64,000 nucleotides of DNA, from assembly GCA_964540475.1 (NCBI GenBank), contig CAZIMC010000001.1:9873-73872 (forward strand). The letters are read 5' to 3'. Every line of letters begins with the position of its first letter. Positions within the stretch are counted from its first letter, which is position 1. The stretch is from an uncultured Gammaproteobacteria bacterium. Lineage in GTDB: Bacteria > Patescibacteriota > Microgenomatia > UBA8517. Below the pieces are notes generated by a model. The model was not told where the DNA came from. It searched no databases and saw nothing but the letters and a program-made list of their open reading frames with translations. Of the stretch, positions 1 to 64,000 are shown one piece after another. The translations under genes and the position numbers were made by a program.

Positions 1-23
1 ATCCAGATGGTAGTGTTGATATT

Positions 24-758
24 TTGGAGAATGTAAAACCTCAGATTAGAAACAAAAACAATCCAGACTTTCCATACAAAGAAGCAGTTGTATGTCCAGA
101 ATGTAACAGCAATCTGCGTGGCAGTGCCTCTAGAAGCAAGTCAGGCAGGTATATTGGCTATTATCATTGCAACAAAGGCCATAAGTATTGGGGAGAAAAT
201 AGCGAAAAGTTCCATACAAATGTCTATGAGTTTATCCGAAATTTAGAGTTTAATGAGGATTTTATAAGACTTTTTACTGAAACAGTGTTAGAGGTGTGGA
301 GAGCTAAGCAAAAAGAGTCTGAGCAGTTAGCCATTGACTACGGCAAGCAGGTACAAGTATTACGTCAAGAAAGGCAATCAATTAAAGAAAGAATGAAACT
401 AGTAAATACTCAATCAGGTATGAAGCTCATAGAAGAAGCACTTGCAGAAGTTGAGAACAAGATAGCAATTGCAACTCAAGCAAGAGATGAAAGTGAAGAT
501 GAAGATCAAAATATAGACTTACTAACAACTTATGCGAAATATTTTATGGAACACCTAGAAGAATTGTTGATAGTAGAGGATAAACCAGTACAACAGAAGC
601 AACTATTTGGACTTGCTTTTGAACAAACACCAACTTACAAAGACTTGGTTAATGGAACACCTAAATTAGCTTGTGTATTCGAGCTAAATGAGGATTATAA
701 GAGATCAAAATCTCTAAGTGTGACCCCACCGGGAATCGAACCCGGGTTACAGGGATGA
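24..758 (+). CDS. large serine recombinase, C-terminal fragment (5' part lies upstream of the window; real stop probably before the tRNA overlap)
   Basis: Recombinase-type zinc beta-ribbon (CPECNSN...YIGYYHCNKGH) followed by a long coiled-coil segment. The ORF enters the window already open. Its 3' end runs into the tRNA-Glu gene on the other strand. Confidence 0.5.
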   Translation: MENVKPQIRNKNNPDFPYKEAVVCPECNSNLRGSASRSKSGRYIGYYHCNKGHKYWGENSEKFHTNVYEFIRNLEFNEDFIRLFTETVLEVWRAKQKESEQLAIDYGKQVQVLRQERQSIKERMKLVNTQSGMKLIEEALAEVENKIAIATQARDESEDEDQNIDLLTTYAKYFMEHLEELLIVEDKPVQQKQLFGLAFEQTPTYKDLVNGTPKLACVFELNEDYKRSKSLSVTPPGIEPGLQG

Positions 759-792
759 AAGCCCTGCGTCCTGACCGCTAGACGATGGGGCC
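721..792 (-). tRNA. tRNA-Glu (anticodon UUC)
   Basis: The reverse complement GGCCCCATCGTCTAGCGGTCAGGACGCAGGGCTTTCATCCCTGTAACCCGGGTTCGATTCCCGGTGGGGTCA folds as a cloverleaf. Anticodon loop is CTTTCAT, T-loop is GGTTCGATTCC, and the acceptor stem has 7 bp. Confidence 0.85.
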
Positions 793-902
793 AAGAAAAA
801 TCTTGGCTCTCGTATTTTATCATTGCAGGCTCATAATTTCCATTTGAAGATTCGTTTTGAGTGAAATTCTTTGATATAATTACAACGTTTCCCAATTTTC
901 TT

Positions 903-975
903 TGCGGAGTGGTGTAACGGTAACACGCCGGACTTTGGATCCGCGCGACTCTAGGTTCGAATCCTAGCTCCGCAG
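903..975 (+). tRNA. tRNA-Gln (anticodon UUG)
   Basis: TGCGGAGTGGTGTAACGGTAACACGCCGGACTTTGGATCCGCGCGACTCTAGGTTCGAATCCTAGCTCCGCAG. It has a U1-A72 pair, typical of bacterial tRNA-Gln, a CCGGA/TCCGC anticodon stem with loop CTTTGGA, and T-loop TTCGAAT. There is one C-C mismatch at the base of the anticodon stem. Confidence 0.6.
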
Positions 976-1057
976 CTGATTCGACTTGCCATTTCGCATA
1001 ACTCATGGCGCGCTCACAGTCTTCGACCCTTCGACTTGTAAGGTAAAATCTACTAAA

Positions 1058-1285
1058 TCTGCAAAGTATATTAAGTATTTTAATTCTTGTGAGCTGGTTT
1101 ATTCTGAAGAATATCCTTCAAGAAGTGAGGCTATGAAAAGGGAGTGGCAGGTTAAAAAGTGGACAAAAGCTAAAAAAGAAGCATTGATAAAGGGTGATTT
1201 AATATTGCTAAAAAGGGCTTTAACTCTATATAACTCTTACCATTCTTTTACTTCCGTTAAACTCCCCTCTTTCAGAAAACAATAA
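1058..1285 (+). pseudogene. GIY-YIG nuclease family (YazA/YhbQ-like) gene remnant lacking the N-terminal GIY-YIG half
   Basis: ...AKYIKYFNSCELVYSEEYPSRSEAMKREWQVKKWTKAKKEALI matches the C-terminal half of small GIY-YIG proteins. The upstream part of the reading frame, at 986-1057, translates sequence immediately 3' of the tRNA-Gln gene and shows no YVYIL/GxLYxG motif. Confidence 0.5.
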
Positions 1286-1297
1286 TAATACCTAAGT

Positions 1298-1513
1298 ATG
1301 ATGGAAAGATTAACTTCATTAGATTGGTTATTTACCGCTCTTTTGGTTATTGGCGGAATTAACTGGGGGCTTATCGGCCTACTTGATTTTAACTTAGTGG
1401 CAGCTCTCTTCGGGCCAAACACATTTCTTTCGAACATTATTTATGTACTTGTCGGTGCAGCAGCGTTATATGTTTTAATCTCCTTTACCACTAAAACCAC
1501 AAGAACAAGATAA
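1298..1513 (+). CDS. DUF378-family small membrane protein
   Basis: GGINWGLIGLLDFNLVAALFG motif and two TM helices. Confidence 0.55.
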   Translation: MMERLTSLDWLFTALLVIGGINWGLIGLLDFNLVAALFGPNTFLSNIIYVLVGAAALYVLISFTTKTTRTR

Positions 1514-1553
1514 GCTGTTCATATTACTGAGTAAAAAAATGTAAACTGATTAT

Positions 1554-2270
1554 GTGGAAGTTGTCTTTTTGATAGTTGCTTTTCTTTCTGAAGCAGTTGG
1601 AACGCTGGTTGGATTTGGTTCTTCTACGCTACTCCTTCCTCTTTCTTTATACTTCTTTGATTTTAGAACCGCACTAGTTTTAACCGCTTTCTCTCACCTT
1701 TTTGGAAATATTGGTAGAGTTGGTCTTTTTAAGCACGGCTTCGACTATCACTTATTGATAAAGTTTGGCTTGCCAAGTGCCTTCTTTACTGTAATTGGCG
1801 CAAATCTCGTCCATTTGGTGCCGCAAACATCACTTAAGGCTGCCCTAGGTGTCTTTTTGGCTATTTATGCACTCATCTCTATCTTCAAGGATGGCATTAA
1901 AGCTAGGCCAAATACCACTGAAGCACTTCTGGGTGGAAGTGTTTCGGGGTTTGTGGCTGGGTTAATTGGTACAGGTGGAGCTGTTCGTGGAGCATTCCTG
2001 TCACCCTTTCGCCTTGCAAAAGAAAAATATATTGCCACCGCCGCCGTCATTGCAATTACTTCAGACCTAGTGCGCATCCCTATATATATAAACAACGGGT
2101 TTTTGAATAGTCATTATATGTATATCCCCCTCTTGTTGGTTGTTGCACTTTTAGGTTCATACATAGGCAAAATGCTTATTGCCAACGTCCCTGCAAAAGC
2201 CTTTAGAAAGCTCGTATTTGTGGCAATCTTCGTTATCGGAGTTAAGTTTGTAATGGACTATGCTCTTTGA
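1554..2270 (+). CDS. TSUP (TauE/SafE, DUF81) family anion exporter/permease
   Basis: Polytopic membrane protein, 238 aa, with the Gly-rich internal repeat typical of this family (GFGSSTLLLP... GTGGAVRGAFL). Confidence 0.65.
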   Translation: MEVVFLIVAFLSEAVGTLVGFGSSTLLLPLSLYFFDFRTALVLTAFSHLFGNIGRVGLFKHGFDYHLLIKFGLPSAFFTVIGANLVHLVPQTSLKAALGVFLAIYALISIFKDGIKARPNTTEALLGGSVSGFVAGLIGTGGAVRGAFLSPFRLAKEKYIATAAVIAITSDLVRIPIYINNGFLNSHYMYIPLLLVVALLGSYIGKMLIANVPAKAFRKLVFVAIFVIGVKFVMDYAL

Positions 2271-3220
2271 AGTCTGCAAGTTAAAACTGGATAAAATATT
2301 GAGAAGAACCTGAAGTTCACCTCAACCGTCCTAGCACTACACACTACATTAAACAATGAAATCGTAGGGCTATTTGTCGGGCTGGGACTAGGTGTAGGAG
2401 TCAAACTGGGGCTTGGTGATGGGATTGGCTCAAGTGAAGGTGTGGGCGATGGTTCCAGTGATGGTTCGGTACTAGGTTCTGTCGAAGGTTCTACACTTGG
2501 GCTCGGACTTAATGTTGGAGTTGAATCAGGACTTTCCAATGCAGGCTCAGCTGGAGATTGGCTATTTTGGGGATCAGGCAATGATCTATTTACGAAATCG
2601 TTGGCATTGTTATCTGTATCCCATGCATTTCCTGCAAATTGATCCACCCCAGTTGTCATTGTTGCAGTTGTAGATTCTCCATTGGCTTTTCTTTCAACAC
2701 TTGCTCCAGCAGACGGATTACCTTTAACTGTCCCCTCAAAATCATTGGCTGTACCCAATCCGATTTTATCTACAACTTCGCCTTCCGAATCCTTTAAATA
2801 ATAAGTGTTGTTACTAGCTAACGAAGTCAAACTATAAGTCAAGTCGGCTGACACTGTACCTGTGTAGTCTTCGTGTGCAACCAAGTAGTACTTGTATGGG
2901 AGAATAAATGTGGAAGAAGGTATAATAGCTATCTCTATATGCTCGGTTGCTACCGCCGTTTTTCTTGCTAACACCCAGCCCGAAACGTTAACCGATTCAC
3001 CTGTAGGATTATATAATTCAATAAACTCATTTTCTGTATCACCAGTAATGCCTAGTTGTATTTCTGAAATTACAATATGTTCTGCTGGTGCGGATTTCAC
3101 CAAGCGCACAAAAATAAAAAAGAAGAGTAAAACAAATACAAGAAGTGGTAGACCCAATAAAACTTGCAGTTTAATAAGGGGCATTAAATTTATTAAACTC
3201 CTAGCAAAATTGGCCGTCAA
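2258..3220 (-). CDS. secreted or membrane-anchored lamin-tail-domain (LTD) protein with a Pro/Ser/Thr-rich tail
   Basis: N-terminal TM segment, LTD signature ISEIQ...NEFIELYNPTG..VNVSGWVL, and EPSTEPSxEPSPTPS low-complexity repeats. Confidence 0.55.
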   Translation of the reverse strand: MTANFARSLINLMPLIKLQVLLGLPLLVFVLLFFFIFVRLVKSAPAEHIVISEIQLGITGDTENEFIELYNPTGESVNVSGWVLARKTAVATEHIEIAIIPSSTFILPYKYYLVAHEDYTGTVSADLTYSLTSLASNNTYYLKDSEGEVVDKIGLGTANDFEGTVKGNPSAGASVERKANGESTTATMTTGVDQFAGNAWDTDNNANDFVNRSLPDPQNSQSPAEPALESPDSTPTLSPSPSVEPSTEPSTEPSLEPSPTPSLEPIPSPSPSLTPTPSPSPTNSPTISLFNVVCSARTVEVNFRFFSIFYPVLTCRLQRA

Positions 3221-3247
3221 GTAGGAGTTTTTGGTATACTAGCAAAT

Positions 3248-3784
3248 ATGGTCAAACTCGGAGCCAGAGACTTAAGGCATACTAAACCTACTAAAAAAGA
3301 TTTAAAAAGCATAAAGCGTAACCCAATTTATTTGGTATTGGACAACGTGTTGGATACTTATAACATTGGTTCACTATTCCGCCTCGCCGACGCAATCGCC
3401 GCAGAGAAATTGTTTATTTGCGGAGATACGGAATATCCCCCTTCCTCCCGAATCCACAAAGCTGCTGTGGGAACTGAAGAATGGGTGGCCTGGGAAAAAG
3501 CAGAACGGGCAAAAGAGGTAATACAAGTACTAAAAGAAAAAGGTGTACAAATAATCGCCGTCGAACAAAATCCACGATCTACCAGCTACAAACTACTAGC
3601 TACCCAGGTTAACTTTCCAGTTGCCATAGTGGTGGGCCACGAAACGCTAGGGGTGTCAAAGGAGGTTTTGGCATTAGCTGACATCATTGTTGAGCTTCCT
3701 ATGTTTGGGGTGAACAGATCTTTTAACGTATGGGGTTCTGCAGCGATTATTGCCTATAAATGCTTGGAGTCTTTAAATAGATAA
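3248..3784 (+). CDS. SpoU/TrmH family RNA 2'-O-methyltransferase
   Basis: IYLVLDNVLDTYNIGSLFRLADA, VVGHETLGVS and NRSFNVWGSAAI motifs of the SPOUT methylase fold. Confidence 0.7.
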   Translation: MVKLGARDLRHTKPTKKDLKSIKRNPIYLVLDNVLDTYNIGSLFRLADAIAAEKLFICGDTEYPPSSRIHKAAVGTEEWVAWEKAERAKEVIQVLKEKGVQIIAVEQNPRSTSYKLLATQVNFPVAIVVGHETLGVSKEVLALADIIVELPMFGVNRSFNVWGSAAIIAYKCLESLNR

Positions 3785-3788
3785 GAAG

Positions 3789-4556
3789 TTAGCTGGCTAA
3801 AGCTTCATCAATGGTTTGCTTCAGGCTTTCAAGTGGATATGCTCCGGGAATTAGCCAAGCCTCACCTTTTTGATTTATCACAAAACTCCCCGGTGTACCC
3901 GTAATACCAGCAGTGCTCCCGCCCTGATACTGTTCATCAACAACACCCGCCATTCTTCCGCTTGAGACACATTCATCAAACCTGGCCTTGTTAACTCCTA
4001 CTGAAACGGCTGTGGCACTTATGTCCACCAAGTTAGCTTGCTGGTTTTCAAACACTTTGTCTACAAATTGCCAAAATGCATCGGCGCCCCCAACCTCTGC
4101 AACGCATTCTGAAGCCTCAGCCGCCGGTCTGGCTTTTGGATGAAGCATGTCCAATGGGTAGTGTCTGTAAACCCAGGCAACGTCTTGACCATAACTCTCA
4201 ACTGCCGCCTTTACTGTTGGGTGAAATTGCTGACAAAATGGGCACTCCAAGTCTGAATATTCAACAAAGAAAACTTTAGCATTCCTTGAGCCCCTAATGT
4301 GATCTTTCTCTGATATTGCAGGTATCTTTGCAGCCTCAGCTTCAGATAATTTACCCGCTGCAGGTGGAGCAGCTGCTGGGTCTACATTTGGCGCTTGATT
4401 GTTAGCCACCCTCGTCCCACCGCCTTCGAGATTGCGTACCTTCTCCCACAAAATACCAACTGTGAAAGCTAAGCCTATGGTTGCAACTAACAATATTGGC
4501 GCAACTTTCTCAAATATATTAACTGAGGTAGTTGTCTCTTTTTTTTCTTTTGCCAT
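3789..4556 (-). CDS. DsbA-family thiol:disulfide oxidoreductase, membrane anchored
   Basis: N-terminal TM helix and a thioredoxin fold with CPFC active site (EYSDLECPFCQQFHP). Confidence 0.7.
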   Translation of the reverse strand: MAKEKKETTTSVNIFEKVAPILLVATIGLAFTVGILWEKVRNLEGGGTRVANNQAPNVDPAAAPPAAGKLSEAEAAKIPAISEKDHIRGSRNAKVFFVEYSDLECPFCQQFHPTVKAAVESYGQDVAWVYRHYPLDMLHPKARPAAEASECVAEVGGADAFWQFVDKVFENQQANLVDISATAVSVGVNKARFDECVSSGRMAGVVDEQYQGGSTAGITGTPGSFVINQKGEAWLIPGAYPLESLKQTIDEALAS

Positions 4557-4598
4557 GTAATTTGGTACTGTTCATTTTGCCGTGAAACCATATGTTTG

Positions 4599-5645
4599 TC
4601 AATCGTTAAGTTTATTTTGCTCGATTAACCACTTCTCGATCTCCATGGCAGCTTCACATCCATACGCGGCTGCAGTTATCGCTTGTCTATAGTGGTGGTC
4701 GTGAACATCCCCGGCTACAAAAATACCAGGAATTGATGTTGAGGATTTGTATGGATGGTGGGCCCCCTCCACTTGTGTTTCATGCAAATCCCCCTCTTCG
4801 CCATGAACATGATCCGGATGAAGCAGTTCGGCGGGCTGCACCCCCCTGACAATATAACCCTTTGCATCTTTTGCCAAAAGTCCATCAAATATACTTGTAT
4901 TAGGCGTGTGGCCAATTGCAACAAATACTCCGTCAATTGCTACTTCCCAAGTTTTTTCCTCACCTTCTTTTGTCGATTTAAGAACAACCCCCGTGACTTT
5001 TTCACTACCCAAAATTTCTTTAACCACAGCATTCCAAATCACCCTAATTTTGGGGTTATCCATTACCCTTTCCTGCATAATCTTACTTGCCCTGAATTCA
5101 TTACGCCTGTGAACAATTGTTACCTCCCTTGCAAATTTTGCCAATGTCAAAGCCTCCTCCATTGCTGAGTCTCCACCACCTACCACAATTACAGTTTTGT
5201 CCTTGAAAAAAAATGCGTCACACGGGGCACAAGAAGACACACCCCTGCCAATTAGGTTTTGTTCATTGGGCACACCTAGCCATACAGTATCAGCCCCCGT
5301 TGCAATAAGCACTGTTTTAGCTTCATAAACTTCCTCATCTATACAAACTTTCTTGTTTACCCCTGCAAAGTCTACTTTAGTGGCATTTTTATCAATTACC
5401 TTAACACCAAACTTTTCTGTTTGGGTCCTCATATTTTGCATTAGGACTGGTCCCATAATTCCATCAGGAAAGCCGGGGAAATTCTCGACTAGTGTTGTAA
5501 GCATGAGCTGACCTCCCCATTTATCTCCTGCAATAAGAAGTGTCTGTAAATTAGCACGCGAAGTGTAAAGGCCGGCAGTTAACCCTGAGGGGCCTGATCC
5601 TATTATGATAACATCCCAAATTTTTCCGAGTAATTGTTTTTTCAT
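4599..5645 (-). CDS. trxB: thioredoxin-disulfide reductase
   Basis: FAD motif IIGSGPSGLTAG, redox CAPC motif, NAD(P) motif. The likely start is at MKKQLL. It carries a His-rich insertion near the C-terminus (see findings). Confidence 0.8.
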   Translation of the reverse strand: MKKQLLGKIWDVIIIGSGPSGLTAGLYTSRANLQTLLIAGDKWGGQLMLTTLVENFPGFPDGIMGPVLMQNMRTQTEKFGVKVIDKNATKVDFAGVNKKVCIDEEVYEAKTVLIATGADTVWLGVPNEQNLIGRGVSSCAPCDAFFFKDKTVIVVGGGDSAMEEALTLAKFAREVTIVHRRNEFRASKIMQERVMDNPKIRVIWNAVVKEILGSEKVTGVVLKSTKEGEEKTWEVAIDGVFVAIGHTPNTSIFDGLLAKDAKGYIVRGVQPAELLHPDHVHGEEGDLHETQVEGAHHPYKSSTSIPGIFVAGDVHDHHYRQAITAAAYGCEAAMEIEKWLIEQNKLND

Positions 5646-5718
5646 ACTAGCTTCTTCAAGAAGACACCACCAAAGAAGCAAATCTTTGGTGGAATCTTAA
5701 AGATTAACCCCACTAGCA

Positions 5719-5982
5719 TCAAGCTGCTTGGGGGGGATTCTGTCCAGTGTCACCTGCTGGTGGAACCATAGGATCCACCGGTTGATCTGCAGCTGGTGCA
5801 GGAGGTGTCGCTGGCTGCTCGGATACTCCAGGAACCGGCGGGACTGATGGCTCTTGGGCTGGTTGTGCTGGTTCTGGCGTACCCGTGGGGGCTGGTTGCC
5901 CCATAGGATCTACCACTCCACCCATTGGAGGTGTTGATACTCCTGGGTTCATTGGATCTGTAGGATTATTTTGATCGTTCAT
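5719..5982 (-). CDS. Pro-rich low-complexity small protein, hypothetical (may not be expressed)
   Basis: An 87-aa ORF with three DPMxP repeats. It lies between trxA and trxB on the same strand. Confidence 0.3.
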   Translation of the reverse strand: MNDQNNPTDPMNPGVSTPPMGGVVDPMGQPAPTGTPEPAQPAQEPSVPPVPGVSEQPATPPAPAADQPVDPMVPPAGDTGQNPPQAA

Positions 5983-6006
5983 CTATATCACCCCCATTCA
6001 CTTAAT

Positions 6007-6336
6007 TTATATTCCTTTCTTAATCAACTCTTCAAATGCTTGTTTGCCCGCAAAGCCGACTTGCCTACCCACTTCAGTTCCGCCTTTAAACAAAATTGTT
6101 GTAGGGATAGACATTACTCCATATTTCATCGAGGTTTGTTGATTTTCGTCAACATTTAGTTTAACAATTGAAAGTTTGTCTTTATATTCTTCAGAGAGTT
6201 CTTCAAGTGATGGCTCTGCCATCTTGCAAGGTCCACACCAGGGCGCCCAAAAATCAACCAAAACAGGAAGACTCCCGTTTATAACCTTTGCTTCGAAGTC
6301 TGAGTCGGAAACGTGTGACGTGGCCATAACTTCCAC
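6007..6336 (-). CDS. trxA: thioredoxin
   Basis: WAPWCGPCKM active site; 109 aa. Confidence 0.85.
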   Translation of the reverse strand: MEVMATSHVSDSDFEAKVINGSLPVLVDFWAPWCGPCKMAEPSLEELSEEYKDKLSIVKLNVDENQQTSMKYGVMSIPTTILFKGGTEVGRQVGFAGKQAFEELIKKGI

Positions 6337-6389
6337 ACTATACCCGCTAGCAATTGCCTAAGTCAAGGCCTAACGTTTTAAATTAGAGA

Positions 6390-6599
6390 TTAGTGTAATA
6401 ATGTAATAACAATTGAAAGTACTACACTTATTATTATTGATGTTGCAATTGGAGCATAAAGGGTGAAATTTCCTCTTCTAATTAAAATATCTCCAGGGAG
6501 TTTCCCTAAAAACGGAATCCGGTCAGAAAAAGACAGTATTAGACCCAGTAACACTATTACTATTCCAAAAATCGTAATTAACCTACCAATATCCTGCAT
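6390..6599 (-). CDS. DUF2905-family small membrane protein
   Basis: A 69-aa protein with two TM helices and the LPGDILIRRGNF motif. Confidence 0.5.
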   Translation of the reverse strand: MQDIGRLITIFGIVIVLLGLILSFSDRIPFLGKLPGDILIRRGNFTLYAPIATSIIISVVLSIVITLLH

Positions 6600-6608
6600 G
6601 CGATGATT

Positions 6609-8864
6609 TTATACTTTTACAGACTTTAATCTCAAGGAATTAGTAACAACCGAGATTGAAGAAGCTGCCATAGCAAATGCTGCCAGTGCCGGGTTTAAAA
6701 GTAGCCCCGCGAACGGGTATAAAATCCCCATTGCTACGGGTATTAAAGTCACGTTATATCCAAATGCCCAGACCAGATTTTGCCTAATAATCTTAAGTGT
6801 TTTTCTGCTTAAATCTATCGCTGAAACAACTGTATTTAGGTTTTTATTAAGAAGAGTAATACTAGCCGATTCCATGGCTACGTCTGTCCCTGTTCCCATT
6901 GCAATTCCCACATCGGAGGCAGCCAATGCTGGGGCATCATTTATTCCGTCCCCAATAAACGCCACAACTTTCCCCTCCACCTCTTTTAACTGCCTGACTT
7001 TCAGTGCTTTCTCATCGGGTAAAACGTCTGCTAGTATGTTCTTGATTCCCAATCTCCTTGCAATAGCCATAGCAGTACGCTCGTTATCACCCGTGATCAT
7101 CCAAGTTTCAATTCCCTTTCTTTTCAAAGTGTCAATTGTTGTCATGGCACTTGGTTTTGGTTCATCCGCAATTGCCAACAAACCTAAAACCTGGCTTTGC
7201 GAAGCAAGATAGACAACAGTTTTCCCTTCGTTTTCAAGCTTTTGGACTTCATTTTCGGTCTCAAAAGTATCAATATTATTCTGTTTCATTAAGGCTCTGT
7301 TACCTAAATAAAACTCATTACCCTTGACCTCACCATATATTCCTTTGCCTGCAATCGCCTTAAACCCAACAACCTTGTCTGTCTTAACTCCCTCTTTTTC
7401 TGCTCGTTGCAGTATCGCCTCAGCCAAAGCATGCTCCGATCCTTGTTCTAGTGATGCCGCAATCTGGAGTAACTTTTGATTTTTGATTTTTGATTTTTGA
7501 TTTTCTAAAACATCTGTAACTACAGGTTTGCCTTGTGTTAAAGTACCTGTCTTATCAAACACAACAGTTTGTATTTTATTAGCAATCTCCAGGCTCTGCG
7601 CATCTTTAATTAGAATTCCCTTCTCAGCACCCCTTCCCACTCCAACCATAATTGCTGTTGGTGTAGCAAGCCCCAGAGCACACGGGCACGCAATAATAAG
7701 TACGGCAATTGTATTGACAAATGCAAAACTGAAAGCAGCTCCTGCCGGACCAGCAACATACCAAACAACAAAAGTTAAAACAGCCAATATCAAAACCACA
7801 GGGACGAAATAGGAGGAAACTGTGTCTGCTAATCGCTGAATGGGAGCTCTGGTGCTTTGGGCTTCACCAACCATCCTGACAATATTGGCAAGCACTGTAT
7901 CGCTTCCTACTTTTGTTGCTTTAAAAAGAAAGCTTCCCGATTTATTTATAGTTGCCCCAATCACATTTGCTCCAGCAATTTTATCAACGGGCATACTTTC
8001 ACCCGTAACCATTGATTCATCTATCGAACTACTGCCTTCGGTTATTACCCCATCCACGGGAATTTTCTCACCCGGCCTCACCCGAATAATGTCTCCCACA
8101 GCCACCTCTTCAATAGGTATATCAATCTCTTTTCCTTTCCGCACAACTCGTGCCGTTTTTGCGCCAAGGGCTAATAGTTTTTTAATTGCATCGCTTGTGT
8201 GAATCTTTGCCCGGGTTTCAAGATAACGGCCAAGAAGAATTAAAGTAATTATTACCGCCGCAGTTTCAAAATACATCTGCATTTGTATTCCCAAGGCATC
8301 AAATACTTGTGGAAATAAGACCCCAAGAGCGGAAAATCCATAAGCAGCAGAAGTTCCAAGCGCAACCAGGGTGTCCATGTTAGCCGAACGGTTCTTTAAG
8401 CCAGACCAGGTGGCCAAATAAAACTCTTTCCCTGCCCAAAACTGAACTATGCTTGCCATTACAAAAATTAGAAATGTATTTTGAAGAATATCAAAATCTA
8501 TTCCAACCATCTCTCCCATCGCCCCGACAACTATTAAAGTTGTCAGAATTGAGGAAACAATTACCTTAGTTTTTAAGTTTTGAAGTTCTTTTAATTTTAA
8601 TTCCTCCTTAATCTCTTCAGATGACTTTTGACTTTTGCCTTTTGAGTTTTGAGCTAATATCGGTTTATACCCCGCCGATTCAACTGCTTTAGCCAGTAAA
8701 TTACTGTCTACCTTATTACCAAGCTCAAGTGTTGCCTGCTCGCTTCCATAATTTACCGAGCAAGTTATAACCCCGGGAACTTTCTGTAAGTTTCTTTCTA
8801 TGAGCTTTGCACAAGATGCACAGTGCATGCCCACTATTGGAAAAGAAAGTTTATTTGTTTTCAT
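6609..8864 (-). CDS. copA: copper-translocating P1B-type ATPase
   Basis: N-terminal HMA domain (GMHCASC), CPC in TM6, [17 protein letters not shown]. The start is taken at MKTNK, overlapping the stop of the upstream cupredoxin gene by 4 nt. Confidence 0.9.
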
Positions 8865-9214
8865 TTGACCACAATCTTTCCGTGATACATATTCATTCCA
8901 CAATGAAATGGAAATTCTCCTGACTGCTCGGGATTAACTTCAATTTCTACGGTTTCATTTAAAGGAAGGTATTTTTTGATCTTGAAATCCGGTAAAACAA
9001 TCTCCTCTAAGCAAGAACTGGGGTCGCGTCTTTTGACCTTTAGTGTTACCTTCTCCCCTTTCTTAAGACTAATTACTGCAGGTTTATAACCACCTTCAAC
9101 GATAATATTTAGGTCTTCATCTGCCACCACTGCCTCCTGCCTCTTTCCAAAGAAAAACCAATATATAAAAATGATTAGGGAAATTCCTCCTGTTAAAACA
9201 AAAATTTTGTCCAT
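8861..9214 (-). CDS. cupredoxin-like copper-binding protein (membrane anchored)
   Basis: TM helix followed by a small beta-rich domain ending ...[16 protein letters not shown]. Co-operonic with csoR and copA. Confidence 0.5.
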
Positions 9215-9486
9215 TATTTTTTCTTAAAAAGTTCTACTATCTCTGAGACAAGGGTTTCGGATTTTGAACCATGAAGATCTTTCAAGACACAACTATGCAG
9301 GTGTCCATGAAGAATTAGTTCGTCAATTTTTCTAAGGGCTGACTGAACAGCACGCGATTGATGAATTATGTCCGGACAATATGCATCATCCGCTAGCATT
9401 TTTTCTATCTTTTTTAAGTGGCCCTGCACAATCTTAACTCTTCTAACGGCATCTGCTTTAAATAGATTATGATCGTGTTTGTTCAT
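9214..9486 (-). CDS. csoR: CsoR/RcnR-family copper-sensing transcriptional repressor
   Basis: A 90-aa all-helical protein with the C-H-C ligand pattern (YCPDIIHQ...HGHLHSC). Confidence 0.8.
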   Translation of the reverse strand: MNKHDHNLFKADAVRRVKIVQGHLKKIEKMLADDAYCPDIIHQSRAVQSALRKIDELILHGHLHSCVLKDLHGSKSETLVSEIVELFKKK

Positions 9487-9494
9487 GATTGTAT

Positions 9495-9511
9495 CCTACC
9501 CCGGGGGTAGG
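9495..9511. promoter_or_regulatory. candidate CsoR operator (GC-rich palindrome CCTACCCCGGGGGTAGG)
   Basis: A near-perfect inverted repeat in the divergent intergenic region between csoR and the plus-strand 9580 gene. It resembles the TACCC-N-GGGTA type CsoR operators described in Bacillus and Mycobacterium. Confidence 0.5.
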
Positions 9512-9579
9512 GTATTGTCAAGTATTAGAAAATATGTTACATTGTGTCTGCTTGACAAAAGATCTAAACTAATTCGGAT

Positions 9580-9957
9580 ATGAAAAACTTAACATTACCA
9601 TTAATTATTGTTGTTTCTTTGGGTATACTCATTGTTGGGGCGTTTGCATTAACAAAACAATCTAATTCCCCCACTCCACTCCCTTCTTATTTTGAATATT
9701 TCTGGGGAGACGGTTGCCCCAAATGCGAAACAGTTGAGGAGTTTTTAAACTCTTGGGAGAAAAAAGATGAAGTGCAAATTGTTAAAAAGGAAGTTTGGAA
9801 TAATCAGATTAATGCAAATCTTATGCTTGAACGGGCCCGATACTGCGGGATAAATCCCAATCAAGGTCTGGGGGTACCATTTCTGTTTACACCAGAGGGG
9901 CAATGTATAATTGGCGACGCTCCTATAATTGACTACTTAGAAGGCTTAAATTTATGA
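9580..9957 (+). CDS. membrane-anchored thioredoxin-like protein (CPKC)
   Basis: N-terminal TM helix and a thioredoxin-fold signature WGDGCPKC. Confidence 0.5.
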   Translation: MKNLTLPLIIVVSLGILIVGAFALTKQSNSPTPLPSYFEYFWGDGCPKCETVEEFLNSWEKKDEVQIVKKEVWNNQINANLMLERARYCGINPNQGLGVPFLFTPEGQCIIGDAPIIDYLEGLNL

Positions 9958-10535
9958 AAACCATCTGGAAGTTTATATTAACTGCAATCTTGGTACCTAC
10001 AACTCTCCTGTTCCCTGCTCCTGCACATGCAGTTTGCCCGGTTTGCACTATTGCGGTCGGCGCGGGACTTGGTCTATCAAGATGGCTCGGAATTGATGAC
10101 ACAATAACAGCAATTTGGATAGGTGGGCTTATTCTTTCAATGAGTTTCTGGTTTATTGACTGGTTGAACAAGCGATATTCCAAACAGATTGAAAAGGCTT
10201 TTAAGCCAGCAGTAAAAACACTCAACAAGTTTTCAGTTAATCAGCTATTCAGTCTAACGATTATAGTGTTTATGTACGCACTAACGTTAATACCACTTAA
10301 ATATACCGGTATTATCGGTCATCCCTTTAATACTATTGCAGGGATTGATAAAATACTCTTCGGAACCACTGTTGGCTCTGCCGGTTTTTTGTTTGCTAAA
10401 TGGCTTGATAATCAGGTACGCAAAAGGAAGGGAAAGCAGTTGTTTGTGTATCAAAAAGTGGTTTTTCCTTTAGCAACACTTATTATTATTAGTTTGGTCT
10501 TATATTATTACGGTGGTTACTTATATCGGTTGTGA
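9954..10535 (+). CDS. hypothetical polytopic membrane protein with a CPVC motif at the start of TM1
   Basis: Signal-like N-terminus then AVCPVCTIAVGAG and four or five TM helices. Translationally coupled to the upstream thioredoxin-like gene (ATGA overlap). Confidence 0.4.
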   Translation: MKTIWKFILTAILVPTTLLFPAPAHAVCPVCTIAVGAGLGLSRWLGIDDTITAIWIGGLILSMSFWFIDWLNKRYSKQIEKAFKPAVKTLNKFSVNQLFSLTIIVFMYALTLIPLKYTGIIGHPFNTIAGIDKILFGTTVGSAGFLFAKWLDNQVRKRKGKQLFVYQKVVFPLATLIIISLVLYYYGGYLYRL

Positions 10536-10550
10536 ATGAGGATATAGCGG

Positions 10551-10636
10551 ACTCGCGCGTTCGGATCACTGTTTGTGGGCGTGATCCCGACAAGTCGGGA
10601 GAGCAGGGACCCACAAAAGTGGACGCCAACGCGAGA
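10551..10636 (+). ncRNA. candidate structured RNA element (GC-rich bulged hairpin) in the 5' leader of the downstream gene
   Basis: The intergenic segment has far higher GC than its neighbours. Nested complementary pairs are visible: CTCGCGCGTT/AACGCGAG, CACTGTTTGTGGG/CCCACAAAAGTG, CCCGA/TCGGG with a CAAG loop, and an alternative GGATCAC/GTGATCC pairing. Confidence 0.25.
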
Positions 10637-10652
10637 GGCAGCCAGAAACATT

Positions 10653-11189
10653 ATGAAAATTAATAATTACAAATCACTATTAGCAAAAGTTGACGAAGTA
10701 ACAAAACAAAAAGGGCTGGATCTATCTTCCGGAGAAGATCTTTCAATCGGGATCATGAATCTTATTTCAATAGAAGAGCATCTATTTTTCACTTACAACA
10801 AAACTAAAGACAAAAAATATATCGATTTATTGAATGAAATCAGGCTAATAAGAACGCAGCTTCTAAAAGAAATTATTAAAGACTACGAGGGGGAGGTCTG
10901 GTGTATTAGTAAGCACTTACTGGCTGCTTCGATGAGAATAATGGAGGTGGGAACCAAAGAGCTTAAAAAGAATGAAAGGCAAAAGGCTATCAAACTTTTT
11001 GAAAAGTCGTACAAACTTTATTCGCTTTTCTGGGCAATAAACTTGGACGTAGTTAAACTGGGGAAAATAAAAAGAATGGATAATGACGTAAGTTTGGTCG
11101 ATGAAAACGGTACAGAAAAGGAAAACGTATCGGTGTTTGATAAACTAGGTTCACTGGTGCAAAAAGCGATAGATTGTTGCCGCGAATAA
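10653..11189 (+). CDS. hypothetical protein
   Basis: The ORF is called from 10575, but its first 26 codons translate the GC-rich structured element. MKINNYK is the more plausible start. Confidence 0.4.
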   Translation: MKINNYKSLLAKVDEVTKQKGLDLSSGEDLSIGIMNLISIEEHLFFTYNKTKDKKYIDLLNEIRLIRTQLLKEIIKDYEGEVWCISKHLLAASMRIMEVGTKELKKNERQKAIKLFEKSYKLYSLFWAINLDVVKLGKIKRMDNDVSLVDENGTEKENVSVFDKLGSLVQKAIDCCRE

Positions 11190-11190
11190 C

Positions 11191-12216
11191 ATGAATAATA
11201 TTTGGCTAGCATTAATTACAGGTCTAACAACGGGTGGAATTTCCTGCCTTGCCGTTCAGGGGGGGCTTTTGGCTTCCTCCGTTGCCCATCAAACAGAAAG
11301 TGGCTTAGCTGAGAAAGATAGAACTAAATATAAAACAGTTTTCTACTTTTTAGTGTCTAAGCTTGTTGCATACACACTTCTTGGAGCTCTTCTTGGTTTA
11401 GTTGGTTCGGCAATCAGCCTTTCTCCAAAATTTTTTGGGGCTATGCAAATTGCGGCAGGTCTTTTTATGCTCGCAACCGCCGCAAGGCTTTTAGATATTC
11501 ATCCAATATTCAGATACTTTGTTATTCAACCACCTTCATGGGCATATAAAATAATCAGAAAGTACGCAAAAGACGAATCTGTTTTTGCCCCGGCACTTTT
11601 GGGTTTTTCAACGGTTCTTATTCCCTGCGGAGTGACACAAGCGATGATGGTTTTGGCAATTGCCTCAGGCCACGCTCTGACGGGTGCAGCAATCATGTTT
11701 GCATTCACGCTCGGCACCTCACCAGTCTTTTTTGCGTTAGGCGCAACAGCTTTAGAGCTTCTGAAAAGAAAAAGCTTTAGAATTGCCGCCTCTGTCCTTA
11801 TTATCATACTGGGGTTAATGTCAGTTAATACCGGGCAGGTGCTTCGAGGCTCAAACCACACCCTGCAAAATTATTGGCTGGTTACAAGTAGTCTATTTTC
11901 TGAGAGTTCAGTACCACCCTCTGCTTTGGCCAAAATAGATTCAAGCGGCAAGCAAAGCGTTGTTATTAATGTTAAAAATAACGGCTACCAAACAACCACC
12001 ACTCAACTTAAGGTTGGTATTCCCGTTAAACTATCCCTAAGCACCAACAACACCCGGGGTTGCGCTCGTGCATTTACAATCCCCACATTTAACATCTCAA
12101 CTGTGCTGCCTGAAAGCGGGACAGAAATTGTTGAATTTACCCCAACTAAACCTGGAAGACTTGCCTATACCTGTTCAATGGGAATGTACACTGGTTCATT
12201 TGACGTTATCCAATGA
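11191..12216 (+). CDS. CcdA/DsbD-like two-cysteine transmembrane domain fused to a C-terminal cupredoxin-like domain
   Basis: The membrane half has a two-fold repeat with one Cys each (GGISCLAVQGG ... IPCGVTQAMM). The C-terminal part resembles the 8861 cupredoxin-like protein (...YTCSMGMYTGSFDVI). Confidence 0.4.
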   Translation: MNNIWLALITGLTTGGISCLAVQGGLLASSVAHQTESGLAEKDRTKYKTVFYFLVSKLVAYTLLGALLGLVGSAISLSPKFFGAMQIAAGLFMLATAARLLDIHPIFRYFVIQPPSWAYKIIRKYAKDESVFAPALLGFSTVLIPCGVTQAMMVLAIASGHALTGAAIMFAFTLGTSPVFFALGATALELLKRKSFRIAASVLIIILGLMSVNTGQVLRGSNHTLQNYWLVTSSLFSESSVPPSALAKIDSSGKQSVVINVKNNGYQTTTTQLKVGIPVKLSLSTNNTRGCARAFTIPTFNISTVLPESGTEIVEFTPTKPGRLAYTCSMGMYTGSFDVIQ

Positions 12217-12234
12217 ACCATAATCAAAGGTTAA

Positions 12235-12444
12235 ATGTCAAAAGCCAAAACTAAAACATACAAAATTATCGGGATGGACTGCGCCAGCTGCGCAATGCTT
12301 ATTGAAGGCGAGCTTCAGGACCTCGGAATAAAAGCCTCATGTAGCTACGCTAAGGAAACGCTTGATGTGGAGATTAATGATTCAAAACATGATGAAGATA
12401 AAATCCGGGACGTTGTTAAATCCATAGGCTACGACCTGCAGTAA
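12235..12444 (+). CDS. copZ: copper chaperone, HMA domain
   Basis: A 69-aa ferredoxin-like fold with the GMDCASC metal-binding motif. Confidence 0.8.
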   Translation: MSKAKTKTYKIIGMDCASCAMLIEGELQDLGIKASCSYAKETLDVEINDSKHDEDKIRDVVKSIGYDLQ

Positions 12445-12455
12445 ATCAAGATTGC

Positions 12456-13211
12456 TTGTCTCCTGTGCTAAAATTGTATGTGGCTACAAAACAGGAAATT
12501 GAACCAAATCGCGAAACCAGATCAGGCCGCAGTATTCACCAAGAAGCAGAGAAAACAAGAGAAAAAGGATTCTACTTGGAGGCTCTCCAGCTTGCCGATG
12601 AAGCTGCTCTTGCATATTTATTAGAAACAGATCTTCGTGGGTTTGCTGAAACTAGAGCTTCAAGATCTATTACTTTCCGCCATCTTTACAGAACAACTGG
12701 GGATATCGCATATCTTAAACAGGCCCGAAATGAGGCTACCGCAGCGGTTGACCTAGTTCTCAGCCAAAAGGATAAAAGTGCCCACGCAATACCGTTTTTT
12801 CATTTGGCTAATTGCCAAGAAGCTTTAGGTGAGCTTGAAGAAGCCGAACAATCTTACAGAAACGCAGTAGAGGTAATGGAAAAATTCCCACCACCCAGCC
12901 ACAATAGGCCAGCAGTTTTACTAGATTTCAAGGTCCATCTTTACACTGTTCAATATAAATTAGGCCAAACGATGGCGCTGGAATGGGCCGAACAAGCCCT
13001 AGATGAATTAAGACAAACAGATGAAGATCCTTTTAATAAAGCTGTTTGGCTTTCCGGTGGTCACATGCGTATTGCCGAAATGTTGTGGACTGACAACAAA
13101 CATGAAGCCGTTTCGCATTTACTGGAAGCTGAGCGAATAATTTATTCGAATCCCGAACTTACCCTTCGCAATGAGCAATTAAACGCCTTAAAAGATAAGC
13201 TTCAGGCCTAA
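12456..13211 (+). CDS. hypothetical all-helical (TPR-like) protein
   Basis: 251 aa, helical repeat character, no catalytic motif recognised. Confidence 0.35.
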   Translation: MSPVLKLYVATKQEIEPNRETRSGRSIHQEAEKTREKGFYLEALQLADEAALAYLLETDLRGFAETRASRSITFRHLYRTTGDIAYLKQARNEATAAVDLVLSQKDKSAHAIPFFHLANCQEALGELEEAEQSYRNAVEVMEKFPPPSHNRPAVLLDFKVHLYTVQYKLGQTMALEWAEQALDELRQTDEDPFNKAVWLSGGHMRIAEMLWTDNKHEAVSHLLEAERIIYSNPELTLRNEQLNALKDKLQA

Positions 13212-13219
13212 TTATAATA

Positions 13220-14744
13220 CTAAACCTTAGTTTGATATATTTTTGAATACTTTTCTTTTAAATAACTTAGGAAGTATTTGGGATTAAGTTTCTCCCCGGA
13301 CACCTGTACCACTAATTCGTTTGGCCAGTAGAGACTTCCGTGTTGGTGAATCTTGTCGCGGTACCAGGAAAGGATCGTTCCAAACTGTCCGGTTTTAATA
13401 AGTTCGCTTAAATTAAGCTCCTTATTAAGCGTATTGGTAAACTGCGCCGCATATAAAATTCCCTAAGGTATATGTTGGGAAATACCCCATTGGCCCGTGG
13501 CTCCAGTGAACATCTTGTAAAACTCCTTCTCTATCGGCTGCAGGAACCACTCCAAGATATTTCTTCATCTTTTCGCGCCATATTCCCGGCAAATCTTTTA
13601 CCTTAACTTTGTCGTTAACCAATGCTTCTTCTAGTTCAAATCTTAATGCAATATGAAGGTTATAAGTAACTTCGTCTGCTTCTGTTCGAATAAGTGAAGG
13701 GGTAACCCTATTAAAAAACCTAAAAAGCTTTTCATCCCCAGTATCTTTCAACTGCTCAGGGAAAAATGCATGTAAAACCGGTGATAAGTACTGCATAAAT
13801 TCAAGACTTCTTCCCATCTGGTTCTCCCAGAACCTGGATTGGCTTTCGTGAATTCCCAAAGAAACCCCCCCATCAAGAGGCGTATATTCATATTTTTCGT
13901 TAACCCCTTGGTCGTAAAGTGCATGCCCGCCTTCATGAAGCGCTATCATTATACTTTCGCGGAAATCGTTTGCTTTGTACCTATTGGTTATTCGCACATC
14001 GTGCCTGCCTAGTGAGCTGGTAAAAGGATGAGAAGATATATCCATCCTTCCCGCTTCTAAGTCATACCCCGTTTTTCGCAGAACAAAGAGTGAAATCTGC
14101 TTTTGCAATTCAACCGGGTAGTTTTTATCAACTGTTAAGTTGTCTAAACTTTTGTCTTTATATGTTTTACTTTTTAGAATTTTTTTAAGAATACTGGTTA
14201 ATTCCGGCTGGAGTTTTCCAAAGATTCTCCTTCCATTTGCTGCGGTTAAGCCCGGTTCGTACAAATCAAGCAATGCATCATAAGGGTTACTTTTGTAGCC
14301 AATGTGCTTAGCAACAATCTGGTTTAGAGAAACCATCTTAGTTAAATGCGGTTCAAATTCTTTGAAGTTATCCTGTTCTTTGGCCTTTTGCCATGCCATA
14401 AAGGCCATGGAGGAAGTTTTACTGAACTCGATAATTATATCCTGCGGAACTTTGTGATAAAACTTAGCCGAGTGGTTTAAATTTCTGACAATAGCGGCTT
14501 CTTCATTTCCTAGTCTCTCGATTTCTTTCGTCGCATCTTCGAGCAGTTTCCTAAAACCTTCATTGAGCCATTTATCAGATGCAAGTTTTGTTAAATACGC
14601 GGCCTGCTCTGCCCTTTCCTCGGAGGCTTTAGGTGGAAGATTAACACTTAAATCCCATCCTAATACAGATTCTATGCTCCCAATTAAAGCAATTTCTTTA
14701 TAATAATCAAGAAGATCACATACCGTTTTATTTTTTGCTTTCAT
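13220..14744 (-). pseudogene. M32 carboxypeptidase (Taq-like) with a single-base frameshift near the 3' end (true pseudogene or sequencing error)
   Basis: HEGGHALY zinc motif and the HESQSRFWENQ motif. The ORF stops at 13425 after ...YTLGNFICGAVYQYA. The neighbouring frame continues ...YAAQFTNTLNKELNLSELIKTGQFGTILSWYRDKIHQHGSLYWPNELVVQVSGEKLNPKYFLSYLKEKYSKIY down to a stop at 13220-13222. The shift is at the A4 run at 13454-13457. Confidence 0.7.
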
Positions 14745-14812
14745 TAAAAATGAAGTGTAAAGGTAAATTTTAAAATATTCAATCTGTTACGATTTCAAAG
14801 TATAATACTTCT

Positions 14813-15901
14813 GTGTTAAGAAAAATAATTTTATCTTTAGGTTTGGCTGCGATTATAATTACAGTACTCTCAAAAACTGCCAACGCGCAAGCGCCCTCTG
14901 TCACATTTCAATATTACTTAGCAAGAGTTGTGGCCGTATTGGAAGAGGAAATTGTAAACGATTCGCCGCAGCAACTTGTTGAAATTGAAATTTTAAACGG
15001 CCCCGATAGCAGGCAACGAAGGCAAATGGAAGTGGGAGGATTTATTGGAATTACCCGGGAACAACGGGTTCAAGTAGGTGAAACGCTGGTTGTCACACAA
15101 GACGAAGGAAGATATTTTTTAGTTGATAAATTTAGGATTCCCGCACTCATAACTATATTCGTATTCTTTTTTGTGCTGGTGTTGATTTTTGGCGGCATAA
15201 AGGGTGTTGGATCCATCTTCGGCCTTTTTGTTAGTCTTTTGGTATTAATTTATTTTATTATTCCTCGAATAGTCTCTGGTCAAAATCCGCTTATGATTAG
15301 CCTGTTGGGTGCGGTAATCATTGCAACTACATCAATTTATCTGGCTCACGGGTATTCAAAACGGACAACAATTGCTCTTTTGGCAACACTAATTACCCTC
15401 TCTTTCGCTGCAATTGCGTCTTACATTTTTGTTTATTTCTCAAAACTTTCAGGAACCGGAAGCGAGGAGGCTTTGTTTCTACAAGGAGGACTTCTTAAAA
15501 ATGTAAACTTAAGAGGGCTCCTTTTGGGGGGAATTATTATCGGTTCCCTGGGAGTACTCGACGATGTAACAACAGCCCAAGTCGCGACGGTTGACGAACT
15601 CAAAAAGGCAAACACAAAGCTATCAACTACCGAACTTTACAAGCGAGGATTGTCTGTTGGCAGAGAGCACATAGCAGCACTGGTAAATACTCTAGTTCTT
15701 GCTTATGCTGGGGCTTCATTCCCCTTACTTTTAATGTTTACGCTAAGCAGCGAAGTTCCTGTGTGGATTTCACTTAATACTGAGTTTATTGCAGAAGAAA
15801 TAGTCAGAACTCTTGTTGGAAGTTCTGCCTTAATTATAGCTGTACCGATATCAACATTTCTAGCAGCTTATTATTTTGCCGGAATTAAAAGAAAAAGCTA
15901 A
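14813..15901 (+). CDS. YibE/F-family membrane protein
   Basis: Signal peptide, soluble N-terminal segment, then about eight TM helices rich in Gly/Ile. Confidence 0.45.
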   Translation: MLRKIILSLGLAAIIITVLSKTANAQAPSVTFQYYLARVVAVLEEEIVNDSPQQLVEIEILNGPDSRQRRQMEVGGFIGITREQRVQVGETLVVTQDEGRYFLVDKFRIPALITIFVFFFVLVLIFGGIKGVGSIFGLFVSLLVLIYFIIPRIVSGQNPLMISLLGAVIIATTSIYLAHGYSKRTTIALLATLITLSFAAIASYIFVYFSKLSGTGSEEALFLQGGLLKNVNLRGLLLGGIIIGSLGVLDDVTTAQVATVDELKKANTKLSTTELYKRGLSVGREHIAALVNTLVLAYAGASFPLLLMFTLSSEVPVWISLNTEFIAEEIVRTLVGSSALIIAVPISTFLAAYYFAGIKRKS

Positions 15902-16418
15902 TAACTAAAAATGCGGCAATGATTGTTAAATAATATAATCTCTTTTTTGAGCCTTCGAAATTCGCCAAAACACCCCGAAACCAATTTTGCGCTCCCCCGC
16001 CCTCTGTGTGGTCTAACAGCTGATCAACCAAAAGGTGAAGGAAAAAGGAAAGTACTAACCCTCTTCCAAACAAACTGTCGGTTGAAGTTGCTACAAAAAA
16101 CATTAGGAGAAGAAATATTACCTGGAAATATGCTGTATGAAAGATAAGTCCCAACCTCTCTCTTCTAGTGTCATATAGAAGCTGTATGCTTTTGACCAAA
16201 TCCCTTTTTGCAAGCGAGAAATTGACTCTCTGCGATGTAAGTTCCTGCGGTGAAAGGAAGTAAACATAAATTAAATGATCAACGTCAGGTAAAAACGTAC
16301 CCAATAACCCCCCAACCCAAAAAGTCCAATAGTTGACTTCAAACCACCCGCGAAAAACGGTGATAAGAGAAAAGAAGATAAGGAGAGAAAATAAGTGAAT
16401 AAAAATTTCTTTTCTCAT
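15885..16418 (-). CDS. membrane-bound metal-dependent hydrolase-like protein (DUF457-like), hypothetical
   Basis: Polytopic protein of 177 aa with a conserved TFLPDVDH motif. Confidence 0.3.
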   Translation of the reverse strand: MRKEIFIHLFSLLIFFSLITVFRGWFEVNYWTFWVGGLLGTFLPDVDHLIYVYFLSPQELTSQRVNFSLAKRDLVKSIQLLYDTRRERLGLIFHTAYFQVIFLLLMFFVATSTDSLFGRGLVLSFFLHLLVDQLLDHTEGGGAQNWFRGVLANFEGSKKRLYYLTIIAAFLVISFFF

Positions 16419-16439
16419 TTAGGTTAAAAATAGCTTAAC

Positions 16440-16772
16440 CTATTCTGGTTTAGTAGTCCATATATGCAGATGTTTGGCCAAATCCACATACCCGTTTTGG
16501 GTAAATCCAACACCCTCTTTAGTTAAACGTTTTCTTTGTTCTGCCTCCCCATCAAAAGCAAAGTTTTTGGCTAAATGTCCCTCTTTATTAACTACACGAT
16601 GGCATGGCACATCTTTGGATTTGTTAGCATGAAGTGCCCAACCAATTTTTCGAACATCGCGCGTACCAACTAGCTTGGCAATTTGGCCGTAAGTTGCAAC
16701 CTTCCCGGAAGGAATCGTCTGAACTACTTTGTATACCTTAGAAAATAAATTTGGGTTTTTTATATGAGCCAT
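16440..16772 (-). CDS. MGMT-family methylated-DNA-protein-cysteine methyltransferase (DNA-binding/active-site domain only)
   Basis: PCHRVV active-site motif and helix-turn-helix YGQIAKLVG. Confidence 0.75.
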   Translation of the reverse strand: MAHIKNPNLFSKVYKVVQTIPSGKVATYGQIAKLVGTRDVRKIGWALHANKSKDVPCHRVVNKEGHLAKNFAFDGEAEQRKRLTKEGVGFTQNGYVDLAKHLHIWTTKPE

Positions 16773-17749
16773 TAGTCAGTAAAAACCTGAACATACATTT
16801 TTCCATATACTCCGTTATCAATTACGCCTATACCCATCCTACTAAAGCGTCTTTCAAGAATGTTTGCACGGTGCCCTTCCGAGTTCATAAGTCCCGTATG
16901 TGCAGTTGGGGTAGTGGGGGCAAGGGCCAGGTTTTCCCCTGCGAAAGTGTACCCGACACCACCTTCACTTAATCGATCGCCCACATCTTTGCCGTCAGGT
17001 GAAACATGGCTAAAATATTTCCGCTCCCACATATCCCTTGCGTGTTCTCTTGCAACAGGTACTGCATTAGGAAACCACTCAAGCTCATGAATACCAGCGT
17101 TTCTTCTTTCCTGGTTAACCAGACTAAACATCTCAGATTCTGCCCTCTCATCTTCCGAAAGACTGAAACTTTCAACTGTTAAATTGACACTCTCTCTACT
17201 ATCCGGGCGGATTGTTAAATATGTAAGGCTGTCTTCGATAACTCCACCAAAAATCTCGTTAACCGCCCGTTCAATCTGTGTCGTTCGTGCAAGAATGTAA
17301 CCCCCAACCCGGGAATCAACAATATCTCTTTTTATGTCCGGCCTAATGGGTAGAGCAACAGCTAGAGTTAAAATAAACGCAACAATTATTAAACCTTCAC
17401 CAATTGCGGGAAGAATTGCAACGATCCTATTCCACTTCTCTTTCCAAAATTCTCCTGATAATCGTGTTATTAGATGGGCCAACAAAAATCCCAAAATAGC
17501 CTCGGCAATAATTGCAGTTAGCAAAAACCCGACGGCATTTGAAACTGAATGAGCTAGGTTAAATTGTTCCCGTAAGAAATCAGCTGTAATACGATATGCC
17601 CGAAGCGAGATAAGTAAGGCTCCCAGAAAGGAAATAAAATCCGCCATAATTACCAATAATCCATGCCTTACTGCTTCAAATGCGTAGTACGCAAGAATTA
17701 TTAATATAATAAGGTCTACCCAATTTGCATCTAGAACGAAATTATTCAT
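16772..17749 (-). CDS. CvpA-family membrane domain fused to a CAP (SCP/PR1-like) domain
   Basis: Four N-terminal TM helices, then CAP motifs HYTQVVW-like (GHRANIL, YFSHVSPDG). Confidence 0.55.
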   Translation of the reverse strand: MNNFVLDANWVDLIILIILAYYAFEAVRHGLLVIMADFISFLGALLISLRAYRITADFLREQFNLAHSVSNAVGFLLTAIIAEAILGFLLAHLITRLSGEFWKEKWNRIVAILPAIGEGLIIVAFILTLAVALPIRPDIKRDIVDSRVGGYILARTTQIERAVNEIFGGVIEDSLTYLTIRPDSRESVNLTVESFSLSEDERAESEMFSLVNQERRNAGIHELEWFPNAVPVAREHARDMWERKYFSHVSPDGKDVGDRLSEGGVGYTFAGENLALAPTTPTAHTGLMNSEGHRANILERRFSRMGIGVIDNGVYGKMYVQVFTD

Positions 17750-18047
17750 TGGTCTGTATTTTGAGTCCTTTTTTCATTTGGGTCAATTTCCACATGAATA
17801 GTGCAGGTTTGCTTTTTACGTTCTGCGCATCTTTTACAAAACTGCGGGCGGTTTCCATAAGTCCACGGGGCAAATCTTTTGCCAGTTTAATATACAGGGA
17901 AACGTTTTTGGGGTCCTCCAGTTCTTGTGCAAGATTATATCCGTACAATTGAAATTCCCGGGAAACGTATTTGTCATCGTTAACCTCAAACTTTTTTAGT
18001 ACTTCCTGGATGGTCGTAAATCCTTTTTTACTGTTTGAGTTTGTCAT
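17742..18047 (-). CDS. hypothetical protein
   Basis: A 101-aa ORF that overlaps pth upstream and the cvpA-CAP gene downstream, suggesting an operon. Confidence 0.3.
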   Translation of the reverse strand: MTNSNSKKGFTTIQEVLKKFEVNDDKYVSREFQLYGYNLAQELEDPKNVSLYIKLAKDLPRGLMETARSFVKDAQNVKSKPALFMWKLTQMKKGLKIQTNE

Positions 18048-18510
18048 ACAGATCCTCTTCGATACTCTTAAAAACCTGCTCCAGGATCAAAGCTTCTTCG
18101 GAAGTAAAATCCTGTAAAACATATTCCTCGCCCGGTGTTCTGTTGTCGGCATCCCTGTTATCAACTCCGACTCGTATCCTCCAAAATTCAGTTGTTCCCA
18201 ATTCTTTTTCAATCGAATTAACACCGTTATGAACCTTCGGTCCTTTACCGAATTGAATTTTAAAGCTTCCCAGCGGCAAGTCCAAATCGTCGTGAACAAT
18301 ATACAAATTTTCAATTTCCAATTTTAAATTTTCAATTAATTTTTTGACAGCATCGCCAGATTCATTCATAAATACCCCGGTCTTTACTGCATTGATACTT
18401 TTGACGTTTGACTTTTGACCTTTAATGTTGTCTATAAACATATGCCCCACGTTATGTCTGTTATTTTTATACTTTTCTCCTGGATTGCCCAAACCAACCA
18501 ACAGTTTCAT
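18028..18510 (-). CDS. pth: peptidyl-tRNA hydrolase
   Basis: LLVGLGNPGEKYKNNRHNVGH N-terminal signature; 160 aa. Confidence 0.85.
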   Translation of the reverse strand: MKLLVGLGNPGEKYKNNRHNVGHMFIDNIKGQKSNVKSINAVKTGVFMNESGDAVKKLIENLKLEIENLYIVHDDLDLPLGSFKIQFGKGPKVHNGVNSIEKELGTTEFWRIRVGVDNRDADNRTPGEEYVLQDFTSEEALILEQVFKSIEEDLYDKLKQ

Positions 18511-18610
18511 ATAGCTATTCTATCCCCCTTCGCGAAAAACCTCCAGCATGAACTGGTGAATGAAAGCGAAAAAATTTCGCTTCGGAGGGATTTCGCTCCC
18601 GACTAAGCGA

Positions 18611-18642
18611 CTGGGAGAAAACACCTCGGGCTTAACCCGAGG
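18611..18642 (-). terminator. intrinsic terminator downstream of pcm
   Basis: On the minus strand, CCTCGGG-TTAAG-CCCGAGG hairpin followed by TGTTTTCT. Confidence 0.4.
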
Positions 18643-18652
18643 GAGCTTCATA

Positions 18653-19282
18653 TCATTTAACGAAGGGTACAAATTGGAAGCTACCATGTTGAGAAGATGA
18701 TATATCACCCTCGCACTTAACAAATTTGGTCATTACACGATCTTTGCCTGAGCCAATCGGTGCAACCATTATTCCTCCTTCATTAAGCTGCACTAGAAGC
18801 TCGTTTGCATCTGGTTGCTCCATCCCGGCAGTCACCAGTATCCTGTCGAATGGTTCTTCTTGTTCCCATCCGATTTCCCTTTTAACTGTCTTTAAATAAA
18901 CATTTGTAATGTTTAAGTTTCTAAGTGTTTTCTGAGCTCGCTTAGTCAATTCAGGAATTCTCTCAACACTATAAACCTTCCTTGAAAGCTTAGCCAAAAT
19001 CGCTGTCTGATACCCGGAGCCGGTACCAATTTCCAAAACTCTTTCATACCCTTCTAAACCAAGGAGCTCTGTCATGAAAGCAACTGTGAAGGGCTGAGAA
19101 ATAGTCTGTCCGAACCCAATACCAACAGGCCTATCCTGATATGCAATATCCTTAAACTTAGCAGGCACAAATTCTTCCCGCGGGAGAGAGGCCATAACGC
19201 CAATAATTCTGGCGTCATCAAAACCGTGCCCTTTAATTACTTCGATCATTCGTTGTCTTGCTGACAACCAATTACTAAGCAT
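18653..19282 (-). CDS. pcm: protein-L-isoaspartate O-methyltransferase
   Basis: SAM motif VLEIGTGSGYQTA and the FGQTISQP signature. Confidence 0.85.
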   Translation of the reverse strand: MLSNWLSARQRMIEVIKGHGFDDARIIGVMASLPREEFVPAKFKDIAYQDRPVGIGFGQTISQPFTVAFMTELLGLEGYERVLEIGTGSGYQTAILAKLSRKVYSVERIPELTKRAQKTLRNLNITNVYLKTVKREIGWEQEEPFDRILVTAGMEQPDANELLVQLNEGGIMVAPIGSGKDRVMTKFVKCEGDISSSQHGSFQFVPFVK

Positions 19283-19286
19283 TAAA

Positions 19287-19622
19287 TTATGCTTTCTTTA
19301 TAACACTTCTTGTAAGATTCCCTACGACCGGAACCTCATACTCCTGCCCTTGCCATGCTTTATAAGTTTGTACAAGCCAAAAAATAAACCAGACTATCCA
19401 AATAAGCCCAGGGAGAATTATCGTAATTGCCAAAACCATTGACGAAATCAATGCCAACAAAAACAAAACCAAAGCTTGTGCTGAATGAAACCTCACATAA
19501 GGATTCTTCTCAATGAGAAAAACGATTACCGGCACCACAATTGTTGGGCTAAACAGAGACGCTATCGCTGCGGTAGTTTCTTTTTTAAGTCCAGTACCAT
19601 TTGCTACTGCCATTAATATCAC
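19287..19622 (-). CDS. DUF4870-family small membrane protein
   Basis: RFHSAQALVLFLL motif and three TM helices. Confidence 0.45.
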   Translation of the reverse strand: MILMAVANGTGLKKETTAAIASLFSPTIVVPVIVFLIEKNPYVRFHSAQALVLFLLALISSMVLAITIILPGLIWIVWFIFWLVQTYKAWQGQEYEVPVVGNLTRSVIKKA

Positions 19623-19705
19623 CCCACTTCGCTAAGGCTTCGAGGGTAAAACCCCCGGCCTTATTAATGATTTCAGAATACTTACGCTCTGTCAATCAAT
19701 AACCT

Positions 19706-22144
19706 TTATTTACGCGGTCTGTTCAAACCACCCCGAAAAGCAACTTTTAGAAGCTCAATAATTACAAATGTGGATAGTGCCGAAAATAACACCATCCCCC
19801 AGTAGAATAGAGGCACATTGGTGACACCAAAAAAAACCTTGGTATTATCTGAGATGAATGGGGTTAATTGCAATATAAAACCTAAGCCTATCGCCACCAA
19901 AAGCCACTTGTTATCAAATAAACCACTACGCCAAAACGGTTCTTTTAGGGTCCTTGCAGAAAAGACATAGACCAAGGAGTTCACCCCCAATGCAATGAAT
20001 GCGACCGAGCGTGCCAGCAAAATATCCCCATTTATGTTATAGACATATACAAAAAGTCCAAGTGCGAAAAAACCAGACGTAAGACTGATGACTGCGATTA
20101 AGGCTTTCATCCAGAACTCAACCAGTGACTGCTTAGTTGACCTCGGCGGCTCCTTCATCAATCCTTCTTTTTTTGGATCAACAGTTAGCGCGAGATCCGG
20201 AAAACCATTTGTAACTAAATTTACCCATAAAATCTGGCCTGCTGTTACCGGTAATGGTAAGCCTAATATGATAGAGCCCGTAACCGCGATGATCCCATTG
20301 AAGGCAGAGCTCATTAGATATATTAGAATTTTTCTGACATTATCATAAATTCCCCTACCCTCCTCAATAGCTGCCACCACAGTTTCAAATTTTGAATCGA
20401 GAAGCACAAGATCCGCCGACTCTCGTGCCACATCTGTAGCATCCCCAACAACAATACCAATATCGGCTTTTGCCAGAGCTGGAGCATCATTGACTCCATC
20501 ACCCATCATCGCCACCACCTCACCGTTGGCCTTAAGTGCGTTAACGATAGACAGCTTCTGCTCTGGTGTTGTTCTTGCGAACAGTTGAACTGCTGCCAAC
20601 TTGCTGGTCAATCCATTGTCTCCTAGTTTTTCTAAATCTTTACCAAGCAATACCTCATCCACACTTAAGTTAAATCCAATCTCCTTCATAACAGAAATGG
20701 CAGTTTTGGGATAGTCTCCGGTTATAACAATTGGTCTTATACCAGCCTTTTTAACCTTTTCAATGGCCTGAGCTACATCTTTTCTGACAGGGTCAGAGAA
20801 TGCTATTAACCCCACCCAGGTAAGGCCATTTTTAACTTCGCTTACGTTTATTTTCTTGATACTCTGAGAAACCTCTTTTCTTGCCAGGCCAATTAGTCTT
20901 TTTCCGTCAGACGTCAATTCTTCAATTTTTTCTTTAATATCGTTTTTTTGTTTCTTGCTTAAGTTTGTCCAATCCACCACATAATCCGGAGCGCCATTAA
21001 CAAACATAATGTTTTTATCATTCCATCTATTTAATGACGCAAAGAACCGGTCTTTAGGAGAAAAAGGCAATGCGTCCAGTCGTTTGTGAATTTTTAATAA
21101 GCTCTCTGACTGGTGTTTTTTGGCCCATTCAAAACCAGCTATAACAATTGGATCATCAAGGTCGTTAGCTAAAATCATTTGCTTTGCTATGTCGTCAACC
21201 TCACCCACAACTTCTGAGGGCTGCATCAACCCTTTTGTCAATGTGCCGGTTTTATCAAGGCATACAACAGTTACACCACCCAATGTTTCGGCAGACGTTA
21301 AACTCCTGACGAGACCCTTGCGCTTGAGGATCCTTTGCATTCCAATTGCCAATACGACAGTTAAGCCAACAAGTAGCCCTTCAGGGATCGCCGAAACCGC
21401 CAAAGCAACCGAAGTTGTAAACATTTCGTCAAGACCTCTGCCAAATATAAGTCCAGTGAAATAGACAAAAATTATCAAAGCTGCGATTAGTAAAACTAAC
21501 TGTTTTGCAAAAGCAGTAAGTTGCTTCTTAAGCGGAGTCTCCTCTTCTTTTTCTTGAACTTCAAGCGCAATCTTGCCTATTTTAGTACCGGCTCCCGTCT
21601 TCTCAACAAACATAAACGCTGTACCTGCAGCCACAATTGTACCCATATACACTTCATCATCCTTGTTTTTGTTAACCGGTACGCTCTCCCCAGTAAGGAC
21701 AGCTTCATTTAAGTACAAACGAGTGGCATGTAGGAGTTTACCGTCTCCTGGCACCTTATCCCCCTGAGTTAAAACAACCACATCTGCCGGCACAACTTCT
21801 TTGGTATTTATATTTTTGCGCTTGCCATCCCGTATTACTTCGCTCTGAATTGTTACAAGTTTTTTTAAAGCTACCAGCGCATTACCGGCTTTTTTTTCCT
21901 GAATAAAACCTAAAACCGTATTAATAACAACAGCCAAAAGTATTATTACCGTATCTGAGGTATGGCTTAGGAAAAAAGTGATAGCAGCAGCGAGTATTAG
22001 GACATATACGAGTGGGCTTTTGATTTGTGAAAGTAAAATTGCAAAATCAGTTGGGGGAGGTTTCTCCGGCAAGACATTCGGCCCGAATTTCTTTAGATTT
22101 TCCCGAGCCTCCCTTTCCGAAAGTCCTTTAACATCAACTGGCAT
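19706..22144 (-). CDS. P2-type (Ca2+/cation) P-type ATPase
   Basis: CLDKTGTLT phosphorylation site, IPEGL in TM4, GDGVNDAPAL, about ten TM helices; 812 aa. Confidence 0.8.
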   Translation of the reverse strand: MPVDVKGLSEREARENLKKFGPNVLPEKPPPTDFAILLSQIKSPLVYVLILAAAITFFLSHTSDTVIILLAVVINTVLGFIQEKKAGNALVALKKLVTIQSEVIRDGKRKNINTKEVVPADVVVLTQGDKVPGDGKLLHATRLYLNEAVLTGESVPVNKNKDDEVYMGTIVAAGTAFMFVEKTGAGTKIGKIALEVQEKEEETPLKKQLTAFAKQLVLLIAALIIFVYFTGLIFGRGLDEMFTTSVALAVSAIPEGLLVGLTVVLAIGMQRILKRKGLVRSLTSAETLGGVTVVCLDKTGTLTKGLMQPSEVVGEVDDIAKQMILANDLDDPIVIAGFEWAKKHQSESLLKIHKRLDALPFSPKDRFFASLNRWNDKNIMFVNGAPDYVVDWTNLSKKQKNDIKEKIEELTSDGKRLIGLARKEVSQSIKKINVSEVKNGLTWVGLIAFSDPVRKDVAQAIEKVKKAGIRPIVITGDYPKTAISVMKEIGFNLSVDEVLLGKDLEKLGDNGLTSKLAAVQLFARTTPEQKLSIVNALKANGEVVAMMGDGVNDAPALAKADIGIVVGDATDVARESADLVLLDSKFETVVAAIEEGRGIYDNVRKILIYLMSSAFNGIIAVTGSIILGLPLPVTAGQILWVNLVTNGFPDLALTVDPKKEGLMKEPPRSTKQSLVEFWMKALIAVISLTSGFFALGLFVYVYNINGDILLARSVAFIALGVNSLVYVFSARTLKEPFWRSGLFDNKWLLVAIGLGFILQLTPFISDNTKVFFGVTNVPLFYWGMVLFSALSTFVIIELLKVAFRGGLNRPRK

Positions 22145-22188
22145 ACAACCATGCTACCATAAAAAAACTTAGGAATTGGGACAACGGC

Positions 22189-23925
22189 CTATAATCTCTG
22201 GAGCTTGAATAATCTCTGAAGTTCTTTTACGGATGTAGCACCGTTGGGAGATTTGTCATCTCGAAACTTAACAAGACGGGGAAATCTCAAAGCAAGGCCA
22301 GCTGAATGCGTTGGGCTTTTGGTTATTTCATCAGCTGCGATCTCTACTACTAAAGAGGGGGCTACCCAATAGTCTGGGGTGTAGTTTTTATGAACCTCGT
22401 ATTCTTTCGGCATTTCGAGAACTTCAAGTTTTCCCAGCCGGCGCTTCATTTCCATAAATTGTTCATCGGTTAGACCAGTTCCAATTTTGGTGGTGGTCTT
22501 AATTTTCTCCCCATCCCGCACACCTACCAAAAATTGCCCCAAACCAAATCCTGCCCTTTTACCTTTGCCGACTGTATAGCCCATTACTACACAATCTACT
22601 GTATCCGCAAGCTTACCCAGTGCCTTCTCGTCCTGCTTCATCTTTACCCAACGCCAACCAGTTCTCCCTGGAACATAACCGCTTGAAATCTTTTTTACAA
22701 TTACACCTTCTAACCCCTTGGCCGCTTCTTGTTTTTGTAAATCTGCAATTCGTTGTGGATCTGACGTTTCTTCCGAGCTAACAATCTTAAATGGCCCACC
22801 TGGTTTAATTGTTTTCTCAAGCACTTTTCTTCTTTGCGCATAGGATAAATCCATCAAACTATCCCCGTCTTTATACAATATGTCAAAAACAAAAAACTCA
22901 ATTCCAATCTTTTGCAAAGCCCTCGCTATCTCGTGTTTTCTGCGTCTCGTCATCGTCTTTTGAAAATTGGCCATCTGCTTTGTTTCCTCGTCAAGTCCCA
23001 CGGCTTCGGAGTCTAAAATCAGCGAATCAGCATTCACATATTCACCGATTTTTTGTAGTTCCGGAAACATCCATGAATTGTCCTTAAGGTTTCTGGTAAA
23101 CGCTTTGACCACACCAACTTTCCCATTCTTGAAATGCAAAGAGAGCCTAAGACCGTCTAGTTTTGGTTCTACTGCAACCTCTCCCATCTTCTCGACCATC
23201 TCAGCTGGAGACTTAATTCTCTGAGCTAGCATCGGAAGAACCGGAATCCCCACAACCGGGGTCACGTCGGCAAGAGCCTTACCTACACCTTCTTCCTTCA
23301 TATATTTGGCAAGCAGTCCTACGTCAGGCAAAACCTGATACGCCCTGTCGATTTGGGCTGACAAACTTTTATCTCCTCTTATTGACCACGAAAGGGCGTC
23401 TATCATCGTCTTATCCGAAAATCCCAAACGAAGTTTTCCAAGAAGAATCCTAATTACAAACTTGGCTCCTTGCGGATCGAGCCTTGAAACAAGATTTGCC
23501 AATTGTTGAGTTTTTAATTCCTGGCTTCCTTCCCCCGACAGGATTGCAATCTTCACCAAATGCTCATGGACCTCCGCTACCGACTGATTGCCCACCGACT
23601 TAGATTTAGACTGCTCATTAAGACTGCGAGCTGTCTCTCCCAAATCGCCTAATTGTTTATAGAGCTTTAACACTTCTACTGGCTCTTTTTTATAACCCAA
23701 TGCTAAACCTTTAATTACCATTTTATCCGCCATGCTAAAAATTACCGATTTGTAAGAAGGGGCGAGTTGGCCTAAAAGCAGATAAGCAACTTTGTCAACT
23801 TCCACTTGATCAGTTTTATTAAATAAATCGGCCAGTATTTCGGTGATGGAGTTTCTGGAAGCAGTTTTTTCTAGTTTTTCTAAATAGACGGAGAGCTCTT
23901 TAAATTGCATAAGGATAATATACAC
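22189..23925 (-). CDS. ATP-dependent DNA ligase
   Basis: Motif I AVEPKLDGLR (KxDG), the OB-fold region, and a length of 578 aa. Confidence 0.8.
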   Translation of the reverse strand: MYIILMQFKELSVYLEKLEKTASRNSITEILADLFNKTDQVEVDKVAYLLLGQLAPSYKSVIFSMADKMVIKGLALGYKKEPVEVLKLYKQLGDLGETARSLNEQSKSKSVGNQSVAEVHEHLVKIAILSGEGSQELKTQQLANLVSRLDPQGAKFVIRILLGKLRLGFSDKTMIDALSWSIRGDKSLSAQIDRAYQVLPDVGLLAKYMKEEGVGKALADVTPVVGIPVLPMLAQRIKSPAEMVEKMGEVAVEPKLDGLRLSLHFKNGKVGVVKAFTRNLKDNSWMFPELQKIGEYVNADSLILDSEAVGLDEETKQMANFQKTMTRRRKHEIARALQKIGIEFFVFDILYKDGDSLMDLSYAQRRKVLEKTIKPGGPFKIVSSEETSDPQRIADLQKQEAAKGLEGVIVKKISSGYVPGRTGWRWVKMKQDEKALGKLADTVDCVVMGYTVGKGKRAGFGLGQFLVGVRDGEKIKTTTKIGTGLTDEQFMEMKRRLGKLEVLEMPKEYEVHKNYTPDYWVAPSLVVEIAADEITKSPTHSAGLALRFPRLVKFRDDKSPNGATSVKELQRLFKLQRL

Positions 23926-24989
23926 TACCTGTTGGCAATAACATACCTTGAGGCCTTTGTGCTTCCTTCCTTTTTAATAACGCCCTTTTTAAGCATGTCT
24001 GTTAGGTCGCGCAAAATTGTATCATCAGAAACCATAGGAAGTACGCGTTTAAGTTCTTGCATGCTCCCCGCCCCCTGGTCAGAAAGATATTCAATAAGTC
24101 TCATTTGCCGTTCGGAAAGTGCAATTTGCTCTCCGATTTTCACCTTTAACCTGGTATCAATTGAGAGCTTTTTGACCTTTTCTTTGATTTTGCTAAGCTC
24201 CGCCGCAACCACTTCAGTAAAATACTCTATCCAGGGTGTCAAATTCCTTTCAGCAATATTCTTTGATTGTCTATCGACCAAGGCGAATGCCTCGTAATAA
24301 CTTGCTGGATCTTCGTCAAAATGTTCTTCAAGAGAGAAAAAGCGTTTTATATCGTAGCCCTCTTTAATTAATATAAGCGTTGCAAATGCTCTTGTGACTC
24401 TTCCATTACCCTCCACAAAAGGATGGATAGCAACTAATATGTAATGAGCAACTGCCGCCCTAAGGACCGGGTGGAGTTCTTTAGATTCGAGCGCATTTAG
24501 CCAGTTAAAAAACTCCTCAATTAAATAAGGTACTTCAACCCAACCAGGTGGTTCAAAAATAACATTTCCTGTTCCTTCCTCTTTAATTACAACTTGGGTA
24601 TTTCTGAATACACCAATCTTCTCCTCAGCAATAATTTTGAAAACTGTGAGCCGGTGCATTTCTTTAAGCATCTCAGGTTCATATCCACCCCTTTTGACCG
24701 CAAGTTCATCTAATAGTGTTGCAACGTTCCTATAATTGATAACTTCTTGTATATCACGAGCTCGGCCATATATTTGCTCTCCCTCAAGAAGTTTTTTAGT
24801 CTGGACCATTGTGAGATCGTTTCCTTCTATATGGGTACCATGATACACAGTTCTGACTATTGCATCAGACTGAAACTGTTTTTCGTATGAAGGAACAAGG
24901 GGTGCATTTTCTATGACTTCCTTAGCCGCTTCCAATGCACCGACATTTTTTAAGATTTTATTCGTAATAACAAACCTGGGAATATACAT
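23925..24989 (-). CDS. Fic-family protein with C-terminal winged-helix domain
   Basis: HPFVEGNGRVTRAF Fic motif and an N-terminal (T)HIEGN inhibitory-helix motif. Confidence 0.8.
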   Translation of the reverse strand: MYIPRFVITNKILKNVGALEAAKEVIENAPLVPSYEKQFQSDAIVRTVYHGTHIEGNDLTMVQTKKLLEGEQIYGRARDIQEVINYRNVATLLDELAVKRGGYEPEMLKEMHRLTVFKIIAEEKIGVFRNTQVVIKEEGTGNVIFEPPGWVEVPYLIEEFFNWLNALESKELHPVLRAAVAHYILVAIHPFVEGNGRVTRAFATLILIKEGYDIKRFFSLEEHFDEDPASYYEAFALVDRQSKNIAERNLTPWIEYFTEVVAAELSKIKEKVKKLSIDTRLKVKIGEQIALSERQMRLIEYLSDQGAGSMQELKRVLPMVSDDTILRDLTDMLKKGVIKKEGSTKASRYVIANR

Positions 24990-25027
24990 ATCTTAATTTT
25001 ACCGCAACATTTGCGGAAAACAAGATG

Positions 25028-25870
25028 TCAGATCAGTGTCTTTATCATTGCGGGAATTGCTTCTGCCAAATCATCTGCATTAAAATTTGTCCCCACTCTC
25101 TCATGTAGCATTTCGGCTGTTTTTTTGGTTATAAAGCTGGCCGAACAAGCTGCCAAGAAAGGATCGTTTTTGGCCAATAGCGCAACAGTTAAACCAGCTT
25201 GAGTATCTCCTGTTCCCCCTTTTGTTAAACCAGCATTTCCCCCATTTATCTCACAATCCTCGCCGGGTGAATAAACATTAGTAGTGGGACCTTTGCAAAC
25301 AATCACACATTTATATTTTTCGGCCGCCTCTTTTGCAGACATTTCGTCAAACAAATACTTATACTCATGTTTGTTTGGTGTAAGAATAGAATGTGGAGGA
25401 ATCCATGAAGAATCCATTGTTTGCAGTGATCCGGCATCAATAACCCACTTTTTATGTGGAAATTTTTTTAGTAACCTCTCTGTAATATCCCGAGTAGCTC
25501 TACACGCTGCGTCACAGAAATGATAGCGCCGCCCGTGTGGAACCTTCTCACTTCTATAACGCATAAAGCCAGGGCCAATTAAAACTGCATCAGATTTTTC
25601 AATATACTCCTCGGTTTCTTCCCATGGAATCCAAATGAATGAGAGCAGCCTACTTTTAAGTTGCTCGGCAACCAATCCAACTGCCCTCTCGGGTGTAGAA
25701 AAAAAGACCATATCCACCATCCTTGAAGCAACCTTTAGGGCAAAAAGCGGTGCACCGTGGAAAAGACTCGATCCGCCAATAATAGTCACTTGTCCATTAT
25801 CCTCTCCGAAAGAAAAACTTGCAGGTTTGTATAAGTTATTAAGATCTTTAGCAGTGAAGATTTTTGCCAC
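25028..25870 (-). CDS. nnrD: ADP-dependent NAD(P)H-hydrate dehydratase (YjeF C-terminal domain)
   Basis: GGSSLFHGAP and GGTGDTQAG motifs. Confidence 0.7.
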   Translation of the reverse strand: MAKIFTAKDLNNLYKPASFSFGEDNGQVTIIGGSSLFHGAPLFALKVASRMVDMVFFSTPERAVGLVAEQLKSRLLSFIWIPWEETEEYIEKSDAVLIGPGFMRYRSEKVPHGRRYHFCDAACRATRDITERLLKKFPHKKWVIDAGSLQTMDSSWIPPHSILTPNKHEYKYLFDEMSAKEAAEKYKCVIVCKGPTTNVYSPGEDCEINGGNAGLTKGGTGDTQAGLTVALLAKNDPFLAACSASFITKKTAEMLHERVGTNFNADDLAEAIPAMIKTLI

Positions 25871-25899
25871 AATGTCAGTATATGGTATATTGTTTAGTT

Positions 25900-26193
25900 A
25901 TGTTAGATATATTTTTCAAAGTTTTGGGCATCTTTGGAAGACAAACCAAAGCATTTAAAGATGAATTTGTTCAACAACTATTAAAATTGGTAACAAGCGG
26001 GTTTGGATTGGTTGCTGCCCTTGCATGGAACGAACTGATAAGAGAAATCATTTCAACTTATATAAGGCCGGTTGCAGGAGAATTTTCAGGAATGATTTCA
26101 CTATTGGTCTATGCAGTCGTTGTCACTGTTATTGCGGTAATGGTAACCTACAGTTTGACGAAAATGTCCAAAAAAGAAGATAAGAAAAATTAG
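25900..26193 (+). CDS. small membrane protein, hypothetical
   Basis: Two TM helices. Start taken at MLDIFF. Confidence 0.3.
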   Translation: MLDIFFKVLGIFGRQTKAFKDEFVQQLLKLVTSGFGLVAALAWNELIREIISTYIRPVAGEFSGMISLLVYAVVVTVIAVMVTYSLTKMSKKEDKKN

Positions 26194-26468
26194 ATCTCCC
26201 TTTCCTTCTCCCATCTACTATATGCATCTGCCCCACTGATTGGTTTATGAACGTGATGGGGGTTTACACTGCCACGAATCTCAGTGTCATACATGCTCAT
26301 ATCGTCAGGGAAGTTGGGGGGGCCCTCTGGGGTTGCTGGTTGATCTTTCTGGAGAATAAACAGGTTGTTCCCTGCCTCTAGCCAATAGTGACCTTTAGGT
26401 GGATTACCAGGAATATTTCCTTCTTTACCACGGTAATACTTCCCTGTACGAAATTTACCAAATCGCAT
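26190..26468 (-). CDS. hypothetical protein
   Basis: A 92-aa ORF rich in Gly, Pro and His. No motif recognised. Confidence 0.25.
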   Translation of the reverse strand: MRFGKFRTGKYYRGKEGNIPGNPPKGHYWLEAGNNLFILQKDQPATPEGPPNFPDDMSMYDTEIRGSVNPHHVHKPISGADAYSRWEKEREI

Positions 26469-26480
26469 AGGTTAATTATA

Positions 26481-27566
26481 TTACTTCAGTTGAATTGTTT
26501 CCACTTCACCCAAATCTTCAATATAATGCGGGTCTGCGGTATTTATTATTGTCTGCTGATTTTTAGCAGCCTCGATCACCACTTTTCTGTGCTCATGATC
26601 AAGTTCAGAAAAAATATCATCAAGGAGTAATATGGGTTTTGTGTTTGTAGCTTTTTCCACAAACGAAAGTTCAGCTAGTTTAAGCCACAGAACCGACATC
26701 CGCTGCTCCCCTCTTGAACCAAATCTGGATAAATCTTTTTCGCGTTCATAGCCTACTATCGCCTCAGTCGATTTAACCAAAAAGTCGTCTCTATGCGGTC
26801 CTACTAAAGTTGTAGCCGCGGCCACTTCTTCTTCTTTGTATTGCTCAAGCCTGCCCACCGAAATTGGGCTTTTATCATATTCCACTTTGTAAGATCGGTT
26901 GTTAAGCTTTGGTGTTGCATTTATGTAATCAACGAAATCTCCTCGCATACCAGATATATAATCTCCATTTTTGATTAAAAGCCTATCCCAAAACAAAAGC
27001 TGGCTTCTAGGTAGCCCCTCTTCTCGAATCCTGAATAAAAGTTTATTTCTTTGCCTTAGTCCCTTCTCGTAGGAGAGTGTGGCACGTCTATATTCCCTGT
27101 CCACTTGTGATAAAACACCATCCAAAAACTTGCGCCTTATGCTTGGTGATTCAGTAATCAAGTCCAAGTCCCATGGGCCAAATACAACTGCACGTAAATT
27201 TCCCGCAAAATCGATCACTCTTTTACTTACTCCATTAATCAAAACCTTCTTTCTCGGAGCTTTTTCGATTGTTTGTGTACCCATTCCTATTTCTCCTCGT
27301 GTTAAAATCACCTCAAGCTCCGTCTTTTCCACCTCAGCACTCAACACTATGCCTTTAACTCGTGCGATTTCTTCTTCATAATTAATCATCTCTTCTTCAA
27401 CTTTGGCCCTAAAGCTTTTCCCGGAAGAAAGAAGATAAATGCTTTCCAAAATGTTTGTCTTCCCGCTTCCGTTGGGACCTACAATGACTGTAGTTTTGTC
27501 AGAAAAAGAAAATACGCGATCGTCGAAGTTTCTATACCCTTTAAGTCTGATTTTGCTAATTCTCAC
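26481..27566 (-). CDS. recF: DNA replication and repair protein RecF
   Basis: Walker A VGPNGSGKTN, an SMC-like signature, and LLLDDIFSELD Walker B. Confidence 0.85.
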   Translation of the reverse strand: MRISKIRLKGYRNFDDRVFSFSDKTTVIVGPNGSGKTNILESIYLLSSGKSFRAKVEEEMINYEEEIARVKGIVLSAEVEKTELEVILTRGEIGMGTQTIEKAPRKKVLINGVSKRVIDFAGNLRAVVFGPWDLDLITESPSIRRKFLDGVLSQVDREYRRATLSYEKGLRQRNKLLFRIREEGLPRSQLLFWDRLLIKNGDYISGMRGDFVDYINATPKLNNRSYKVEYDKSPISVGRLEQYKEEEVAAATTLVGPHRDDFLVKSTEAIVGYEREKDLSRFGSRGEQRMSVLWLKLAELSFVEKATNTKPILLLDDIFSELDHEHRKVVIEAAKNQQTIINTADPHYIEDLGEVETIQLK

Positions 27567-27609
27567 TCCTATATTTTAAGCTGTGAAGACTTTTGCGCAA
27601 GCAAGAGGG

Positions 27610-28476
27610 CTATTTTTGACAATTGGGACAGTAATATGTCCCACGTCCTCCGAGGAAATCTTTGACAATTTTATCTTTTTTGCATCTTTTACAAAGCTCT
27701 CCAGTTCTTCCATAGGCCAATGTGTGGTTTTGGTAATTTCCTTCCGAGCCATCAGGGGTTACAAATGCAAGCTCACTTGCCCCACCTTCCTTGATGCCCT
27801 TTTTCAAGACCTCAAGAATCGCATCATATAACTTCTTGGTCTCTTCTTCTCTGAGATCACTTGCAGAACGTCTAGGGTTTATTGTCGCAAGCCAAAGAGC
27901 ATCATTCGCGTAAATATTCCCTACGCCCCCCATTTTTGATTGGTCAATTAAAACAAGCTTCACTGCACGCCGACTTTTTGAAAGAATGTCCCTAAAAATT
28001 GGTAAGGTAAGAAGAGCAGGCTTGCTTTTAGTGGAACCGAAAGGCTCTGGGCCTAATTTTTTGATAAACGCCGAATTCTCAACCTCGTCGGTTGGGAAAA
28101 TTTTAATCCACCCGAAGCGACGATAGTCGTTATAAAAAAGCTTTGCACCTTTATCCATCTCAAAAACCACATGCGTATGTTTTCCTGGCACTCCTCCGAA
28201 AACCTTTTTCGAGAGTGTTTGATTATTTAAATTTGGCCCACGGTAAATCAGTTGGCCAGTGAGTTTTACGTGTACAATGAATGAATATCCATTTGATAGA
28301 TCAATACAAACCACTTTCCCAAATCTCCTTGCAGTTTTGAAAGCCCCCCCCACTAAGACTGTCGTATCGCCTTCCACCACTTTAGGAGTATTTACTTTAA
28401 CCGATAAAATCTCATGCCCTTTAAGGAGTTTCGCAAGTTGGAGCTTTATTGATTCAACTTCTGGTAGTTCCGGCAT
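27610..28476 (-). CDS. mutM: formamidopyrimidine-DNA glycosylase
   Basis: N-terminal MPELPEVE, H2TH, and a C-terminal zinc finger CxxC...CxxC. Start taken at MPELPEV. Confidence 0.8.
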   Translation of the reverse strand: MPELPEVESIKLQLAKLLKGHEILSVKVNTPKVVEGDTTVLVGGAFKTARRFGKVVCIDLSNGYSFIVHVKLTGQLIYRGPNLNNQTLSKKVFGGVPGKHTHVVFEMDKGAKLFYNDYRRFGWIKIFPTDEVENSAFIKKLGPEPFGSTKSKPALLTLPIFRDILSKSRRAVKLVLIDQSKMGGVGNIYANDALWLATINPRRSASDLREEETKKLYDAILEVLKKGIKEGGASELAFVTPDGSEGNYQNHTLAYGRTGELCKRCKKDKIVKDFLGGRGTYYCPNCQK

Positions 28477-29569
28477 ATTTTCTTTCAACAAATTTTAGCA
28501 CTTCTTTCTTGAACTTTTCTTTTGAAAACTTTTTGGCTTGATTCACGCAATCCCTCGGATTAATGTTTAATTTATCAAGCCTTTTGATGGCTTTGCTCAG
28601 GCTCTCAACGCTTACCTCTTCAAAGAAAACTCCAGTTCTGCCATCGACTACTGTCTCCAAATACCCCCCACCCTTAAAGGCCACTACTGGTGTACCACAA
28701 AGCATGGCCTCAACTGGTGTAATCCCGAAATCCTCATCCGTTGCTAATGCAAGAAAAGCTTTTGCGCCTTTGTAAAGTTTAACCAGTTCTTTGTCTGTTA
28801 CATACCCTAAAAATTCAGTATTATCACCAGCAAGCTTTTGTAGATTTTTATACTCTGTGTAGTAACCCGCAGGTTTTCCGGCAATCTTTAGCTTTATCCC
28901 CAGTTTTCGTGCAGTCTTAACAGCCAAGTCCAAGCCCTTCCCGCCAACAATTCTTGAGATAACCAAGTAATAATCACCCTTAGGTGTGTCACCCGCATTG
29001 GGTAGTTCTACTGGTGGATAAATCACCGTCGCCTTTTTGCGGTAGATCTTCCAGATTCTTTCGGCTACATTTTTTGAATTAGCTAAAAAGAAATCTACCT
29101 TTTGAGCGGCTTCAAAGTCATACATCCTCATAAAATGCCCAACTATATGTGCATAGGCTCGTACTAGCTTATATTTTTGAAGTTCGATCGATGTCTTATA
29201 TCCATAAAGCCATCTCGGTGGTGTATGACAATAGCATACCTCAATAGTATGCTTACCCTTTTTAAATCCTTTTGTTATATACCAACCGGAGGAACTAACT
29301 ACAATATCATATTTTGAAAAGTCAAAACTCCCCCAAACCCAAGGTGCCAAAAATCGCAGTGGCGAGTGTAGATGTGTTGCAAAGAAGGGTATGTGGTGAA
29401 CCCACGAAGTAATTATTTTTTTCTTCTTAAACCGTTCGTATGCAGGTGATTTACTCTTATAAAACGATGTATAGATAGGAGCCTTAGGCCAAATTTCACT
29501 TAAGCTCAGTAAAACTCTTTCGGCTCCTCCGAACTCGTTTAAATAATCGTGAACTAATGCTACTTTCAT
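28454..29569 (-). CDS. glycosyltransferase family 4
   Basis: GT-B fold with a C-terminal EDFGITPVEAMLCGTPVV motif. Confidence 0.7.
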   Translation of the reverse strand: MKVALVHDYLNEFGGAERVLLSLSEIWPKAPIYTSFYKSKSPAYERFKKKKIITSWVHHIPFFATHLHSPLRFLAPWVWGSFDFSKYDIVVSSSGWYITKGFKKGKHTIEVCYCHTPPRWLYGYKTSIELQKYKLVRAYAHIVGHFMRMYDFEAAQKVDFFLANSKNVAERIWKIYRKKATVIYPPVELPNAGDTPKGDYYLVISRIVGGKGLDLAVKTARKLGIKLKIAGKPAGYYTEYKNLQKLAGDNTEFLGYVTDKELVKLYKGAKAFLALATDEDFGITPVEAMLCGTPVVAFKGGGYLETVVDGRTGVFFEEVSVESLSKAIKRLDKLNINPRDCVNQAKKFSKEKFKKEVLKFVERKYAGTTRS

Positions 29570-29571
29570 TT

Positions 29572-30480
29572 TTATAACAGTTTTATTTGCTTATACGATT
29601 CAATCTTTTGTCCAACTTTTTTAACCCGTTCTGTGAGTGTCTTAAAGCCAAATTCTTGGAATAGTTTTAAAACTTCAGGGCTATCAATGTCCCACTTTGA
29701 AGCTTTCTCAATGTCCAAGTTTATTGGCACATTCCTAACGATCGTAGATAACTTAAGTGAAAGTTTAGCATTTTCTTTGTCGTTTACCAGTTTGTTGGAC
29801 ACCTTTACCGGTAACTTGTCTAAGTTTTTGTATATATTTTCTAAACTTCCAAATTCTTCAATCAAAGTTATCGCAGTCTTAGGACCTATTCCACTAACCC
29901 CCGGGTAGTTGTCAGAGGGGTCACCCACCAAAGCTTTCAGGTCGGCAATCTGAGATGGTTCAACCCCCATTCTCTCCCGCACCTCAACTCTTCCATATAA
30001 TTTTGCGACTGAAAGACCGGACACTGGCATATAAACTCTAACACGGTCACTCACAAGCTGCAGAATGTCTTTGTCCCCTGTTACAATTACAACCTCATCT
30101 GCCAAATTACTAACTACCACAGTATGTGCGATAGTTCCAATTAAGTCATCTGCTTCAAAACCTGCTTTAAAAAAAAGGGGAATTTTTGCTGCCTCTAAGA
30201 AGCTTCTAGTTTTCGCAATCTGAGAAGACAATCCGTCCTCCATGTGCGGCCTCTGGGATTGATATTTTTCAAACACCTCGTGTCTAAAGGTCTTTTCTTT
30301 TACATCAAAACAAACCGCAACGTGTGTCGGTTTCAGGTCTTCAATAACTCTTAGAAACATTGAGACAACGCCATACAAAGCATTAATCGGCTCCCCATTT
30401 TTGGTTGTTAACGTATGGGGTATTGCATGATAAGCCCTATGGAGAATCGCAAAGCCATCGACTAGAACCAGTTTTGTCAT
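29572..30480 (-). CDS. 5'-3' exonuclease (FEN-family, stand-alone Pol I N-terminal-like domain)
   Basis: LVLVDGFAILHRAYHA, GDKDILQLV, and an H3TH region. 302 aa with no polymerase domain. Confidence 0.75.
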   Translation of the reverse strand: MTKLVLVDGFAILHRAYHAIPHTLTTKNGEPINALYGVVSMFLRVIEDLKPTHVAVCFDVKEKTFRHEVFEKYQSQRPHMEDGLSSQIAKTRSFLEAAKIPLFFKAGFEADDLIGTIAHTVVVSNLADEVVIVTGDKDILQLVSDRVRVYMPVSGLSVAKLYGRVEVRERMGVEPSQIADLKALVGDPSDNYPGVSGIGPKTAITLIEEFGSLENIYKNLDKLPVKVSNKLVNDKENAKLSLKLSTIVRNVPINLDIEKASKWDIDSPEVLKLFQEFGFKTLTERVKKVGQKIESYKQIKLL

Positions 30481-30520
30481 CTGCTTATTTTAGCAGTATG
30501 ACCCCAAAATGCATATGAAG

Positions 30521-32431
30521 TTAACCTTTAGCAAGAACTGGGCTTATTGAGGCCTTAACTTTTCTAATCTCACCAATCTTTTGACCAACTATCTTTTCAA
30601 AATCATCCCGGTCCAAGGTTTCTTTTTCTAATAGTGCATCTGCGACCTTGTCTATTATCTTTCTTGAGGTCCTAACTATTTTCGTAGCTTCTTTGTAGCA
30701 GGCATCTATTATTGACTTTACCTCATTATCAATTTTCTCTTGCATAGCTGGGGACACTTTTGCTCCTTCGTAAAACTCCATATTGCCAAAATCGCCAAAC
30801 CCGGTTTGCGCATCCCAGTTAACCGGCCCCAGTTTACTCATCCCAAAGTCAATAACCATGGCCTTCGAAAGCTTTGTGGCTTGCTCGATGTCACTTGACG
30901 CTCCTGACGTCATTTCATTGAAAACTACTTCTTCAGCGGCTCTTCCCCCAAGCATTGCAGTAATTTGCTGCAGGAAGCGCCCCTTAGTCTCATGAGTGCG
31001 GTCAGCCGCCGGAGGAATTAAGGTATGGCCCAAACTCATCCCCCTGGCAACAATCGATATTCTATGCACGGGGTCGGTTTTCGGTAAGACGTGTGCAACA
31101 ATTGCGTGCCCGGCTTCATGGTAGGCGGTAATTCTCCTATCCTCCTCTGTTTGAAGTTTTCTCTTGGCAGGGCCTAATTTAACCTTGGTTGCGGCTTCCT
31201 CAATATCCTCCATATTGATTTCCTTTTTGTTGCTTCTTGCAGCAAAGATCGCCGCCTCATTCAACATATTTTCAAGGTCTGCACCGGAAAAGCCAACAGT
31301 ACGATCAGCAACTCTGCTCCACGCAATACCTTTGGTAAACTTTTTACCTTGTGCATGAATCTTTAGTATTGCCTCCCTGCCTTCTTTATCAGGCATATCT
31401 AAAGTTATCCGTCTATCAAACCGTCCCGGTCTTAAAAGTGCAGGGTCAAGAAGATCTCCCCTATTGGTAGCGGCAACAACTATAACATTGTCATTAGGAG
31501 TAAAACCATCCATTTCTACAAGAATTTGATTCAATGTCTGTTCGCGTTCGTCATGCCCACCAACTAACCCCTTTCCTCGCTGCCTTCCTATGGCGTCGAT
31601 TTCATCAATAAAGATGATAGAAGGTGCAGACGCCTTCGCGGTTGCAAACAAATCTCTAACCCTCGAGGCTCCCACACCTACCAACATTTCCATAAATTCC
31701 GAGCCTGCCATCGAGAAAAATGGAACGCCAGCCTCACCTGCCACCGCCCTGGCCAAAAGCGTCTTTCCGACACCTGCTGGTCCAAAAAGCAAAACACCCT
31801 TAGGAGTTCTTGCCCCAATACTTCTATATTTCGCGGGGTTTTTTAGAAAATCAACAACCTCTTCTAGCTCTTGCTTTGCTTCGGTTACCCCTGCAACATC
31901 CTTGAAGGTCACTGACTGTTTACCTTTAGCGAAAAGTTTCGCCTTGCTTCTTCCGAAAGAAAATATGTCTTGTGCCCCCCTGCTTTGCGCCCTGATTATA
32001 AAAAAGAAGAAAAGAGCCATAAGCCCCAAAGGAAGAACAATTCCCAAAACTTCTCCAAACGCCCTTGTCATACTTTGGTCTGCAACGGAGTAATTAACAG
32101 TTGTTGGATCAATTCCAGCAGACTCCAAAAGTTCCGCAAAGCTTTGGTTTGGTTCTTTAATTGTATATCTCTCCACGCCGTCCAGATAAGTTAATATAAC
32201 CCTCCCATCCTGGATTACTATTTCGTCAACTCTCCCTTCACGAACATCCGTTAAGGCGGTCGAAAGCTGAATGCGGTCTTCATCCGGTTGAAGTTGCAAA
32301 GCAGAAAAGAGCATAGGGAGCATAAAGACCACCACCAATACGCCCAATAATACTGTCCAGAGGTTTAGTTTAACTTTAACACCGAATTTTCTTTTTCCGT
32401 TTTTTGATTGGTTATTGTTTTTCCCTCTCAT
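30521..32431 (-). CDS. ftsH: ATP-dependent zinc metalloprotease FtsH
   Basis: TM anchor, AAA Walker A GPAGVGKT, SRH, and HEAGHA zinc motif. Confidence 0.9.
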   Translation of the reverse strand: MRGKNNNQSKNGKRKFGVKVKLNLWTVLLGVLVVVFMLPMLFSALQLQPDEDRIQLSTALTDVREGRVDEIVIQDGRVILTYLDGVERYTIKEPNQSFAELLESAGIDPTTVNYSVADQSMTRAFGEVLGIVLPLGLMALFFFFIIRAQSRGAQDIFSFGRSKAKLFAKGKQSVTFKDVAGVTEAKQELEEVVDFLKNPAKYRSIGARTPKGVLLFGPAGVGKTLLARAVAGEAGVPFFSMAGSEFMEMLVGVGASRVRDLFATAKASAPSIIFIDEIDAIGRQRGKGLVGGHDEREQTLNQILVEMDGFTPNDNVIVVAATNRGDLLDPALLRPGRFDRRITLDMPDKEGREAILKIHAQGKKFTKGIAWSRVADRTVGFSGADLENMLNEAAIFAARSNKKEINMEDIEEAATKVKLGPAKRKLQTEEDRRITAYHEAGHAIVAHVLPKTDPVHRISIVARGMSLGHTLIPPAADRTHETKGRFLQQITAMLGGRAAEEVVFNEMTSGASSDIEQATKLSKAMVIDFGMSKLGPVNWDAQTGFGDFGNMEFYEGAKVSPAMQEKIDNEVKSIIDACYKEATKIVRTSRKIIDKVADALLEKETLDRDDFEKIVGQKIGEIRKVKASISPVLAKG

Positions 32432-32468
32432 ATATTTCTAATTTCTGTTGAATTATACCACGAATGTT

Positions 32469-32822
32469 TCAGGCTACTTTGGTGCCGTTTTCTACCTTTT
32501 CCTGTAGATTAAAAAGTATAGTTGGAGTGTCTTCATCGTCTTTGGGCACTGCCATTATCATCATGCATTCGCTGAAGTCTCCTTCCGGCCCAATCTTTTT
32601 AGGCTCTAAGTTAACCACAAAAGGATACTGATTTTCAAGCAAATCTGTGGGAGTAAAAAATTTCATAATACCTGAGAAACACACCTTCTCTCCAATTTCT
32701 GGACCAAAATCAACCGTAAGCTTCATTACCCAATGGCTCCACTGAGGAACCTCTGCTTTAATTACGGTGCCGATTCTAATATCAACTTTCTTAAAATCCT
32801 GGAATGTTATTGTGTCAGCCAT
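32469..32822 (-). CDS. tRNA-binding (Myf/EMAP-II-like, CsaA/Trbp111) domain protein
   Basis: DIRIGTVIKAE OB-fold signature. Overlaps the trpS stop. Confidence 0.55.
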   Translation of the reverse strand: MADTITFQDFKKVDIRIGTVIKAEVPQWSHWVMKLTVDFGPEIGEKVCFSGIMKFFTPTDLLENQYPFVVNLEPKKIGPEGDFSECMMIMAVPKDDEDTPTILFNLQEKVENGTKVA

Positions 32823-33801
32823 TTTTTAAAAAACCTATTTTTTCGTAGACCTCCTCCAGTTTCTTGGAAGAAAGTTGTCTTGCCTTTCTGGCTCCTTCCG
32901 ACAATATTCTGACAATCCTACCGTTCTCTTTTAAGCTGTTGTATTTTACCTGAAAATTATCTAAAAAATCGCATACTACATTTGCCAGTTCTTCTTTGAA
33001 TTCTCCATAATTTGCACCCCTAAACTTATACTCGACTTCATGTACAGAAAGACCGCTAAACTCCGAATAAATATCTATAAGATTTGTAATACCTGGTTTT
33101 TCAGCAGTTCTTTTTATTTCATTCCCGTCATCAGTCGTTGCTTTTTTAATTTTTTCAAACACAACCTCTCGGGTATCAAGCAAATATATCTTTGAATTTT
33201 CGTCTGGATCCGACTTGCTCATTTTTTTTGTTGGATCAGAAAGGCTCATTACCCTGCCGCCTACGGTTGGTATTACTGGTTCGGGTATTGTAAACGTCTG
33301 CCCGAATTTAGAATTAAATCTCTCCGCCAAATCGCGAGCCAACTCAACATGTTGTTTTTGATCCTCCCCTACAGGAACATGCGTGGTGCCATAAAGCAAA
33401 ATATCGGCGGCCATCAGGGCGGGGTATGTAAAAAGGCCTGTACTTACAAAATCTCTTTTATCAGATTTCTCTTTAAACTGTGTCATCCTGTTCATTTGTC
33501 CCATCGAAGCCATGCAGTTCATAATCCATGCAAGATTCGCATGATCGGGATTCTGGGATTGGACGAAAAGGATTGATTTTTCGGGATCTATTCCAGAAGC
33601 TAAGAGTATTGCCGCAATTTCCAAAGTCTTTTCGCGTAACACCAATGGTTCCTGGGCAACAGTAATTGCATGCATGTCAACTACACAAAAAATGTTTAGG
33701 CCGTCATTTTGCCCCTCCACCCAGTGCTTAATTGCACCGATGTAATTACCAATATGAAGATTTCCCGATGGCTGGATTCCTGAAAAGACAACATTTGCCA
33801 T
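32815..33801 (-). CDS. trpS: tryptophan--tRNA ligase
   Basis: GIQPSGNLHIGNY (HIGH) and KMSKS motifs; 328 aa. Confidence 0.9.
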   Translation of the reverse strand: MANVVFSGIQPSGNLHIGNYIGAIKHWVEGQNDGLNIFCVVDMHAITVAQEPLVLREKTLEIAAILLASGIDPEKSILFVQSQNPDHANLAWIMNCMASMGQMNRMTQFKEKSDKRDFVSTGLFTYPALMAADILLYGTTHVPVGEDQKQHVELARDLAERFNSKFGQTFTIPEPVIPTVGGRVMSLSDPTKKMSKSDPDENSKIYLLDTREVVFEKIKKATTDDGNEIKRTAEKPGITNLIDIYSEFSGLSVHEVEYKFRGANYGEFKEELANVVCDFLDNFQVKYNSLKENGRIVRILSEGARKARQLSSKKLEEVYEKIGFLKNG

Positions 33802-33871
33802 ATTTAGGCTATTTTAACATAACTTGAGCCTCAAGTGGGTTTGAGTTAAAATAGGAAGGCGCAAGTGGTTT

Positions 33872-33943
33872 GGCTACGTAGCTCAGTGGTAGAGCAAAGA
33901 TTTCATAAGTCTGAGGTCACTGGTTCGAATCCAGTCGTAGCCA
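33872..33943 (+). tRNA. tRNA-Met, elongator type (anticodon CAU)
   Basis: GGCTACGTAGCTCAGTGGTAGAGC...TTCATAA...GGTTCGAATCCAGTCGTAGCCA. The acceptor and D arms are nearly identical to E. coli elongator tRNA-Met. Confidence 0.75.
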
Positions 33944-33989
33944 CTCTGTATACATACCTGCTGTGGTATAATAGGCATGTTCACCTACA

Positions 33990-34059
33990 TGCGGGGTAGT
34001 GTACGGCTGCACGGAAGGCTCATAATCTTCCAGACCGGGTTCAACTCCCGGCCCCGCAA
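33990..34059 (+). tRNA. tRNA-Met, initiator-like (anticodon CAU)
   Basis: TGCGGGG...GGCTCATAATC...GGTTCAACTCCCGGCCCCGCAA. A weak 1-72 pair (U-A) and a CCCCGCAA 3' end resemble initiator tRNA. The alternative call is tRNA-Ile2 (LAU). Confidence 0.55.
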
Positions 34060-34065
34060 CACGAC

Positions 34066-34476
34066 TTAGAAAAATAGCTTATACCATTTTCTCCAGTTAG
34101 GATCTGGCAGCGCCTCTTCTTCTTCGGGAATCTGCGGTGCTAGCATTCGCAAGATCTCAGGTTCTGGAAGAACAATGACCACTTCACCTTCTTTTGCTAA
34201 GCCTAATTTATCTCGCATCTGTTTTTCAATAAAAGTCTGACTTTGTGCTTCAGCAATCTTTTCTTTCAGCTCCTCGTTTTCTTGCCGTAGATTCTCAATT
34301 CGCAGTTGAGAGTTTGTGATATCTTGCTTAACTTTTGAGACCCGCGCCACATTTCTAACCAGGGATATGGCAAAAAAAAGCACAATCACAACCATTCCTC
34401 CCACCATAAAAACCCGTGATTTATTCGCTAATGGGTAATGCGTAAACTTGTTTTTTTGTTTCATATTTGTCTTCAT
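34066..34476 (-). CDS. septum formation initiator (FtsB/DivIC family)
   Basis: Single TM helix then a coiled coil, and EKQMRDKLGLAKEGEVVIV, the typical C-terminal motif. Confidence 0.6.
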   Translation of the reverse strand: MKTNMKQKNKFTHYPLANKSRVFMVGGMVVIVLFFAISLVRNVARVSKVKQDITNSQLRIENLRQENEELKEKIAEAQSQTFIEKQMRDKLGLAKEGEVVIVLPEPEILRMLAPQIPEEEEALPDPNWRKWYKLFF

Positions 34477-34556
34477 AAGAAGTATTTTTAGATTGACTAA
34501 AGGGCCCCTTGTGTTATTATATAGGTCTTAGCCCGCATAAACTGCTCTTCCATATT

Positions 34557-35417
34557 ATGACACAAACATTTAAAGACCTGCTTCCGAGGTTTTTGGAAAG
34601 CTTAAAAGAAAAAGGCCGCTCACTTTCAACAGTTCTAGCCTATCGTGCTGATTTAGAACAGCTGGGGGCGTTTCTACAGGCAAGGAATAAGGTTCTTACA
34701 CCGCAGGTAACAACCCAAGATCTGGAAAGTTTCCGGGACAGCTTACTTACAGAAAAATATACCCCAAAATCAGTCTCACGGAAATTGAATGCCATAAAGA
34801 CCTTTTTCAGATGGCTTATAACGGAAAATGAAATCACCTCAGATCCTTCGGCACTTGTTGCACACCCTAAAATCGAAAATTCAGCACCAAAATTTCTCTC
34901 CCAACTTGAATATAGAGCCTTAAGAGATATTGTGCGAGACGATCCTCGCATTGCAGCGATTGTTGAGCTTATTCTCCAGACGGGCCTGCGAATTTCAGAA
35001 GTCGCAAGTTTAAAACTTGAAAATCTGGAAGATGGCTCACTCAAAGTTGAAGGCTACGCAACCCAACCTGAAAGAACCATTCCGCTTAACGCCCGAGCCC
35101 GCGAAGCGCTAAATAACTATATATCAAAACGGCCATCAGTTGATTCTCCCTATATTTTTGTAAGTAAAACCGGGAAACCCTTAGCAGTTAGAAACATAAG
35201 AGCAGCAGTTGACAGATACATGCAACGCTCAGAAATAGGGAAATTCTCAGTTAACGATTTAAGAACTACATTTATTATTGAGAATATCAAAGGCGGAGCT
35301 GACCTAATCCTTCTTTCTCAGGTCGTGGGGCACAAAAGACTCTCAACAACCGAGAAATACCTCGACCTGGCAGGGGTAAAAGAACCCGGCAAAAAACAAA
35401 ACCTACTGGAACTGTAA
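34557..35417 (+). CDS. tyrosine recombinase, XerC/XerD family
   Basis: Catalytic region with LRISEV (Arg I) and VGHKRLSTTEKYLDL (His-x-x-Arg ... Tyr). About 287 aa from MTQTF. Confidence 0.75.
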   Translation: MTQTFKDLLPRFLESLKEKGRSLSTVLAYRADLEQLGAFLQARNKVLTPQVTTQDLESFRDSLLTEKYTPKSVSRKLNAIKTFFRWLITENEITSDPSALVAHPKIENSAPKFLSQLEYRALRDIVRDDPRIAAIVELILQTGLRISEVASLKLENLEDGSLKVEGYATQPERTIPLNARAREALNNYISKRPSVDSPYIFVSKTGKPLAVRNIRAAVDRYMQRSEIGKFSVNDLRTTFIIENIKGGADLILLSQVVGHKRLSTTEKYLDLAGVKEPGKKQNLLEL

Positions 35418-35439
35418 TTGCTGCGCGGATAATACGAAA

Positions 35440-36774
35440 CTATGGCTGTTTCGTCTGGCCAGTTGCATTCGGGGAGCTTATTTGTGTATTTACTGGATGA
35501 CCGGCATCTATCTCTGCTGCCATCTCTGATTCTAATCTTTTAAGCATAATGTCGGTTCTATCACCAACAGCTTTAACAAGCCCATGTGAGCCAACTTTAA
35601 TTCTTCTTGTCGCTTCGTCGAAACCTTCGCCTCTAGCTTTAAGTATAGCCTTCCCCACCTCCAAAGCCTTACTTTGATTTTCTATTGTCATTCCGGCCAA
35701 GGCCCGGACTTGTGGCCTGAGACTCTCGTTCTCAAGAGCCCGATTGACGAAATATAATACGTTAAAATTACCTAGCACTACGCTTGCAGGTACTCGGAAC
35801 GACCTACTTGGATCATTGGGCGTAGGTAGCATTCTCTGCCCCTCACCCAACAGACTTGCAAAAGACCCATATACCCTTAAGGGTAAGCCATCAACTCTAT
35901 CGAGCAGACTGCTCCAGCCTGTCACTTTTCCGTTCCTGAGGTCTCTGACGAAATTCTTGGCATCTTGCGTGTCCAATACAACCATTGAAAGTACGAGCCC
36001 TGCAACCTCTTCGGGTTTGTTTACTAGGTGCATATTAAACTTGAGTCGCTCTTCCAATATTTGCCATCTTTTTTCCAGTGTGCCTGATCTCTCAGAAATT
36101 TTCATCAATGCGAGATGGAGATCTCTGTGAGAGACACACAATCTTCCCCCAGACTCTGTCTGGACTGTGTCAGCAAGCAGGCTTACTACGTCTCCTGCTG
36201 TCATTTCACCTTGAGGCTTTTCGATTATAGAGCCCTGCGCATCGACCTTGATTGCATACTTTCCAGGCATCCACATCCTCCACGCAACATCAGCCGAACC
36301 CAAAGCACTTCTGGCATCACCATGCACTGTCAGTCTTATGGCTTCTTCGCCCTCCAGATTCGGATTGGGATCTTCTAATTCCACAAACACTCCCGGATAG
36401 TTGCTTCCATATAAATCCCAGACCTTCGGTGTTTTTGGAGCTCGCCACAATCTGCCGTCTATTCTTGCAGGGATAGCTACAGAAATTAGGCCGTTACTGG
36501 TTGTCTTTCTAAAGGGACTTTCATCAAAGAATACTGGCCGATTAGAAGTGTGCAAATGTCGCAACCTGCCATGTTCATATAAAGCTCTAGCAGAAGCCTT
36601 GTAAGCTGTACCCGTTTTGTCACCTGCCCAGGCACCAACCCTACTTAGACCCCTGAATGTATCCCCACCAATAGATTTTCCTGCATTGTACAAATCAGAA
36701 GCGAGTACTTTTCCGCCTTTGTAACCAGTTTTTATTGCTTCTTTTAATGGCATAGATTGCAAGAAATATAGCAC
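35440..36774 (-). CDS. hypothetical 444-aa protein whose N-terminal part carries R-S-E-type ADP-ribosyltransferase-like motifs; clearly higher GC than its neighbours
   Basis: TFRGLS (Arg41), FRKTTSNGLISV (T91-T-S93) and YPGVFVELED (E132-x-E134), with spacings of 50 and 39 residues, as in C3/iota/VIP2-type ARTs. No signal peptide. Confidence 0.35.
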   Translation of the reverse strand: MLYFLQSMPLKEAIKTGYKGGKVLASDLYNAGKSIGGDTFRGLSRVGAWAGDKTGTAYKASARALYEHGRLRHLHTSNRPVFFDESPFRKTTSNGLISVAIPARIDGRLWRAPKTPKVWDLYGSNYPGVFVELEDPNPNLEGEEAIRLTVHGDARSALGSADVAWRMWMPGKYAIKVDAQGSIIEKPQGEMTAGDVVSLLADTVQTESGGRLCVSHRDLHLALMKISERSGTLEKRWQILEERLKFNMHLVNKPEEVAGLVLSMVVLDTQDAKNFVRDLRNGKVTGWSSLLDRVDGLPLRVYGSFASLLGEGQRMLPTPNDPSRSFRVPASVVLGNFNVLYFVNRALENESLRPQVRALAGMTIENQSKALEVGKAILKARGEGFDEATRRIKVGSHGLVKAVGDRTDIMLKRLESEMAAEIDAGHPVNTQISSPNATGQTKQP

Positions 36775-36813
36775 AAAAATGCTATGGGGTCAATGTGGAT
36801 ACTAGAGTACACT

Positions 36814-37227
36814 TTACCATTCATAAAAAGTATCATTTTGCGGAAGCTTGGGGAACACGTTCGTTGTCACTATACAATTAAAATCACCAAATTTCTGACA
36901 TCCTATCTCGTGTACTCCCAAACCGATAACCAGCTCTTCTCCAAGATTCTTGATAATCCGGCAATCAGAAGCTTGAGTCTGATTAGCATAATAAGCAGCG
37001 ATAAAGGGATATATTGTTATGCTAGGAGAGCGATTCTTTGATCTTCTAGATTCATAAACCCATTCACGAAGGACGCGGACAGGAAATCTGTGAGAGGCCA
37101 ATATTCTTTCAATCCGGTCACAGGTAAAATTGAGATTTCTATCAAATAGGACTGGGACCATCCCCCGCTCCTCCAACTCAATCTGCAGATGATCCTTTTT
37201 AAGCGGAGCAAATTCTCGCTGAGACAT
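36814..37227 (-). CDS. hypothetical protein (137 aa, four Cys)
   Basis: ORF only; no motif recognised. Confidence 0.3.
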   Translation of the reverse strand: MSQREFAPLKKDHLQIELEERGMVPVLFDRNLNFTCDRIERILASHRFPVRVLREWVYESRRSKNRSPSITIYPFIAAYYANQTQASDCRIIKNLGEELVIGLGVHEIGCQKFGDFNCIVTTNVFPKLPQNDTFYEW

Positions 37228-37257
37228 ATTCTGGAGATTATATCAAATTATATCAAT

Positions 37258-37596
37258 TCACGGGTTTTTCCTGGTAAGAATAACGTCTCCCCGCTCGTGG
37301 ACAATTGAAATCTCTGTGCCATTTCTAAAAAAGAATGTTGTCGAAATTAGCCGATTATCCCTGCTTTTAACCTCGCCACTTTTGATTAAATTTGGATTGT
37401 TGGATAGTGCCTCTAACAATGATTCGTGAGAACGTTGGGCGCGTGTACACCTGCCACAATGTTTCAACTGCTGAAACGGACATTTTCCTTCCACCAAAAC
37501 AAGGCAGTCTGTCACAGACATTTTAAATCCCTCGCGGTGGGTCAATACCCTTTCATCATCAATCACAGTCTCGCATTCAAAAATTCGTTCACTCAT
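37258..37596 (-). CDS. hypothetical Cys-rich small protein (possible zinc-ribbon)
   Basis: CPFQQLKHCGRC plus two additional upstream Cys residues. Confidence 0.3.
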   Translation of the reverse strand: MSERIFECETVIDDERVLTHREGFKMSVTDCLVLVEGKCPFQQLKHCGRCTRAQRSHESLLEALSNNPNLIKSGEVKSRDNRLISTTFFFRNGTEISIVHERGDVILTRKNP

Positions 37597-37601
37597 AATA
37601 T

Positions 37602-38798
37602 TTGCATTTAACTACAGACTCTGCAAAAATCTATACGAATTGTAACATGCCCGAACCAGCACCGCTTGTGTCACACCTTTCCGAAACAGGAGGGCTTCAT
37701 ACCCTCACACCGGACGAGATAACGAGATTTAACATACTTGTACACGACTTTAAGGAACCGCAGGGAGCGCTATATATAGCTTATTCTGGACTACTACAGA
37801 CACTTAAAGGTAAAGTGCCAGATTTGCATAAGGTTATTGTAAACGACGACGATCTGAAAGATATATGGAATGTATGCTTTCTTGCAAACATAAAGTTAGA
37901 CCGAGATGGTAGTCATAAATTTAGATCTGGCCCATTTCAGAGAGTCCACATGATGGAACATAAAACTGAAGTCGCTGCATTTGCCAAAGCCAATAATCTG
38001 AAGCTCCCCAACACACAAACAAAATCCATGGCAGAACTTAGAAAAGATATCTATTTACAATTAGCAGCCAAGCTGGGAAATTCTCTCGAAGATGAAAGAT
38101 TGATAGCTTTTATAACCAACCCCCGCCCTCATACACGTGAGGATACGGAATACTTTTTTATTAATATGCTTAGGATTACAAAGGAAAAACTAAGGTTACT
38201 CCAAACAAAATTTCAAGGTCTTTCTGATTATGTGCCCGATGAGGACGTATTAAAGGTTGCTTTCCAAGATATATCTGATATGGCAGAGCAATCAGTTATC
38301 GAAATCGACTCCGGGTGGGCATTCTTTAAGTTTCTGGATAGCACACCTGAAGAGATTTTAGGGGAAAGAACAGAGATGTCGTTAGCTAAAGAAATTGGAA
38401 CTATTGCGAGAATAGGAAAACTATCAACTGGACAGGAAAAGAAAGTTGTTGTTACCATACCCCACCCCACAACCGTCAAATTACATCCGGTTACTAGAAA
38501 AATGTGGCTTAACATTATCACAAATGCTGTTAAATACAGTAAAAATATCGTTATTGTCCATGCAGAAAATGTTAGTGGGAATTTATCGGTAAGCGTTACC
38601 GATGATGGAAAAGGAATCCTCCCAACAGATTTACAAAGAATCTTCGAGAAAGGGGTTCAAGGCGAAGATGCCCTGGAAAGTACCGGCTTGGGACTTTGGA
38701 AGGCCAAGACTATAGCTGAAAAGCTTGGTGGAAGAATTGAAGTTGAATCTACCCCAGGCAAAGGCTCAACATTCCGAACAATTACACCACTTAACTAA
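37602..38798 (+). CDS. histidine-kinase-like ATPase (GHKL) protein with atypical architecture
   Basis: The C-terminal HATPase_c has N (NAVKYS), G1 (DDGKGI) and G2 (GLGLW) boxes. The H-box-like segment LVHDFKEPQGAL lies near the N-terminus, separated from the ATPase domain by about 220 aa. No TM segment. Confidence 0.5.
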   Translation: MHLTTDSAKIYTNCNMPEPAPLVSHLSETGGLHTLTPDEITRFNILVHDFKEPQGALYIAYSGLLQTLKGKVPDLHKVIVNDDDLKDIWNVCFLANIKLDRDGSHKFRSGPFQRVHMMEHKTEVAAFAKANNLKLPNTQTKSMAELRKDIYLQLAAKLGNSLEDERLIAFITNPRPHTREDTEYFFINMLRITKEKLRLLQTKFQGLSDYVPDEDVLKVAFQDISDMAEQSVIEIDSGWAFFKFLDSTPEEILGERTEMSLAKEIGTIARIGKLSTGQEKKVVVTIPHPTTVKLHPVTRKMWLNIITNAVKYSKNIVIVHAENVSGNLSVSVTDDGKGILPTDLQRIFEKGVQGEDALESTGLGLWKAKTIAEKLGGRIEVESTPGKGSTFRTITPLN

Positions 38799-38849
38799 AG
38801 GCTGATGGTTATAAGCATTGTCTGTTATAATACAGGTGCACAATATTTT

Positions 38850-38925
38850 GGGTCGGTAGCTCAACGGTTAGAGCACCAAGCTTATACCTTGGCGGTTGAG
38901 GGTTCGAATCCTTCCCGACCCACCA
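38850..38925 (+). tRNA. tRNA-Ile (anticodon UAU), with encoded CCA
   Basis: GGGTCGGTAGCTCAACGGTTAGAGCACCAAGCTTATACCTTGGCGGTTGAGGGTTCGAATCCTTCCCGACCCACCA. It has a perfect CCAAG/CTTGG anticodon stem, loop CTTATAC, and U33 immediately 5' of the TAT anticodon. Confidence 0.7.
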
Positions 38926-39024
38926 AATATTATCGGTCAAAGCAAACTTTGACGTACTTCGGGGTTTACGGAAAAAACATGCAAATTAGTGTAGAACTTG
39001 CATACGAGTCCTATTACTCGCACA

Positions 39025-41358
39025 TTAAAGTTTCGCACGCCTGGTGATTTCCGCTTCCACCAGCCGGACATCCCGTCCGTATTTAAGCCTACTCATCTCT
39101 TTGATTATTTCGGCAACTCGCACATTTTCCGAGGCTTTTTGTTGGGCAATATCTTTGGTTAAGTCAAGAGAAAAGGGAGGCACTGGTTCATTCTTAACAA
39201 TCGTTTTGATGTAGGCGTTATATTTGTCAACATTAAGGAGGTCGTCTTCACCAAAAACAGGCGTAAATTCATGCGCCAAATAATTTGCATCCGTTACTCC
39301 AATTCTGAACGAGATGATCGTTCCCACATTTCCAAATATCGCGTTTTTAACTTCTTCTTCAACTTGCCCTATAAACTGGTTAGCAACACATAGCCCTAAG
39401 CGGTACTTTCTAGCCTCAGATAAAATTACAGCAAAGTCGGGTGTTGCAAAGTTTTGAAACTCGTCAACATACAAATAAAAATCCCGTCTCTGCTCTTGCG
39501 GTACATCCCCCCGGCTCATTGCAGCCATTAAGATTCTAGGAACAATTATAAGCCCTAAGAAATTGCTGTTTTCCTCCCCAAGCGAGCCTTTTGCCAGGTT
39601 TATCAGTAATATTTTGCCTTCATCCATAACCCGTCTTAAGTCAAAAGAGCTTTGGGACTGGCCAATAATGTTTCTTATAAGTTTGTTGGTAACAAACCTG
39701 CCAAACTTTGAGGTAATGTAATCTAAAACTTCAGATTTATGAAAGTCGGAAGTTTGTGCGATTTGGTCTGTCCAGTAGCGTCTAACAATTGGATCTGTAA
39801 CTTTAGGCAAAAGCTCCTGCACATAGCGAGCATCGGTTAAAATTCTCATAACTTCGATAAATGTTGTGCCTGTTTCGGCCATTGCGGTAAGCATGGCGTT
39901 TCGAACCGCATGTTCGAAACGCGGACCCACAATACCCGTTTTGTAAGGATCGAAAAGCTTGTACATCATATTGATAACGGCTGTTGAGACAAAATGCTGT
40001 TGGTCCTCAGAGTTTGCCTCTAGTAGATTAAGGCCCATAGGGCGCTCCGTATCGGCTGGATTAAAGTAAATAATATCCTCTGCACGCTCCGGAGGGACAA
40101 GTTTTAAAATATCCTCAATTGCGTCTCCATGGGGGTCCATGAAACACAAGCCTTTACCTTCTTTGATATCCTGAATGATCATGTCCTTAAGAAGCTCTGA
40201 TTTTCCAGTGCCTGTTTTTCCAATGATATAGACATGGCGCATGCGGTCTTCATTACCCACATATACAGGCCGCTTTACACCCCTATAAGAACTAAGTCCC
40301 AGAAAAAGGCCTTCAGTTGGAATTTCTGATGGAGCCGGGGCTGTTTTTGAATATACCCAGTATATATGGGGGGTTGTTACCTGTTTATTGGGGAAATGGA
40401 AAAGTGTTGCCAATTCTTCCGTATTTAGAATTGAAGGACGGTTACCAAACAAATTAAACATCGGTTGATACCGGTATAGAAAGTCCTCCATAAAGCTACC
40501 CTTATTCCAAATTTTTCGCCCCTTAAAATAATTATATTCGGATGCAAACTGGGAAAGACTTGTCCCGATGTTGTCAAGGTGAACCTTTGCAGTCTCTTTC
40601 TGTGGGGAAACACAAACAATACGCACCGAAACCTCAAACCCTGCCTTGCTAATTTTGCTTTCCACGGCTTCAAGAGTCTTTGCGGGAACTGAAAACTTGG
40701 CCTTTTCCGGATCACTTTCTTGCTTTTTGGTATCTGAAATATATCCTGAGCCAGTTTTTTGCCATGGTATATCAGTTGGTGAAACAACTATCTGAAGGCT
40801 AGCAGCCTCTCCTTCCCCCATCTTGGCCATAGCTGAGGTAATAGCTGCCAACGGATCTACTGCAAAGTCTTTAAAAACCTTAATTGGGTAGTGATTCTCC
40901 TTGGCCAATTGAAACGACTTATAGGCAACTGAGCCATTCTCGCTAAAGATGTTGTATTCAGGTACTTCAATTATTTCTGCGTCAGGATAAGCGCCGTGGA
41001 TTTGTTTTTCCATCATATCTCGCAGACTCTTGGGAAGCCACACATAAAACCTTATGTCTTCTTTTCTGGCAACTACCTCAAAAGAGACAGTTGGCTGAGT
41101 TGAAAACTTTTGCTTCCAACCCCCTTTTTTTATTGAAGCCAAAGAAGCAAATAACTGCTCCATAACATCTATTTTTGCCTCGTTTTTGGTTACACCAACT
41201 TGAAGAAGGACAGAATCAATTGAGCGGTTTTCCCGGTCTCTAAATTTGAAAAATACAAAGAGCACGTATCCCAAAATTACAAGGCTGAACACTAAAAACG
41301 TAAAAAGCAAAAGCACTAAAATAAGAGCAGCTATGTTTATTTCATTTACCGGTACCAT
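39025..41358 (-). CDS. VirD4/TrwB/TraD-like type IV coupling-protein-family ATPase (membrane anchored)
   Basis: N-terminal TM helices, Walker A GKTGTGKS (compare TrwB GATGTGKS), and Walker B LYVDEFQNF. 777 aa. Confidence 0.5.
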   Translation of the reverse strand: MVPVNEINIAALILVLLLFTFLVFSLVILGYVLFVFFKFRDRENRSIDSVLLQVGVTKNEAKIDVMEQLFASLASIKKGGWKQKFSTQPTVSFEVVARKEDIRFYVWLPKSLRDMMEKQIHGAYPDAEIIEVPEYNIFSENGSVAYKSFQLAKENHYPIKVFKDFAVDPLAAITSAMAKMGEGEAASLQIVVSPTDIPWQKTGSGYISDTKKQESDPEKAKFSVPAKTLEAVESKISKAGFEVSVRIVCVSPQKETAKVHLDNIGTSLSQFASEYNYFKGRKIWNKGSFMEDFLYRYQPMFNLFGNRPSILNTEELATLFHFPNKQVTTPHIYWVYSKTAPAPSEIPTEGLFLGLSSYRGVKRPVYVGNEDRMRHVYIIGKTGTGKSELLKDMIIQDIKEGKGLCFMDPHGDAIEDILKLVPPERAEDIIYFNPADTERPMGLNLLEANSEDQQHFVSTAVINMMYKLFDPYKTGIVGPRFEHAVRNAMLTAMAETGTTFIEVMRILTDARYVQELLPKVTDPIVRRYWTDQIAQTSDFHKSEVLDYITSKFGRFVTNKLIRNIIGQSQSSFDLRRVMDEGKILLINLAKGSLGEENSNFLGLIIVPRILMAAMSRGDVPQEQRRDFYLYVDEFQNFATPDFAVILSEARKYRLGLCVANQFIGQVEEEVKNAIFGNVGTIISFRIGVTDANYLAHEFTPVFGEDDLLNVDKYNAYIKTIVKNEPVPPFSLDLTKDIAQQKASENVRVAEIIKEMSRLKYGRDVRLVEAEITRRAKL

Positions 41359-41695
41359 GTTGTCCTCCTGTAATTATTTGCCATCCGAAGTGAAATGCTT
41401 TCTTGATCATTCTTAAAAAACTGGCCGCCCACCACGTTTTGGAATCGTCGGTAGAACCTCTGGCTAGTTTTTCTAAAGCCTCCGGAGCTTGTGGAATTTG
41501 AATAGTTACGGCTTGGGTCTGGGGGGTTTGTATCAAGGGGTTTCCCTGATCATCGTTAACCTGAGCTTTAAATTGAGTCGGTGTGGGGGTTACACCAGGC
41601 ACTGACTTATTTTCAACAGATGCAGGAATCTCCGAAATTTCTTCCGGCCTCACTTCAACAGGTAAACCCTCTTTCTGCTCTGGGGAAACAGGCAT
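41342..41695 (-). CDS. hypothetical protein overlapping the start of the coupling-protein gene
   Basis: 117 aa with a Pro/Gln-rich N-terminus and a hydrophobic C-terminus. A 17-nt overlap suggests co-translation. Confidence 0.3.
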   Translation of the reverse strand: MPVSPEQKEGLPVEVRPEEISEIPASVENKSVPGVTPTPTQFKAQVNDDQGNPLIQTPQTQAVTIQIPQAPEALEKLARGSTDDSKTWWAASFLRMIKKAFHFGWQIITGGQHGTGK

Positions 41696-41786
41696 AGTAG
41701 AATCATTTTAGCACAGCACAAGGAGTCTTTTTAGTATCTGTGTGTGGCTGAACACGCCATGCGCCTGACGCATTAAATACATAAGG

Positions 41787-42323
41787 CTATTTCCTCCTCC
41801 AAACTTTTTCAGGAGTTTCACTTTCTTGATTAACTTTTCGTGCCAGCATAAACATATAATCAGAAAGTCTATTTATATACTTCATTATTTCAGGGTTCAC
41901 AGGCTCTAATTCGTTTAGTGTAACAAGTGCCCTTTCCCCCCTTCTAACTAAAGTTCTGGCATAATGAATTAAACTTCCAATTTCAGTGCCCCCCATCAAT
42001 ATAAAGTTAGCCAAAACCGGCAACGACCCTTCCATCTTATCAATTTCTTTTTCAAGACCGGTGGTTTTCGAAGCAGGAAAAGGTAGTTTTGCACCCGCCA
42101 GAATTGAATTAATAGTAAAAATGTTTAGCTGAAGCTCTTCAATTTTTTTACTTAAATCCCCTTCGGTTTTTGAAGAAATCACGCCAAAAAAAGCATTCAA
42201 CTCGTCTAAATTCCCGATTGCATTAATTCTCGCCGAATCTTTACTAACTCTTATATTCTGTGCATTGGCAGGATCATACAAAGAAGTCTCCCCTTTATCC
42301 CCTCTTTTTGTGTAAATAGCCAT
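41787..42323 (-). CDS. PduO-type ATP:cob(I)alamin adenosyltransferase
   Basis: IYTKRGDKGETSL N-terminal motif and a length of about 178 aa. Confidence 0.75.
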   Translation of the reverse strand: MAIYTKRGDKGETSLYDPANAQNIRVSKDSARINAIGNLDELNAFFGVISSKTEGDLSKKIEELQLNIFTINSILAGAKLPFPASKTTGLEKEIDKMEGSLPVLANFILMGGTEIGSLIHYARTLVRRGERALVTLNELEPVNPEIMKYINRLSDYMFMLARKVNQESETPEKVWRRK

Positions 42324-43003
42324 TAGTTAGGAATATAAACCCTGCCGCTTTTCTTCCACCTTTTGTAGGCCTTGATTGCAAGTAACGCCGGAGTGTGAAA
42401 ATTTTTCTGTGGTGGTAGTTCATTCAAATCAAACCACTCCCAACCTTCACATTTTTCTGGTTCTTTTAACTTTGGTTCTTTGCTAGCTCCCAGAACAACA
42501 AAATCAAAATTAATATAGCTTCTTTCTTTTTGAGAATCTGTAAAGGTAGACAAGGAAATAAGATTAAAACTTTTTCTGGAAATTCTAAAGCCTGTTTCTT
42601 CTCGAAGCTCTCTTACCGCTGCTTCTAAAATCCCCTCACTTTCACCTAAGTTTACATGTCCTGCGGGAACAGCATATAAACCTGCTTGATAGCCACCTTT
42701 TCTTTTACCGAGTAATATTTGCCCTTTGGTGTTAACTACAGTAATACCCACCCCAACTCGCATTTTCTCTTCTTCTAAAGGACCGACATATTCAAACCGC
42801 GGTAAACTTTTGCTGTCTATTTGGATTGTTTCAGTAAACATTTCCAAAGGTCTTACCCAAAATTTTGATGTAGGATTATCGTAAAGTGCTTCGTAAGCAA
42901 CATACTCCTCTAAAGTTTCACTGTGTCTAGCAACACCAATGGCTCTATAGTTTTTCCCGCTTTTTGAGTGCTTATATTTGCCAGGTTTTACTTCAATGGT
43001 CAT
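42323..43003 (-). CDS. DUF1653 domain fused to a NUDIX hydrolase
   Basis: GKYKHSKSGKNYRAIGVARHSETLEEYVAYEALYDNPTSKFWVRPLEMF (DUF1653), then the Nudix box GHVNLGESEGILEAAVRELREETGF. Start taken at MTIEV. The longer ORF, up to 43180, is probably not real. Confidence 0.6.
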   Translation of the reverse strand: MTIEVKPGKYKHSKSGKNYRAIGVARHSETLEEYVAYEALYDNPTSKFWVRPLEMFTETIQIDSKSLPRFEYVGPLEEEKMRVGVGITVVNTKGQILLGKRKGGYQAGLYAVPAGHVNLGESEGILEAAVRELREETGFRISRKSFNLISLSTFTDSQKERSYINFDFVVLGASKEPKLKEPEKCEGWEWFDLNELPPQKNFHTPALLAIKAYKRWKKSGRVYIPN

Positions 43004-43193
43004 ATAAAGTGTTATAAAGCAAACGTTATAAAACTGCAAGGATACACATTTATATACAATGCAACCTTGACTTGCTTGAGAGATTGAGTGATTATGGATA
43101 TAATGCTCAATCACATTCCGAATCGACTTCAAAAAGAGATTCAAAAGTACTTTAAAATATCCTGACCTTTGTGAGGCCAACTAGTAGTTTTTG

Positions 43194-43284
43194 TGCCCCT
43201 GGATGGATTCGAACCATCAACAGAGACGCTTCGCGGCGTTAGGGTTCACAAAACCCCTGCTTTATCCATTTAAGCTACAGGGGC
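43194..43284 (-). tRNA. atypical 91-nt tRNA with a long extra arm; the cloverleaf parse gives anticodon UGU (Thr)
   Basis: Minus strand: GCCCCTG-TA-GCTT-AAATGGATA-AAGC-A-GGGGT-TTTGTGA-ACCCT-[AACGCCGCGAAGCGTCTCTGTT]-GATGG-TTCGAAT-CCATC-CAGGGGC-A. The acceptor, D, anticodon and T arms are canonical, but a 22-nt variable region is inconsistent with Thr. Confidence 0.45.
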
Positions 43285-43332
43285 TAGTTGACCTCGCGAA
43301 AGTCAGGATAACTTTTGCAAGATTCCTACCTA

Positions 43333-43360
43333 CAAAAAACCACCCTTCGGTGGTTTATAT
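43333..43360. terminator. bidirectional intrinsic terminator downstream of nrdJ
   Basis: AAAAAA-CCACC-CTTC-GGTGG-TTTATATTT. The hairpin is flanked by an A-tract on one side and a T-tract on the other. Confidence 0.45.
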
Positions 43361-43431
43361 TTAAATACTTCTCGCTCCACCCAATGTAATACTCTTTCCA
43401 ATTCTTTGTAAACTAAATCCTTAATTGAAAA

Positions 43432-45942
43432 CTAACACTCACTATGCCCGCAGGCGTAACATTTACTGCAACCTTCTTCGTAAACAAACGCGTTTGCTCC
43501 GCAGGAAGGACAAATATCAGCTGATTTATCGGACAAGTTGATCTCTTCTCCTGCGGGGGTTAATTCGGCTGCACTTAAATGTGAGTGACCGTTGGTTAGA
43601 TGTACACCGTTAGTTACGGCCGCCTCAGGCGGAGCCGAAGCCGTTGTGGGGTCAATGCTAACCTTTGCAGGTTCCGGCGTACCCGAGGGCACGACAGAGG
43701 CAGCCGCCATAACAGCTCCAGCCCCGTTTGAGGGGGTCGCAACACCAAAATGAGATGTCAAAGCCAGGGCAACAGCATCCGGAAGTGAACGAACTTTGTT
43801 CGGACCAAATCCCACCGAACTTCTCCCTCCGATTCCCCTTAATTGATCGATTATTATTGTTGCTTTATCACGAGCAGTTGAAGCTCCATTAACTTTTAGG
43901 AATTTGGAAATTAACCTGCCTAAAGCCTCAGCCATTGCAGCAATATCACTTCCAGCCCTTCCGATATTAATAAATACTTCAATGGGGTTACCGTCCTGGT
44001 CCTGATTAACAGTTATGAATGCAGTACCCACAGGTGTTTGAATTTTATAAGTGGACCCCGAAAGCATAACCGGTCTTTCCCAGGCTTTCTTAACTTCAGC
44101 AGGAGTTGGAGCTTCTGCTGGCTTTTCATCCGCTTTTGAAAGCACACCCTGCCTACTTCCATCCCTAAAGTATGTTACCCCTTTACAGCCAAGTTCATAT
44201 GCCAAGTTATAAAGCTTTTTAACATCCTCAACCGTGTGTGCGTTTGGAGCGTTAACAGTTTTACTGATTGAAGCATCAACATACTTTTGAACTGCCGCCT
44301 GGACGCGAATGTGTTCTTCCGGTGTAAGCTGAGAGGCCGAAACAAAATAATCGGGCGGGGTTTTATCTGGATTATCCGACAGCCATTCCTGGTATAAGGG
44401 GTGGTGAACAATATGCTCCCCTGTTCTGTCGTTCCTTTTATATGTAAATTCATAAACCGGCTCAATTCCCGAACTTACACCCGCAAGCAGGGATATAGTA
44501 CCGGTCGGCGCTTGAGTAAGAAGTATTCCATTTCTTATCCCCTGTTTTGCTATTTTTGTTTTAATTGTCTCAGGGAGTCCTTGAATGAATTTGCCCTTTA
44601 AGTACTTTTCTTTGTCAAATTTAGGGAAAGCACCTTTTTCTTTTGCCAAGTCGCTTGAAGTTTCGTATGCCGTATCGCGGATTGTCTTATAAATTTTTTC
44701 AATCACTCTCAAAGACTCCTCGCTCCCGTAGCGAATACCCATTTTAATTAAGGTATCGGCAAGACCCAGGGTGCCTAGGCCGGTTCGTCTTATACCATTT
44801 TTCTGTACATCTTCATTGTTTTTAGAGAAGTAGTAATTAGCATCAATTACGTTATCCAAGAAACGGGTCGCTACTGCTACGTGTCTTTTAAGGTCCTCAT
44901 AATCCATTTTTCCGTTTTTTACAAACGGTGAGAGATTAACATGACCTAAATTGCAAACCCCCCAAGCCCCCAAGCCTTGCTCCCCGCACGGATTGGTTGC
45001 AATAATTTTCTCAAAATACCACGAGTTACTTTGGTCATTATAGCGATCAATAAATACTGCTCCAGGTTCGGCCGAGCGCCATGCTGCCTCGGCAATGAGG
45101 TCCCAAAGGTATCGGGCCCTTAATTTTTTATAAACCTTAATCGGCAAACTCTTCTCTTTCCACTTCGTTATGTCGCCATCCCATTCTTCATCATAATTTT
45201 CATAGTCTATATCCGGAAAATAAAGTTCCCACTCGGCATCTTCTTTTACTGCTTTCATAAAGGCATCACTCACACAAACCGAAAGATTTGCCCCCGGAAT
45301 CTTGCTTAGGTCCTGCTTAACGGTAATAAACTCCTCCACATCAGGATGCCAGTCATCAAGCATAAGCATTAATGCACCTCTTCTACTTCCCCCCTGTTGA
45401 ATCACATCATGATTTGCAGTTGAATAAAGCGCGGCCCAGTTAACAGGTCCTGAGGATGTACCATTCACCTTTCGCACTCTTGCCCCCCTTGGCCTTAATG
45501 AGGAAAGATTAAGGCCCACTCCGCCGCCTCTTGCTTGAATTTCAACTGTCAGTGAAACATTGTCCATTATTCCCTGTCTTGAGTCGCGTGGGGAAGGAAT
45601 AACGTAGCAGTTGTAGTAAGTTACTTCATATCCTGTTCCTGCCCCGGAAAGAATTCTTCCTGCAGGAACAAACTTAAAGTCGGCCATGGCATCATAAAAC
45701 TTTTCTTCCCATTCTTTCTTGGCATCCGAGGCTTCCTCAATCTGCGCTATTCCCCAAGCTACCCTTCTCCACATTTGTTCGGGGTAAGTTTCCATGCTGG
45801 AGCCATCTATGTCTTTAAGTGAGTATCTGTCCAAAAATACATCTTTTCTGATCCCTTCCAGGAGAGTTCCCTCGTTCATTGGAACGTAGTGTGGTTTGGG
45901 TAAACTCTTGACTTGTTTTTTCTTTGCTACTTGTGTTTGCAT
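43432..45942 (-). CDS. nrdJ: adenosylcobalamin-dependent (class II) ribonucleotide reductase
   Basis: 836 aa with a ten-stranded barrel active site (NPCGEQ). The C-terminal zinc ribbon CPSCG...CSKCYACGH is typical of the monomeric NrdJ tail. Confidence 0.85.
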   Translation of the reverse strand: MQTQVAKKKQVKSLPKPHYVPMNEGTLLEGIRKDVFLDRYSLKDIDGSSMETYPEQMWRRVAWGIAQIEEASDAKKEWEEKFYDAMADFKFVPAGRILSGAGTGYEVTYYNCYVIPSPRDSRQGIMDNVSLTVEIQARGGGVGLNLSSLRPRGARVRKVNGTSSGPVNWAALYSTANHDVIQQGGSRRGALMLMLDDWHPDVEEFITVKQDLSKIPGANLSVCVSDAFMKAVKEDAEWELYFPDIDYENYDEEWDGDITKWKEKSLPIKVYKKLRARYLWDLIAEAAWRSAEPGAVFIDRYNDQSNSWYFEKIIATNPCGEQGLGAWGVCNLGHVNLSPFVKNGKMDYEDLKRHVAVATRFLDNVIDANYYFSKNNEDVQKNGIRRTGLGTLGLADTLIKMGIRYGSEESLRVIEKIYKTIRDTAYETSSDLAKEKGAFPKFDKEKYLKGKFIQGLPETIKTKIAKQGIRNGILLTQAPTGTISLLAGVSSGIEPVYEFTYKRNDRTGEHIVHHPLYQEWLSDNPDKTPPDYFVSASQLTPEEHIRVQAAVQKYVDASISKTVNAPNAHTVEDVKKLYNLAYELGCKGVTYFRDGSRQGVLSKADEKPAEAPTPAEVKKAWERPVMLSGSTYKIQTPVGTAFITVNQDQDGNPIEVFINIGRAGSDIAAMAEALGRLISKFLKVNGASTARDKATIIIDQLRGIGGRSSVGFGPNKVRSLPDAVALALTSHFGVATPSNGAGAVMAAASVVPSGTPEPAKVSIDPTTASAPPEAAVTNGVHLTNGHSHLSAAELTPAGEEINLSDKSADICPSCGANAFVYEEGCSKCYACGHSEC

Positions 45943-46389
45943 TTACGATATTTTTTCTAAGAGTTTTTCAAACTCGGATATGTCCGTCACTTCAAAATAA
46001 ACGCTGGCAAATCTTAGCCAGGCAACTTTATCAATTTTTTTGAGCCGCTTTAACACTGCTTTTCCAATCGTTCTTGATGAAACTTCACCGGCCTCATGCC
46101 TTAGCATCTCCTTCTCAGTTTCATCTACCAGCTCATCAACCAAATCTAAAGAAACCGGACGCTTTTCAATACTTCTTAAGACTCCGCGCTTTAATTTTTC
46201 TCTATCAAAAGGTTCTCTTTTCCCGTCTTTTTTGATAACCCAAAGCGAAAAGTTTCTCACCCTCTCAAAAGTTGTAAATCTCTTCCCGCAAACCCCACAA
46301 CTTCTTCTTCTCCTTATTGCCACCCCTTCTTCTACGGTCCTGCTCTCCAAGACTTCACTCTGCCCTGAGCCGCAAAAAGGACACTTCAT
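45943..46389 (-). CDS. nrdR: transcriptional repressor NrdR
   Basis: N-terminal zinc ribbon MKCPFCG...CGVCGKRFTTFE followed by an ATP-cone. Abuts nrdJ. Confidence 0.9.
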   Translation of the reverse strand: MKCPFCGSGQSEVLESRTVEEGVAIRRRRSCGVCGKRFTTFERVRNFSLWVIKKDGKREPFDREKLKRGVLRSIEKRPVSLDLVDELVDETEKEMLRHEAGEVSSRTIGKAVLKRLKKIDKVAWLRFASVYFEVTDISEFEKLLEKIS

Positions 46390-46422
46390 AATTTAAAATC
46401 TACTTTCACGAATGTAAAAAAA

Positions 46423-46438
46423 TTCACTATATCTAGGG
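46423..46438. promoter_or_regulatory. candidate NrdR box upstream of nrdR-nrdJ
   Basis: TTCACTATATCTAGGG matches the NrdR-box core CACTATATATAGTG at 12 of 14 positions. A weaker second site lies about 32 bp downstream (ACACTACCAGTATTCTGT). Confidence 0.3.
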
Positions 46439-46657
46439 CTAGTAGCCATAATGCAACACTACCAGTATTCTGTCAACTAGAAACGAATGTGTCATAAAAT
46501 ATCAACCGCGAAGTCAGATGGCTTTGTAAAAAATGAATTGAATTCATTAACAAAGTTTTTAAATAACTTAATCTGAAGAAATTTATAACCCAGTCGTAGA
46601 AAGTAAAAAGGTGTCAAAAGATAAATGGAGAAAAATTTGCTCCAAATTGTGGAAAAA

Positions 46658-47275
46658 TTACCAATTGAAAGGATTGTCAATCGGATCAATACCAAGTGAC
46701 ACAAAGGTTGCACTACTGCCTTCGTAAATTTTTCTTGAGTAATCCATGGTTTTAATAACTTGTGGCTTGGCATCATCAGGGGCGACAAGAAGTATCCTTT
46801 CAGCAATTTCCATGTGTTTAAGGGAGGCAAGGGATAATTTCTTTAGTAAATCAGTTGTGTCAATCCCACGGCTTCTGGCATGATTCTCAAACTTGTAGGC
46901 TTCCTCCAAATATTTCTCGGCCTTAGTTAAAGTTGAGTATCCCACCTCTGCTTTTCCTTTTTCGAAAAGAATTTGGGCAGCCGCAATTCTCTTGTCTGCC
47001 ATAAGAAGGCTAAGTTCAGACTTAGAAACTACATTGGGTGACACTAAAAGTATTAATTTATCCCGCAGCGCCTTTACAGGCCAAGCCGGATGATCAGGAA
47101 GAATTTTTCCCGGATAGGCAAGGTTGTATTCAATACTTACAACATCTTCTTGTAGCACCTCTCCCCCCGGACCGTTGAAAGCGTATTTGATAGAGGCGTT
47201 TTTAAATACAGAAATCAGAAATATATTAGTTGCTACTCCGAGGGCCAGGACAATCCCAAGAAACCTTCTAATCAT
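46658..47275 (-). CDS. hypothetical secreted or membrane-anchored protein
   Basis: N-terminal signal/TM segment, then a 205-aa mostly helical product. Confidence 0.35.
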   Translation of the reverse strand: MIRRFLGIVLALGVATNIFLISVFKNASIKYAFNGPGGEVLQEDVVSIEYNLAYPGKILPDHPAWPVKALRDKLILLVSPNVVSKSELSLLMADKRIAAAQILFEKGKAEVGYSTLTKAEKYLEEAYKFENHARSRGIDTTDLLKKLSLASLKHMEIAERILLVAPDDAKPQVIKTMDYSRKIYEGSSATFVSLGIDPIDNPFNW

Positions 47276-47378
47276 GCGGTAATCATAATACTAATTCTGT
47301 ACTCAATTTATGTCAAGTTTCATTTTGAAGAACATAAAAAGTGCACGTCAGATATTTGATTTCGTTAAAAAGCTATCG

Positions 47379-47945
47379 TTAAAGCGTTTTATCTTTGCCT
47401 AGTCTGCATTCCTCAAAGGCCAAATCTATTGCGGAAATTATTAGACTAATTTTCTCTTTGGCTTCGGAAAAATTTATTGCATTTTTCTCATCAGGGAACC
47501 AGTGAAACACCAGGTTTCTGGAAGTTTTCCATGTCTCCCAAAGGTTTTCGGCAAGCTTCTCTCCCCCGCAATAATCTACCAGTTTTTTATAAACACTCTC
47601 CCTCTCTAAATCTTTTGGCAAATAAGGGCTTAATGATTTACCGATTCTTAAGTGTTTTCCATAATACTGCTCACGGTTAATAAAACCCAAATCCAAAAAA
47701 ATCTTCTTTAAAAATCCCTCATAAGCTTTTGCTGCAGGAAAAACAATAAATGAATAGTCCTCAAACTCCTCCTTGGATATTTCCTCGTTTCTTTTTTCGA
47801 AAATGTCTACTAGAACTAGTGACTCAGTAAATAATTCTTGCAGGTCTGCCTCCAGATATCTCCACCAGGCCTTATCTTTTAAATTAACATCCATAGCTTG
47901 TAAAATACTCTTCATAAGGATAGCTTTATATGGATATTGGGTCAA
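47379..47945 (-). CDS. hypothetical protein, possible HEPN-like domain
   Basis: All-helical 188-aa protein with a C-terminal R-x4-H motif (RNLVFH). Confidence 0.3.
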   Translation of the reverse strand: MTQYPYKAILMKSILQAMDVNLKDKAWWRYLEADLQELFTESLVLVDIFEKRNEEISKEEFEDYSFIVFPAAKAYEGFLKKIFLDLGFINREQYYGKHLRIGKSLSPYLPKDLERESVYKKLVDYCGGEKLAENLWETWKTSRNLVFHWFPDEKNAINFSEAKEKISLIISAIDLAFEECRLGKDKTL

Positions 47946-47981
47946 CTAAAACCTAGCTGGTATAATCTGTAAAGACATTAG

Positions 47982-50231
47982 ATGAAAAAAGGTCCAGGTA
48001 GTAAAGCGTCTATCAAAAAGGCTGTAAAACCAGTTAATTTACCTCCGACTCTTTTAAAAAAGCTAAGAAGCAAAAGAGCCATATTCTCATTGGTGTTACT
48101 ATTATCAACCGCCGGAATTGGGATATGGCTTTTTTGGGGCTTACCGCTTCCAACAAAATTAGCCTCCAATCAATTCCCTGTCTCAACTAAGTTATATGAT
48201 CGCAGCGGAGAATTAATCTACGAAATCTACGCAGATAGAAGAAATTCCCCTGTTTCACTGGATGAGCTGCCAGAGCATATTAAACAAGCAACAATCGCAA
48301 TTGAGGACAAGGATTTTTATAAACACCGCGGTTTTTCGCTGACTGGAATCGCCAGGGCGGCATATAACACTGTTTTTAAGAGCAAGCTTCAGGGAGGCTC
48401 GACTTTAAGCCAGCAACTCGTAAAAAATACACTCCTGTCACCTGAAAGAACAATAAGGCGAAAGGCACGCGAGGTCCTGCTCACAATAATAGTCGAAAGT
48501 ATATACTCAAAAGATAAGATTTTAGAGCTTTATTTAAACCAAATTCCTTATGGTTCAACTGCATATGGTATCGAGGCTGCTAGTGAGCTTTATTTCGGTA
48601 AACCCGCCAGGGACCTAAACCTTTCCGAGGCGACACTTCTTGCAGGTTTGCCTCAAGCTCCCTCGAGATACTCACCATTTGGGGCAAACCCGGACTTTGC
48701 CAAAAATCGACAGGCTACAGTACTAGCAAGGATGGTTGAGGACGGCTATATCACCGAGGAGGAGGCCGAGGAGGCCAAAAAGACGGAATTGACATACGCA
48801 ACAAATACCCCCCCGAAAGCTCCGCACTTTGCCCTTTGGATTAAGGAACAACTGGCAGAAAAATATGGCGAAGCGGTGGTTGAACGAGGCGGTTTAAGAG
48901 TAACCACAACGCTGGATTTGGATTTGCAGGAGTTTGCACAAGCCCAAGTGGCTACTGAAGTAGGAAAACTTGCACGGCAAAACGTTAAAAACGGTGCAGT
49001 TTTGGTAACTAGACCCAAGACCGGCGAGATCTTGGCAATGGTAGGTTCGAAAGATTATTTTGCCGAGGACGAAGATGGCAAGGTAAATATTATCTTAAGG
49101 GAACGCCAGCCTGGCTCCTCTATTAAACCGCTCAATTACGCACTGGCTATAAGAGATGGAAAGATCACACCTGCCACAGTATTGGCAGACGTGCCTACAT
49201 GCTTCTCAACCGCCGGTCAGCCGCTTTATTGTCCGGGAAATTATGATGGATCTTTCCACGGTGCAACACAAACCCGTTTTGCACTAGGCAATTCGTACAA
49301 TATTCCAGCAGTAAGAGTTTTAGCTCTAAACGGAATTGAAAATTTTATAAATTTTGTTACTGAGCTGGGAATAACTACTTTTAAAGACCCCAGAAATTAT
49401 GGGCTATCACTCACTTTGGGCGGTGGAGAAGTTAGGCCGTATGACATGGCAACAGCATTCGGGGTGTTAGCTAACGAAGGTGTCAAGCAACCATTAATAT
49501 CAATACTTAAAGTAGAAGACTACACTGGACGAATACTTGAAGAGGTTGATACAAAGGAATTAGAGGGAGACAGAATTCTCTCTCCAAATGTGACATTTTT
49601 AGTTTCGCACATGTTGCACGATAACAACGCACGAATTGCCGCATTCGGTGAGAGATCTTTTTTGAATGTAGCTGGCCACCCTGAAGTGTCGGTCAAAACG
49701 GGTACGACAAATGACAGGCGCGACAACTGGACCATTGGATACACAAATCAAATACTTGTGGTTACTTGGGTTGGCAACAACGACAACTCTCCTATGAGTG
49801 GAGCAGTCTCAGGTGTTTCTGGGGCATCACCAATATGGAATGCTGTAATAAGATTTGCGTTAGATAAAGCAGAAGACGGTTTCTACAGCTCGGATGAGGT
49901 CGCCCATGCTTGGCCGAGGCAGCCAGATGGTGTAATTGGAAGAAATATTTGCGCCAACTCAGGTCTTCTCCCTGGAACAGAAGGCGAAACGCCTAATTGT
50001 CCAACCAGATTCGAGTACTTTATACAAGGTGCACTACCAAACAAAATTCACGGTGAAACAGCGGACATTCAAATTAACAAGTTGACAGGTGCTGTTGCTG
50101 GCGGCAATGCCCCACCAGAGGAAATTGAAACCCAAAATAAAACTGTAGTATACGATCCACTGGGTACGGTATATTGTTTAGATTGTGCAATCCCAAAAGA
50201 CACAATCGTTGTTCGCTATCCTTTGCGCTAG
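47982..50231 (+). CDS. class A penicillin-binding protein (PBP1A, transglycosylase and transpeptidase)
   Basis: TM anchor, glycosyltransferase motifs EDKDFYKHRGF and GGSTLSQQL, and transpeptidase motifs SSIKP (SxxK), SYN and KTGTTN. Confidence 0.85.
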   Translation: MKKGPGSKASIKKAVKPVNLPPTLLKKLRSKRAIFSLVLLLSTAGIGIWLFWGLPLPTKLASNQFPVSTKLYDRSGELIYEIYADRRNSPVSLDELPEHIKQATIAIEDKDFYKHRGFSLTGIARAAYNTVFKSKLQGGSTLSQQLVKNTLLSPERTIRRKAREVLLTIIVESIYSKDKILELYLNQIPYGSTAYGIEAASELYFGKPARDLNLSEATLLAGLPQAPSRYSPFGANPDFAKNRQATVLARMVEDGYITEEEAEEAKKTELTYATNTPPKAPHFALWIKEQLAEKYGEAVVERGGLRVTTTLDLDLQEFAQAQVATEVGKLARQNVKNGAVLVTRPKTGEILAMVGSKDYFAEDEDGKVNIILRERQPGSSIKPLNYALAIRDGKITPATVLADVPTCFSTAGQPLYCPGNYDGSFHGATQTRFALGNSYNIPAVRVLALNGIENFINFVTELGITTFKDPRNYGLSLTLGGGEVRPYDMATAFGVLANEGVKQPLISILKVEDYTGRILEEVDTKELEGDRILSPNVTFLVSHMLHDNNARIAAFGERSFLNVAGHPEVSVKTGTTNDRRDNWTIGYTNQILVVTWVGNNDNSPMSGAVSGVSGASPIWNAVIRFALDKAEDGFYSSDEVAHAWPRQPDGVIGRNICANSGLLPGTEGETPNCPTRFEYFIQGALPNKIHGETADIQINKLTGAVAGGNAPPEEIETQNKTVVYDPLGTVYCLDCAIPKDTIVVRYPLR

Positions 50232-50273
50232 TTTCCCCTACTAACTCACTAGTTTTGCTATATAATAGGCGCG

Positions 50274-52739
50274 GTGGCAAAACGCGCCAGGAAACACAAT
50301 GAAAAATTTGCCCAACTCTTAAAGGTTAATGCCCTGGACTTGATTCAGAGGGTGTTGATAATTATTGGTAAACCAGTATATTTCATTCTTTCTTCTACAA
50401 TTATCATTTTCCTTTACTCCTCATATTTAATTGGCTCAACCCTTATTTCTTTAAGTAAGCAGCTTGGTAAAACTCTCGAAAGGTTATATAAAACTTGGAC
50501 AGCAAAATTTACAAAGCCTAAAGCTTCAAAGTGGCTTTTAAATCTTGTCATTTTAAAAGCTAAATTAAATCTGTTCGCCTTAGGGTCCAAACTAAGAAGT
50601 AGTAAAACAAAAATTAAGAAAAGACCAAAGACCCTCACCATATTTTATCAATTCTCTCTGGCAGGTTTTCTTTTAATACTTACTTTGGGTTTTGGGTTCT
50701 GGTATATAATACTCAGAGATCTTCCAGAACCAGCAGAACTGACCCAAAGAGATCTTGAAGTGTCAACAAAAATTTACGATAGGAACGGCATACTTCTATA
50801 TAAAATATACCGCGACCAAAACAGAACCCCCATAGCGCTTTCCCAAATCCCCATTCATGCACGGCTTGCCACAATCGCCATTGAGGATGCCGAATTCTAC
50901 AACCATCCTGGCTTCTCGCTGCGCGGTATTTTGCGCGCAATTATTAGGAATGTTCAAAAAGGAGAACTTGCTGGCGGCTCAACAATCACCCAACAGTTAG
51001 TAAAAAATGCCCTTCTATCCCCCGAAAAAACATTACCGCGAAAGTTAAAGGAGTTAATACTCGCAGTTCAGGTTGAGCTATCATTCTCCAAAGATGAAAT
51101 TCTTGAGATGTACCTTAATGAGGTAAGTTATGGAGGAACGGCGTATGGTATTCAAGAAGCATCGCAGGTTTATTTTGGTAAAAATGCACAGGATTTGACA
51201 TTGGGAGAAGCATCGCTCCTGGCTGGTCTTCCCAAAAGCCCATCCCGCTTTTCTCCTTTTGGTTCACACCCTGAGCTTGCACTTGCACGACAAAAAGAAG
51301 TTTTAAATTTGATGGTTAATAATAAGTTTATTACTGAAGAGGCAAAAGTAGGGGCAGAAAATGAAATTCTAAGATTTAACCAAAACAAAATCGATATTAA
51401 AGCTCCACACTTCGTTATGTATGTAAGAGAGTTACTAGCAGAAATGTATGGCGAGGAAACACTCACAACGGGTGGCTTAGAAGTCATAACTTCCTTAGAC
51501 CTCTCAATTCAGCAGATGGCTGAAAACGCTGTCCGGGAAGAGGTTGAACGAATTAAAAACCTGAATGTCGGAAATGGTGCAGCCGTAGTAGTTAACCCAA
51601 CTACAGGTGAAGTACTAGCAATGGTGGGATCTAAAAATTACTTTGACTACCAAAATGACGGCAATGTTAATGTGGCAGTTAGGCCGAGACAACCAGGTTC
51701 TTCAATTAAAGTTATAAATTACGCCCATGCCCTCTCAAACGGATTAACTCCAGCTTCAACTATTAGCGACACCCCAATTACGTTTTCAGTACCCGGCAGC
51801 GCACCTTATACACCCAGAAACTACGATAATACATATCGCGGTACAATTACGCTACGCAGCGCATTGGCAGAAAGCAGGAATATTCCTGCTGTTAAAGTCC
51901 TGGCCAGCTATGGTGTTGAAAAAATGATTGAGTTGGGACGCAATATGGGAATTACGACTTGGGACAATTCGTCACGGTTTGGCTTGTCCCTCACCCTGGG
52001 AGGAGGAGAAGTCAAGTTAATTGAGCTTGCACAAGTTTACGCCACAATTGCCAATTACGGAAAACGCGCAGATCTAACTAGTATTTTGCGGGTCACAAAT
52101 TATAAAGGCAAAACACTAATGTCTAGTGAATGCAAAAAAAATGCTACTTCCTGGGCTAGCATTGTACACGCCTCTGAAGCAACTCCTCCCAGTTGCGAGG
52201 GTAAAGAAGTGTTGGATAAAAGAGTTGCTTTTCTACTTATTGATATCCTAAAAGACAACATTGCGCGTGCTCCAGCATTTGGACTTAATTCTCAGCTGGT
52301 TATCCCCAAACACAACGAGGTGGCAGTCAAAACTGGCACCAGCAACGACTTAAGAGACAATCTGACAGTGGGCTTTAATCAAGATTATGTTGTCGCGGTA
52401 TGGGTGGGAAACAATAACAACGCACCAATGAGCAGAATCGCATCTGGTGTAACCGGAGCTGCGCCCATATGGAATAGAATAATGGTTAGCCTACTAGCCA
52501 ACACCTCAAATCACGATTGGGTAATACCTGAAGGGGTCATCAAGCTCCCTATCTGCACATTGACTGGAACATTAACATGCGAGGGTTGTCCAACTAGAGG
52601 AGAATGGTTTTTAGAAGAGGCTACACCAACGAGAGCATGCAGCCCAGAGGTGATTGAAAGAATACGCCTAGAACGCGAGGAGCAAGAAAAACAAAGATTA
52701 GAAGGACAGATTATTGAACCGGCTGCGAGCTTCCCTTAA
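50274..52739 (+). CDS. class A penicillin-binding protein, second tandem paralog with an extended N-terminus
   Basis: EDAEFYNHPGF, GGSTITQQL, SSIKV and KTGTSND motifs. About 130 extra N-terminal residues, including the TM segment. Confidence 0.85.
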   Translation: MAKRARKHNEKFAQLLKVNALDLIQRVLIIIGKPVYFILSSTIIIFLYSSYLIGSTLISLSKQLGKTLERLYKTWTAKFTKPKASKWLLNLVILKAKLNLFALGSKLRSSKTKIKKRPKTLTIFYQFSLAGFLLILTLGFGFWYIILRDLPEPAELTQRDLEVSTKIYDRNGILLYKIYRDQNRTPIALSQIPIHARLATIAIEDAEFYNHPGFSLRGILRAIIRNVQKGELAGGSTITQQLVKNALLSPEKTLPRKLKELILAVQVELSFSKDEILEMYLNEVSYGGTAYGIQEASQVYFGKNAQDLTLGEASLLAGLPKSPSRFSPFGSHPELALARQKEVLNLMVNNKFITEEAKVGAENEILRFNQNKIDIKAPHFVMYVRELLAEMYGEETLTTGGLEVITSLDLSIQQMAENAVREEVERIKNLNVGNGAAVVVNPTTGEVLAMVGSKNYFDYQNDGNVNVAVRPRQPGSSIKVINYAHALSNGLTPASTISDTPITFSVPGSAPYTPRNYDNTYRGTITLRSALAESRNIPAVKVLASYGVEKMIELGRNMGITTWDNSSRFGLSLTLGGGEVKLIELAQVYATIANYGKRADLTSILRVTNYKGKTLMSSECKKNATSWASIVHASEATPPSCEGKEVLDKRVAFLLIDILKDNIARAPAFGLNSQLVIPKHNEVAVKTGTSNDLRDNLTVGFNQDYVVAVWVGNNNNAPMSRIASGVTGAAPIWNRIMVSLLANTSNHDWVIPEGVIKLPICTLTGTLTCEGCPTRGEWFLEEATPTRACSPEVIERIRLEREEQEKQRLEGQIIEPAASFP

Positions 52740-53454
52740 CACGCATCAGGTCCTTAAGAAGCAGTATTTGAAAAAGAACAAAAAAGGGACTGAAAAAAAT
52801 CCAAATCACAGGTCCAATTACAGGAATATATTCCAAAACAAAACTTACCAAAAAAGCAATTAACCCAAAGATTAGATACCTACCGATCACTTGCCAAAAA
52901 TATCCACTTATCAGTTGCTTACTTTTTCGAATTGCCGCCAAAACCCCCTGATTATCGACAACAACTAGCATACCAGCGAACGAAAACCAGACAGCAAAAA
53001 CTAAACCCGGAATGATTATAAGCAGTAAACCCAATATAATGATTAATCCGGTCAAAATGGATACACCCACGTATTTCCCCGTTTTGCACCACCCTTCTCT
53101 CAAAAGCTGCCTGATAGATGGCTTATTATCTCCAGCCAAGTGGAAAATGGCTACATAGATATAAGCCTGAAGCCAAAAACCAATTACAGATAAGGCTAAA
53201 ATAACAACTACTAAGAACAGTGAAACCCCATATGGCCCAAACAGAACCTGAAAATCAGTAAACCAAGTGGCACCATATCCAAATAGACCCATTCCAAAAG
53301 CCACCAACCCCAATGGCAAAAGAACTCCTATGGTAATAAGAATTTGCACCCCTACTACCTGCAAAATAAATATCCAGTTTTCCTTATTAAAATATAAAGA
53401 AAAGACACTTTTGAAAAGTTTAGAAACGGGAGTAAGTTTTTCTTTTGTCATCAA
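52711..53454 (-). CDS. hypothetical polytopic membrane protein
   Basis: Six predicted TM helices and no catalytic motif. Overlaps the PBP stop by 29 nt (convergent). Confidence 0.35.
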   Translation of the reverse strand: MMTKEKLTPVSKLFKSVFSLYFNKENWIFILQVVGVQILITIGVLLPLGLVAFGMGLFGYGATWFTDFQVLFGPYGVSLFLVVVILALSVIGFWLQAYIYVAIFHLAGDNKPSIRQLLREGWCKTGKYVGVSILTGLIIILGLLLIIIPGLVFAVWFSFAGMLVVVDNQGVLAAIRKSKQLISGYFWQVIGRYLIFGLIAFLVSFVLEYIPVIGPVIWIFFSPFFVLFQILLLKDLMRVKGSSQPVQ

Positions 53455-53482
53455 ATTAATTTAAATTAAGCAATTGACTAAA

Positions 53483-54550
53483 TCAATTGCCAATTTGTTG
53501 AGCATATAAAAGCTTTGCTAATTCGGGGAAGATTGCATCAGCCTCTTTTTCAACGACTCCTTGTGTCATTATCACCAGAACAAACGGTTTTTGTCCGTAA
53601 ATAATACCTGCATCGTTAACAACGTGAATCTCTCTTCCATACTTGTGTGCCACCCGCACATCGGCAATCCCGGCTTTAAGATGGCTCTCATAAATTGTGT
53701 CCGTTAGTGATTCAAGGATTTCGTTCCTGTTCGCATCGCTAACTAACTCATTTTTCCACAGCTTCTCGAAAAGCAACCCGACTTCGTAAGGCGTTGTTTG
53801 GTTTTTTGGCAAATCTGTTCTTGTCATTCCTATTTCATCCATAACTAACCTGATTTTTTCTTCCCCAATTCGCCTCCTAACTATTCCAAAGGCGGTGTTA
53901 TCGGATTGCTTACCCATAAGCCGCCCAAGCTCCCTATAAGTCAAAACGGTTCCCACAGGCTTTCCGGCCAAACTTCCGGACCCACCTATTTTATCTGAGT
54001 TCTTTAACGTATATGTGCTATCCAAGTTGATTCTCCCTGCTTCTGCTTCTTTGTAAAGAGCAATCATAACCGGAAGCTTCACAAGTGATGCCGCCTGCAT
54101 AACCTCACTCTCACCTACTCCATACCTGTTTCCCTCAGCAAGGTCAACTATATAGAAGGAATAGATTCCGGACAGGTTTCTTGTAATGGAATTAAAAAGA
54201 CTGATGGTCTCAAGGTTTTTCTTCCCGGCAGTAGTTACGTCGCCAATTACAATAGTTTCTTCCTCGAATAGATTGAGATTTAGTGAAGATAAACTCAGTC
54301 TAGGTAGACCAGGTAGTTTCCATTCTCTTGCCGAAACAGCAAGAACCGCCGAACATAGAATGGTTGCCAACAAAATGGATGAAACCAAGACTCGCTCCTT
54401 TTTACCCCACGGCTTTGGGGGCTCTTTACGGTTTCTCTTGTTTTCAGGTTTTAAATCTTTAATGCTTCTAGAAGAGACCGTTCTATTTAATCCTTCCCCG
54501 TTAAACCTCTCCTTTTCAATGTTCTCTTCTTTATTTCCAAAAAGGCGCAT
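53483..54550 (-). CDS. class A beta-lactamase-like serine hydrolase, membrane anchored
   Basis: SxxK (ASLVK), SDN (KQSDNTA), and a KTG-like KYG. N-terminal TM segment and linker. Confidence 0.5.
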   Translation of the reverse strand: MRLFGNKEENIEKERFNGEGLNRTVSSRSIKDLKPENKRNRKEPPKPWGKKERVLVSSILLATILCSAVLAVSAREWKLPGLPRLSLSSLNLNLFEEETIVIGDVTTAGKKNLETISLFNSITRNLSGIYSFYIVDLAEGNRYGVGESEVMQAASLVKLPVMIALYKEAEAGRINLDSTYTLKNSDKIGGSGSLAGKPVGTVLTYRELGRLMGKQSDNTAFGIVRRRIGEEKIRLVMDEIGMTRTDLPKNQTTPYEVGLLFEKLWKNELVSDANRNEILESLTDTIYESHLKAGIADVRVAHKYGREIHVVNDAGIIYGQKPFVLVIMTQGVVEKEADAIFPELAKLLYAQQIGN

Positions 54551-54594
54551 GTAACCATTTTACAACATTCAAACTTTGGTGGTACGAGTTAAAT

Positions 54595-55581
54595 TTATTT
54601 TCTGCGGGCAGGCCACACATCGGGGTTAACTAGATTAGAAGGCTTTTTACCTGCAAAGAAGTCCCGAATTGCTGAAACCGCCAACTCCCCCATTTTTTCC
54701 CTAGCCTCAAGAGTACCCGAGGCAATGTGAGGAGTCAAAATCACATTTTCCATTCCGATAAGTTCGGGGTCTATATCTGGCTCGTTTTCAAATACATCCA
54801 GGCCAGCACCACCTAATTTGCCATTTTTTAGACACTCGACCAAATCTCTCTCACAAACCACCGCCCCCCTTGCAGTATTTACTAAAAATGCCCCTTTCTT
54901 GACCTTTTTTAAAGTATTTATATTTATTAAGTGCCTTGTTTCTTCAGTCAAAGGAACATGTAGCGAAATAATGTCAGAGGAAAATAACAACTTTTCAAGG
55001 CTTACAAATTTTACTCCCAGTTCTTTTTCTGCCTCCTTATCGGGCTCTCGTTTAGTATACAAAATCTCCATCTGATAACCCTTGGCTCGCCTTGCAACCA
55101 TCGATCCAATTCGCCCCAATCCGACAATACCCAACGTCTTACCAAGTAGAGAGTGTCCTAAAAATATATCAGGCTCCCAGCCTTTATACCCGCCCCTTCG
55201 TGTTGCTTCATCTGCTTCAACAATTCTTCTTGTTAAGCTTAATATTAAAGCCCATGTGTGCTCTGCCACTGCCTCATTTACCTCATCAGAAGGTGTATTG
55301 GTTACAATTATCCCCCGGTCACTAGCAGCCTTAACATCAACATTATCAAAACCAACCGCATAATTTGAGATTATCTTAAGTTGCGGTCCTGCCGCATCCA
55401 TCAAATCACCATCGATTCGGTCTGTTAAAAGGCTCAGTAGCCCTTCAACACCCTTAACTTTTTCAACCAGCTCTGCATTAGTTAATGGTCTGTCAAATTC
55501 TGATATTTGCACATCCCCCAAGGTGTTTAGATTTTCAAGTTGGTTTCCTGGAATTTTTCTAGTTACAAATATTTTAGGCAT
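54595..55581 (-). CDS. D-isomer-specific 2-hydroxyacid dehydrogenase (glyoxylate/hydroxypyruvate reductase-like)
   Basis: NAD-binding motif GIVGLGRIGSMVARRA and a catalytic R-E-H arrangement. Confidence 0.8.
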   Translation of the reverse strand: MPKIFVTRKIPGNQLENLNTLGDVQISEFDRPLTNAELVEKVKGVEGLLSLLTDRIDGDLMDAAGPQLKIISNYAVGFDNVDVKAASDRGIIVTNTPSDEVNEAVAEHTWALILSLTRRIVEADEATRRGGYKGWEPDIFLGHSLLGKTLGIVGLGRIGSMVARRAKGYQMEILYTKREPDKEAEKELGVKFVSLEKLLFSSDIISLHVPLTEETRHLININTLKKVKKGAFLVNTARGAVVCERDLVECLKNGKLGGAGLDVFENEPDIDPELIGMENVILTPHIASGTLEAREKMGELAVSAIRDFFAGKKPSNLVNPDVWPARRK

Positions 55582-56573
55582 TAAAACTCCTCTACAGTAA
55601 CATTACAGCTTTTTGCTCTTTCAAGCCACTCACTAATTTGCTCTTCTTTAAGCAGTCCTTTTTGTGCCCCTACGTAACCAATCACAGAACCTGAATTAAC
55701 TGTGCCCCATAACAGAGCCTCTTTGATGTCTTTGCCTTTTACGAGCGCTGCTACACATCCGGCTCCGAACGAGTCTCCGGCACCTGTTCTTTCGTACGCA
55801 TCAATGGGCAAAACACCTGAGTGATAAAATTTTCCATCGCTAAGTACATAAGCCCCGTTGGCCCCATCAGTCACAATTGGAAGTCTAGGACCTAGCTTAC
55901 TTAAGGCTGTTAGAAGTTCCTTTTCCCTACTTTTGCTTTCGCTTTGTCCTGTAATAATTTCTGCTTCTTGCCGGTTGATATAAACAGCATAACAATGTGC
56001 TAACACCTCGCTCATCGCATCAACTCCAGCTTTAATTTCTCGTGTCCCCGGGTTAAATGCCAATTTGATCTGTGAATTTTTACCAACAATTTCAACAACT
56101 CTTTTGTATATTTCGGTATAATCATCACCCAACGAGGTTAAATATATCCAGTTAGTTACCGGAAACTCTTCAGGGAATTGGTGTTTTTTATCCTGCTTAT
56201 AAGTAAAGATTGTGCGCTCTCCACCGACCACAATGGCGGTTGAATAGTTGGTTGCAGTGCCCCTTTGTCTGTAAACATACGAGGTGTTAACTCCCTCTTT
56301 TATAAAGGTTTCAACTATCTGGTTTGAAATATTATCATCCCCTAGTGTCAAAATTGGGGCAACTTTAACTCCGAGTCGTCTTGTTCCTACTGCGTTATTT
56401 GCAGCGTTACCACCAATACTAAAATCCAAAGATTTGGCAGGAATCTTTTCGCCATACTTAAAAGCAATCATGCTTTTTTCGGTATTAACTTCGCAGAATG
56501 TGTCCGCCTCTGAAGGAACAATAAAAACATCCCAAGTAGCGTCTCCAATTGTCACAAGATCATGTTCATTCAT
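55581..56573 (-). CDS. PfkB-family carbohydrate kinase
   Basis: N-terminal GG dipeptide and C-terminal TGAGDSFGAG anion-hole motif. Confidence 0.75.
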   Translation of the reverse strand: MNEHDLVTIGDATWDVFIVPSEADTFCEVNTEKSMIAFKYGEKIPAKSLDFSIGGNAANNAVGTRRLGVKVAPILTLGDDNISNQIVETFIKEGVNTSYVYRQRGTATNYSTAIVVGGERTIFTYKQDKKHQFPEEFPVTNWIYLTSLGDDYTEIYKRVVEIVGKNSQIKLAFNPGTREIKAGVDAMSEVLAHCYAVYINRQEAEIITGQSESKSREKELLTALSKLGPRLPIVTDGANGAYVLSDGKFYHSGVLPIDAYERTGAGDSFGAGCVAALVKGKDIKEALLWGTVNSGSVIGYVGAQKGLLKEEQISEWLERAKSCNVTVEEF

Positions 56574-57576
56574 GAGTAGATTCCAATTCAGAGGAATATT
56601 TACCTTGTACCGCCAGGCTGTTCATTTTTGCCCTGTGAAGAAGGATTTTTTGCGCATCTATCAAATTTGCATCTTCACCCTTCCAGGTCTCCATTGCAGG
56701 ACCCTCCAGTGCCCTCTCAAATGAAAATGTAATTTTCCACGGCCCATCATTAACTCTGCAAATTTCGTTCAATCGTTCTGTTGCTGTTATTGCCTCTTGC
56801 CCCCCGGAAAGGAAAACTATTCCCGGAACATCCGCAGGAACAGTGTTCTTCATTGTTCTTAAAGTAAACTGTGCAACCTCGTGTGGAGCAGCGCTTACTC
56901 CATTGTCTTTCCCCGGCAAAACCATATTTGTTTTAAGAATAAGCTTTGTTAAGTCAACTTGTTTTTCGTTTAGCTTGTTAAATAAGGTTTTTAAAACGTC
57001 GGTGGTAATTTCCGCACAGCGTGTCGTTGTGTGCATTCCATCAAGTAGAACCTCGGGCTCGACAATCGGGACAAGCCCGGCATCTTGAACAAGCTTAGCA
57101 TATGAGCTCATGCGGTTAAGATTTTCCTCTAGCGCCTGCTTTGAAGGATAGTTGTCAGTAATTTTAAAAACTCCTCTCCACTTGGTAAACTTCAGGCCTA
57201 GCCCCTTATATTCAACCAACCGCTCTTCAAGCCCCCCCAGACCTTTGGTAAACTCTTCTTCCGTTTCGAGAGCCGGTTCAAGCCCTTGATCCACTTTGAT
57301 TCCTGGAATAATTCCAAAACTTTCAAGAGCTTCAATAAAACTTCTTCCATCAGTAAGGCTTTGTCTGACTGTCTCATCATATAAAATTGCCCCGCTGACA
57401 AACTCTGCCAATCCTCCTGTAGTTACAAGCACCTCTCTAAAGGCCCGCCTGTTCTCATCAGTCACCTCAATACCCGCGGCCTCTAAACGATTGTTCATTG
57501 TTTTGGTGCTTGCATCCATAGCAAAAATACCCTTACCTGGCGTTAACAGCGAGTTGATAGTTTGAAGTGGGTCCAT
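56566..57576 (-). CDS. class I (eukaryote-type) fructose-bisphosphate aldolase
   Basis: GKGIFAMDAS...ENRRAFREVL...GAILYDET is collinear with the GKGILAADES...ENRRFYRQLL...GVILFHET pattern of class I FBA. Start taken at MDPLQT. Confidence 0.75.
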   Translation of the reverse strand: MDPLQTINSLLTPGKGIFAMDASTKTMNNRLEAAGIEVTDENRRAFREVLVTTGGLAEFVSGAILYDETVRQSLTDGRSFIEALESFGIIPGIKVDQGLEPALETEEEFTKGLGGLEERLVEYKGLGLKFTKWRGVFKITDNYPSKQALEENLNRMSSYAKLVQDAGLVPIVEPEVLLDGMHTTTRCAEITTDVLKTLFNKLNEKQVDLTKLILKTNMVLPGKDNGVSAAPHEVAQFTLRTMKNTVPADVPGIVFLSGGQEAITATERLNEICRVNDGPWKITFSFERALEGPAMETWKGEDANLIDAQKILLHRAKMNSLAVQGKYSSELESTHE

Positions 57577-57631
57577 CAATTTAAATTTAACATCTTGAAA
57601 ACATTCACACAACATGTGTTATATTTATAAT

Positions 57632-59104
57632 ATGGACCCAAACCAAAACCAGCCCGGGGGGGATAATCCACAACAACCAGCACAGACCAATCCACTTGAC
57701 GATTGGCACGCAAGAAATCAAAACCAAACTCCAGCATACAATAATGTCGATTACTGGAACCCAAACCCGACACAACAAACTGAAAGCCCAAATCCCTCGC
57801 AATCGCCATCCACTTTGCCACAAAGCTTTTCTCCCCCCACTCCCGAGGTAACACAGTCTCCCAACACAACTTCCCTTGGTACACAAACCTCTTCTCAAGA
57901 TAGTCCACAGGAGTATGGCCCCTCTGCCCCATCTGCCGACCCAGTAATGTCCTCGGCTTTTTCCGAACCATCCCAACCGACAAGTACCGCAGCAGCTAGC
58001 ATGACATCCACCCCTGAACCACAAACACCATTGGCCAATAACAGCGAAGTGCCAATTTCTACACAAGAAGCTTCCATTCCCCCAGCACCTGACACTCCGT
58101 CCAAACCTGCAGGATCCTCTAACACACTGATGATTATTATGGTTGTACTCGTAATTACACTTTTAGGATCTACAGGGCTACTTGCGTTTCAGAACTATCA
58201 ACTAAAACAGCAGGTAAATGGTAATAACATCACAGACCCATCACCCACAACTGATGCTGAAGAACCAGATCCAATGGCAAGCTGGAAAACATACTCAAAT
58301 CCCGCCCAAGGTTTTGAGATCAAGTATCCGGCAGATTGGCAGGAAAATAAACCTGCAACTGGATCTCCAGATTTGGTGTATCTAAATGCTCCACCACTCG
58401 AGGGAGATCTACGGTACTCAGTCTCAGTCTCAACAGTTAACAAGCTGCCAAATGTACCAACTCAGGAAGAGGTTATAAATGATCTCGGGTTTATGTACAC
58501 AACCGAAGCTCCCTCCCGGTCCGGCGCGCTAACCTACTACATAGCAAAAGGAAATACTTATCTTTCATTTTTGCTTCAGCCATATAACGAGGATACTCCC
58601 AACATGAATCAGGAAGCTTTAAAAGAAACATTTAAGTCAATGCTGGGAACATTTAAATTAATAAGTGCAAGCCCCTCGCCATCCCCCACCAGCACGACCG
58701 GTTGCCAGAATGGATTTAAAGAGTTCAAGAATGCTAACTTTAGCTTTTGCTATCCAGATGATATGAAAGCTGCTACAGGGAATACCGCCTCGGCTGTAGT
58801 ATTGGAAAATGATCGCGAGACACTAAGAGTAGTACAAAACTTCCAAGGTGGCTGGGGAGGTAGTGCCTGCCTTACAATCGACGCAGTAAAAATTGCCGAT
58901 TATCCTTCCAAGAGACTATCATGGAAAAGCGAAAAAACGGATGGATCCTGCGACAGTTCGTTTACCTCTTTTGCCAGCATGATAAACGAGGGCGTATTTA
59001 AGTTTCCTTATCCATACATGATTGAACTAAAAAGCAAGAGTGGTAATTTTGCCGCAAATTCCCGCTATCTAACCATCGAACAATCCTTCAAGCCGGCTAA
59101 ATAA
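57632..59104 (+). CDS. hypothetical protein: Gln/Pro/Thr/Ser-rich disordered N-terminal region, one TM helix, C-terminal globular domain
   Basis: The low-complexity segment runs about 170 aa. The TM helix is LMIIMVVLVITLLGSTGLLAF, followed by a domain starting WKTYSNPAQGFEIKYPADW. Confidence 0.4.
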   Translation: MDPNQNQPGGDNPQQPAQTNPLDDWHARNQNQTPAYNNVDYWNPNPTQQTESPNPSQSPSTLPQSFSPPTPEVTQSPNTTSLGTQTSSQDSPQEYGPSAPSADPVMSSAFSEPSQPTSTAAASMTSTPEPQTPLANNSEVPISTQEASIPPAPDTPSKPAGSSNTLMIIMVVLVITLLGSTGLLAFQNYQLKQQVNGNNITDPSPTTDAEEPDPMASWKTYSNPAQGFEIKYPADWQENKPATGSPDLVYLNAPPLEGDLRYSVSVSTVNKLPNVPTQEEVINDLGFMYTTEAPSRSGALTYYIAKGNTYLSFLLQPYNEDTPNMNQEALKETFKSMLGTFKLISASPSPSPTSTTGCQNGFKEFKNANFSFCYPDDMKAATGNTASAVVLENDRETLRVVQNFQGGWGGSACLTIDAVKIADYPSKRLSWKSEKTDGSCDSSFTSFASMINEGVFKFPYPYMIELKSKSGNFAANSRYLTIEQSFKPAK

Positions 59105-59105
59105 A

Positions 59106-60104
59106 ATGAACCCAAACAAACTTCAACAAGCTGCCCCACAGCCGGTTGTGTCTAATCAACAAGAACCAGTTAGTCAACAAAATCAAGTTTCCGAACCTTT
59201 ACAAACCCCACAACCAATTCAAACTGATCCACCCACTACACCTGTAACCCCGCCATCAAAATTTAAAAACTTGCTTTTTATACTTTTAGCAGTAGTGGTA
59301 GTTGCACTACTGGGAACAGGCGGGTATGTTGCGTATCAACGAGTTGCTAACAATAACCCACCTTCTCCTTCCCCCACACCCACTGAATCCCCCGACCCGA
59401 CAGCTGATTGGGAGACATATGTAAACGAAGAGGTGGGTTTTTCAATACAATATCCAAATAAGTGGCGGGAACTAGTTAGAGATATTGAGACATCTGGAAC
59501 CGGGCAAAGCTCAGAAATAGTAGTACTCACACCAGATCCTGCCAAATTTGATATGGGACAAATACAGGGTATTTTTATTACCGCAGTTGATAATTCTGAC
59601 AAAATCTCACCAAGAGATTATGCTCAAAGAGTTATCAACTACCAAAAGGGGTCACTTTGTTATGACACAATTGAAGTTTCCGAACTGAGCGAAGTTGTTG
59701 AGAATTTAGATGGTGTAATCTTAACGGGTTTGTGCGGAGTTTTATCCCAGGGTCCAATGTTAATAGCGTCAAACGGAGATTACATTGTTGCCTTAAGCTC
59801 AAGTTTTCACAAAGAAAACGAGATTTTCGGTGAATATGTATTTGTCAGTCATGAGCTGATAAACAATATATACTCCACCTTTCAGTTTCTTGATTCGACA
59901 ACGGGTTCTGTCAACTCAAATTCAGACACTGCATGTACAAACGCTGGTGGAACTTGGAATGAGACTTACAAAGAGTGTGGTGGGATAAATGAAGCGCAGT
60001 GTAAATCGATTGGTGGCACATTTGATGAGTGCGCTTCCCCTTGCAGGCACGACCCGAATGCAACACAGTGCATTCTAATGTGTGTACAAATCTGCAAACT
60101 TTAA
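59106..60104 (+). CDS. paralog of the upstream protein, with a Cys-rich C-terminal tail
   Basis: Same architecture: disordered region, TM helix, then a WETYVNEEVGFSIQYPNKW domain. It ends in an eight-Cys segment CTNAGGTWNETYKECGG...CKSIGGTFDECASPCRHD...CILMCVQIC. Confidence 0.4.
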   Translation: MNPNKLQQAAPQPVVSNQQEPVSQQNQVSEPLQTPQPIQTDPPTTPVTPPSKFKNLLFILLAVVVVALLGTGGYVAYQRVANNNPPSPSPTPTESPDPTADWETYVNEEVGFSIQYPNKWRELVRDIETSGTGQSSEIVVLTPDPAKFDMGQIQGIFITAVDNSDKISPRDYAQRVINYQKGSLCYDTIEVSELSEVVENLDGVILTGLCGVLSQGPMLIASNGDYIVALSSSFHKENEIFGEYVFVSHELINNIYSTFQFLDSTTGSVNSNSDTACTNAGGTWNETYKECGGINEAQCKSIGGTFDECASPCRHDPNATQCILMCVQICKL

Positions 60105-61096
60105 GCGTTCTTCCTGGCTATCACTTTCTTAACTGCTTCCGCGATGTGTTTTGAAGTTAAACCGTGCTTTTCAAATAGTTCGTGAACTTCCCCTGATTCC
60201 CCGAAAGTATCTTGCACTCCTATAAATTCAATTGGTACTGGATAATTTTTCGCTAGAGTTTCGGCTACTGCCCCCCCAAGCGCACCATTCACCTGATGCT
60301 CTTCTGCTGTTACAATCGCTCCTGTAGTTCTTGCTGCTCTAATAATTGTCTGCTCATCCAGTGGCTTAATAGCGTGGGAGTTTATAACCAAAACTTCAAT
60401 GCCATTTTTTCCGAGTTCTTTTGCTGCCAACAGCGCTTCGTAAACCATCAAGCCGCAAGAAATAATTGCAACCTGCGGATCCTTGCTCTCCCATAAAGTC
60501 TCTGCTCTTCCCACTTTAAAAGGAGAATCTTCTGTCGTAAAAACCGGACTTTCAGACCTTGGAAGGCGCATGTATGCAGGACCAGGCATTTTGGCAATCT
60601 CAATTGTTGCCTTTTTAGCTTCCTCGTAATCAGCAGGTACAACAACGGTCATATTAGGAAGTGCGCGCATTAGAGTAACGTCTTCAAGCCCTTGGTGTGT
60701 GACACCATAATGGCCAATGTTAAGGCCGGACTGTGCGCCTATTATTTTAACCGAATAATTATCTATGCAAATTGTGGTTCTAATCTGCTCCCAATTCCTC
60801 CCAGGAGAAAATATGCCGTATGAGGATACAAACGGAATCTTGCCGTAATTGGCCATACCCGAGGCAACTGTCACTAATGCTTGTTCTGCTACTCCCACTT
60901 CGATAAATCTTTCTGGGAAGCGGTCTGCAAATAAATTTACTCTTGTTGATTCCTTCAAATCCGCCGTTAAAACCACTACCTTTTCGTCCTTCTCCCCAGC
61001 AATAACTAGTCCTTCCCCAAACCCGTCACGGATTAATTTAACATCAATGTCCTTTTTAAATAATTTATCTGAGAGCTTTTGTTTACTATTCACCAT
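60101..61096 (-). CDS. transketolase, C-terminal (pyrimidine-binding) subunit
   Basis: A 331-aa Pyr-binding domain plus the C-terminal domain. Overlaps the upstream N-terminal subunit gene. Confidence 0.85.
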   Translation of the reverse strand: MVNSKQKLSDKLFKKDIDVKLIRDGFGEGLVIAGEKDEKVVVLTADLKESTRVNLFADRFPERFIEVGVAEQALVTVASGMANYGKIPFVSSYGIFSPGRNWEQIRTTICIDNYSVKIIGAQSGLNIGHYGVTHQGLEDVTLMRALPNMTVVVPADYEEAKKATIEIAKMPGPAYMRLPRSESPVFTTEDSPFKVGRAETLWESKDPQVAIISCGLMVYEALLAAKELGKNGIEVLVINSHAIKPLDEQTIIRAARTTGAIVTAEEHQVNGALGGAVAETLAKNYPVPIEFIGVQDTFGESGEVHELFEKHGLTSKHIAEAVKKVIARKNA

Positions 61097-61931
61097 AATT
61101 TTTGATTTTGCTTTGTAATGTTCTCAATTCCTTAATTGCTTCTTTAGCTTCTTCTTTTGATAAGGTTTTACTATGCCATTTGTAGTTATTTTCCATAAAA
61201 TCAATGCCTTTTCCCGGTGTGGTATGGGCAATAATAACTGTGGGGTTTTCAAAGATAGCCCTTGCTTTGTTTACAGCATCGATGACGGCCTGCAAATTAT
61301 GTCCGTCAATCTCTATTACACTCCAATTAAAGGCTTTGTACTTATCAGCAAGCGGCTCAAGAGGCATTACGTCTTCCGTGAATCCGTCAATTTGGATATT
61401 ATTCCGGTCCACTATCAAAGTTAAATTCGATAAATTATTTTTACCTGCGAAGGCAACAGCCTCCCAATGGTTACCTTCATTGTGCTCTCCGTCTGAGCAT
61501 ATGCAGAAAGTTCTGAAACGTTTCCCATCCATCCTGGCCGCATACGCAATGCCAGCAGCTTGTGCTAGTCCTGAACCCAAAGGTCCAGAAGTCGTTTCCA
61601 AAGCCGGCAAAAACCTTTTATCGGGGTGTCCTTGCAGAATGCTTCCCAAATGGCCAAATGTTTTTAACTCTTTGATGTCGAAATACCCGGCCTGGGCCAT
61701 AACCGCATATCTAGCAGGACATATGTGTCCGTTTGAAAGAATCAACCTGTCCCGCTCTTCCCAATCAGGCTTTTTCGGGTTGTGGTTTAAAACGCCAAAA
61801 TACAAAGCAGTTAATACCTCAACCATCCCAAGAGACCCCGCGGGATGCCCTGCTTTAGCACGAATAAGCATATCAAGAATATCCTGCCGCACCTTTATAG
61901 TAATTTTTTGAAGCTCGGAAATATCAACCAT
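61086..61931 (-). CDS. transketolase, N-terminal (TPP-binding) subunit
   Basis: GHPAGSLGMVE, the GDG ThDP motif (CSDGEHNEGNHWE), and a length of 281 aa. Confidence 0.85.
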   Translation of the reverse strand: MVDISELQKITIKVRQDILDMLIRAKAGHPAGSLGMVEVLTALYFGVLNHNPKKPDWEERDRLILSNGHICPARYAVMAQAGYFDIKELKTFGHLGSILQGHPDKRFLPALETTSGPLGSGLAQAAGIAYAARMDGKRFRTFCICSDGEHNEGNHWEAVAFAGKNNLSNLTLIVDRNNIQIDGFTEDVMPLEPLADKYKAFNWSVIEIDGHNLQAVIDAVNKARAIFENPTVIIAHTTPGKGIDFMENNYKWHSKTLSKEEAKEAIKELRTLQSKIKNYGE

Positions 61932-62551
61932 TACTTTTTAAAAGCTCTATCGATTCCTTTGGATTTGTCTTTACCGCGCTCTCTTAGCCTTAACTCAAAT
62001 TTAACAATTGCCCGCAAAACTTCTTCAGGTTTTTCTACAATCTCAAATACCGAAAGCTCATGTCTGTCTATATTCATGTTTTTCCTGAAAGCATCAATAA
62101 TTTCCGCCCAAAAGTGCCCGTACAAAATGAACGGTTTGTGCCTACCGTAATAGAGTTTAGCCAAAACCCAGGCAGTTCCAAATTCAGAAACTGTTCCAGA
62201 ACCACCCTTAAAAATCACAAACATATCGCCGTATTCAATAAGCTTAAACATGCGTTCAATATAGTTTGTTGTGACTATCTCATTGTCGGCAACATTTTTA
62301 ATATATTTACCTTCAAAACCCGGTGCATTATCTGGAGTAAATGTAACCGTTAGCGTTGCTCCTCCAGCCTCTTGGGCACCAGTTGTCGCGGCATGCATGA
62401 CCCCAGGCCCTCCTCCATCAACTATCATGTAACCGTTTTCTGCAAGAAGCTTGGCAGTTTCATAAGCTGCCGTATACGTGGGGTCGCTTTCCGGGATATT
62501 AGCATCTCCAAAAAAAGCAATATTTTTAATTTCTTTTGCGTCTAGATCCAT
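61931..62551 (-). CDS. LOG-family protein (cytokinin riboside 5'-monophosphate phosphoribohydrolase-like, TIGR00730)
   Basis: GGGPGVM and GGSGTVSE motifs. Confidence 0.75.
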   Translation of the reverse strand: MDLDAKEIKNIAFFGDANIPESDPTYTAAYETAKLLAENGYMIVDGGGPGVMHAATTGAQEAGGATLTVTFTPDNAPGFEGKYIKNVADNEIVTTNYIERMFKLIEYGDMFVIFKGGSGTVSEFGTAWVLAKLYYGRHKPFILYGHFWAEIIDAFRKNMNIDRHELSVFEIVEKPEEVLRAIVKFELRLRERGKDKSKGIDRAFKK

Positions 62552-62563
62552 GGCAGGCTTAAA

Positions 62564-63670
62564 TTAGTTTTGAAACGAGAGTGTCAACGGATCAGTTGGC
62601 GAGGTAATTGAAGCCCCCAAGGTTCTTCCGACTCTTACTACCTGTTCAACCAAACGGTTGGCATATCCCCATTCATTATCATACCATGCAAAAACCTTAA
62701 CCATATTCCCGGCAACCACTTGAGTTAAGCTTAAATCAACTATTGCCGATTCACTCCTTCCAATAATATCACTTGATACTAACGGCTCGTTTGAAACCGC
62801 AAGTATACTCTTATACAGTGGGTTTTCGGATGCATCGATAAATGCCTGGTTAATCTCTTCGACACTGACAATTTGCTTTTTAAGAACTAGTGTAAAGTCG
62901 GTAATTGAGCCTGTTGCTGTTGGAACTCTTATGGCCATACCATCAAAAAGCCCTTTTAGTTCAGGAATTGTTTCCGTCGTTGAGATTGCAGCACCCGTTG
63001 AGGTTGGGATAATATTCTCTGCAGCTGCTCTTGCGCGCCTTAAGTCTTTGTGAGAGTTGTCCTGCAAATTTTGATCGTCTGTGTAACTGTGAACTGTTGT
63101 CATCATTGCCTTTTCTATGCCGAATTTGGAATGTAAAACTGCAGCAACTGGTGCAACACAATTGGTTGTGCAGGAAGAGTTTGATAACACCTCGGCACCG
63201 CCCTCATAGTCGTTAACACCCAAAATAAATGTCCCCACATTGCCCCCTTTAACAGGTGCCGAAATAATTACTCTTTGAGCACCTCCTACTGCATGTTTTT
63301 TTGCATCCTCCTCAGTAACAAACTTACCAGTAGCCTCAATTACAACATCAACACCATACTTTCCCCAGGGTATTTTTGCTGGATCCTTTTGGGCCAAGAC
63401 CGGAATTTTTTTGTCATCGTATCTTAGATAACCAATTAGAGGATCATCGTCGATTACTTCATCCGGCTTTTTAACTTCTTCAGCCTTAACCGGCTTTTCA
63501 AACCTGCGGTACATTGTGTCGTTATTAACTAAATGGGCCCAACCAGAAGTATCCATCGAGCCAGAAGTGTTTATTGCAGCAAACTCTATATCCCCCGCGT
63601 GTTTAGCTACACCGATCCGAAACGCAATTCTTCCAATTCTGCCAAAACCATTAATGCCAATCTTTATCAT
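62564..63670 (-). CDS. gap: type I glyceraldehyde-3-phosphate dehydrogenase
   Basis: NGFGRIGR, the active site SSCTTNC, and WYDNEWGY. It carries a roughly 16-aa acidic insertion in the N-terminal domain and a 25-aa C-terminal extension. Confidence 0.9.
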   Translation of the reverse strand: MIKIGINGFGRIGRIAFRIGVAKHAGDIEFAAINTSGSMDTSGWAHLVNNDTMYRRFEKPVKAEEVKKPDEVIDDDPLIGYLRYDDKKIPVLAQKDPAKIPWGKYGVDVVIEATGKFVTEEDAKKHAVGGAQRVIISAPVKGGNVGTFILGVNDYEGGAEVLSNSSCTTNCVAPVAAVLHSKFGIEKAMMTTVHSYTDDQNLQDNSHKDLRRARAAAENIIPTSTGAAISTTETIPELKGLFDGMAIRVPTATGSITDFTLVLKKQIVSVEEINQAFIDASENPLYKSILAVSNEPLVSSDIIGRSESAIVDLSLTQVVAGNMVKVFAWYDNEWGYANRLVEQVVRVGRTLGASITSPTDPLTLSFQN

Positions 63671-63766
63671 TCCCTTATTATCTTACTACAATTTTAACTT
63701 CTGGTCAGTGATTTAATTGTTGCTAAAGTGTCTTTAATATATTATCAATAATATCCACACCAAATT

Positions 63767-64000
63767 ATGTTGTCTAAAAATCTAACCTGGCAAGACTACT
63801 CTGACACACCCTTGATTAATCCCCCCTTTCCTGATTGGATACTGGCAGACCCATCAGTACTTACTCCCAGTGAGTCACCTGACAAAACTTGGCACATGTT
63901 TGTTCATGGAATGTTCGGCCTCTACCATTACACATCAAAAACGGGACTGGTCTGGAAAAAACAGTCCAAAACAATTGTCAGGATGGGCTTTAGACCGTGG
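63767..64000 (+). CDS. glycosidase-like protein (GH130/GH43-like beta-propeller N-terminus), 3' partial at the window edge
   Basis: Translation MLSKNLTWQDYSDTPLINPPFPDWILADPSVLTPSESPDKTWHMFVHG... (ADPS...WHMF is typical of five-bladed-propeller glycosidases). The ORF is not closed within the window. Confidence 0.35.
   Translation, partial: MLSKNLTWQDYSDTPLINPPFPDWILADPSVLTPSESPDKTWHMFVHGMFGLYHYTSKTGLVWKKQSKTIVRMGFRPW

Follow-up and report, generated by a model that had tools for sequence, protein, structure and literature searches.

The window, meaning the whole 64,000-nt stretch of DNA that was analysed, contains a copper detoxification locus of a candidate-phyla-radiation bacterium, a CsoR regulon in a host belonging to the Patescibacteria (Woesebacteria-like). 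All open reading frames of the preliminary description of this locus are present at the positions it gave. The genes and features are the following.

3789-4556, minus strand: DsbA-like gene, context (Pfam)
4599-5645, minus strand: thioredoxin reductase gene, context (Pfam)
6007-6336, minus strand: thioredoxin gene, context (Pfam)
6609..8864, minus strand: copA, P1B-1 Cu(I)-exporting ATPase (Pfam domains and motifs)
8861..9214, minus strand: cupA, membrane-anchored CupA-type Cu(I) chaperone of 117 aa (Cupredoxin_1 and CupA match)
9214..9486, minus strand: csoR, Cu(I)-sensing repressor (PF02583 and ligand spacing)
9492..9514, unstranded: CsoR-type operator, GC-rich inverted repeat TATCCTACCCC/GGGGTAGGGTA (palindrome search)
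9521-9516 (TTGACA) and 9498-9493 (TAGGAT), minus strand: sigma-70-like promoter, 17-nt spacing (consensus match only)
9515-9520 (TTGTCA) and 9535-9543 (TG-TACATT), plus strand: sigma-70-like promoter, 17-nt spacing (consensus match only)
9580..9957, plus strand: TrxL125, membrane-anchored thioredoxin-fold protein with CPKC, cassette gene 1 (weak Pfam and PDB matches, conserved Cys)
9954..10535, plus strand: CPVC193, membrane protein, cassette gene 2 (signal peptide, CPVC, four TM helices)
10547..10643, plus strand: GC-rich hairpin in a 117-nt spacer (folding)
10653..11189, plus strand: hyp178, soluble protein, cassette gene 3 (homologue alignment)
11191..12216, plus strand: DsbD_2 (UreH-like)–CupA fusion protein of 341 aa (Pfam, profile, model, alignment)
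12235..12444, plus strand: copZ, cytoplasmic HMA Cu(I) chaperone (HMA, E = 2.3e-9)
12456..13211, plus strand: TPR-like ORF (all TPR matches below Pfam cut-offs)

Translational coupling links the minus-strand genes csoR, cupA and copA, which follow the CsoR-type operator. Base 9214 belongs both to the stop of csoR and to the start of cupA, and the cupA stop (8863-8861) overlaps the ATG (8864-8862) that is likely the start of copA, whose mechanical ORF, 6609-8903(-), opens at TTG 8903. CsoR matches PF02583 (E = 6e-21, 75 bits; RicR-like, 1.6e-11), and its C37, H62 and C66 show the x-C-H-C ligand spacing. The cupA product, a Cupredoxin_1 protein (E = 1.8e-24, 86 bits), aligns with Streptococcus pneumoniae CupA (4F2E/2MRY; E = 8.8e-24) across C...CGMNM; its N-terminal TM helix is followed by KR, and a cytoplasmic location is predicted for the soluble domain. 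CopA carries the E1-E2_ATPase (1.2e-58), Hydrolase (1.2e-38) and HMA (1.7e-14) domains and the motifs GMHCASC, CPC (IACPCALG), YN (GYNVT) and MxxSS (MAASSIS).

The operator palindrome has 11-nt arms that are 91% complementary and, by the coordinates of the consensus-matched elements, overlaps or abuts both divergent promoters. An equivalent ATCCCCC-N3-5-GGGGGAT precedes almost all csoR genes of related loci, where the CsoR operator sits in the shared spacer, and also occurs in locus L172. The coupled csoR–cupredoxin–copA set behind a palindromic operator, as first described, thus agrees with both the ORF coordinates and the repeat at 9492-9514, and the CsoR operator upstream of the plus-strand block, for which a test had been suggested, would be this same repeat, shared by the two divergent promoters. 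Since one operator covers the csoR-cupA-copA promoter and abuts the plus-strand -35 element, copper should de-repress transcription in both directions. The minus-strand -10 element, TAGGAT, ends 6 nt before the csoR ATG, and the csoR mRNA is therefore probably leaderless.

From the 94-nt spacer, seven plus-strand genes run divergently in close succession, with intergenic gaps of -4, 117, 1, 18 and 11 nt. In TrxL125 (125 aa), the CxxC and two further Cys residues are invariant in 10 homologues; its Pfam match (Glrx-like, E = 0.0066) is of low significance, and its family profile finds StoA (E = 0.002), then glutaredoxin, DsbA and ResA, in the PDB. The thioredoxin-like assignment of the preliminary description thus stands only at low significance, for a protein with four conserved Cys residues whose nearest matches are StoA and ResA. 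StoA and ResA depend on CcdA in Bacillus subtilis. Since TrxL125 is membrane-anchored and nearest to these CcdA-dependent oxidoreductases, its Trx domain would be extracytoplasmic, so it could be an acceptor at most and not, as had been suggested, the donor feeding a CcdA-like protein from the cytoplasm. CPVC193, of an uncharacterised family, has its CPVC where a short helix begins; a DsbB or VKOR fold, the latter proposed earlier as a check, was looked for in this protein and neither was found.

The hairpin at 10547-10643, first described as a structured leader, folds well (MFE -45.7 kcal/mol, z -3.8), but it gave no match in an Rfam search and is a single-copy, lineage-specific element that is not conserved in relatives. 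The third cassette gene, hyp178, most likely starts at ATG 10653 and not at the listed GTG 10575, judging from the starts of its homologues. The protein is highly conserved (65% mean column identity) and contains WCISKH as well as DCC(K/R)E at its C-terminus; its homologues, at least 7950, are all named 'hypothetical', and searches returned no Pfam domain and no PDB relative.

These three genes are a separate Woesebacteria accessory cassette, which is enriched near cop loci (3/6 unbiased look-ups) and also occurs with no cop gene nearby. In this genome the cassette has come to lie between operator and fusion gene, a position that makes it probably copper-induced here, and its likely role is in thiol or copper handling on the cell surface. 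At the other end of the block, the TPR-like gene may be co-transcribed, but it is incidental: its product, previously counted as a system member, falls below every Pfam cut-off, and a homologue was sought in related loci and found in none. Because the trio is also found away from cop genes, the seven plus-strand genes do not make up a single conserved system, contrary to the preliminary description; what stands of that view is the cop linkage of the fusion gene and copZ.

The fusion protein combines DsbD_2 (PF13386, E = 2.8e-28, 99.6 bits, aa 7-209) with Cupredoxin_1 (E = 2.5e-10, aa 251-335). Its six-TM domain (aa 1-220) has Cys19 in the middle of TM1 and Pro145-Cys146 where TM4 is broken, together with an invariant Pro-Cys-Gly and a cytoplasmic loop of high conservation. 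The earlier CcdA/DsbD-like label needs correction: the membrane domain belongs to PF13386 (UreH-like), and against PF02683, the true CcdA/DsbD family, it scores 21 bits, below the cut-off of 27.1. The outer CupA-type domain (aa 252-341) has Cys291, Cys328, Met330 and Met332 as ligands and matches CupA at E = 6.6e-6 as a single sequence and 9.8e-14 as a family profile; the structure model is confident (pLDDT 87.5, pTM 0.74). Among 150 cluster representatives, counting only sequences that have a residue at the site, Cys19 is kept in 133/133, Pro145-Cys146 in 148/148, Cys291 and Cys328 each in 139/140, Met330 in 129/139 and Met332 in 132/138. Both cupredoxins of the window, with their C…CxMxM (Cys2Met2) site, are Cu(I) chaperone domains of the CupA type. 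As homologues of pneumococcal CupA with this site, they are not blue-copper electron carriers, and the electron-acceptor role first given to a periplasmic cupredoxin is replaced by Cu(I) chaperoning.

Three independent lines predict that both termini of the six-helix domain are outside and that the CupA-type domain is extracytoplasmic, the periplasmic placement first suggested. The K+R counts are 3.0, 5.7 and 2.9 in the odd loops and 0, 0.6 and 0.1 in the even loops. Relatives include HMA-TM0-DsbD_2-cupredoxin fusions, in which a cytoplasmic HMA domain is joined via one extra helix, placing the cupredoxin domain outside the cell. In relative P0207 two TM helices joined by a lysine-rich loop lie between two cupredoxin domains. 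Cys-rich tails or linkers are present on the outer side of several relatives.

The CcdA–cupredoxin fusion had been thought unusual, whereas the family counts over 6700 homologues and is present in at least 577 species genomes, from Patescibacteria and Chloroflexota. It is very common yet unstudied, in copper operons of hundreds of species; the combination had not been recognised as a described system, and the literature searched likewise held no description of the family. We surveyed 81 genome loci within a 6-kb radius and, for the HMA-fused form, 80 metagenome loci. The fusion gene has a cop gene within 6 kb in 77/81 loci and none in only 4; copZ is within 6 kb in 68/81 and immediately downstream in 57/81, copA is within 6 kb in 65/81 and immediately upstream in 24/81, and csoR is divergent in 21/81. 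The HMA-fused form has a P-type ATPase in 63 of the 80 metagenome loci, directly downstream in 48. The co-conservation with cop genes on which the preliminary description had staked its plus-strand block therefore holds for the fusion gene and copZ, and it is these two plus-strand genes that are conserved alongside the cop genes. The copZ product contains GMDCASC, has no signal peptide and matches the CopZ and MerTP models. Finding copZ beside copA is normal in any cop operon, and adjacency alone is no proof that CopZ and the fusion protein are partners.

Databases name the homologues 'sulfite exporter TauE/SafE family protein', a misnomer, or in UniRef 'UreH-like'. That these names are right, with a sulfite or organosulfonate exporter or a nickel permease merely lying near cop genes, is highly improbable given the fused Cu(I)-binding CupA-type domain and the cop linkage in 77/81 loci, and this identity is contradicted by domain content and gene neighbourhood alike. 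Domain searches gave no TauE (PF01925) and no NCBIfam match for the fusion protein, and no urease, hydrogenase or sulfonate gene was seen beside it in the loci inspected.

We favour, tentatively and with a probability of about 45%, a putative CsoR-controlled thiol relay in which Cu(I) passes from CopZ via Cys19 and Cys146 to the outer CupA-type site. Cytoplasmic CopZ, or in relatives the HMA domain tethered via one extra helix, would hand Cu(I) to the buried Cys pair by ligand exchange; from there the metal would move to the outer Cys2Met2 site and be held, released or oxidised outside the cell. Such a relay, built like MerP-MerT with chaperone domains on both faces, would provide an ATP-independent path of copper efflux or sequestration beside CopA. 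Control by CsoR, and only this, suggests that transfer is outward. Metal rather than electrons is suggested because HMA is fused or adjacent; because UniRef calls the domain UreH-like, the name on which equating UreH with PF13386 rests; because a sister subfamily has HCxxMCG in TM1 and the TM domain of relative P0243 matches the model of the organoarsenical efflux permease ArsG (E = 4e-8), ArsG being among the efflux transporters (PMC9144182); and because of the outside Cys-rich tails or linkers of relatives. In the window subfamily the additional His, Met and Cys of HCxxMCG are missing, which counts against a metal relay, and the window protein itself did not reach the ArsG model in a search against NCBIfam models.

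The same cysteines could instead carry electrons, as in CcdA, and this is the main rival reading: cytoplasmic thioredoxin would reduce Cys19/Cys146, which would re-reduce Cys291-Cys328 directly or via a surface Trx-like protein, TrxL125 or a DsbA-like neighbour, and so keep the outer domain able to bind Cu(I), or to reduce Cu(II), in an oxidising environment. Such a one-polypeptide version of ScsB-ScsC-CueP or CcdA-TlpA-ScoI/CoxB, which we consider rather unlikely, has precedents for thiol relays in copper handling in Scs-CueP and TlpA-CoxB. A TM1 Cys, a TM4 Pro-Cys and six TM helices with both termini outside are exactly the CcdA/DsbD arrangement, and relatives match the DsbD model NF001419 (E about 1e-6) and PF02683 weakly. 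Genes for thioredoxin, its reductase and DsbA-like proteins, as at 3789..6336, turn up repeatedly beside the cop module in relatives, as do DsbB genes; thioredoxin lies within 6 kb of the fusion gene in 19/81 loci, in at least two different arrangements, DsbA-like genes adjoin it in 7/81 genome and 7/80 metagenome loci, and locus L056 has the cluster DsbA, fusion, copZ, DsbB, DsbA. TrxL125 is nearest to StoA and ResA, and the TlpA-CoxB mixed disulfide (PDB 4TXV) is among the fold matches. In vitro, CupA C74/C111 are redox-active, reduce Cu(II) and need a reductant (PMC5646241). Electron transfer, however, would give no role to the cytoplasmic HMA domain fused via an extra helix in many relatives or to the very tight copZ linkage, and such HMA fusions point at least as much to metal as to electron transfer. 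The PF13386 score of 99.6 bits, the metal-type HCxxMCG motif of the sister subfamily, an acceptor without a thioredoxin fold and the presence of TrxL125 in only 6/81 loci also argue against it.

The constant copA neighbourhood, often with copA, fusion and copZ in this order on the same strand, 4-70 nt apart, and the conserved outer Cu(I) site would also fit an outer domain that catches Cu(I) leaving CopA, like CusF or CopL-type proteins, with the six-helix domain mainly an anchor or docking module and its cysteines structural or regulatory. We regard this as improbable, since two invariant mid-membrane Cys residues, Pro-Cys-Gly and a conserved loop exceed the needs of an anchor, CupA anchors via a single helix, and the fusion–copZ pair persists in loci without copA within 6 kb.

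Common to the window and to the B. subtilis csoR-copZ-copA and Mycobacterium tuberculosis cso operons are C-H-C ligands in CsoR, an operator that is a GC-rich inverted repeat and overlaps the promoter, a P1B-1 ATPase and an HMA chaperone; the window differs in its divergent second operon, CupA, the DsbD_2–CupA fusion and the accessory trio. The UreH nickel permeases and ArsG belong to the same or a closely related membrane-domain family, by the UniRef name and the P0243 match, and they show that metal or metalloid species can be the cargo of this DsbD_2-like fold (PMC2667541, PMC9144182); descriptions of them include no fused CupA or HMA domain, and the substrate would differ. CcdA, DsbD and ScsB (Scs-CueP, CcdA-TlpA-ScoI/CoxB) form a superfamily homologous to the fusion membrane domain, with the same six helices, outside termini and cysteine positions, an extracytoplasmic Cys-containing partner, and copper-tolerance, thioredoxin and Dsb links. 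In contrast, the fusion protein belongs to PF13386, it carries a Cu(I)-binding cupredoxin in place of a thioredoxin or Ig fold, and its cytoplasmic partner is HMA and not thioredoxin. In MerT/MerP and MerTP fusions, intramembrane Cys residues pass a thiophilic metal by ligand exchange with an HMA partner, as proposed here, and copZ and the fused HMA domains of relatives match the MerTP and MerP models; the membrane part has no homology to MerT, the HMA is cytoplasmic and the cupredoxin outer, and the metal is copper, expected to move outward.

The S. pneumoniae copY-cupA-copA operon (CupA, 4F2E; CopA metal-binding domain, 4F2F) has the same order of repressor, membrane-anchored CupA and CopA. 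Its CupA is matched by the 117-aa window protein, including the C...CxMxM ligands, and CupA fold and ligands recur in the C-terminal part of the fusion protein. The window differs in having CsoR in place of CopY, an HMA and not a cupredoxin at the CopA N-terminus, a classical CopZ, and a second CupA-type domain on a six-helix protein that is predicted to face outward. CupA is reviewed as acting in the cytoplasm and as confined to a few streptococci (PMC7558416), a confinement that the present data contradict.

The copper region, with a G+C content of about 39-43%, holds two divergently transcribed blocks, and its ORFs are present as the preliminary description listed them. The 341-aa product of the plus-strand gene at 11191-12216 (hereafter the fusion) joins a six-helix DsbD_2 membrane domain to a C-terminal CupA-type cupredoxin domain. 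The reading that we prefer, with a probability of about 45%, is that Cu(I) would be relayed through this protein by ligand exchange. The features of the region are as follows.

6609-8864/8903, minus strand: copA, with E1-E2 ATPase, HAD and HMA domains
8861-9214, minus strand: cupA, 117 aa (Cupredoxin_1, E 1.8e-24)
9214-9486, minus strand: csoR, with the four-helix repressor domain PF02583 (E 6e-21; 75.1 bits against a cut-off of 22.8)
9492-9514: inverted repeat TATCCTACCCC/GGGGTAGGGTA, a GC-rich predicted CsoR operator at csoR's own promoter
9521-9493, minus strand: promoter-like site TTGACA-17-TAGGAT, whose spacer and -10 hexamer overlap the inverted repeat
9515-9543, plus strand: promoter-like site TTGTCA-17-TACATT with a TG extension, abutting the inverted repeat
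9580-9957, plus strand: TrxL125, 125 aa, with an N-terminal TM helix and CPKC
9954-10535, plus strand: CPVC193, 193 aa, with CPVC
10547-10643, plus strand: GC-rich hairpin (about 60% G+C in a 39% G+C region; MFE -45.7 kcal/mol, z -3.8), in the 117-nt spacer between CPVC193 and hyp178
10653-11189, plus strand: hyp178, 178 aa
11191-12216, plus strand: the fusion, 341 aa (DsbD_2, E 2.8e-28; Cupredoxin_1, E 2.5e-10)
12235-12444, plus strand: copZ, CopZ-like HMA protein
12456-13211, plus strand: TPR-like ORF, all TPR matches below cut-offs

In the minus-strand operon, the ORF coordinates place base 9214 in both the csoR stop codon and the next start codon, and the copA ATG at 8864 (protein beginning MKTNKLSF) overlaps the stop codon of the 117-aa gene. 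Since these stop and start codons overlap, the translational coupling of csoR, the cupredoxin gene and copA proposed earlier is borne out. In the translations, CsoR carries C37/H62/C66, the Cu(I)-type x-C-H-C spacing, which we take to be Cys36/His61/Cys65 in M. tuberculosis numbering, and CopA carries GMHCASC, CPC, YN and MxxSS, the P1B-1 Cu(I) ATPase set; both motif definitions are established knowledge. The 117-aa protein has an N-terminal membrane anchor (TM helix at residues 4-22 of the translation) and matches S. pneumoniae CupA (PDB 4F2E/2MRY) at E 8.8e-24, with the C...CxMxM ligands aligned, as well as the cupredoxin-type metal-binding domain of pneumococcal CopA (4F2F) at E 2e-9. Judged from its sequence, the minus-strand operon is the CsoR-controlled counterpart of pneumococcal copY-cupA-copA. 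A gene for a DUF2905 membrane peptide (6390-6599, minus strand) lies 9 nt after copA on the same strand and is not conserved beside copA in relatives.

The intergenic spacer between the divergent blocks is 94 nt long and contains the inverted repeat, in agreement with the palindromic operator previously described behind the csoR operon. An operator search upstream of the plus-strand block had been proposed, and the plus-strand promoter-like site indeed abuts this shared repeat. The promoter scan overall showed no enrichment (17 sites against 15.3 in shuffles), and the divergent promoter-like sites are given weight because of their position only. In related loci, ATCCCCC-N3-5-GGGGGAT precedes nearly every csoR, as judged by inspecting the regions upstream of csoR; a rigid regular expression missed most of these sites. 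Where relatives have the divergent arrangement, the fusion gene is preceded by the same short operator-bearing spacer. The csoR -10 hexamer ends 6 nt 5' of the ATG (9484-9498, minus strand), and since this gap leaves no space for a ribosome-binding site, it suggests that the csoR mRNA is leaderless. The operator is similarly close to the start codon in the regions upstream of csoR in most relatives.

The fusion was formerly called unusual, but the two-domain form is common. A word-indexed search with 8000 candidates retrieved at least 6713 homologues at E <=1e-3, and an exhaustive search of 50%-identity representatives retrieved 5116 clusters at E <=1e-3 and 386 at 1e-30. All of the best 120 homologues share the two-domain architecture at 55-64% identity and come from Patescibacteria/Woesebacteria. 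When one genome per species was scanned, the fusion turned up in at least 577 genomes, including Woese-, Gottesman-, Levy-, Collier-, Davies- and Blackburn-bacteria, many Anaerolineae (with the cultured Longilinea arvoryzae and Leptolinea sp. HRD-7 among them) and Dormibacterota. The fusion in the window is an ordinary family member, and the cassette inserted beside it is its one local peculiarity. The source names among the best 120 are "sulfite exporter TauE/SafE family protein" or "hypothetical", and UniRef calls the homologues "UreH-like transmembrane domain-containing". No TauE/SafE model in Pfam or NCBIfam matched the fusion at E up to 0.1, and it is not a member of that family; the database names (TauE/SafE, UreH) are almost certainly incorrect, and the sulfite-exporter naming is a systematic mis-annotation, corrected here. 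The domain families are all already known. Literature searches found no papers on PF13386 and none relevant linking DsbD_2 with cupredoxin, or TauE with copper, CopZ or CopA. Consistent with the earlier remark that the combination is not a recognised system, the searchable papers do not describe a DsbD_2/UreH-like domain that is combined with an outward CupA-type domain and with an HMA partner in the cytoplasm and that regularly belongs to cop operons under CsoR control.

For the neighborhood census, ORFs were called in the 81 best loci and searched with the window proteins. Within 6 kb of the fusion gene, copZ was found in 68/81 loci, a Cu-ATPase in 65/81, csoR in 43/81 and a standalone cupA in 23/81; by chance, a gene in a genome of 1-4 Mb would fall this close to copA in at most about 1% of cases. 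On the same strand, copZ immediately follows the fusion gene in 57 of the 81 loci and copA immediately precedes it in 24, while csoR is divergent from it within 300 nt in 21; cop genes are absent altogether in four. In the nearest relative on a long contig, the locus consists solely of csoR-cupA-copA and, on the opposite strand, fusion-copZ. From this relative and the census, we consider five genes to be the conserved core, with the fusion and copZ as its tightest pair. In some relatives, a tethered HMA domain would take the place of CopZ. A metagenome scan with a single HMA-fused protein as query gave no match; the scan with the HMA-fused form gave at least 572 stretches. Among the 80 best HMA-fused loci, 69 have an N-terminal CxxC, and a P-type ATPase is present in 63, in 48 of them directly downstream on the same strand.

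Co-conservation of the plus-strand genes with cop genes, which the preliminary description made a point of its proposal, therefore holds for the fusion and copZ, is facultative for the cassette and fails for the TPR-like gene. The latter has sub-cut-off Pfam matches and a homologue in none of the related loci, which excludes it as a system member, contrary to its earlier inclusion. The 125-, 193- and 178-aa genes form a cassette of their own. TrxL125 homologues have an invariant CxxC and two further invariant cysteines, and the thioredoxin-fold matches are weak (Pfam E 0.0066; StoA leads at E 0.002). For CPVC193, neither a DsbB or VKOR four-helix fold nor a family match was found, and the idea of a VKOR or DsbB protein is rejected. 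RseC/MucC membership was rejected because the match covers TM helices only. The hyp178 family is highly conserved and Patescibacteria-specific, with at least 7950 homologues at 70-84% identity, invariant WCISKH and C-terminal DCC(K/R)E, no Pfam domain and no PDB relative. Almost always, the CPVC membrane protein is encoded ahead of it (loci L009, L084, L086, L088 and L170-L172 and the window).

Look-ups centered on the cassette itself linked it to cop genes in three of six cases. In these, it lies downstream of fusion-copZ (L086/87), the CPVC-hyp178 pair is divergent from a heavy-metal ATPase followed by DsbB-DsbA (L171), or the trio is divergent from csoR with TATCCCCCCCAGGGGGATA in a shared 115-nt spacer (L172). 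In the other three, it adjoins sigma-70 and primase genes (L084/85, L170) or trx, trxB and DsbA, with no cop gene within 6 kb (L088/89). With three of six, the link to cop genes is far above chance, yet not obligatory. Cassette genes are present in 6-11 of the 81 fusion-centered loci. In the window, the cassette is placed between the only CsoR operator found and the fusion gene, and because of this position it is probably co-transcribed and copper-induced; the rigid regular expression, a pattern that misses most sites in relatives, detected no second operator-like site in the region. A CPVC paralogue with HCPLC sits between csoR and cupA-copA in the csoR...cupA-copA operons of several Woesebacteria (L086 2782-3821, minus strand; L172 1536-3719, minus strand; L005, L009, L012, L016, L022 and L023), with a DUF1573 Ig-like protein, a 390-aa rhodanese, and YHS, DUF305 and DUF5676 proteins as neighbors. 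The CsoR regulon of these loci is much larger than the classical one.

The hairpin between the CPVC gene and hyp178 had been described as a GC-rich structured leader. Its fold is real, and no T-run follows it. Rfam gave no family for it on 9000-13500 at E up to 1 or on the whole window at gathering scores, alignment to the equivalent L086 and L088 spacers revealed no conservation, and a pattern search of the window and 172 loci found a single copy only. It is for these reasons not treated as a conserved leader or riboswitch.

Several other features of the window were recorded in passing. The thioredoxin reductase (4599-5645, minus strand) has a His-rich insertion of about 30 residues (AELLHPDHVHGEEGDLHETQVEGAHHPYK) near its C-terminus, ahead of the conserved GxFxAGD motif; the insertion is missing from 13/13 aligned relatives and may be a metal-binding loop. 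Between trxB and trx lies an 87-aa proline/alanine-rich low-complexity ORF (5719-5982, minus strand) without a Pfam match, whose position is held by a short gene in relatives (L088 3778-4218, L171 1511-1807). The window also encodes a tRNA-Ile with a UAU anticodon (38850-38925, plus strand), uncommon in bacteria, and an unusually long tRNA-Thr(UGU) of 92 nt (43193-43284, minus strand).

The structure model of the fusion has six long helices, of which TM4 is interrupted at Pro145-Cys146, and then a linker helix and a beta domain. Among 150 cluster representatives, counting only sequences with a residue at the site, Cys19 is conserved in 133/133, Pro145-Cys146 in 148/148, Cys291 and Cys328 each in 139/140, Met330 in 129/139 and Met332 in 132/138. 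The C-terminal 90 residues match CupA and 4F2F at E 6.6e-6 and 2.2e-5 as a single sequence and at E 9.8e-14 and 2.2e-12 as a family profile, and the domain has the CupA fold and the binuclear-site ligands. The binuclear Cu(I) site of CupA is formed by Cys74, Cys111, Met113 and Met115 (PMC7558416, PMC5646241), and these ligands align in both window proteins. Since both match CupA and the ligands align, the two cupredoxins are considered Cu(I)-chaperone domains and not blue-copper electron carriers.

Three lines of evidence predict from sequence and architecture that the fused cupredoxin domain lies outside the cell. In 78 sequences, the K+R counts are high in loops 1, 3 and 5 (3.0, 5.7 and 2.9) and low at the N-terminus and in loops 2 and 4 (0, 0.6 and 0.1). 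In some relatives, an HMA domain is joined by an additional TM helix to DsbD_2, which is followed by one to three cupredoxins; since the N-terminal HMA domain lacks a signal peptide and is thus cytoplasmic, the additional helix leads the chain out, and after six more helices it ends outside. In the relative P0207, a cupredoxin and a TM helix precede a loop of about 110 residues that includes a lysine-rich segment (about 50 aa), and a second TM helix and a cupredoxin come after it. These lines contradict a cytoplasmic fused cupredoxin pairing with CupA. In some relatives, tails or linkers on the outer side are rich in Cys (GGGGCCGG and CGGGGGGCGCG, for example). That the fusion is purely a copper acceptor at the surface seems to us improbable.

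In the Cu(I) relay that we prefer, the metal would start at a cytoplasmic HMA site (CopZ or a tethered HMA domain), would cross by thiol ligand exchange via the two intramembrane cysteines of the CcdA-like fold, and would arrive at the extracytoplasmic Cys2Met2 cupredoxin site. We infer the outward direction of transfer from one basis, CsoR control. For the movement of thiophilic metals by paired intramembrane cysteines and an HMA partner, MerT/MerP provide a precedent, and the fused or adjoining cytoplasmic partner of the fusion is an HMA domain, not a thioredoxin. The membrane domain matches PF13386 with 99.6 bits (gathering score 24.9; profile positions 2-198 of 199) rather than PF02683 with 21 bits (gathering score 27.1), and it is called UreH-like in UniRef; that UreH family may be identical with PF13386. 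A sister subfamily of identical architecture and context carries the motifs HCxxMCG (TM1) and MPCGPLQ (TM4), and its TM domain matches the model of ArsG, an organoarsenical efflux permease (PMC9144182), at E 4e-8. Tentatively, the fusion and CopZ (or a tethered HMA domain) may form a new class of ATP-independent Cu(I) translocator, and beside it the trio would constitute another thiol-copper module at the surface of Woesebacteria.

A CcdA-like electron relay through the same membrane domain is rather unlikely in our estimation, and several observations are consistent with it. Precedents exist in the ScsB-ScsC-CueP and CcdA-TlpA-ScoI/CoxB pathways. The single TM1 cysteine, the Pro-Cys of TM4 and the six-helix N-out/C-out topology follow the CcdA/DsbD layout, weak matches to PF02683 and the DsbD model NF001419 occur, and some relatives pass PF02683 (for example P0243, 34.4 bits). 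A trx gene lies within 6 kb of the fusion gene in 19/81 loci, in at least two different arrangements, and a DsbA-like gene adjoins it in 7/81 genome loci and 7/80 metagenome loci; one patescibacterial locus (L056 9152-12331, plus strand) encodes a DsbA-like protein, the fusion, copZ, a DsbB-like protein (142 aa, PCVLC) and another DsbA-like protein. In addition, the two cysteines of CupA reduce Cu(II) in vitro, for which a reductant is needed (PMC5646241). However, the fused acceptor domain has a cupredoxin fold, not a thioredoxin fold, and the PF02683 score of the fusion itself is below threshold. The question is directly testable, since two cultured Chloroflexota carry fusion homologues, Longilinea arvoryzae KOME-1 (L042), where copZ follows, and Leptolinea sp. 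HRD-7 (L039), whose 10-kb flanks revealed no cop gene.

Current accounts of copper export in bacteria centre on P1B ATPases, RND systems and a small number of chaperones. The fusion family, with thousands of sequences in hundreds of species of Patescibacteria and Chloroflexota and within CsoR-governed cop operons, may be a missing component of copper homeostasis, either as a possible novel type of Cu(I) translocator or as a possible integral source of reductant for a copper site at the surface. If Cu(I) is relayed as we propose, metal transport would have co-opted a fold that is otherwise known for electron transfer. Either mechanism would inform on copper handling in energy-poor, monoderm-like CPR bacteria and on the diversification of the CcdA/DsbD fold.

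In the structure model and alignment, the fusion resembles CcdA/DsbD in having one Cys each in TM1 and TM4, six helices and both termini predicted to lie outside. Pro-Cys-x-x-Pro defines the CcdA/DsbD motif and occurs there at both cysteines, whereas the fusion has GISCLAVQ in TM1 and IPCGVTQ in TM4, with a proline only before Cys146. By score and motif context, the fusion is not a canonical CcdA/DsbD; the two-Cys layout and the cupredoxin fusion that had been described stand. The N-terminus of pneumococcal CopA is cupredoxin-type, whereas that of the window CopA is an HMA domain. CupA-type domains are widespread and not a streptococcal oddity, and whereas CupA is cytoplasmic, the fused domain described here is predicted to face outwards.

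Follow-up and report, generated by a model that had tools for sequence, protein, structure and literature searches.

How is the isoleucine codon AUA read in the bacterium from which this DNA comes? A paper on TilS published in 2025 states that most bacteria have no direct reader of AUA and that about 98% of annotated genomes conserve tilS (PMC12514573). The DNA analysed here is a stretch of 64 kb, which makes up ~15% of its source contig of 439,997 bp and is referred to below as the window. A preliminary description of it had claimed a genomically encoded tRNA-Ile whose own anticodon is UAU. The locus therefore raises the question of whether this gene serves the cell as its AUA decoder in place of lysidine, whether it is a redundant copy beside tilS and tRNA-Ile2(CAU), whether it arrived with a mobile element, or whether it is an isoleucine tRNA at all. 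We addressed this question through the structure of the gene, the use of AUA in the window, the other tRNAs with which it would share the AUN box, its chromosomal neighbourhood and its distribution across lineages.

A tRNA gene with a UAU anticodon

ARAGORN revealed six tRNA genes in the window and called the one in question a tRNA-Ile with the anticodon tat (Table 1). Against the Rfam tRNA family RF00005, the gene scored 71.9 bits (E 9e-14) over positions 38850-38922, which is well over the gathering score of that family (29) and is the top score among the six tRNAs of the window. Direct reading of the sequence gave an acceptor stem of GGGUCGG/CCGACCC, a D stem of GCUC/GAGC, an anticodon stem of CCAAG/CUUGG that encloses the loop C32-U33-U34-A35-U36-A37-C38, and a T arm of GAGGG-UUCGAAU-CCUUC, together with the discriminator A73 and an encoded CCA. 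When the window tRNA was aligned with 29 related UAU tRNAs, the cloverleaf comprised 21 pairs, and compensatory changes were present at 15 of the 21. Minimum free energy folding of the single sequence produced no cloverleaf, as is usual for tRNAs, whereas the covariance model and the alignment both did. A generic UAU-tRNA pattern, TAGCTCAN{2,4}GGTNAGAGCNNNNNNYTTATA, matched the window once and did not match any of 100 shuffles. These findings confirmed that this is a genuine tRNA gene with a UAU anticodon. The clean cloverleaf and the loop C-U-U-A-U-A-C of the preliminary description agree with ARAGORN, Rfam, the sequence and covariation, the loop having been read exactly, and the claim of a genomically encoded tRNA-Ile(UAU) was supported. 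The gene also combines a TAT anticodon with A37, as is expected of a decoder of the Mycoplasma mobile type.

Table 1. Positions of the features discussed in the text, numbered from the first nucleotide of the window.
Feature	Position	Strand	Basis or remark
Conserved block upstream of tRNA-Ile(UAU)	27610-35417		Pfam/NCBIfam and synteny
Fpg	27610-28491		upstream block
GT4 glycosyltransferase	28454-29569		upstream block
5'-3' exonuclease	29572-30480		upstream block
FtsH	30521-32431		upstream block
117-aa ORF	32469-32822		upstream block
TrpS	32815-33801		upstream block
tRNA(CAU), elongator-Met type	33872-33944	+	ARAGORN; Rfam 70.5 bits
tRNA(CAU), initiator-like, atypical	33990-34060	+	ARAGORN; Rfam 49.6 bits; sequence
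FtsB/L-like gene	34066-34476		upstream block, after both CAU tRNAs
Xer-like tyrosine recombinase	34509-35417		upstream block
Extended -10-like box TGTTATAAT	38823-38831	+	read from sequence
tRNA-Ile(UAU) gene	38850-38925	+	ARAGORN; Rfam tRNA; direct sequence reading; covariation in 30 UAU tRNAs
Anticodon of tRNA-Ile(UAU)	38883-38885		landmark
A37	38886		landmark
C38	38887		landmark
Discriminator A	38922		landmark
Encoded CCA	38923-38925		landmark
VirD4/TraD-like coupling ATPase gene	39025-41358	-	Pfam TrwB_AAD_bind, TraG-D_C; convergent with tRNA-Ile(UAU)
Thr(UGU) tRNA-like gene	43193-43284	-	Rfam tRNA 60.4 bits
Two PBP1A-family genes in tandem	47982-52739	+	749 and 821 aa
Class A beta-lactamase-family gene	53483-54550		near the PBP1A pair

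The overall similarity of the sequence did not reveal from which isoacceptor the UAU tRNA descends. A kinship to phage tRNA-Lys or to that of E. coli was considered and rejected, the similarity being generic. The identity elements of the isoleucyl-tRNA synthetase (IleRS) of E. coli include A38, C29-G41 and C4-G69. At these positions, the window tRNA has C38, A29-U41 and U4-A69. Because these three elements are absent, the case for charging by IleRS is built on A73, A35, U36 and A37 together with the genetic-code argument. No gene for IleRS is encoded in the 64-kb window. The class I synthetases that adjoin UAU tRNAs in three bacterial loci (L014, L063 and L091) were considered as candidate IleRSs and proved to be ValRS.

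Upstream of the gene lies an extended -10-like box, with 18 nt between its last base and the 5' end of the tRNA, and the tRNA genes of the initiator-like, Gln and Glu types have boxes at a comparable distance before them (TGGTATAAT, TATAAT and TAAAAT, respectively). The box before tRNA-Ile(UAU) was not called in a consensus promoter scan for which a -35 hexamer is obligatory. We regard it as the putative promoter of this gene itself, and the occurrence of such boxes before several tRNA genes fits independently transcribed housekeeping tRNAs, which would imply that the gene is expressed.

Another tRNA-like gene of the window deserves mention in its own right. This Thr(UGU) gene is 92 nt long, has a variable region enlarged by an insertion of 18 nt (acgccgcgaagcgucucu), has G37 instead of A after U36 (loop UUUGUGA) and leaves CCA unencoded. 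A Thr tRNA with a long variable arm is unusual for bacteria, and the anticodon arm of this gene had no exact match in metagenome contigs.

AUA codons and the CAU tRNAs of the window

The preliminary description had pointed to AUA frequency as a check on its reading, and AUA turned out to be a heavily used isoleucine codon. Across 57 ORFs of the window (19,088 codons), ATA occurs 366 times, which corresponds to 19.2 per 1000 codons and to 27.6% of the Ile codons, and it is commoner than ATC. It is found in 55 of the 57 ORFs, including those for FtsH (16 occurrences), TrpS (9) and the ribonucleotide reductase (13). In tblastn alignments with homologues, ATA positions corresponded to I in 42%, V in 19%, L in 15% and M in 4% of cases; ATT and ATC showed the same profile, while ATG differed from it, with M at 27%. 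AUA is thus an abundant Ile codon in the genes of the window and one that needs efficient decoding.

The window contains only two CAU tRNAs according to ARAGORN. One has the acceptor stem GGCUACG/CGUAGCC, which we take to be that of E. coli elongator tRNA-Met, and among the five E. coli tRNAs that were compared it was closest to elongator Met (61/72 positions). The other has the acceptor stem UGCGGGG/CCCCGCA with A73, a U1-A72 pair at positions 1 and 72, U11:A24, and an anticodon stem (GAAGG/UCUUC) with one of the three canonical initiator G-C pairs; its closest match was E. coli tRNA-fMet. Both the acceptor stems and the comparison with E. coli agree with the earlier assignment of the nearby CAU tRNAs to the elongator Met and initiator types, and neither of the two looks like a tRNA-Ile2. 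Exactly two CAU tRNAs were likewise found beside the UAU tRNA in seven related loci (L095, L164, L201, L208, L191, L030 and L076).

The initiator-like tRNA is itself odd, with a D loop of 6 nt, a T loop of UUCAACU and the U1-A72 pair in place of the C1xA72 mismatch. Near-identical copies of it are present on two Patescibacteria contigs (L003, 98-168, and L030, 1153-1223, both on the minus strand), and canonical CGCGGG initiators are found in other CPR loci (L015, L057 and L076).

We searched for the lysidine enzyme by tblastn with TilS of E. coli K-12. There was no match in the 64-kb window (best E 4.5), none at E <= 1e-3 in the 120 GTDB loci listed and none at E <= 0.01 in 632 kb of metagenome loci, so that no TilS was detected across ~1.5 Mb of related loci. 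In addition, Pfam and NCBIfam revealed no PP-loop ATPase among 40 ORFs of the window. Presumably, tilS and tRNA-Ile2(CAU) are missing from the rest of the genome as well.

Chromosomal setting and distribution across lineages

Pfam and NCBIfam assignments indicated that the window encodes ordinary chromosomal functions, including RecF, Fpg, a 5'-3' exonuclease, FtsH, TrpS, a class II ribonucleotide reductase, two PBP1A-type proteins, a class I aldolase and P-type ATPases. The two PBP1A-family genes stand in tandem, and a gene of the class A beta-lactamase family lies near them. Upstream of the UAU tRNA is a block of genes that begins with Fpg and ends with a Xer-like tyrosine recombinase (Table 1). 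Parts of this block recur in a GTDB locus (L095) and in L164, L191, L201 and L208, which are metagenome contigs with an anticodon arm identical to that of the window tRNA. In L201, Fpg, the GT4 glycosyltransferase, the 5'-3' exonuclease, FtsH and TrpS are followed by two tRNA(CAU) genes and tRNA-Ile(UAU); L164 and L208 carry FtsH, TrpS, two CAU tRNAs, the Xer-like gene and the UAU tRNA; and L191 and L095 carry the same order from TrpS onwards. The proteins of the block are 30-59% identical to those of the window in the syntenic contigs. Xer-like homologues (41-47% identity) and pairs of CAU tRNAs also lie within a few kb of the UAU tRNA in L095, L030 and L076, and a Xer-like homologue with a single CAU tRNA is found in L057.

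On the other side of the tRNA, a VirD4/TraD-like coupling ATPase gene is convergent with it. Homologues of this gene stand directly beside the UAU tRNA in L103, L053, L002, L030 and L076 (52-62% identity) and adjoin it in the metagenome contigs L147 (64%), L211 and L132 as well. Farther along, the neighbours in the relatives are housekeeping genes such as Maf, Lgt, MIP (aquaporin) and polyprenyl synthetase, and no T4SS or relaxase genes lie there. A survey counted 5,713 VirD4-type genes across 2,918 CPR genomes; most of them lie at a distance from virB4, and relaxases are rare (bioRxiv 10.1101/2025.01.22.634366).

Several side observations concern these loci. Of the 120 GTDB matches listed, 22 (among them L012, L026, L113 and L117) encode FtsH within 8 kb around the UAU tRNA, and in all four loci that were checked the tRNA lies just 3' of ftsH on the same strand; in many bacteria, ftsH follows tilS-hpt. 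The loci L002 and L030, and probably L027, L046, L056, L070, L096 and L115, have record titles that name an uncultured Gammaproteobacteria or Pseudomonadales bacterium and contain genes of CPR type. Their VirD4-like proteins are 56-62% identical to that of the window, the same range as in Curtissbacteria L053, and L030 also has the unusual initiator tRNA; the taxonomy in such record titles seems unreliable. In L053, at ~2420-2540 on the minus strand, a 5' tRNA fragment that extends to the UAU anticodon is followed immediately by a complete tRNA-Ile(UAU) (ARAGORN 2420-2492), an arrangement that looks like a partial tandem duplication of the tRNA.

To reveal how widespread such tRNAs are, we searched GTDB genomes, one for each species, with the generic pattern, which yielded at least 120 loci (L001-L120). 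By the lineage labels in their record titles, the 120 matches listed include 49 from CPR, 22 from archaea, 11 from Planctomycetota and 5 from Chloroflexota-related bacteria, the rest being scattered or unclassified. The archaeal matches listed are mostly from DPANN; in many of them the anticodon is followed directly by an additional stretch that appears to be an intron. ARAGORN called 99 tRNA-Ile(tat) genes among the 120 matches listed, 98 of them of normal length, and among these 98 the anticodon loop was CUUAUAA in 52, CUUAUAC in 39 and CUUAUAU in 7. The exact anticodon arm of the window tRNA is present on 102 metagenome contigs. The preliminary description had stated that an encoded UAU tRNA-Ile is known from just a few lineages. 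With at least 120 GTDB loci, mostly in Patescibacteria, DPANN and Planctomycetota, and with these 102 contigs, the premise of rarity is outdated for uncultivated lineages.

As regards the source of the window, the nearest relatives of its informative proteins come from contigs labelled Patescibacteria group, Curtissbacteria, Shapirobacteria and Saccharibacteria, and ten of its proteins are singletons at 90% identity in a large protein collection. The UAU tRNAs closest to that of the window among the GTDB matches listed are in L038 and L095, MAGs labelled Saccharibacteria. Judged from best hits as distinct from phylogeny, the source is most likely a Patescibacteria (CPR) bacterium and probably a Microgenomatia-like one.

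Published counts extend this picture to complete genomes. Table S2 of PMC13011429 gives ARAGORN tRNA counts for 95 complete Patescibacteria genomes, by amino acid without anticodons and with all CAU tRNAs labelled Met. Ile counts of at least 2 together with Met counts of at most 2 are found in 12/12 Microgenomatia, 7/7 Dojkabacteria and 13/20 Paceibacteria, in single Doudnabacteria, WWE3 and UBA1384 genomes, and in 2/5 Gracilibacteria and 2/4 ABY1 (PMC13011429). Met counts of at least 3 are found in 36/36 Saccharimonadia, 7/7 JAEDAM01 and Kazan-3B-28, with Ile = 1 in most of these, while Ile = 2 occurs together with Met = 3 in 7/36 complete Saccharimonadia (PMC13011429). An Ile count of 2 is consistent with one GAU and one UAU tRNA, and the two patterns are consistent with, but no proof of, a split between classes that use UAU and classes that use lysidine. 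It seems to us an evenly balanced question whether direct reading of AUA by a genomic UAU tRNA without lysidine is the rule in several whole Patescibacteria classes (Microgenomatia, Dojkabacteria, most Paceibacteria and parts of ABY1 and Gracilibacteria) and is common in DPANN and Planctomycetota. If it is, the sister classes Saccharimonadia and Absconditabacteria/JAEDAM01 may keep the lysidine system with three CAU tRNAs.

Competing explanations and known systems

The preliminary description had offered, as an alternative, that the tRNA is island-borne, and under this explanation it would be an accessory gene brought in by an integrative or conjugative element, of which the tyrosine recombinase and the VirD4-like protein would be the signs. 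The recombinase indeed stands right after both CAU tRNAs, a homologue of a T4SS coupling protein adjoins the UAU tRNA, and tRNA genes are frequent integration sites. However, the recombinase is of the Xer-like kind, and relatives have a homologue of it in the same place (41-50% identity), and the VirD4-like gene likewise recurs beside the tRNA (52-64%) with housekeeping genes beyond it and with neither a relaxase nor other T4SS genes, as would suit the lone VirD4-type genes that are common on CPR chromosomes (bioRxiv 10.1101/2025.01.22.634366). The GC content is uniform, at about 41% across the window and 0.41-0.44 over the tRNA region. No second copy of the 3' end of the tRNA was found in the window with <=3 mismatches, nor any att-like repeat, and none of 2.9 million viral contigs matched the anticodon arm exactly. 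In view of the conserved synteny in independent contigs, the lack of a 3'-end repeat in the window, the uniform GC and the lack of a viral match, we rejected the island origin as highly improbable; the region appears to be core chromosome, and the tRNA to have been vertically inherited. It is scarcely credible, too, that the UAU tRNA is charged with an amino acid other than isoleucine or that AUA has been reassigned in this lineage. Such a scenario would accommodate an overall sequence that resembles Ile(GAU) tRNAs no more closely than those for Val, Met or Lys, as well as the several missing E. coli identity elements of IleRS, but ATA positions align with I, V and L in exactly the manner of ATT and ATC positions, rather than with M. 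Moreover, A73 is near-universal in UAU tRNAs (95/98 among the matches listed), and A37 after U36 is expected of t6A-bearing tRNAs that read ANN codons.

The main remaining rival is redundancy, in which tilS and tRNA-Ile2(CAU) would lie outside the window and AUA would be read by both LAU and UAU tRNAs. There are precedents for it: both systems coexist in Lactobacillus casei/plantarum, Cyanothece and Ferrimonas, where they were described as transitional (PMC3575796), and 7/36 complete Saccharimonadia combine Ile = 2 with Met = 3 (PMC13011429). The two closest UAU tRNAs among the GTDB matches listed (L038 and L095) come from MAGs with Saccharibacteria labels. In addition, ~85% of the source contig lies outside the 64-kb window. 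Against this stand the two CAU tRNAs, exactly, in the window and in each of the seven related loci named above, and the lack of a TilS match in both the window and the related loci, which amount to ~1.5 Mb. The protein relatives are moreover of Microgenomatia type (L053, Curtissbacteria; L104, Shapirobacteria), and all 12 complete genomes of that class have at most two CAU tRNAs. We therefore consider redundancy unlikely. It is probable, in our judgement, that tRNA-Ile(UAU) is the AUA decoder in place of lysidine and a housekeeping minor Ile tRNA of a Patescibacteria (CPR) bacterium. In this case, the gene would be transcribed, with the extended -10 box as its probable promoter, and its product charged with Ile by IleRS. 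The abundant AUA codon would then be read through U34-A pairing, lysidine would be unnecessary, by analogy with the UAU system of Mycoplasma mobile, and misreading of AUG would presumably be prevented by some adaptation of IleRS, of the ribosome or of U34 modification.

For the window, the outcome is mainly a correct annotation, that of a probable AUA decoder in the core chromosome and not on an island. Systems of this kind are already known, so that the gene appears to be a further member whose trait is the norm in its lineage. In the literature that was searched, no link of lysidine, TilS or the AUA codon to CPR/Patescibacteria was found, and CPR is unmentioned in an IleRS preprint, in an ava2C paper and in the TilS paper PMC12514573. 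Published counts divide the Patescibacteria classes into a two-CAU and a three-CAU type (PMC13011429). If the UAU tRNA is the rule in the former, a sizeable part of bacterial diversity would lie outside the textbook rule of ~98% tilS, and the class split would be a natural experiment on the changes in IleRS, the ribosome or U34 modification that make an unprotected UAU safe; the proposed ancestral status of UAU decoding could be tested on it as well. A census of tilS, CAU and UAU tRNAs and IleRS types across the classes would add modestly but usefully to the understanding of AUN-box decoding.

The closest known system is that of Mycoplasma mobile (Taniguchi et al. 2013, PMC3575796). In M. mobile, U34 of tRNA-Ile2(UAU) is unmodified, Arg865 of IleRS takes the place of W905 in the E. 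coli enzyme, and the ribosome blocks the reading of AUG; the same study listed nine bacterial species, from three clades, that lack tilS, and noted 371 TAT tRNA genes in metagenomes (PMC3575796). Shared with the window are an encoded UAU anticodon with A37, a small genome, the frequent use of AUA and the fact that no lysidine-dependent CAU isoacceptor is apparent near the window tRNA. The two differ in that the state of U34, the IleRS Arg865 and the ribosomal discrimination against AUG were shown experimentally in M. mobile, whereas for the window tRNA some such adaptation is presumed. They also differ in that M. mobile represents an isolated loss within the Tenericutes, whereas the trait of the window appears common to whole Patescibacteria classes with conserved synteny, and in that the loop of the window tRNA has C38. 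Bifidobacterium and Neorickettsia also have a TAT tRNA gene and are lineages without tilS (PMC3575796); charging of their UAU tRNA, however, is attributed to a type 2, eukaryote-type IleRS (IleRS2), whereas the window encodes no IleRS. With the canonical system of tRNA-Ile2(CAU) and TilS, the window tRNA shares the reading of AUA as Ile, the A73 discriminator and A37. In contrast to that system, the gene encodes U34 and not C34, so that the TilS step would be unneeded, and no TilS was detected in the window. Among archaea, which otherwise use agmatidine (TiaS), the DPANN tRNA-Ile(UAU), for example that of Nanoarchaeum, resembles the window tRNA in carrying a UAU anticodon in ultra-small symbiotic lineages, but many of the archaeal genes among the matches listed have the apparent intron after the anticodon. 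The UAU tRNAs of archaea and of Patescibacteria are independent in origin.

Follow-up and report, generated by a model that had tools for sequence, protein, structure and literature searches.

A tRNA-Thr(UGU)-type gene with an extra arm, G37, and a flanking inverted repeat in a Patescibacteria (CPR) chromosome

By the textbook rule, long variable arms are confined to tRNAs for Leu, Ser, Tyr, and Sec, which raises the question of what a tRNA gene with an extra arm and a Thr-type UGU anticodon could be. Such a gene lies on the minus strand at positions 43194–43284 of the window, the whole 64-kb stretch of DNA that was analyzed. An earlier note, made from the sequence alone, had listed four possibilities: a tRNA-Thr with an unusual insertion, an intron-like element in the variable region, a tRNA-like decoy or pseudogene, and a misparse hiding a different identity. 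On balance, we consider it probable that the gene is a derived tRNA-Thr(UGU) copy in an inverted-repeat cassette, which has gained an extra hairpin and an A37G change but is still foldable, chargeable by ThrRS, and able to read ACA as Thr.

The 91-nt tRNA gene is real. ARAGORN called a tRNA-Thr(tgt) at 43193–43284 on the minus strand, and the Rfam tRNA model RF00005 matched 43194–43284 over the full model (positions 1–71) with 60.4 bits (gathering score 29; E = 1.4e-10), placing an 18-nt insert state in the variable region. This insert notwithstanding, the score was at the level of the other tRNAs in the window. Read along the minus strand, the 5' part of the RNA is GCCCCUG UA GCUU AAAUGGAUA AAGC A GGGGU UUUGUGA ACCCU, and the 3' part that follows is AACGCCGCGAAGCGUCUCUGUU GAUGG UUCGAAU CCAUC CAGGGGC A. 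The acceptor stem (GCCCCUG/CAGGGGC), D arm (GCUU-AAAUGGAUA-AAGC), anticodon arm (GGGGU-UUUGUGA-ACCCU), and T arm (GAUGG-UUCGAAU-CCAUC) are well formed, as had been described earlier, and 21 of 21 stem pairs are made, one of them being G27-U43. Bases involved in tertiary structure were likewise present, namely U8, A14, A15/U48, G18G19, A21, U33, and GUUCGAAUC spanning G53-C61. Broken stems or lost conserved bases, the marks of a pseudogene, were not seen in the gene. The body is of class I: its D stem has 4 bp and its D loop 9 nt, A15 faces the terminal U48, and the acceptor/T architecture is 7/5. The gene ends at A73 with no encoded CCA, which is missing from five of the six tRNA genes in the window, this one included.

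We consider it extremely unlikely that the gene is a misparse or of another isotype, whether a type II tRNA read in another register, a tRNA-Sec, or a remolded tRNA-Arg that is still charged with Arg. ARAGORN returned no other parse in four modes, including the intron mode that the earlier note had proposed as a check, and when all 4227 Rfam families were scanned permissively, RF00005 alone matched at E ≤ 0.01; only the canonical UGU parse emerged. The 7/5 architecture together with UGU excludes Sec and allo-tRNA types. The Arg variant draws on the tRNA body, whose nearest neighbors include tRNA-Arg. The D loop AAAUGGAUA (43263–43271, minus strand) contains GGAUA, giving A20, an Arg identity element that is typical of tRNA-Arg. 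The acceptor, D, and T arms scored slightly better against tRNA-Arg than against tRNA-Thr genes, and the body without its anticodon arm resembles tRNA-Arg about as well as tRNA-Thr genes. However, ArgRS requires C35, an established identity rule, whereas the gene has G35. It could be a remolded paralogue, for which the Arg-like body is suggestive but not decisive.

The variable region, AACGCCGCGAAGCGUCUCUGUU, is 22 nt long (43219–43240, minus strand). When the cloverleaf was enforced, its sole fold was the ACGC/GCGU hairpin already pointed out for this 22-nt segment (4 bp with a 6-nt loop, CGCGAA; −3.8 kcal/mol alone), beyond which a 3' tail of 7 nt stays unpaired. The outer bases, A44 and G46-U47-U48, are class I-like, and A15 in the D loop is consistent with U48 closing the region. 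The hairpin is contained in a GC-rich, 17-nt segment, ACGCCGCGAAGCGUCUC (43223–43239, minus strand). Removing this segment yields a 74-mer with the variable loop AUGUU, which shares 77% identity with class I tRNA-Thr(UGU) genes having the variable loop AGGUU; the same insert-less body is 66–72% identical to the phage long-arm family described below. As the deletion leaves AUGUU and a class I-like body, the segment was assigned to the 45/46 position as an insertion. The natural extra arms of Leu, Ser, and Tyr tRNAs also emerge between positions 45 and 46, where they are solvent-exposed. Of the four original possibilities, a tRNA-Thr with an unusual insertion is favored by the class I body and its identity of about 77% to ordinary tRNA-Thr(UGU). 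No second copy of the insert was found in the 64-kb window at up to 3 mismatches, and a DNA pattern combining the insert with the T arm had 0 matches.

Because deletion restores a class I loop, the 17-nt segment might instead be removed after transcription in the manner of an intron, leaving a normal 74-nt tRNA-Thr; CPR bacteria are known for insertions in their rRNA genes. This reading is highly unlikely. The insert sits in the variable region and not in the anticodon loop, and the bulge-helix-bulge geometry (3-nt bulges flanking a 4-bp helix) was not found around it. Group I introns are also much larger than this insert, which had no Rfam intron match and is unrepeated in the window, leaving the intron-like element suggested earlier without support. 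We know of no bacterial enzyme or mechanism that splices a variable loop, and G37 would remain in the product.

The anticodon loop UUUGUGA (43246–43252, minus strand; assigned from the RF00005 alignment) has seven nucleotides with U33, the anticodon UGU at 43248–43250 with the Thr bases G35 and U36, and a G at position 37 (43247). The earlier description of the tRNA had overlooked this G37, as well as the 27-nt flanking inverted repeat and the absence of a strong −10 box that are discussed below. ANN-reading tRNAs carry t6A37 (PMC6004061, PMC3561968). The t6A site of a tRNA-Thr, A37, is missing from this gene, and among the 112 tRNA(UGU) genes of the fetched loci it alone has G37, the other 111 having A37. 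G37 is rare but not unprecedented: in viral contigs, it is shared by four class I tRNA-Thr(UGU) genes that are normal in length and have the loop YUUGUGA (L203 3586–3660, L204 1935–2007, L205 7803–7875, and L206 1493–1565). Since the near-universal t6A37 site of ANN-reading tRNAs is removed, G37 counts against a functional reading.

Elements of the ThrRS type are present, namely G1-C72, C2-G71, G35, and U36. G1-C72 and C2-G71 are the acceptor pairs of bacterial ThrRS, while C2-G71 is also a SerRS antideterminant, the Ser elements being G73 and G2-C71 (PMC9976931). These bear on the possibility of a mischarging or recoding tRNA, in which the arm would recruit SerRS (or LeuRS via A73) and ACA would be translated partly as Ser or Leu. 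A long variable region joined to a non-Leu/Ser/Tyr anticodon invites such a reading, and A73 is the Leu discriminator. Yet the gene has A73 and C2-G71 in place of the Ser-like G73 and G2-C71, so charging with Ser is disfavored; neither the D arm nor the core is Leu-like, both being of class I style, and the extra arm has only 4 bp with a 7-nt tail. Codon data also weigh against it. In 38 ORFs of the window, ACA outnumbered every other Thr codon, with 383 occurrences among 948 (24.3 per 1000), so that substantial mischarging would be very costly. Across 80 NrdJ homologues, the mean aligned Thr fraction at the 14 ACA codons of NrdJ was 0.32, compared to 0.33 at ACC and 0.24 at ACG. Ser (0.08) and Leu (0.07) at the ACA sites were at roughly the same level as at other Thr codons (Ser 0.04–0.09, Leu 0.02–0.04). 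As the commonest Thr codon, and one that aligns with Thr rather than Ser or Leu in homologues, ACA is not recoded, and mischarging is very improbable. These counts and alignments indicate that the genetic code is unaltered, with ACA as Thr, and that the organism needs a Thr-charged UGU tRNA.

Annotation with Pfam gave the minus-strand order NrdR, NrdJ, tRNA, DUF1653-NUDIX fusion, PduO-type cobalamin adenosyltransferase, and VirD4-like ATPase. The upstream neighbor of the tRNA gene is nrdJ, encoding a B12-dependent ribonucleotide reductase (43432–45942, minus strand), and the downstream neighbor is the DUF1653-NUDIX fusion gene (42323–43003, minus strand). An intrinsic terminator of nrdJ, AAACCACC-GAAG-GGUGGUUU with a U tract, was identified at 43334–43356 (minus strand; arms 43337–43344 and 43349–43356), and the Thr(UGU) gene lies ~50 nt past its hairpin; the placement between these two genes and after a terminator had been reported correctly. 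The DUF1653-NUDIX gene probably starts at ATG 43003, giving the 226 aa of the source record (a 100% identical protein), which makes this start more plausible than the previously used TTG at 43180. The alternative 285-aa ORF from that TTG overlaps the trailer arm of the flanking repeat (43004–43180 segment, minus strand). The closest other homologue of the DUF1653-NUDIX protein was 54% identical.

Penicillin-binding proteins, DivIC, and a XerC/D-like recombinase (34509–35417) mark the window as chromosomal, and the relatives of NrdJ were Patescibacteria (CPR) genomes, with a best identity of 61%. A phage origin of the window was rejected, as megablast against a phage collection returned nothing and the context is that of a CPR chromosome. 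Many relatives share a conserved block of a penicillin-binding protein, NrdR, NrdJ, adenosyltransferase, VirD4-like protein, tRNA-Ile(UAU), and XerC/D. The order from the penicillin-binding protein to the VirD4-like gene (39025–46389 on the minus strand and 47982–50231 on the plus strand of the window) is conserved across many Patescibacteria, and the VirD4-like "coupling protein", 70–79% identical between genomes, looks like a core protein and not like part of a conjugative element. The tRNA-Ile(UAU) gene (38850–38925, plus strand) adjoins the VirD4-like gene, a position conserved in the Woesebacteria-like loci L049, L050, L056, and L072; a UAU anticodon is uncommon for tRNA-Ile in bacteria. 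A 188-aa ORF at 47379–47945 (minus strand), 4 kb from the Thr(UGU) gene, showed sub-cut-off Pfam matches to RNase LS and RnlA-type HEPN toxin domains. Synteny with L140, L180, and L197 was considered and rejected, since it rested on one homologue, 48% identical to a 636-aa protein of the window (30521–32431).

In the relatives, the adenosyltransferase gene directly follows nrdJ, with a small DUF1653 gene between the two in L004 and NUDIX genes in L207. No tRNA stood beside nrdJ in the loci of 58 relatives, in L207, or in L208, so the homologous gene that the earlier note had wished to compare was not found at this site. TRNA-free synteny was observed in L001, L004, L207, and more than 10 Woesebacteria-like loci. 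As the syntenic site in the relatives has no tRNA, the gene is a derived insertion in this lineage, and no orthologue of it was found in the loci and collections searched. Integration at a tRNA gene, which would supply a new 3' half, was considered and rejected: with as many as 3 mismatches allowed, the 22 nt at the tRNA 3' end had no att-like repeat, nor was an orphan T arm found. The recombinase nearest to the gene is 8 kb away, within the conserved block.

The view that the gene is in a position to be expressed became doubtful, because it has no TATAAT-type box, unlike the other five tRNAs of the window. Its sole −10-like hexamer is TATCCT (43305–43310), located at −26 at the outer end of the leader arm. 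The other five tRNAs (721–792, 903–975, 33872–33943, 33990–34059, and 38850–38922) have TATAAT or TAAAAT starting 23–28 nt upstream of the mature 5' end, with an extended TGn in four of the five and weak −35 boxes. The −10 match is thus 4 of 6 positions versus 5–6 of 6, in a group of bacteria whose promoters are poorly known. The −10 boxes of the five tRNAs offer a usable promoter template for this organism.

A weakened promoter is one of the features expected if the gene were a non-functional, decaying extra copy, that is, a duplicated or transferred tRNA-Thr in which A37G and the 17-nt insertion are damage. The lineage-specific position within conserved synteny and the near-absence of G37 from other tRNA(UGU) genes fit this explanation as well. 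In other contigs, tRNA-Thr(UGU) was found within Thr-Tyr-Gly clusters, so a canonical copy may be elsewhere in the genome. Decay is nonetheless difficult to reconcile with intact stem pairs and conserved tertiary bases, an Rfam score equal to that of the other window tRNAs, an insertion exactly at the one site tolerant of extra arms, and a well-preserved 27-bp flanking repeat; CPR genomes also usually keep one gene per anticodon. The pseudogene or decoy proposed earlier therefore gained from the non-syntenic position and weak −10 box and lost from the intact stems and bases, and we regard decay as a serious, though unlikely, explanation.

The flanks of the gene form an inverted repeat of 27 nt that is 85% complementary. 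The leader arm, UAUCCUGACUUUCGCGAGGUCAACUA (43285–43310, minus strand), ends at position −1, with G1 (43284) serving as the 27th position of the leader-side repeat, and the trailer arm, CUAGUUGGCCUCACAAAGGUCAGGAUA (43158–43184, minus strand), starts 9 nt after A73. The predicted duplex of the arms had an energy of −36.4 kcal/mol, compared to −12.4 ± 3.2 kcal/mol for shuffled flanks (0 of 3000 as good; z = −7.5). It ranked 4th among 575 tRNAs, the higher scorers being irregular GC-rich cases, and comparable flanks were absent from the other five tRNAs in the window. The whole cassette spans ~153 bp (43158–43310), with TA at both outer ends. A leader paired up to position −1 should hinder RNase P. 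Alone, the trailer arm can form a weak terminator-like hairpin (43180–43162; −6.9 kcal/mol) followed by a U-rich tract.

Two matches between flanks and tRNA were noticed post hoc. The loop of the trailer hairpin, UCACAAA, is the exact complement of the entire anticodon loop, including G37, and the leader loop has UUCGCG, which is complementary to the extra-arm loop CGCGAA. A complement of the tRNA's own anticodon loop was present in the flanks of 6 of 430 tRNAs. When compared by local alignment with shuffles, the loop matches were not significant (p 0.1–0.9), and contacts between the flank loops and the tRNA loops are suggestive only. The idea that the repeat arms, the insert, and the anticodon arm derive from one ancestral sequence was also considered and rejected, as local alignments were no better than shuffles.

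With its terminal inverted repeats, which are a feature of MITEs, the locus might not mainly encode a translational tRNA but a tRNA-like core within a small element, either mobile (a MITE-like cassette with 25–27-bp terminal inverted repeats and TA ends) or structured (an RNA whose flank hairpins pair with the loops of the tRNA). Such an element could act as a decoy or spare that resists toxins directed at tRNAs. The exact bracketing of the gene, the TA ends, the length, the lineage-specific insertion, and the two loop complements are in keeping with this, the anticodon-loop case being shared with few other tRNAs. Against it, the arm exists as a single copy, counted within the 64-kb window only, and no further copy occurred in 208 loci or, meaningfully, in the viral collection. 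The loop matches are post hoc and in the range of shuffles, no transposase is nearby, and the XerC/D-like recombinase is part of the conserved block. Overall, such an element is a rather improbable explanation. Six viral matches to the repeat-arm pattern were dismissed as one chance event because they fell in a single conserved phage coding sequence. A more elaborate version, in which a 153-bp mobile tRNA cassette with loops matched by its flank hairpins serves as a self-pairing precursor or as a toxin-resistant spare tRNA moving between CPR genomes, is distinctly improbable; it would amount to a bacterial MITE that carries a tRNA and its own control at the RNA level.

The reading that we favor, a derived tRNA-Thr(UGU) copy that is still usable, would involve the insertion of a GC-rich hairpin of 17–18 nt at the 45/46 position of a class I body. 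The L-shape is expected to survive, the extra arm being small and floppy. The inverted-repeat cassette would have landed between nrdJ and the DUF1653-NUDIX gene in this lineage only, and we lean toward the gene being an extra or relocated copy rather than the only tRNA-Thr(UGU) of the cell. RNA would be made at a low level, either driven by the TATCCT hexamer at −26 or through transcription that runs on from nrdJ, and its maturation may be aided by cleavage of the leader-trailer duplex. ThrRS would then charge the tRNA via G1-C72, C2-G71, G35, and U36, and ACA (and ACG) would be read as Thr without t6A37.

Should the RNA prove to be expressed and charged, it would show that one insertion can give a bacterial class I tRNA an extra arm and that such a tRNA can serve translation even after loss of the t6A37 site. 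This would bear on the origin of class II tRNAs and on the strictness of the constraints set by ThrRS, EF-Tu, and the ribosome. The lineage-specific location of the inverted-repeat cassette hints at how single tRNA genes may move. If the gene is a decaying copy, what is left is a minor annotation caveat. The gene is one of a kind, and this oddity may throw light on the movement and alteration of tRNA genes.

Counterparts in other genomes were sought by pattern searches. The exact anticodon-arm pattern had 0 matches in the viral collection, and a relaxed pattern matched 10 viral and 97 metagenome stretches, among which there was no homologue and no G37. The papers searched yielded no account of a long-arm tRNA-Thr, whether from CPR bacteria or from phages. 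The restriction of long arms to Leu, Ser, Tyr, and Sec, from which the earlier note had argued, stands as a textbook rule but is broken in phage arrays. There, 21 distinct long-arm tRNA(UGU) sequences with variable regions of 12–17 nt were identified on phage-like contigs (L096 4555–4642, L099 1998–2086, L103 247–335, L085 2470–2554, L088 1630–1718, and L091 3973–4061; also L100, with L096, and L113–L196 including L121–L153). Other isotypes with long arms (85–94 nt) were present in phage-like arrays: Pro in L121 (873–958), Asn, Cys, and Lys in L124, Cys and Lys in L093, Ile UAU (93–94 nt) in L097 and L167, and Asn and Arg in L178. The presence in these arrays of long-arm versions of tRNAs for Thr, Pro, Asn, Cys, Lys, Ile, and Arg suggests that mobile elements break the Leu/Ser/Tyr rule more often than textbooks allow.

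The stems of the phage long arms were mostly 3 bp (UCC/GGA, ACC/GGU, UGC/GCA, GGG/CCC, GAC/GUC, and AGG/CCU), as listed by inspection and single-sequence folds, since MAFFT/RNAalifold did not align the variable arms. Their tetraloops were often GNRA-like, and the genes had A37, U73, and often an encoded CCA. In the arrays, the long-arm tRNA(UGU) stands beside normal Thr(CGU) and Thr(GGU) genes. As the differing stems still pair and are kept beside normal Thr genes, a UGU tRNA can carry an extra arm in a way that is compatible with being maintained over the long term.

Two other kinds of sequence were observed in the same searches. A repeated element in L143 (855–905), L136 (5942–5991 and 8112–8161), and L159 (1156–1205 and 3326–3375), with copies ~2.1 kb apart, has a Thr-like anticodon hairpin, GGGUUUUGUAAACCC, and a T-arm-like 3' part; it has no cloverleaf upstream, and ARAGORN calls no tRNA. 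Some viral tRNA(UGU) genes, some of them from giant viruses, have 10–26-nt insertions after 37/38 that are like eukaryote- or archaea-type anticodon-loop introns (L081, L082, L083, L084/L094, L086/L090/L092, L087, and L089).

Among the systems compared, the long-arm tRNA(UGU) genes of huge-phage tRNA arrays are like the window gene in having UGU, G1-C72, C2-G71, and a hairpin in the variable region, and those recovered by the anticodon-arm scan also share its anticodon stem GGGU/ACCC. They are not homologous to it, however, having their own D arm of the UCGCAUAG..GGUCGAUUGCA type, U73, and A37. Their arm is a compact, conserved 3-bp stem with a 3–4-nt tail, whereas that of the window gene has 4 bp and a 7-nt tail. 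With ordinary tRNA-Thr(UGU), the gene shares the 7/5 cloverleaf, 4-bp D stem, G18G19, T loop UUCGAAU, G1-C72, and C2-G71. It differs in its variable region of 22 nt versus 5 nt, G37 versus A37, and A20, as well as in being isolated, flanked by the 27-nt inverted repeat, and preceded by a weak −10 box.

Class II tRNAs (Leu, Ser, bacterial Tyr, and Sec) have an extra hairpin between positions 45 and 46 as well, but the window gene combines it with a UGU anticodon, a class I core, and an arm of only 4 bp and lacks G73 and G2-C71. Its 7/5 architecture also sets it apart from Sec and allo-tRNA types, with their 8/5, 9/4, 8/4, or 9/3. Long arms with non-Leu/Ser anticodons have been described in nematode nev-tRNAs (PMC3333845) and in allo-tRNAs and selC-like tRNAs (PMC7609411), the allo-tRNAs being of 8/4 or 9/3 architecture (PMC7609411). 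Nev- and allo-tRNAs are true class II scaffolds that accept Leu or Ser and show conservation inside their clades (PMC3333845, PMC7609411). The window gene, in contrast, is a single instance on a class I scaffold with Thr elements and shows no sign of recoding.

The cassette around the gene has its own parallels. Correia-type MITEs have terminal inverted repeats of 26–27 bp, a length of 100–155 bp, and TA ends; the window cassette differs in being known from one copy of unrelated sequence, with a whole tRNA gene inside and an arm that ends at −1. In rRNA-style processing stems, a long RNA duplex is cut by RNase III, and by analogy the leader and trailer of the cassette would pair into one that this enzyme might cleave.
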